A DNA stretch of 63,968 nt, the filler included, from Octopus bimaculoides (taxonomy: Eukaryota), in the NCBI RefSeq assembly GCF_001194135.2. It is 11 parts of 9 records of this genome, joined end to end, with 100 filler letters (N's around TTAATTAATTAA, not from the genome) between each part and the next. Parts side by side here need not be neighbours in the genome. Positions count along the whole stretch, not along the records: positions 19,762 to 23,768 come from NC_068981.1; positions 23,869 to 28,844 come from NC_068985.1; 9 more parts are not named here. One strand, 5' to 3'. The translations under genes and the position numbers were made by a program. Each line of letters begins with the position of its first letter. Within the stretch, counting starts at the first letter, position 1. The notes beneath the pieces are model-generated. The model searched no databases and was not told the origin of the DNA. It saw nothing but the letters and a program-made list of their open reading frames with translations. Below, piece by piece: positions 1-63,968 of the stretch.

Positions 1-12229: not shown

Positions 12230-12461
12230 CACGATGTCCCAAAAGTAGATTTACAGCTATTCAACTATCTCTTAACATTCATATATTAATGGTTTAGATT
12301 TTAAGTATAAAAACTATGAAACCAGTATTCTGTGCTATTTTAGTTAATTATGTCGAGCTCCCTTTTCAGTTTGTAAGATAGAAATTTAAATGTAATAAAA
12401 CGTTTAAAAGAAATTTATAGTGCCTACGTGATAACTGTAAACCTACTTTGGGCCCACCCTG
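12230..12461. mobile_element. Tc1/mariner-type MITE, decayed
   Basis: Right end acctactttgggcccaccctg|ta is an imperfect inverse of left cacgatgtcccaaaagtagat. Confidence 0.4.
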
Positions 12462-12555
12462 TATACATACACACATATATATTTATATGAGTGGACAATC
12501 AAATGAAATGGCATTGAACACACCAACACAGTTACTACGAGTTACATGTAATATT

Positions 12556-12763
12556 TTCTTTTCTGCTCTAGGCCCGAAATTTTTGGGGAGTGGGGCCAGT
12601 AGATTAGATCGACACCAGTATGCAACTGGTACTTAATTTATCGATCCCGAAAGGATGAAAAGCAAAGTCGACCTCGGCGGAATTTGAACTCAGAACCTAG
12701 ATAGAGACAGACGAAATTCCGCTAAGCATTTTGTACGTGCAAACGTTTCTGCCAGCTCGCCGT
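12556..12763 (-). mobile_element. SINE family B with ~16-bp TSD
   Basis: Well-preserved reverse-complement copy; flanked by gttacatgtaatattt (12541) and gttacatgcaatattt (12767). Confidence 0.9.
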
Positions 12764-12939
12764 TTTGTTACATGCAATATTTCATAACAGTTTGATTCGG
12801 TTCCATGCAAGTTAGATTTTCGTGGGCTTGTAAAACGAACCTGGCTTTTCGGGTTTAGGTAACAGAAATCTGAGGAGCTTGGTTCGTTTTACGAGTCCGC
12901 GAAACTTTCACTTGAAAGGAGCCGAACCAAACTGCTACA

Positions 12940-12972
<33 letters not shown>

Positions 12973-13185
12973 AGTTACTACTACTACTGGTGCTGCTGCC
13001 ACTGCTACAGCTGCTGCCGCTGCCGCTGGTGCTGGTGCTGTTACTACTACTACTACTACTGCTACTACTACTACTACTACTACTACTGCTGCTGCTGCTG
13101 GTGCTGCCGCTGTTTGTGTTGCTGGTGCTGCTACTGCTGCTACTACTACTACCTCTGCTACTACTACCTCTGCTGCTGCTGCAGT

Positions 13186-13218
<33 letters not shown>

Positions 13219-13286
13219 CACTACTACTACTACTACTACTGCTACTACTACTACTACTACTACTACTGCTACTACTACTACTACTA
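12940..13286. repeat. Compound (CTA)n/(CTG)n trinucleotide array
   Basis: Direct reading; source of the poly-L/V/Y ORFs. Confidence 0.95.
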
Positions 13287-13906
13287 TGTTAATATATATA
13301 TATGTGTTTCTATGTATGTGTATATATATAAACATATACATATGCACATATAAATCTACATATATTCATACACACATAGGGTCCAAAATACATATGCATG
13401 CTCAAAAATATGATGTGTGTTCAACTTTGCGTTTAAAACGAATGCGTTTGTCTAAATGTGCCTGTATATAACTACCTATTTGTATTCATATATGAAGGCG
13501 ATTGCATGCATTCATATGTGTGTCTACTTTTAACGACATACTCCATACCAAGCATCCAAAGCTGGATAGTAAATTGATTGATGTCTGTCATTTTCTCGTT
13601 AACAGATCTTCAGCCAGCTAGCATCTCTTTAATGCCGGTGACCTATACATACCATTTCCGCCAACACACTGACCATGCAAACAGCTCTATGGCACTTTAG
13701 TTCTATCAAGTCCTGATTTTTATAGACAATGATTCTATCGGATCGGATCAGAAGTGGCTTAGCTTAACAATGGTTCCTTCTGTCATTACACGTCATTATT
13801 CATGTGGACAATAGAGAAAACTACAAGGAGACATATTGAGAGATACTGCTTGGTTATCTGGTGCAGTCTTGACATTCTCGTTATAAAATATCATATCATA
13901 TCGTAT

Positions 13907-13978
<72 letters not shown>

Positions 13979-14025
13979 AAAATATATATAATGTTTGTAT
14001 GTATGTATATAAGTATGTATGTGTT

Positions 14026-15687
14026 GCGGCCATGCTGATGCACCACCATGTTGCTGCACTGTTATTACAGGGAGCCTCTTACAATATGTGGCACTTGGTG
14101 AAGAATGGAGTTTGATTTAGCACCCTCATTTGCACCTCCTGCCGCGAGGTAGGTTCATCTGGGACTCTCGATAGGAAGAGGTCCAGCTTTGATTTAAAAA
14201 CTCCTACATCTACTTTGTGCAGATTCCTCAGGCTCTTTGGGAGAATATTAAAAAGCTGTGGGCCCCTGAATCCCAAGCTGTTGCAGTAACTGGTCCTGAA
14301 GCGCGATGGCATTGCTGGGATCTTTGGCACTATGCAGTGTCGTCCCGTTCTGGCATTGGTGCAACTTTCANNNNNNNNNNNNNNNNNNNNNNNNNNNNNN
14401 NNNNNNNNNNNNNNNNNNNNNNNNNNNNNNNNNNNNNNNNNNNNNNNNNNNNNNNNNNNNNNNNNNNNNNNNNNNNNNNNNNNNNNNNNNNNNNNNNNNN
14501 NNNNNNNNNNNNNNNNNNNNNNNNNNNNNNNNNNNNNNNNNNNNNNNNNNNNNNNNNNNNNNNNNNNNNNNNNNNNNNNNNNNNNNNNNNNNNNNNNNNN
14601 NNNNNNNNNNNNNNNNNNNNNNNNNNNNNNNNNNNNNNNNNNNNNNNNNNNNNNNNNNNNNNNNNNNNNNNNNNNNNNNNNNNNNNNNNNNNNNNNNNNN
14701 NNNNNNNNNNNNNNNNNNNNNNNNNNNNNNNNNNNNNNNNNNNNNNNNNNNNNNNNNNNNNNNNNNNNNNNNNNNNNNNNNNNNNNNNNNNNNNNNNNNN
14801 NNNNNNNNNNNNNNNNNNNNNNNNNNNNNNNNNNNNNNNNNNNNNNNNNNNNNNNNNNNNNNNNNNNNNNNNNNNNNNNNNNNNNNNNNNNNNNNNNNNN
14901 NNNNNNNNNNNNNNNNNNNNNNNNNNNNNNNNNNNNNNNNNNNNNNNNNNNNNNNNNNNNNNNNNNNNNNNNNNNNGAGACTTTTGTATCGTCTGCGTAG
15001 CTTGCAAGAGTGGCTATCCGGGCACTTGAAGGCATATCTGAGAGAGCGACTATAAAAAGCAATGGTCCCAAGACAGTACCCTGTGGAATACCGCTCATTA
15101 TTTGTGTTTTCATAGAGGTGGCTCCATTAGCCACTACTGCCTGACTTCTATCTTTCAGAAAGTCATGTAACCACTCTCCAAGTTTTCCAGCTATGCCAAG
15201 ATTACGCAGTTTGTGGCATATCATACCATGATCCACTTTGTCAAAAGCTTTTGCAAAATCAAGGTATATTACGTCCACATTTGAGTTGTTGAGTAACTGC
15301 CTCAACACCCAGTCGTAATGTTGTAAGAGCTCCTACCTGGTCGAAAGCCATGTTGGGTATCACTGAGCAATTTATTTTCTTCAAGGAATGCGATTAGTTT
15401 TCCTCTGATTATCCTTTCCATGACTTTGCTGATGTGTGAAGTCAGAGAGATAGGCCTATAGTTTTTGGCATCTGCTCTGCTTCCCCCTTTATGGATTGGG
15501 CATATTATTCCCTCCTTCAGCTTGCTTGGCAGTCTTCCGTTTGCGAGAAAGCTCTGGAAGAGGATCTGGAGGGGTTTTGCCAGGGCATGCTTACACGATT
15601 TAAGGAGGATTGCTGGGAAACCATCAGGGCCAGCAGTTGAGTTTGTGTCCACTTCATGTATAGCTAGTAGTACATCTTCTTCGCTAA
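14026..15687 (-). mobile_element. CR1/L2-type LINE, RT domain and 3' end (gapped, frameshifted)
   Basis: AGPDGFP..KNYRPISLTSHISKVMERI..QHGFRPGRS; VDVIYLDFAKAFDKVDH; GIPQGTVLGPLLF; YADDTK. Confidence 0.93.
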
Positions 15688-16335
15688 NNNNNNNNNNNNN
15701 NNNNNNNNNNNNNNNNNNNNNNNNNNNNNNNTTAATTAATTAANNNNNNNNNNNNNNNNNNNNNNNNNNNNNNNNNNNNNNNNNNNNATATAAGAAAAGT
15801 ATGAGTTCAGCGATCACACACATACAAGTGTTATGGAATGGAGTAGGAAAGATCCGGGCTACATATATTTTTATTATAGCTTCACACACACAGACAGTCA
15901 CACTTGCATATGAGAATGGTTTTATTCATTTTCACGCGCATGCGCGTACACACACACATGAAGAAATGTAGTTAGAAATATATTTGGAGTCTAAGAAGTT
16001 TTATTTAGATGACCTTGAGTACATTCCCAATTTCATGATTTTCAAGGGTTGGGTGAGAGATAGAAACGTGGAGCTATGCTGCAACTGTTTCATCTTATAT
16101 ATACACCCCACATATCATATTTATATTTCTATCTAATTTATACAACTCTCAGTATTTCTAGACATTTGTTTGACGACACATCGCATGTGTGGGAGTTGAA
16201 CTGGTTCCAACCGGCTATTGAACGTGAACTCGCGTCATTTTAGCCCAGAATTTTTTTCAGATTTCAAATTTGGTGTGTCTAACAGTTTTTGCTTGTGCTA
16301 ATGTGTGTGTCTCTGTGTATGTGTGTCTATCTGTA

Positions 16336-16388
<53 letters not shown>

Positions 16389-16618
16389 TTATCTGTCTGT
16401 CTGTCTGTCTGTTTATCTGTCTATCTGTCTGGCTCTATCAATCTGTTTATCTATCTGTCTGTCTCTCTATATCTATCTGTCTAAGTATCTGCACATACAT
16501 ATATACATACTTACATATCAGGTGAGGCATATAAATTTACCCATTATTTAAACATAGTAATTTACCAATCAAACATAAATTGAAACATACTTATTCGCAA
16601 AAATATTTGCACGTGTCG

Positions 16619-16790
16619 TACGAGGGGGGGGGGGCTGAAAAGTTCCTGGCTTTTAAGGGTATCACGAAAGGCCTGGCTGGAGGCCCAGTCTTCCGAGTTC
16701 TTTTACTGGGCTTAGAAGAACTGAAGGACCACTGCAATAAGCGAGAACCCGAGAGGGGAATATGTTGAATAAAATCATAATTAACTGATC
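16619..16790 (+). mobile_element. Mariner-derived fragment or MITE end
   Basis: TA-cgaggg..gctgaaaagttcc mariner-type TIR start; internal gaagaactgaaggaccactgcaataa..ggggaatatgttgaataa resembles a transposase C-terminus. Confidence 0.55.
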
Positions 16791-17216
16791 GAATTTTTCA
16801 GCATCATCTCGTCTAACATCTTTCTAGCATCTTTTTGTTTTATTGTTTACCATTTATTGAATATGGCGGCTTAAATGAGACGTGAACGAATTGTATCATT
16901 GAAAATGGCTGGTATAAAGAATTGCGAGGTGAAAATTAAAAGAATTAAGGGTATGGTGAAATCAAAGACTAGTCATTTTGAATTGTAAATACATGTAAAA
17001 TATTATCAATAAGAATCAACTCGTAAAATTTCATTTACCAAAAACCTAAAACTTTTTATTTTATGATAATATGAATANNNNNNNNNNNNNNNNNNNNNNN
17101 NNNNNNNNNNNNNNNNNNNNNNNNNNNNNNNNNNNNNNNNNNNNNNNNNNNNNNNNNNNNNNNNNNNNNNNNNNNNNNNNNNNNNNNNNNNNNNNNNNNN
17201 NNNNNNNNNNNNTAAT

Positions 17217-17250
<34 letters not shown>

Positions 17251-17511
17251 GAAATATAGCTATTTTGTCTGTCTTGTGGTCACCCCCTCTGCACCGTCTG
17301 TGAACATTTCACATAGCATTAATAGATCTTTCTCCAATGAATGTCTCCTCCCTCTCTCTGAATGTCAATTTTCATTTTAAATTTCTCTGTATCTGGCAGC
17401 CTATTTCGCTCTCTACCTCATAAATATGCATATAATACGTTCCGTTACGTTGCAATGTGAGACGCATTAGCTGCCGGATTTCGTATCGGAGAACAATTCT
17501 TCTTTCCACAG

Positions 17512-17603
17512 ACTGTGTATAAACACATCGAACCGGGCTCCAGTTTACGTTAACAAACTACAGAATATGGTGTTCTGGTGTGATTTCGCCTCCTCAGTGA
17601 CAG
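17512..17603 (+). other. Candidate 92-bp exon (LCINTSNRAPVYVNKLQNMVFWCDFASSVT)
   Basis: Strong acceptor ttcttctttccacag, donor CAG|gtacca (weak), one open frame, CpG-richer unique island. Confidence 0.22.
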
Positions 17604-17720
17604 GTACCACGACAGTTATTTTGAGCTAACCCGGAACTTCTGTTTCTGTAAGCAGAAAACGTTTAACAATACATTCGCGTTTGTTAAACCTCAGTACAGA
17701 CTAGAAAATATATCATTTGT

Positions 17721-17751
<31 letters not shown>

Positions 17752-18354
17752 GGAACAGAAATTTCAGCTTAACACTAAATGTCTTAGGCGGTGTCTGCTA
17801 CTGAAGAAGTCAATAGTGTCGAAACCCAGTGTTTGGTAGTCTGCTGGCGTCACATAGAGCTTGGTTCCATGTGTTTTACTTATACTCGATTTTTCTCCGA
17901 GACTATTATGCTCTAAACATGTGTGTGTGTATTTAGTTTTTTAGTCACTGGACTGCGGCCATGCCGGTGCATCACCTATATATATATATATGCATGTTTG
18001 TGTTATTATCTTGTATCCCTAATCTTCCTCTCTCGATTACCACTTTTACGATATTATTGCAAGTGTTTCTTTTCTATCTATCTATCTATCTCTAGCTATC
18101 TATCTAGCTATATATATCCCTTTCGTTTCACACTTATACTCTAATAGATGCTGTACTCATGATATTTGGCACATCTCGTTGTTCTTTCATCTCCTACTTA
18201 AGACATCATAGGAATATTGTTACTTTTTATGTGCATATATATATATGTATGCATGACTGTATATATGTGTGTTTGCATTTACGTATGTATACCAACATCT
18301 ATCTATATATGTGCATGCCATATGTATGAATATAGAAATGTGTGTTTGCATGCG

Positions 18355-18399
<45 letters not shown>

Positions 18400-18625
18400 G
18401 ATCTATTGACATACTATCTACACACCATCGTATTCATGTATCTAAGTATGAAATTGAGATTTTATAAGCAATTATGCACATTCTCGCATTGTACACACAT
18501 ATGTATACATGTTACTTGTTTATGAATATATATGTGTATATGTGTGTGTGTATGTGCGTATATATATATACACACACACACAAATATATAGGAGCTCGTG
18601 CGTGTGGTTCGGTTTTTCTCTATCC

Positions 18626-18663
<38 letters not shown>

Positions 18664-18777
18664 ATNNNNNNNNNNNNNNNNNNNNNNNNNNNNNNNNNNN
18701 NNNNNNNNNNNNNNNNNNNNNNNNNNNNNNNNNNNNNNNNNNNNNNNNNNNNNNNNNNNNNNNNNNNNNNNNNNNNN

Positions 18778-18810
<33 letters not shown>

Positions 18811-18939
18811 CAAAGACATTATCCATCAGTATGAATTCTCTGTGGTTCGTAACTCTTTCTCACTCCTCCTCCACACCTTCACACCTCCTCCACACCTTCA
18901 CACCTCCTCTTATCATTACACTTACAATGTTCCTAACAT

Positions 18940-19661
18940 TGATTACCACTATCAACATCATCACTACCATTACTAAATCGCCAGCCTCTCCCTCCCCCCA
19001 CCAACACTGCCATTATTGTCATCATCTCCATCATCACACCGCTATCCACACTAGCATCACTTCCAGTAGTAGCACTACAATGATGATGATGATGATGATG
19101 ATTATGATAAATGTCGTTACCGTGGTTGTCGTCGTCGTCGTCATCGTCGTTTTCATCGTCGTCGTCATCATTATCAGTATCTTCACTACCAGCATCAGCG
19201 TCATCATCATTATCATCAACATAACCATTGCCATCACGAATCCCACCACCAGCGTAAATGTCCCAACGACCACCAGCAACACCACAGCCAATACTACAAC
19301 TAATAGCACAGTCAACATTAGAACGAACGTCACCACCGCCCCCGCCGCCAACACAACAGACATAACCACCACCAGCACCACTACCACCAGCACCACTACC
19401 ACCAACATGCAACTATTATCACTATAGGAACCTTTATGAGATTATGCGACTTCCTAGAAATGGCAGCTCGATCTCCCCCAAATGACTGCCAATATTTTCA
19501 AAAAGTGAAGAACCTTGCATAGTGTAGTGTTGGATATCCCGCAAACATACATACACAACTACTACCAATACTACAAATTCAACCACCCTCAACACGACGA
19601 CGACGACCACGACGACGACGACGACGACGACCACCACCACCACCACCACCACCACCACCAC
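18940..19661. repeat. Compound CAT/CAC/GAC trinucleotide low-complexity region
   Basis: Direct reading. Confidence 0.9.
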
Positions 19662-21046
19662 NNNNNNNNNNNNNNNNNNNNNNNNNNNNNNNNNNNNNNN
19701 NNNNNTTAATTAATTAANNNNNNNNNNNNNNNNNNNNNNNNNNNNNNNNNNNNNNNNNNNNAAATAAAAATGAAAGATCTGACCAAAACTGGAAAACTGG
19801 AACATTAGTCACGTTTTTAATCAACAATGTCTGGAAAACATAAAAAGAAAGAAAGAGAAAATAGTTGGGTAGAGTAAATATTTTTAATGATGCGAATAGA
19901 GCAGATTATATTCTAGTTTTCCTTCTGTCTGTTTGCTAGAGCAATTACACAAGGTTACTGTAAGTGTAAGTAACATGAGAGGAAAGTATAGCGTAAGAGA
20001 AATTGAAAGCGAGGAATCCGATGAATATCATTTAGTTTATGATAACAAACAATAAGTTACATTTCATTAAATAGGACTGGAACCATTGACGGCTTATCCC
20101 ACCACCACCACTCGCACCACTACCACCACCATCCTTTGTGTGAGATGGGAGTCTGTCTGCCTCTGTGTATGAGTGTGTATATTTACAATGCTTAGCCATT
20201 TGTATTGGTTTCTTTGATAGATTCAGCTGACCGGTCCAATGAAATTAAATTGAAAAGTTTCCACAAGTTGCTTTTCTTAAAGTTTTCACCTGATCTGGAA
20301 GCTTATACAGCAATGCAACAAAAACAGGGAATACTGTTTTCTTAATTAAGCAAATGTTTGCAGAGCTTTGATGTGGGTGATTGAATAGACGCCAGTATGT
20401 TCCTTATATATACATTTTTACCTCTCAGGAGAAGGAAAGGTTAAAGTCGAGCCCTGAAGGATTTTAACTCAAATTTTGTATGGAGATAATTATTTTAAGA
20501 TTCCAAACTCACAAGGCTGATATGCTCTAAGTTCATTTCTAATGTCTGCTTGTCAATGCCTCTGTGGAAACCGTTCCTGTAGGACTGGACTACATTTCTA
20601 GGGAAAATGTTTGAGAAAAGTAGTTAGCGTGGATTAGGGTTAGTAAGACAAAACAGAAATGAGAAGAGGAAGAAAAGATAGTGGCATACAACTTAAAAGT
20701 TTAGTTAACTAGAAGTTGTTATAGTAACAATAAAAAATGCAAATGAAGGATATAGTTTGTTGGTTCACTGATGATTGTAATTAGTAATGGTTGTAGTCTT
20801 GGTAAATGAAAGTTTACCAAAGAATCCGTTGATTATTCTGAATGCGGTCTAGGATATTAGCGTGCGTAGAAACAGTATCGTTCCATTATGTAAGAAAGGT
20901 TTTAATATTGGGTTCATTGGAGTCTTGTTTAGGATCAGCGAATATTTAGAGAAGTGGTTTCTAATCCTGCAGAAAAGACATAGGCTTGAGATGCAGATTT
21001 CACTTAGTCGTAGATATGAGGTCGCTATGAAACTAAATATCCATAT

Positions 21047-21620
21047 AGGATCTTTTTTAAAACGGGGACCACATTTTTCATTAATGTTTTACGTAGTGTT
21101 TTTGGTACCGAAAGACTTTCAAACTTCGTATACTTATCTATTTTGTGTTATAGAACAGAAAAATATTTTTGTATTCGAATTTATTTCATGTAAAAAAATG
21201 TCTTATTTCGATAATTTCAACCAATCACTGACGTCCATTCAGCCGATATACATTAAGTGCCGACTACATAAACAAACGATTCTTCGTTTTATTTGCTTTT
21301 TTCATTTTAAATTTGCTTTAACCCTAAGCCTAAGCCTAACCCTAACCCTAGGGTTAGGGTTAGGGTTAGGGTTAGGGTTAATTGTTTCAGAATCGTTTGT
21401 TTATGTAGTCGGCACTTAATGTATATCGGCTGAATGGACGTCAGTGATTGGTTGAAATTACAGAAATACGACAACTTTAACATGGATAACTTATGGATTT
21501 CTTTTTTTTTTTAAGAAGACTAAGAGAAAAAGATGTTTTATATGACACATTCTACCAGTGTTCCAAGTTTCAAAGTGTTTCGTTAATGAAAAATGTGGCC
21601 CCCGTTTTAAAAAAGATCCT
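21047..21620. mobile_element. 574-bp non-autonomous TIR element with 6-bp TSD and telomeric-repeat core
   Basis: TIRs 21047-21084 and 21583-21620 (38 bp, 1 mismatch); TSD ccatat at 21041-21046 and 21621-21626; perfect inner 72-bp IR; central (CCCTAA)/(TTAGGG) palindrome. Confidence 0.9.
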
Positions 21621-22829
21621 CCATATACACTAAAGTTTTATTTGGCCAATTTACCTCTCTACCTATTTGAAAAAATACGTATCGATATATTTCAAGGCCC
21701 ATGTAGATAACTGAGACAATCAAAAGTTAAACTAAAATGCATTATCGTGTTTGCTCTTTTATTACTCGCGATCTATGCTCCTTTTCGTTTTTAAAGAAAT
21801 TCTTGGCGAGCACAGCTTGATAGTACTTTAGAGATATCCTTTGAATATTTACTGTGCTCCTTCATAACCTGTGTCTTTGTATCAAATGCCCTCTTTTAGC
21901 TAAGTGTTGCTCAAAGCACTTCGTAGAGGTCGATGTTTCTCAATTTGAAAACGAACTGGAATCTGTTTTGTCTATTGAATTTCGTACACCATTTCACTTT
22001 TATTCCAATATTGATCAACTGCTTACCCTGAAAAATCAATGTCTCACCTTGGTTCTATTTTCCTTCCTCTTCTACTCTATCGAATTGTAACTTTCTCCCT
22101 TTTGCTTTCTTTCTTCTCCAACTTGTACAAATAAATGTATTAGTCTATCTTTCTCTCCCTCTTAAACTTCCATGCATTTACGTTACACTCTCTCGCTCTC
22201 TGCTGCTATGTCTTTCTCACTCTCTCCCTCTCTGTCTGTTTGTTTCTCTCTCTCTCTTCCCCCTCTATCCCCCCTCTCTCACTTCACTCTTATTCATTTC
22301 CTCGTCTTTTGTTCTTTTCCTCTTGGTTCGATATTCGTTGTGATATATACACTTAAGTTCGCCGACATTGACTTCAATCAATTTTGTATTTATATGCAAG
22401 AATACTCTTATAATATATTTTCCCCTCGGCCTTCGTGTGTGTATGTGTGTGTGTGCTTCCGCTATTAAACCATTTTTTTTTTCAAGTCAGGGAACGTTTT
22501 ACAGTAACGCTATGCTGTTTAATGTTATGCCTTACTCACTCTTTCTTTCTGCTTCTTTTCGCCATACTGTCCCTCGTCTGCCACTAACTTCTTTTCTTAT
22601 TTTCTTTTTCTTTCTTCACATTATCTGTCTCTATCTTTACCTTCCTCTTCTAGTACATCTTATACTTTTCTCCTTTCTGTCTCTCACTTTTCTCATTTCA
22701 TTACTTTTATTTGTTTTTATCCTTATAACTTTTTTCAATCAGGACTTATGTATTTTTAAATGTTAAATCTTGCATTCTAAGCATTTAAATAATAACTTCT
22801 CCGTACTTATAAGCGCCATTTTCTTCAAA

Positions 22830-23257
22830 GCGTGGCTGTGGCTGTGTGGTTGGGAAGCTTGCTTCCACACCATGTGGTCTTCGGTTCAATTCCACTGCGC
22901 AGCACTTTGAGCAAGTGTCTTCCACTATAGCCCTGGGCTTACCAAAACCTTGTGAGTGGATTTTGGCAGGTGGAAACCAAAACAAGCCCGTCGTATATTT
23001 ATGTGTGTGTGTGTGTGTGTGTGTGTATACGTGCGTGTGCGCTTTTGTATTTGCGTTGTCTTTGTCCGCCCTCATGACTCCTTGACAATCGGCGTTGGTT
23101 TGTGACCCCCATAACTTAGCAGTTCACTAACAGATAGAATTAGTACCAGGCTTTTAAAAAAGGTAAATACTAGGGTCGATTTTTTTCGACTGAATACTTC
23201 AAAGAAGAGCTCAAGAATGTCCGTAGTCCAATGACCAAAACAACTAAAAGGTAAAAC
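22830..23257 (+). mobile_element. SINE family A
   Basis: Head, body, internal (GT)n and tail match the family. Confidence 0.85.
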
Positions 23258-23274
23258 ATGAAGATACAAAAAAT

Positions 23275-23345
23275 GGCGCAGGAGTGGCTGTGTGGTAAGT
23301 AGCTTGCTTACCTACCACATGGTTCCGGGTTCAGTCCAACTGCTT
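23275..23345 (+). mobile_element. SINE family A, tRNA-like head only
   Basis: ggcgcaggagtggctgtgtggtaagtagcttgcttacc...ggttccgggttcagtcc. Confidence 0.85.
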
Positions 23346-24043
23346 GGCAAGTAGCGATCGGCGGGCGTCGTCTGTCTTCTCCCATTAATATCATCTATTT
23401 TGTTTCATTCATCACATTTTTGTATATTGTCCAGCCCGCATTGCTTCTATGTAAAGACGCTTGTGGCTAATTTTATGAAATAAAGGGATATTATCCCATA
23501 TATACTGTTTAATCAGTATTTACGCGTTGAAAAATATATCTTTCTATTCGTACTACTATACATTTCAGCGCTTCAAAAACAAACTTAAATTTGTTTACAT
23601 ATGACGTAATTTATATATATACATATACACACGCTAATACACGACTTATAATACCCAATCCTGTTCATACAACGACTGGGGCAAACTAGTCGGTATACAG
23701 CACTTACTCGGTATTACCTGTATCCTCTTGGGTTTGGTTAAATCCAATGCCCTCCTCAACCTTATATANNNNNNNNNNNNNNNNNNNNNNNNNNNNNNNN
23801 NNNNNNNNNNNNTTAATTAATTAANNNNNNNNNNNNNNNNNNNNNNNNNNNNNNNNNNNNNNNNNNNNACAGTAACTGCACGATAAAGTGAAGTATATTG
23901 CCACTTAAGTGTGGCTGACCCCTAGGGGTGGATGTTACTGTTGCTTTTAGCCCCAGGAGGACATCTCCTCCAGCTGGCTTATCGACGCACTACTGTATCC
24001 TGTTTGCCAAGGGAAGTTATCCCTCCCATCATGATCTGTAGCA

Positions 24044-24088
24044 CGAACGGACCCGGGTTTCAGGGTTATTTCCCTTCGTCAGCGTCCG
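24044..24088 (-). ncRNA. Complete minimal type I hammerhead ribozyme
   Basis: Minus strand CGGACG-CUGACGA-AGGG AAAUAA CCCU-GAAAC-CCGG-GUC^CGUUCG; 6-bp stem I (one G-U), 4-bp stem II, palindromic stem III ACCCGGGU. Confidence 0.9.
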
Positions 24089-24499
24089 ATAGCCACTGGT
24101 CTTCGATGAGAGAGATAAATTCTTGGCAATCTTATGTATACTTTTCCAGTGAAATTCTTCACTTTTATCGAAAAGGTGAAAATAACCCTGAAACCTAGGT
24201 CCGTTCGTGCTACAGATCATGATGGGAGGGATAACTTCCCTTGGCAAACAGGACACAGTAGTGTGTCGTTAAGCCAGCTGGAGGAGATGTCCTCCTGGGG
24301 TTAAAAGCAACAGTAACATCCACCCCTAGGGATCAGCCACACTTCAGTGGCAATATACTTCACTTTATCATGCAGTTACTGTTAATACTTCATTTGGAGA
24401 ATTAACATTGCTTGTTTTCACCTTTTCGATATCAGTGAAGAATTTCACTGGAAAAGTATACATAAGATTGCCAAGAATTTATCTCTCTTATCAAAGATC

Positions 24500-24534
24500 A
24501 GTGGCTATCGGACGCTGACGAAGGGAAATAACCC
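24500..24534 (+). ncRNA. 5' half of the same hammerhead, cut by an assembly gap
   Basis: cggacgctgacgaagggaaataaccc then N-run. Confidence 0.7.
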
Positions 24535-24758
24535 NNNNNNNNNNNNNNNNNNNNNNNNNNNNNNNNNNNNNNNNNNNNNNNNNNNNNNNNNNNNNNNNNN
24601 NNNNNNNNNNNNNNNNNNNNNNNNNNNNNNNNNNNNNNNNNNNNNNNNNNNNNNNNNNNNNNNNNNNNNNNNNNNNNNNNNNNNNNNNNNNNNNNNNNNN
24701 NNNNNNNNNNNNNNNNNNNNNNNNNNNNNNNNNNNNNNNNNNNNNNNNNNNNNNNNNN

Positions 24759-24802
<44 letters not shown>

Positions 24803-26733
24803 GCACAGAAACATATATATATACCTATTTATTTATGTAAATGTAAGTATGTATTTATATATAATTACCCAATTAAAATGTAGCACAGGAAAACGACAAA
24901 GGAGAAAAATGAGAAACAGAAAAAATAGACGTAGTGGAAACGGACAGAATCAACACTATCGTCTGTCGACCAAATATCGTCGAAATATAACAAGAAAATA
25001 TGAAAACTATGCACATATCGGTAGATAAAGACCGGCTCTGATGCGAAAGATATATGGAATAAAGAAGGGCAGTAACAGGAAAATAATGAACGTTACAGTG
25101 AAATTGTATCAAACAAGGATTATTTTTCAAAAATGCGACAAAAATGACGCGTCGTCTGATATAACTCTCATAGGAAACATGGTGATTCTTTCAGCGATAG
25201 GATAATATATACATATTTTACGAAGATCTATACACCTTTTGCAGTCCGAGGAACTAGCGACACGTTTAAATTAAAGCTCTTAGACAATTGCGGAGCTCGG
25301 AAAACTTCTAAACTTCACAATGTTAAATGGGAAAAGGACAAATAGTTTAAAACGAGACGTTCATGTGGTACATTTTCCAACTGGAGAGGAAACATGAAAT
25401 TGCGCGTGCGCGTGTGTGAGAGAGAGAGAGTGAGAGAGAGAGTGAGTGAGTGAGAGAGAGACAGACAGACAGCGAGGGGAAGATGAAGAGCCGTACAGAG
25501 ATTAATGGCATTTGTGGTGGAGGACAAGAACAATGGAATACAGAAGATTGAAAGGTACGACAGAATAAATAGATACAAAGAAGTAGGTGGAAGGTAAAAG
25601 TAGGTGAAAATACTAAGGTAGATACAAAATAGAAATGCAGATATTATTATGAAATCAAAAAAAAGGAAACACTCTACTTATATCTACAGTTTGTAGATGT
25701 AAGTAGAGTGATGAGTAAAGTGAAACGTAGATAACATACAATGGATGGTGCAGACATGGACAATGGTACAATGGAAAAAAGCGAGGGCAGCAGATAAATC
25801 ACTGTACAGAAGAAGAGATGATAAGTAGAAAGAGAGATGTTCCCTCACGAAATAGAAAGGACTTGTGGCTCGAGGAAAAGTTTGAGTAGCGTTATATCAA
25901 AATAATATAAACGTAGCACAAGGAAGGAGGAAAAAAAACATATGAAAAAGGAAAAACACAAACAATAAATGAGGCAAGTTTCTAACGATTGTGTGTTTGT
26001 AGATTGTTATACGTGGTGTACAGATTGTCTATACGATGTAAATGGAGGCAGTCAGAACTTTAGATATTTATTTAGTGCCTTCATTTCGTTTCGGATATTC
26101 ATCAGGAAAGATCATTTGTACAGAACATTTACACCTTAAATATGTATGTTATTTGAAGAAATATGAAGTTGAAATGAGATGTGACTGCACAGATGTTTTG
26201 AATCTATGTATGTGATTATATGCGTGTGTTTGTATGTGTATTTAAGTATATGGGTGGTGAACATTATGAGGTTTGGTAAGGACAAAAAATGCAAAAGGGA
26301 ATGAAAGCAAGAAAGGTGGAAAGAAAGAAGGGTACTACAAATTATTCCCAATTTACGCAAAATTCCGTTGTTCCCAAGGTATGATTAATATATTTAACTC
26401 TCATTCTTCTCACTTAAACTTGTCTGCATATGCATCATACATTCTGAAATTGTTTTTCTTTATAAAATAAACCTAACTCATTTATATTCTTACTGTATAT
26501 AATAACTTTACTTGTGAGTTATATCCTCCTTTCGGACTAATTAACTATGTATGTACGTGTACTCGAAAGCATTAACACATATCAGTACGTATAATAAATG
26601 TGTATATATATATATATATATATGGATAGATAGATAGATAGATATATATATATATATATATATATATAGATATACATACGCACACACACACACATACACA
26701 CACACACCCACACACCCACACACACACGCACAT

Positions 26734-26962
26734 GGGCGAGCTGGCAGAAACGTTAGCACGCCGTGCGAAATGCTTAGCGGTATTTCGTCTGCCGCTACGT
26801 TTTGAGTTCAAATTCCGCCGAGGTCGACTTTGCCTTTCATCCTTTTGGGGTCGATTAAATAAGTACCAGTTACGCACTGGGGTCGATATATTCGACTTAA
26901 TCCGTTTGTCTGTCTTTGTTTGTCCCCTCTGTGTGTAGCCCCTTGTGGGTAGTAAAGAAATA
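26734..26962 (+). mobile_element. SINE family B, full length, low divergence
   Basis: ggcgagctggcagaaacgttagcacgcc...gagttcaaattccgccgaggtcgactttgcc...gtagtaaagaaata. Confidence 0.93.
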
Positions 26963-27139
26963 ACACACACACATATATATAATGCAGAAATTGTACAACA
27001 TATATAAATGGATGATGAGTAAAGCACCGACACAATTCCGATTACCTGTTGCCATCTGTCGATTTACTACAACTACAGAAACACACAGACGCATACACAC
27101 ACAGATATACATACAACTCTAGTCATAATATAACCGTTA

Positions 27140-27560
27140 GTGATGTCTTAATCAACCTATAGACAAATGTTCATGTCGTGATAGGACTAAATGTAAGCTC
27201 TTTAGTAATTGTAATATCGATAATGTAATTTATGAAAGCATAGTTAGATCTAAGAACAATATTAATAAAATTATAAAGAAGACTTATATTGGATCAACAG
27301 CTAATGAAATTTAAAAAAAAGAATATCCCAGCACTACCAGACCTTTAAAAATCACAATTTAAGTAAGTCTACAGGCTTAAGTAAATATATAAGGGAACTG
27401 AAATCTAGGAAAAGAGATTACACCCGTAATTAGAGTATTATAGGTAGCGTCCATTCCTATAATATTGGGAATAAAATGATTGTATTATGCATAACTGAAT
27501 TTATGAAAGTACTACATTCTAGAAATGAATTACTAAACACATGATTTTTTGGTCAGAAGG
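27140..27560 (+). pseudogene. Decayed PLE GIY-YIG endonuclease fragment
   Basis: KKTYIGSTANE(F)KKRISQHYQTFK..KSTGLSKYI across frameshifts. Confidence 0.65.
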
Positions 27561-28137
27561 TGGGAGTTTTTTGTCAGGCATAACATGGCGTTGATAGTAT
27601 AGAACGTGTTTATTTTTTACCTTAGTGTTCAAAATAGACTATTTAAAGACAAATTTAACTTCAATGCTTGACAGCCAGTCGATGGTTTAACAAGAGGCAA
27701 ATCCGAAGTCACTGTCAAACATAATTTTCTTCAAGAATAATGTGTGCGGTGTGCGTGTATGTGTGTTAATGTGTGTGTGCGCGCACGCACTCGCACATAA
27801 ATATATCTATTATATTTGCTTTCTAATTGATATAAAATACAGATGATAATCGTATCACCATGAATATGACTTTATTAATTATTGCCTATTTTTACTATGC
27901 CCATTAAATTCGAAGAATTTGATCTTCACCTAATAAATCGATAGATCAAATTTTAACAATATATAAATAATAGAGTTGTGGCAATCAGAAAAGATAATTG
28001 ACTTCTGTGAGTAAAACGTGCATTATGTTAAAAAAAAACCAATACGACATATGCATTTCCCAACATTTTCTCGGTGTTTTATTTGAAATAGGAAATTATA
28101 TCATATAATTGTGGACTATGTCAAGAAGCGTTTAAAT

Positions 28138-28318
28138 CTGCGCTTTCTAAACTATGGGTCCTGACCCCAAATGTAGGTGAAACACTGGAAGTTCAGTCTA
28201 TATGTCATTTCAAAACGCACAGTATTTAACGTGATACGTTGTATTTAATACCGGGGAACGCGAAAAATCTCGTATTGCAAAATGCGGTCACGAATGAAAA
28301 AAAGTTTAAAAAGCGCTG
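28138..28318. mobile_element. hAT-type MITE
   Basis: Ends ctgcgctttctaaact / agtttaaaaagcgctg (2 mismatches); flanks gtttaaat / atttaaaa resemble a decayed 8-bp TSD. Confidence 0.55.
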
Positions 28319-28944
28319 ATTTAAAAACTCGAATATTGACAGTTTTCGGTTTATGATCATGATATTCTTGCTGCTGCTGTTGCTGTTGTCATCCCGAACG
28401 CCTAGGACAGCTCTGATTAATTTGCTCTGTGATTAACTGGAAAAACAGACGTGACAATTATCGACTTTGTTTTTTTGCTAATACCATGTATCGTGACGAT
28501 ATTATCCATTGCGTCGTTTCCTTTCTTGTTAACTCTTGTTTTGTTCATCACGTGACATCAAAAACTCTACTTGCACACACATATATACATGCACGCTCAG
28601 GGACACAAGCGCATGCACGTATTTAAACGCAGACGTATATATAACTATTTATATATATGTATATATTGTACATATACGTATGTAGCAATCAATTTATATA
28701 TCTATATCTAGCGGGTCTTGTATCTACCTCTCTCTCTCTTTCTCTCTATGAATATATATGTGCGCTGGCGCGTGATTGTACGCATACGTATTTAAAACAT
28801 ACATGTATTAATGCTTATATATGTATATATATATATATATATATNNNNNNNNNNNNNNNNNNNNNNNNNNNNNNNNNNNNNNNNNNNNTTAATTAATTAA
28901 NNNNNNNNNNNNNNNNNNNNNNNNNNNNNNNNNNNNNNNNNNNN

Positions 28945-29735
28945 TCAACCTAGCAAAAAGGATATGTACTATAGTTTCTAATGCAACCACCAGGGATACT
29001 CGACTACATGAACTAAAGGATACTCTCACCACCAGGAACTACCCAGCTACACTAATTGACACATGCTTTAAACGAGCCCTTCAACTCAGCATCCACGAAC
29101 TCAGACATCCCAAATTAAAGGTCTTACAACCAAAAGCCCTACCATACATTTCCACATACAACCCTCTTAACAACGAAGCCTTCGACACCATACTTCAAAA
29201 CATTCCCCTGCTAAAGAAGGACCACAGAATGAACTTAATCCTCCAAACACACACCATTATAAAAAGCAAGAGACAGCCCAAATCTATGAAAAGTCTCCTA
29301 ACACAAGCCCGAATACCCTCATCAAAAACACTGAAGCCGTCAGTAAAAAAATGCGGTAGACTCAACTGCGGAATATGCATCAATCTAATTGAGGGATCAG
29401 AGTTCTCCTTCGAACAGGGACAACATTTCAAAGTGAAAAGCAACTTCACATGTACTTCGGAGAACCTGATATACGCATTGACCTGCTCTGGATGTCAAGA
29501 GTACATAGGCCAAACGAAAAACAGCCTGCACAAATCCCAAATAAAAATTCCCCAAAACAGAAAATTAGCATTCAACCAAAACATCGATATTTGCGCCAAT
29601 AATAAAAATCTTAGTTTCAGAATCTTTCCCCTCTACCAATTCAGCGACGATACATCCTACGGCCAAAGAATAGGTAAAAAACTCTCTCTTCATCACAAAA
29701 TACAGACCCCTTCTGAACGCATCTACAACGAATGA
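28945..29735 (+). pseudogene. Penelope-like element RT C-terminus plus GIY-YIG (same family as 6325-7172)
   Basis: NLAKRICTIVSN..; KKCGRLNCGIC; NLIYALTCSGCQEYIGQTKN. Confidence 0.88.
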
Positions 29736-30276
29736 CATATCTACCATGACCTTAGAATAAAACACACACACAAATATTAAAAATGATAAGCTCCAAATAG
29801 ATACGCAAGGAATTATAAAAAAATAAAAAAATATAAAAAACAACCCCAATCACTACTCACTCGACTAGTTACTATCACTCTTTCCTGCATTTTTTTATTA
29901 TTATTATTATTATTACTATTTCTCTCCTTCTCCCCATCCCTCATCTTCTCCGTCACCTTCTCTTCCTTTCCACCACCTCCTCCCTTACTTTAGTACTGCT
30001 GTCTAGAATAACACCCACGCAAACATTATAAACAATACAGATCACTACGTCCATCAACAAGTCAATGTCAGGACACCCAACCAATTAACACTACTACTAT
30101 CATAGCATTCCTTCTTCGAACCCACAAGAGTTAACAAGTGAAACAGCGACAAGCAGAAACAAGAAATATGCCGCTGTTACTTGAATAGTATACAAATATG
30201 TCTTTAAAAAGACTTTTCTTTTAAATTTACCAAAATTTAATTTTTCAATAATTTTTCAAAAAATTATTATTCATAT

Positions 30277-30318
30277 TTACTGTTGAAAAGATCTCAAGGA
30301 TCGAAACCGGTTCTGTAA
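30277..30318 (+). ncRNA. Decayed hammerhead 3' of the PLE at 28945-29735
   Basis: UUACUG-UUGAAAA-GAUC UCAAG GAUC-GAAAC-CG-GUU^CUGUAA; core box mutated. Confidence 0.5.
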
Positions 30319-32480
30319 TGTTCTTTATAAAAGTATTTTAGCATTTTCTACTTTGTCTTTTTTCCATATATATCTACACGTCTGTTCCTCTTCAGCCTTT
30401 TANNNNNNNNNNNNNNNNNNNNNNNNNNNNNNNNNNNNNNNNNNNNNNNNNNNNNNNNNNNNNNNNNNNNNNNNNNNNNNNNNNNNNNNNNNNNNNNNNN
30501 NNNNNNNNNNNNNNNNNNNNNNNNNNNNNNNNNNNNNNNNNNNNNNNNNNNNNNNNNNNNNNNNNNNNNNNNNNNNNNNNNNNNNNNNNNNNNNNNNNNN
30601 NNNNNNNNNNNNNNNNNNNNNNNNNNNNNNNNNNNNNNNNNNNNNNNNNNNNNNNNNNNNNNNNNNNNNNNNNNNNNNNNNNNNNNNNNNNNNNNNNNNN
30701 NNNNNNNNNNNNNNNNNNNNNNNNNNNNNNNNNNNNNNNNNNNNNNNNNNNNNNNNNNNNNNNNNNNNNNNNNNNNNNNNNNNNNNNNNNNNNNNNNNNN
30801 NNNNNNNNNNNNNNNNNNNNNNNNNNNNNNNNNNNNNNNNNNNNNNNNNNNNNNNNNNNNNNNNNNNNNNNNNNNNNNNNNNNNNNNNNNNNNNNNNNNN
30901 NNNNNNNNNNNNNNNNNNNNNNNNNNNNNNNNNNNNNNNNNNNNNNNNNNNNNNNNNNNNNNNNNNNNNNNNNNNNNNNNNNNNNNNNNNNNNNNNNNNN
31001 NNNNNNNNNNNNNNNNNNNNNNNNNNNNNNNNNNNNNNNNNNNNNNNNNNNNNNNNNNNNNNNNNNNNNNNNNNNNNNNNNNNNNNNNNNNNNNNNNNNN
31101 NNNNNNNNNNNNNNNNNNNNNNNNNNNNNNNNNNNNNNNNNNNNNNNNNNNNNNNNNNNNNNNNNNNNNNNNNNNNNNNNNNNNNNNNNNNNNNNNNNNN
31201 NNNNNNNNNNNNNNNNNNNNNNNNNNNNNNNNNNNNNNNNNNNNNNNNNNNNNNNNNNNNNNNNNNNNNNNNNNNNNNNNNNNNNNNNNNNNTCTTGGGA
31301 AAATTTCGAACCTGGGTTCTCATTCCTAAGGTATTTTTCGATGTTATTATTATTTTCCTGGTATCGGAATCTTGGAGTTAGTAGCCCACGCTCTTAACCA
31401 CTACGCCATCAGCCCGTGGGCAATTATGGAGTGAATTTTAGGGTTTAGAAATCTAATATTTTCCTATCCTTTCTTAATACCGGTTCTCAATCTGCACTAG
31501 GTCTGCTTAGTAGGTTGTTGTGTCCTAGCATATGTGCTGCTTCTTTTAGTTTTCGTATTTTCCAGTGATATTCTCTGTCTATTATCTTAACTTCATCCCG
31601 CAAGAGAAGGGGGTCTCCATTTTCCATACATGATCAGCTATAACCGATTTATCAATATCTCCTTGTGTCACAGCTTTGCGATGTTCCTCTACCTTTATTT
31701 TGAGCGGGGTGGCATCTTTCGCCTTTGTATAACATTCCACATGGGATGGAGTACATGCATATTCTCTTCTATTGATGGCTTTACTCGGAGATATTTTGCG
31801 AAGTGTTGTATTACTCTTGAATACTGTCCTGAAGTCATATGGGTCGCACATCTTTTGTATCTTTTGGGAGAGACCTTTCACACAGGGTCGACAAACTGTG
31901 GGCAGTTTATTGGTTTCATCCTCTCTTTCTTCATAATTGGAGTGGATAGTATGTTTTGAGGGTATATGTTGCTTAATAGATTGTTACTGAGCTTGATCCT
32001 TTCTTCGTGGTGTGTATCACGATCGCAACTTATATTCTTTGCTCGATGTTTTAGGTACAGAGCAATCCCTCTCTTTACACTGTATGGATGGTGGTAATTG
32101 AAGTTAAGATATCATGCAGTGAAGGTCGGCTTGCGGCATACGGATGTCCTGAATCCATACTTGGTACGTGTTATTAATACGTCCAGGAATGCTACCTGAT
32201 TGTCTTTTTCCTTTTCCATTGTGAATTGTATGGATGGCTTTATTGAGTTACATGGCTTTATTGAGTTTATTGAGTTAACAGCACTTGGACATCTTCCTCA
32301 TGGGGCTAGAGTATAAAGGTGTCATCAACGTATCGTAGCCATAGGGTTAGTTTTAGTGGTGTTGATCCTAAAGCCAAATTCTCAAAGTATTCCATGTATA
32401 TATTGGCTATTATCGGTGATAATGGCAAACCCATAGCTGAACCCTTTTTTTGTATTATTACTGTCCATACTGAAGTAGGT

Positions 32481-33325
32481 ATATATTAGTGTCCATACTG
32501 ATGTAGCAAACTCATAAGAGGCGGAGAGAGAACGTAAGTTCGTTTTGCCCGAACATGAGAAATTATTGATTTCTCATTGGTTAAAAATTACAGCCCATAT
32601 ACGAATTCTGAACTTCGTTGAAGAAGTTGTTCACGGGTTACGGTTCTATGATTCGTGTATGAGTAGTTATAAAAACCCTGATTTTCGGCAAACTCTCCAG
32701 TGATCGTTGGACGGCCACTCAAATCCACGACACTCACGCAAGTGATCGTTGGATGCCACTCAAATCCACGACACTCACCTCTTGAGTATCGGCTAATATT
32801 ATATGCCATGTTCAATACTCAAATCTGACAACATTGAATTGTTGTGAACTCTTATAGCTAGAATGAAAGGTTAGTTAATATAAAATTTAAGTCGTAATTC
32901 TCTACGACGAAATGACTTTATTTCTAAATGTTCTATAAATGCCAAAAAAATGTATATAATAAATTAATGTTGAAATTTAATTTCTTTTACTTCTCGTTTC
33001 TTTCAACTTGTTGAATTTATTTCTGTATATTAATGAAACTGTATTTTTTTATGTGTAACAGTCAAAAAAATATAATCTATATCTTCAACATACATGTACG
33101 TAGGAACGCACGTTCATCGTCTTGGTATGTATACATCATAACATTTACGCAGTCTAAACTAAGAGTTATGCTTAGTGATAAATACTTATAATTAAGTAAC
33201 GAGATTATCATTATAGCTTTTAATTAAGAAACAATAATATTTGTTATAACTTACGATCGAAAACATTGTAAATAAAGATATAGTATATATCTCACTTCAA
33301 CAACCTGTTATAACAACCGCATAAA
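32481..33325. mobile_element. Unclassified 845-bp insertion with 12-bp TSD inside the PLE RT
   Basis: actgaagtaggt at 32469-32480 and 33326-33337; removal restores VETTYFSMDS..KKGSAMG. Confidence 0.75.
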
Positions 33326-34262
33326 ACTGAAGTAGGTAGTTTCTACACAGAAGGTCAACGTTTCCATTAGGTTTCTTATTGGTATACTAGTGCGTTCTTT
33401 TAGATTGGTGTCTGTCACTAGTTTTTCTTGAATCACCGATATAGTGCTTCACCAGTTGTGACTTTGGTGAACAGACTTATCACATCTAGACTCACCATCT
33501 GGTTGGATTCAATGGGGGTATCCTTGATCAATTCTGTGAAGCGGGTGGAATTCTTCACGTTCGATGTTGACTTTCCTGCTAATGGACTGATTATATCCAC
33601 AGGAAAGCGGCTCAGTGGATGATATGCTGAACTTCTACAGCTCACTAAATGTCTTAATGGAATGCCATCCTTGTGAATCTTAGGGAGACCGTACATGTGT
33701 GGTAGTTTACTGTAGTGTTGAGTCAGTTGTCTGTACTTCATTGGTGTAAAGTGATCCTTGTTCTTGATCAAGATCTGTTACAACCTCCTCTCTGTTTTCA
33801 GAGTTGGGTCGTTCTTTACTTTGCTGTAGTTACCATCACTTATAAGACTTGTTAGTTTTCCCGAGTAGTCAGATTTGTTCATCACTACTGTAGCATTTCC
33901 CTTGTTTGCTGGAAGTATTATGTTGGAATTGGCACTCTGTAGTCTTTTGATAACTACCTTTTCTTCCTTAGTAATGTTTGGTTTCGGAAGTTTCGCTTTT
34001 TCTAGTACCTGTCTCACTTTCCACCTTAGTTCAGCTCGCTGAGTTTTTGGTATCTTTATGGTTATCTCTTCAATAGGAACTATTATGTCCAATTATGGGA
34101 TGCGCTTGATGGTTGTCACCAAGTTGAGATCTTTGCTTAGTACTGCTTCTTCATATCTTTCTAGATGTCGACTACTTACATTAATTACTACTTTCACAGG
34201 TTGGTGACGGACTTCAGTCTTCATTCTCTGACCTTTGAGTTTCATAAACTTCTTAATCTGGC

Positions 34263-34290
34263 GTGTCTTCACCAGCCTTCATCAGGTGTC
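34263..34290 (-). ncRNA. 5' half of a pLTR hammerhead (3' half lost)
   Basis: Minus strand GACAC-CUGAUGA-AGGCUGG...CCAG; no matching stem I partner downstream. Confidence 0.4.
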
Positions 34291-34339
34291 TTGGGTAAAT
34301 TTCGAACCTGATTTTACATTCCTAAGGTATTTTTCGATG

Positions 34340-34408
<69 letters not shown>

Positions 34409-34410
34409 TC

Positions 34411-34458
34411 ACTCGGAATCTCGGGGTTAGTAGCCCGCGCTCTTAACCACTACGCCAT
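34411..34458 (-). other. tRNA-like (Pol III A-box) segment inside the pLTR; second copy at 31357-31409
   Basis: Minus strand tggcgtagtggttaagagcgcgggctactaaccccgagattccgagt gives a D-arm and anticodon arm; T-arm truncated. Confidence 0.65.
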
Positions 34459-35091
34459 CTGCTAGTGGGTAATTATGGAGTGAATTTTAGGGCTTAGAAA
34501 TCTAATATTTTCCTATCCTTCCTTAATACCGGTTCCCATATGCTATTCATATCTGCACTAGGTCTGCTTAGGAGGTTGTTGTCTCCTAGCATATGTGCTG
34601 CTTCTTTTAGTTTCTTCTAACATCAATTTTCTGACTTGTTAGACACAAAGCTACAAGAAAATAGCCATTAAAGTAAATCTCAAGGGTGGTGCACCATGAC
34701 CTCCAGTAGCTCATGACCTAATTGGAGTGACGCTGGGGTTGGAGCAATGGGAAGGCGATTGTAATTAAGAAAAAAGGGAAAGAAGAAAGAAAAGTGGAGT
34801 GTAATAAAGGGGAGAGATTAATTGGTGTTATTTATACACGTAAATTAGGGGAAGTAATGTAGTAAGTTCGAGAACACTGCAATAACGCAGCATTGTATCA
34901 AATGTTGAAAGTAAATAATATACTGTGGATGGATGCATCGGAAAGAGAGGAGAGATAGGGGAGAGAGAGATAAAGGTGGTGGAGATTGTAAAGAAATTAC
35001 GTAAAGAAGTAGGCAGTAGCAAGTCTGAAGAAATATTAAATATTTCTTCAGACTTGCTACTACCTACCTACCGAGCCTTCACAAAGGTAAA

Positions 35092-35139
<48 letters not shown>

Positions 35140-36230
35140 AATGTCCCAAGTATTTGAAAACTATGGAAAAATTAAAAAAAAAACATTTCATTTAATTTTT
35201 CCACAATTTAATTGAAACCGGTATTAAGATATTCTTAATGATAAAATCATTTTAGCATTTTCTACCTTCTCCTATTTTCCTTATACATATCAATTTGTGT
35301 GTTACTTTTCAACCTTCTAAATATATATATAAATATANNNNNNNNNNNNNNNNNNNNNNNNNNNNNNNNNNNNNNNNNNNNTTAATTAATTAANNNNNNN
35401 NNNNNNNNNNNNNNNNNNNNNNNNNNNNNNNNNNNNNATTGTTTTTTTTCTTACTCTATCCCAAAAATTGAAAAAAATAAAAAAAACAACTTCCCATTTG
35501 TATATTTAAGATTTATTTCAATAAATTTACTGATATACATTTATCTTATTTTATTATCTTATTTATTTTAGATTTATTTCAATTAATTTATTTACTTTCA
35601 GTTATTCATTTATTTATTTTCTATTATCTTCTCTTCTCTCATCTCCCAATCTTTTCCCTCTCTCATTTTTTCCCTTCACATTTTATTTCTTCTCCTTCTA
35701 CTCTCTCTCCCTCTAGTTTTTTCTATATCATCTTCTCTCTTGCTCTTTCTCTCTCCCACTCTCTGTCTTTTTGCTTCATCTCTAAATATTTATCCTCATA
35801 GTCTCTTTTCTTTCTTTCTTTCTTTCTTTCACTCTTTATTTATTTATTTACACCCCTTACTCCTTGCTTCCTTCTGTACATCTCCCCACCACTCACTTTC
35901 TCTTTTTTTTATCTCCTGCAGCTCTAAATATTTATTTTCTGGTCTTTGTTCTAAACACTGCCTGCTCCTTTTCCTCCTCCCCTTCTTCCTCCCATTCTTC
36001 CTCTTCCTCCTCTCCCTCTACTTCTCCTCTCCCTTGTCTTCCCCCTCCTTCTCTTCTTCCACTTCATCTTCCTCTACCTCCTACCTCTTACTCTCTCTCT
36101 CTCTCTCTTTCTCTCCCATATTCCTCCCTCCCTCTATTTTTCTTGCTCTCTAATATTCTACTTTTTTTACACATGTCACATTTCCAAATTTCTTTTACTC
36201 CCTTCTTCCTTCCTCTCTCTCTCTCTCTCT

Positions 36231-36292
<62 letters not shown>

Positions 36293-36989
36293 TCAACATT
36301 TCTACATATACTTATTCTTCTAAGTAGCCTTTTTTTTTTTACAAATTCCCATTCATCAACTTGAGAACCATTTAGCAATTTCGAACAAGACTGGTTTTTT
36401 CCACTCTTTCGCAGCCAGCAAAACTTGACTGGTTGGTGCTATGATGCTCACCAACAGGCACCAACCACTGGTCTACAGATCTACAGGTGTATCATCCTTT
36501 AATCCTACTAATCCTATTACAGTCAGAAGTTATTGGATAAACCAAGGCTATGTTAAAAGAGACCGACCGAAATTGCAGCACAGGGAAATTGAACCAAAAT
36601 CTCTAGTTGCAAAGAAAATTTTTTAATGATATTGCTATGCCACCCAAGTTGAGGTTTTTAAATTTTCGTTGCTATTTCTAACAGATCAAGGTACCACTGA
36701 GAATCTCTTGGTATGTGTGTGATCTAAAGTGAAAAAAAAAAGGGGAAACATGGACAGTTATCCAGTCAACCCACCCACGCCCTCAGAAGGGAACAGTTTC
36801 AAATATTTTCCTTCCGTCTCTGTCTACATCTGTTACTTGCCTGCCTGCCTGCTTGGTTTGGTTTGCATGTTTGCATTTTTACAGATGAAGTCAAAGCAAA
36901 AGGGGGAGGGGAAAGAGACAGAGATTACAGTAGTAGCAGTGAGGAGAGTAGGGGGAGAAGAAATATGCAATAGCCAGGGGGAGAAGTGC

Positions 36990-63968: not shown

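What the first reader, a model, noticed from the sequence alone, without database searches (positions are those of the whole stretch)
23869..24534. 346-bp hammerhead-punctuated repeat unit (candidate cephalopod retrozyme) caught at a head-to-head inversion junction
Seen: the layout is A-B-A'-x-B' between two gaps, which is a tandem unit (A-B-x, 346 bp) meeting its own inverse. A complete type I hammerhead spans the B/A boundary on the minus strand (24044-24088, predicted cut between 24050 and 24049). On the plus strand its 3' half starts at 24180 and its 5' half recurs at 24500-24534, exactly one period later. The unit has no ORF and many local palindromes (cccctagggg, cacttaagtg, atcatgat, ggagg..cctcc). 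Known: metazoan non-LTR retrozymes and PLE pLTRs are short tandem units delimited by type I HHRs; retrozymes yield monomeric linear and circular RNAs. Inference: this may be an undescribed non-autonomous retrozyme family that produces ~346-nt (circular) RNAs and is mobilised by PLE RT. The copies differ by about 4-5%, so it is not a simple read-duplication artefact.
Basis: partly seen in the sequence, partly recalled or inferred. Interest (0 to 1): 0.9.

Follow-up and report, generated by a model that had tools for sequence, protein, structure and literature searches.

The report
Hammerhead-ribozyme repeat, two inverted copies
This 666-base stretch holds two diverged, head-to-head partial copies of a 346-base non-coding repeat carrying a self-cleaving hammerhead ribozyme, which fits the already known animal "retrozyme" class and is a new example, not a new kind.

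Summary
Bases 24185→23869 (minus sense, 317 nt) and 24180→24534 (plus sense, 355 nt) are two copies of one unit, 95.3% identical. They are joined 5'-end to 5'-end at a 3-nt microhomology, and the period is 346 nt.

A complete type I hammerhead lies at 24038-24096 (minus strand), with the cut predicted between 24050 and 24049. All 13 core bases are present. Helix I is 6 bp, then a UAU/U internal loop, then 5 bp. Helix II is 4 bp. Helix III is 2 bp with a palindromic loop.

My descriptor finds only this site, and in 1 of 3000 shuffles. A covariance model built from another animal-type hammerhead family scores it 43.8 bits. Rfam Hammerhead_1 does not report it, plausibly (not isolated) because A10.1-U11.1 replaces G-C.

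The unit has no ORF, 42.5% GC, a ribozyme in one polarity only, and a strongly self-paired fold (z = -5.8). Hammerhead-to-hammerhead spacing is 346 nt, and the 4.1-kb flank holds no RT or endonuclease domain.

This matches metazoan non-LTR retrozymes (described 2020, including molluscs). Head-to-head truncated copies are a known Penelope-like-element signature. Expression, RNA circles, copy number and host species could not be tested.

The parts
23869..24185 (-). Copy 1 of the repeat unit (317 nt), sense on the minus strand. Its 5' end is truncated at the junction (about unit position 214), and its 3' side is cut by the edge of the piece.
   Evidence: Inverted-repeat arms; alignment to copy 2 with 15/317 differences.
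24038..24096 (-). Complete type I hammerhead with extended helix I: GUGGC-[UAU]-CGGACG CUGACGA AGGG(AAAUAA)CCCU GAA AC(CCGG)GU C | CGUUCG-[U]-GCUAC.
   Evidence: Read from the sequence. Only descriptor hit in the piece, 1/3000 shuffles. Model R1 gives 43.8 bits with all 12 pairs standard. Rfam Hammerhead_1 is negative.
24049..24050 (-). Predicted self-cleavage site, 3' of C17 in GUC (between 24050 and 24049).
   Evidence: Position in the hammerhead consensus. Cleavage itself is not tested.
24180..24182 (.). Head-to-head junction. A 3-nt AAA microhomology (imperfect over 24178-24185) joins the antisense unit at about position 214 to the sense unit at about position 325.
   Evidence: Overlap of the repeat arms; comparison with the expected continuations of both copies.
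24180..24534 (+). Copy 2 (355 nt = 1.03 units), sense on the plus strand. It runs into the real scaffold gap inside its second hammerhead.
   Evidence: period 346.
24189..24207 (+). 3' half of the hammerhead in copy 2: UGAAAC(CUAG)GUC|CGUUCG, cut 24201|24202. Loop III is CUAG here and CCGG in copy 1; both are palindromes.
24383..24411 (+). Segment 'x' (29 nt) of the unit, seen only in copy 2 because copy 1 is truncated before it.
   Evidence: Gap between repeat arms I1 and I2 in copy 2.
24501..24534 (+). 5' half of the next hammerhead, one period (346 nt) downstream: GUGGC UAU CGGACG CUGACGA AGGG AAAUAA CCC, then the gap.
   Evidence: Identical to the same part of copy 1; partial hit of model R1 at 24523-24534.

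Best explanation
The stretch is a fragment of a non-autonomous, non-coding retroelement of the metazoan 'non-LTR retrozyme' class. These are also known as hammerhead-bearing satellite repeats and are thought to derive from the terminal repeats of Penelope-like elements (PLEs).

Shown by the sequence: a 346-nt unit with one canonical type I hammerhead, in one polarity only. Two diverged partial copies are joined 5'-end to 5'-end.

Inferred mechanism:
- Transcripts that span two or more units fold the hammerhead. This may happen within one unit (2-bp helix III) or, more stably, as a double hammerhead in which the palindromic ACCCGGGU or ACCUAGGU segments of two ribozymes form an 8-bp helix III.
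- The ribozyme cuts after GUC and releases 346-nt monomers with 5'-OH and 2',3'-cyclic phosphate ends.
- A roughly 40-bp imperfect helix that extends hammerhead helix I holds the two ends side by side. A host RtcB-type tRNA ligase can then close them into a highly self-paired circle.
- Linear multimers or circles are copied into DNA by the RT/GIY-YIG protein of an autonomous PLE. That protein can prime on both strands of the target, which would explain an inverted, 5'-truncated copy abutting a direct copy at a microhomology.
- The 4.7% divergence between the arms indicates an old insertion.
For: Hammerhead:
- All 13 core nucleotides are present, with 6-bp helix I, 4-bp helix II, and a 2-bp helix III capped by a palindromic tetraloop. 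This is the 'canonical metazoan' architecture described in PMC4209133.
- It is the only descriptor hit in the piece, found in 1 of 3000 shuffles.
- Model R1, built from another canonical type I family, scores it 43.8 bits, E about 1e-9, with no broken pair. Rfam Hammerhead_1 scores one copy of that other family (L006) 32.5 bits, just under its 34-bit gathering cut-off.
- R1 also shares letters with it that my fetching pattern did not fix: CUA in the helix I internal loop and AAUAA in loop 2.

Unit:
- Period 346 nt and GC 42.5%.
- Longest open frame in a synthetic trimer is 62 aa; no protein relatives were found.
- Circular MFE is -111.5 kcal/mol, z = -5.8 against shuffles. The closing stem is the extended helix I.
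- The antisense strand has no CUGANGA box.

Not an autonomous PLE: hammerhead-to-hammerhead spacing is 346 nt, and no Pfam domain is found in six frames of 24759-28844.

Dimer model: RNAcofold gives the double hammerhead as the MFE for both homodimers (-49.9 and -46.4 kcal/mol).

Literature:
- Retrozyme features: 150-450-bp tandem units, GC below 50%, self-paired circRNAs, 350-390 bp in mussel.
- PLE insertions carry an inverted 5'-truncated copy.
- A PLE protein cleaves and extends both target strands.
- Retrozymes are related to PLE terminal repeats.
Against: - Rfam Hammerhead_1 reports nothing even at E<=10.
- The most conserved helix II pair, G10.1-C11.1, is A-U here. Activity could be reduced or lost.
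- As a single motif, the active fold (-14.6 kcal/mol) is less stable than an alternative fold (-22.2).
- Only 1.03 units of one copy and 0.92 of the other are visible, so no array, copy number or target-site duplication can be seen.
- The 15 differences between copies show no bias toward keeping the predicted pairs: 6 keep a pair, 5 break one, 4 are unpaired.
- No other copy of the family was found in any searchable collection, so there is no comparative support.
- No RNA data are available.
Confidence: 0.7

Rival explanations
1. It is the terminal repeat (pLTR) region of an ordinary autonomous Penelope-like element. The RT/endonuclease ORF would lie in the scaffold gap (24535-24758, true size unknown) or beyond the left edge of the piece.
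For: PLEs carry hammerheads in their pLTRs, form partial tandems, and often have an inverted 5'-truncated copy next to the upstream pLTR. Retrozymes and pLTRs are sequence relatives.
Against: - Successive hammerheads in copy 2 are 346 nt apart with no ORF between them. In copy 1 the roughly 180 nt after the ribozyme are non-coding.
- The ribozyme is the canonical type (6-bp helix I with internal loop, 4-bp helix II). It is not the minimal PLE type, which has a 7-8-bp helix II and a 4-5-bp helix I.
- There is no RT or GIY-YIG signal in the 4.1 kb to the right.
Confidence: 0.08
2. It is a decayed relic: a satellite-like repeat descended from a retrozyme. Its hammerhead no longer cleaves because the G10.1-C11.1 pair is lost, and it is no longer transcribed or mobile.
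For: Rfam is negative. The 10.1-11.1 pair is A-U. The copies are 4.7% diverged, mostly by transitions. There is no excess of pair-preserving changes. CpG observed/expected is 0.45 in the unit against 1.09 in the flank.
Against: - No core nucleotide is mutated in either copy, and A-U keeps the pair. Compensated changes at 10.1/11.1 occur in the cricket hammerhead satellite family, and axolotl retrozyme hammerheads with a U-U mismatch there still cleave.
- The only changes inside the ribozyme turn one palindromic loop (CCGG) into another (CUAG).
Confidence: 0.15
3. The head-to-head junction, and possibly the apparent tandem order, is an assembly or library chimera in a short contig of repeat DNA and not a genomic structure.
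For: The contig is only 666 bp and ends in a scaffold gap. Repeats are prone to misassembly. The junction rests on a single sequence.
Against: - The arms differ at 15 sites, so they are not one molecule read twice.
- The junction is asymmetric (unit position about 214 against about 325). That excludes a strand switch at a palindromic k-mer or a missed hairpin adapter.
- The microhomology is only 3 nt, far below any assembly overlap.
- Such junctions are expected for PLE-type insertions.
Confidence: 0.1

Closest known systems
Metazoan non-LTR retrozymes (Cervera & De la Peña, NAR 2020, PMC7229834), e.g. the 350-390-bp units of the mussel Mytilus galloprovincialis and the 220-240-bp units of the coral Acropora millepora
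   Same: Canonical type I hammerhead once per unit. The unit is short (346 nt, within the 150-450 range), non-coding and low in GC (42.5%). The monomer RNA is predicted to be highly self-paired. There is no LTR, PBS or PPT. The ribozyme is in one polarity only.
   Different: The unit sequence has no detectable similarity to anything retrievable here. The helix II closing pair is A-U instead of G-C. Only a head-to-head pair of partial copies is visible, not an array. Expression and circularity are unknown.
Minimal hammerheads in pLTRs of Penelope-like elements (Cervera & De la Peña, MBE 2014, PMC4209133; Craig et al. 2021, PMC8557442)
   Same: A type I hammerhead in a retroelement repeat. A palindromic helix III/loop 3 that suggests dimeric action. 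An inverted 5'-truncated copy adjoining a direct copy.
   Different: No RT/GIY-YIG ORF lies between hammerheads. The helix I/II proportions are canonical, not minimal, with a defined helix I internal loop.
Classical hammerhead satellites: newt satellite 2, Schistosoma Sm-alpha, Dolichopoda pDo500 (PMC2837043)
   Same: Repeats of a few hundred bp transcribed into self-cleaving RNAs. Helix III is short and dimers are used (newt). The cricket family shows compensated variation at 10.1/11.1. From memory, the Schistosoma ribozyme has a similar UAC bulge in helix I and a CAAAUA loop 2. That is a lead, not a test.
   Different: Different sequence and different host. Those families are known as long arrays with demonstrated cleavage.
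Canonical type I hammerhead family in metagenome contigs L001, L002, L004-L007
   Same: Same helix lengths, loop sizes and palindromic loop 3. There is 89% identity over the 27-nt core region. The family model scores the window motif at 43.8 bits. The family also sits in a tandem unit (L006).
   Different: It has a G10.1-C11.1 pair. Its unit is about 1354 nt and has no similarity outside the ribozyme. Its host is unknown.

Membership tests
Hammerhead ribozyme, type I | Conserved core C3 U4 G5 A6 N7 G8 A9 / G12 A13 A14 / A15.1-U16.1 / H17 with no mutation (criteria of Perreault et al. 2011, PMC3088659) | tested here: met
   CUGACGA ... GAA A...U C, read at 24044-24088 on the minus strand; descriptor hit.
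Hammerhead ribozyme, type I | Three helices with helix I open and helices II and III closed by loops; the pairs next to the core are all formed | tested here: met
   Helix I is 6 bp with one G-U. Helix II is AGGG/CCCU. Helix III is AC/GU. All 12 pairs are standard in the model alignment. The 10.1-11.1 pair is A-U, not the usual G-C.
Hammerhead ribozyme, type I | Reaches the Rfam RF00163 gathering score (34 bits) | tested here: not met
   No Hammerhead_1 match at E<=10 on the 4976-nt, 91-nt or 49-nt stretch. The control hammerhead in L006 scores 32.5 bits.
Hammerhead ribozyme, type I | Canonical metazoan proportions: helix I 6 bp, helix II 4 bp, helix III 1-2 bp with a small palindromic loop (PMC4209133) | tested here: met
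   6 bp / 4 bp / 2 bp plus CCGG (copy 1) or CUAG (copy 2).
Hammerhead ribozyme, type I | Loop 1 / loop 2 nucleotides for the tertiary contact | tested here: inconclusive
   The internal loop UAU/U lies 6 bp from the core and loop 2 is AAAUAA. CUA and AAUAA are shared with an independent family.
Hammerhead ribozyme, type I | Self-cleavage 3' of H17 | not testable with these tools
   Needs an in vitro transcription assay.
Metazoan non-LTR retrozyme | Tandem repeats of 150-450 bp (dimers to multimers), each with a type I hammerhead | tested here: inconclusive
   The period is 346 nt over 1.03 units. The order B-A in copy 1 and A-x-B in copy 2 implies a repeating or circular template. Any array is hidden by the gap and the piece edge.
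Metazoan non-LTR retrozyme | Non-coding, with no LTR, PBS or PPT, and GC below 50% | tested here: met
   Longest frame 62 aa; no homologues; GC 42.5%.
Metazoan non-LTR retrozyme | Monomer RNA predicted to be stable and highly self-paired | tested here: met
   Circular MFE -111.5 kcal/mol against -78.8 ± 5.6 for shuffles, z = -5.8; 63% of bases paired.
Metazoan non-LTR retrozyme | Expressed as linear and circular monomer RNAs; many genomic copies; coexisting autonomous PLEs | not testable with these tools
   No host genome or transcriptome is searchable. No copies were found in the metagenome, viral, prokaryote or protein collections.
Penelope-like element (autonomous) pLTR | RT plus GIY-YIG ORF between successive repeats/hammerheads | tested here: not met
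   The next hammerhead follows after 346 nt of non-coding sequence. No Pfam domain is found in 24759-28844. The content of the gap is unknown.
Penelope-like element (autonomous) pLTR | Minimal hammerhead: long helix II (7-8 bp), short helix I (4-5 bp), helix III absent or minimal | tested here: not met
   Helix II is 4 bp; helix I is 6+5 bp with an internal loop.
Viroid-like / delta-like circular RNA replicons | Ribozymes in both polarities; RNA-only replicon | tested here: not met
   The antisense strand has no CUGANGA box. No other ribozyme family is found in Rfam. The sequence is embedded in genomic DNA with an inversion junction.

The most novel reading that the evidence does not exclude
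The palindromic loop 3 may act as a subfamily-specific dimerisation code. The only two changes inside the ribozyme convert CCGG to CUAG, keeping an 8-nt self-complementary helix III segment. The double hammerhead is the predicted ground state for CCGG+CCGG and for CUAG+CUAG, but not for the mixed pair. Self-cleavage, and hence circle production, would then work only between cognate neighbouring units. In addition, the head-to-head microhomology junction would be a direct footprint of PLE-type priming on both target strands, acting on a retrozyme RNA.
Probability: 0.12. Interest if true: 0.5.

Novelty: new member of a known kind. Interest (0 to 1): 0.25.

Why it matters
If the host is a cephalopod, this would add that lineage to the animals known to carry hammerhead retrozymes. 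I found no paper in the held library describing one there. It would also give a clean example of a retrozyme copy with the inverted, 5'-truncated architecture typical of Penelope-like-element insertions. [quoted passage not shown] It does not open a new question: the ribozyme, the element class and the insertion architecture are all already described.

Tried and rejected
- Rfam cmscan on three nested stretches gave no hammerhead hit. The miRNA-family hits are microsatellite artefacts. The 'MIR8706' hit (24046-24205) is only the hairpin formed by the two inverted hammerhead halves.
- A search for other copies of the family found nothing. The exact 26-mer of the ribozyme gave 0 hits in metagenome, viral and prokaryote-genome collections. 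A degenerate hammerhead pattern gave 0 hits in viral contigs.
- All open frames of the unit, concatenated as a protein query to catch spurious ORF calls on other copies, gave no hit.
- Exact-product look-ups of two window ORFs found nothing on record.
- Six-frame Pfam scan of the 4.1-kb flank for PLE RT/endonuclease remnants found none. BLASTN of the unit against the flank found only chance matches.
- Mapping the 15 inter-copy differences onto the predicted fold to look for covariation gave no signal: 6 keep a pair, 5 break one, 4 are unpaired.
- A viroid-like reading was rejected because only one polarity has a ribozyme.
- A missed-adapter or palindromic-k-mer artefact was rejected because the arms differ and the junction is asymmetric.
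- ARAGORN found no tRNA in the piece.

Full report
**Scope.** Only 23869-28844 is genomic sequence. The run of 224 N at 24535-24758 is a real scaffold gap.

**Observation.** The repeat finder reports no direct repeats and two inverted pairs: 23869-24071 with 24180-24382 (203 nt, 96%) and 24063-24185 with 24412-24534 (123 nt, 95%). Read in ribozyme sense, copy 1 runs 24185→23869 on the minus strand (317 nt). Copy 2 runs 24180→24534 on the plus strand (355 nt).

Copy 2 returns to the same sequence after exactly 346 nt. Copy 1 shows B directly followed by A. Copy 2 shows A, a 29-nt segment x (24383-24411), then B. The template must therefore have been a repeating or circular 346-nt unit.

The copies differ at 15 of 317 sites: 11 transitions, 4 transversions, no indels.

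The junction is a 3-nt AAA microhomology at 24180-24182. It joins unit position about 214 (antisense) to about 325 (sense). Because the arms differ and the junction is asymmetric, a read-through hairpin or a strand switch at a palindromic k-mer cannot explain it.

**The ribozyme.** The minus strand of 24038-24096 reads GUGGC-[UAU]-CGGACG CUGACGA AGGG(AAAUAA)CCCU GAA AC(CCGG)GU C|CGUUCG-[U]-GCUAC.
- All 13 core positions are consensus.
- Helix I is 6 bp, then an asymmetric internal loop, then 5 bp. Helix II is 4 bp with a 6-nt loop. Helix III is 2 bp with a palindromic tetraloop.
- The predicted cut lies between 24050 and 24049.
- These are the proportions given for canonical metazoan type I hammerheads (PMC4209133).

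A descriptor I wrote finds only this site in the piece on either strand, and a site in 1 of 3000 dinucleotide shuffles of the whole piece.

Rfam Hammerhead_1 does not report it at E<=10, even on a 49-nt stretch. As a control, a degenerate pattern fetched seven metagenome loci. Six of them carry another canonical type I family. Rfam scores that family at 32.5 bits.

A covariance model built from that family scores the window motif end to end at 43.8 bits, E about 1e-9, with no broken pair. The next best hit in the piece is 6.2 bits. The core and spacing of those loci were fixed by my pattern, so that part of the score is by construction. The shared CUA of the helix I internal loop and the AAUAA of loop 2 were not fixed by the pattern.

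The clearest core-adjacent difference from the control is A10.1-U11.1 in place of the highly conserved G10.1-C11.1; helix I and loop 3 also differ in sequence. The Perreault criteria require only that this position be paired. Compensated changes there occur in the cricket hammerhead satellite. Axolotl retrozyme hammerheads with a U-U mismatch there still cleave. Membership in the hammerhead class is therefore well supported. Activity is unproven.

**Monomer or dimer.** As a single 63-nt motif, the hammerhead fold (-14.6 kcal/mol) loses to an alternative fold (-22.2). For two identical motifs, the predicted ground state is the double hammerhead with an 8-bp intermolecular helix III (-49.9 kcal/mol for CCGG, -46.4 for CUAG). 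The mixed pair does not adopt it.

The only two differences between the copies inside the ribozyme turn CCGG into CUAG, so the palindrome is kept. This is a single event. It could also be a tandem dinucleotide mutation, so it is suggestive only.

**The unit.**
- The cleavage-to-cleavage monomer (24202-24534 plus 24189-24201) is 346 nt with 42.5% GC.
- Its circular MFE is -111.5 kcal/mol against -78.8 ± 5.6 for shuffles (z = -5.8). The antisense strand gives z = -3.2.
- The closing stem of about 40 bp is the outward extension of helix I. After cleavage it would hold the two ends together.
- The longest open frame in a synthetic trimer is 62 aa. No protein relatives exist in the 5.8-billion-protein collection.
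- The antisense strand has no CUGANGA box.
- The 15 differences show no preference for keeping predicted pairs.

**Surroundings.** The 4.1 kb right of the gap is AT-rich (34% GC) and full of microsatellites. It has no Pfam domain in any frame and no fragment of the unit.

**Interpretation.** Every testable feature matches metazoan non-LTR retrozymes. An autonomous Penelope-like element (PLE) is unlikely. Consecutive hammerheads are 346 nt apart with no ORF, and the ribozyme is canonical, not the minimal PLE type.

The head-to-head, 5'-truncated arrangement is the structure described for PLE insertions. It fits the finding that a PLE protein cleaves and extends both target strands. A 2026 preprint argues that retrozymes derive from PLE terminal repeats.

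The mechanism is inferred from those papers, not shown here: self-cleavage of multimeric transcripts, ligation to circles by a tRNA ligase, and reverse transcription by PLE machinery.

**Novelty.** No paper in the held library links retrozymes or hammerheads with cephalopods beyond a PLE survey. The host cannot be verified here. At most this is a new family in a known class.

Noticed in passing
window 26734-26962 (+): A SINE-like element that looks tRNA-derived, with a B-box-like GAGTTCAAATTCC at 26804-26816. It sits between (CA)n at 26681-26732 and a following (AC)n run. ARAGORN and Rfam call no tRNA there.
   Followed up: partly
window 24759-24799: A (TG)20 microsatellite starts immediately after the real scaffold gap. 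PLEs are reported to insert preferentially into microsatellites (PMC8557442). The gap prevents linking it to the repeat.
   Followed up: no
window 24764-24835, 26631-26699, 27738-27801, 28568-28844: The Rfam sub-threshold 'mir-297 / mir-466 / mir-3149' hits all lie on (TG)n/(TA)n simple repeats and are artefacts. The 'MIR8706' hit at 24046-24205 is only the hairpin formed by the inverted hammerhead halves.
   Followed up: yes
L006 790-834 and 2144-2188; also L001, L002, L004, L005, L007: Metagenome contigs from an unidentified eukaryote carry a canonical type I hammerhead (Rfam 32.5 bits). In L006 it occurs twice, 1354 nt apart, within a tandem unit of about 1.35 kb. This looks like an unusually long retrozyme-like repeat. 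L002 has no ORF of 150 aa or more.
   Followed up: partly
window 24202-24534 vs 24759-28844: CpG observed/expected is 0.45 in the repeat unit against 1.09 in the flank. Several inter-copy differences are CpG to TpG/CpA. This may mean the repeat is methylated. The numbers are small.
   Followed up: no
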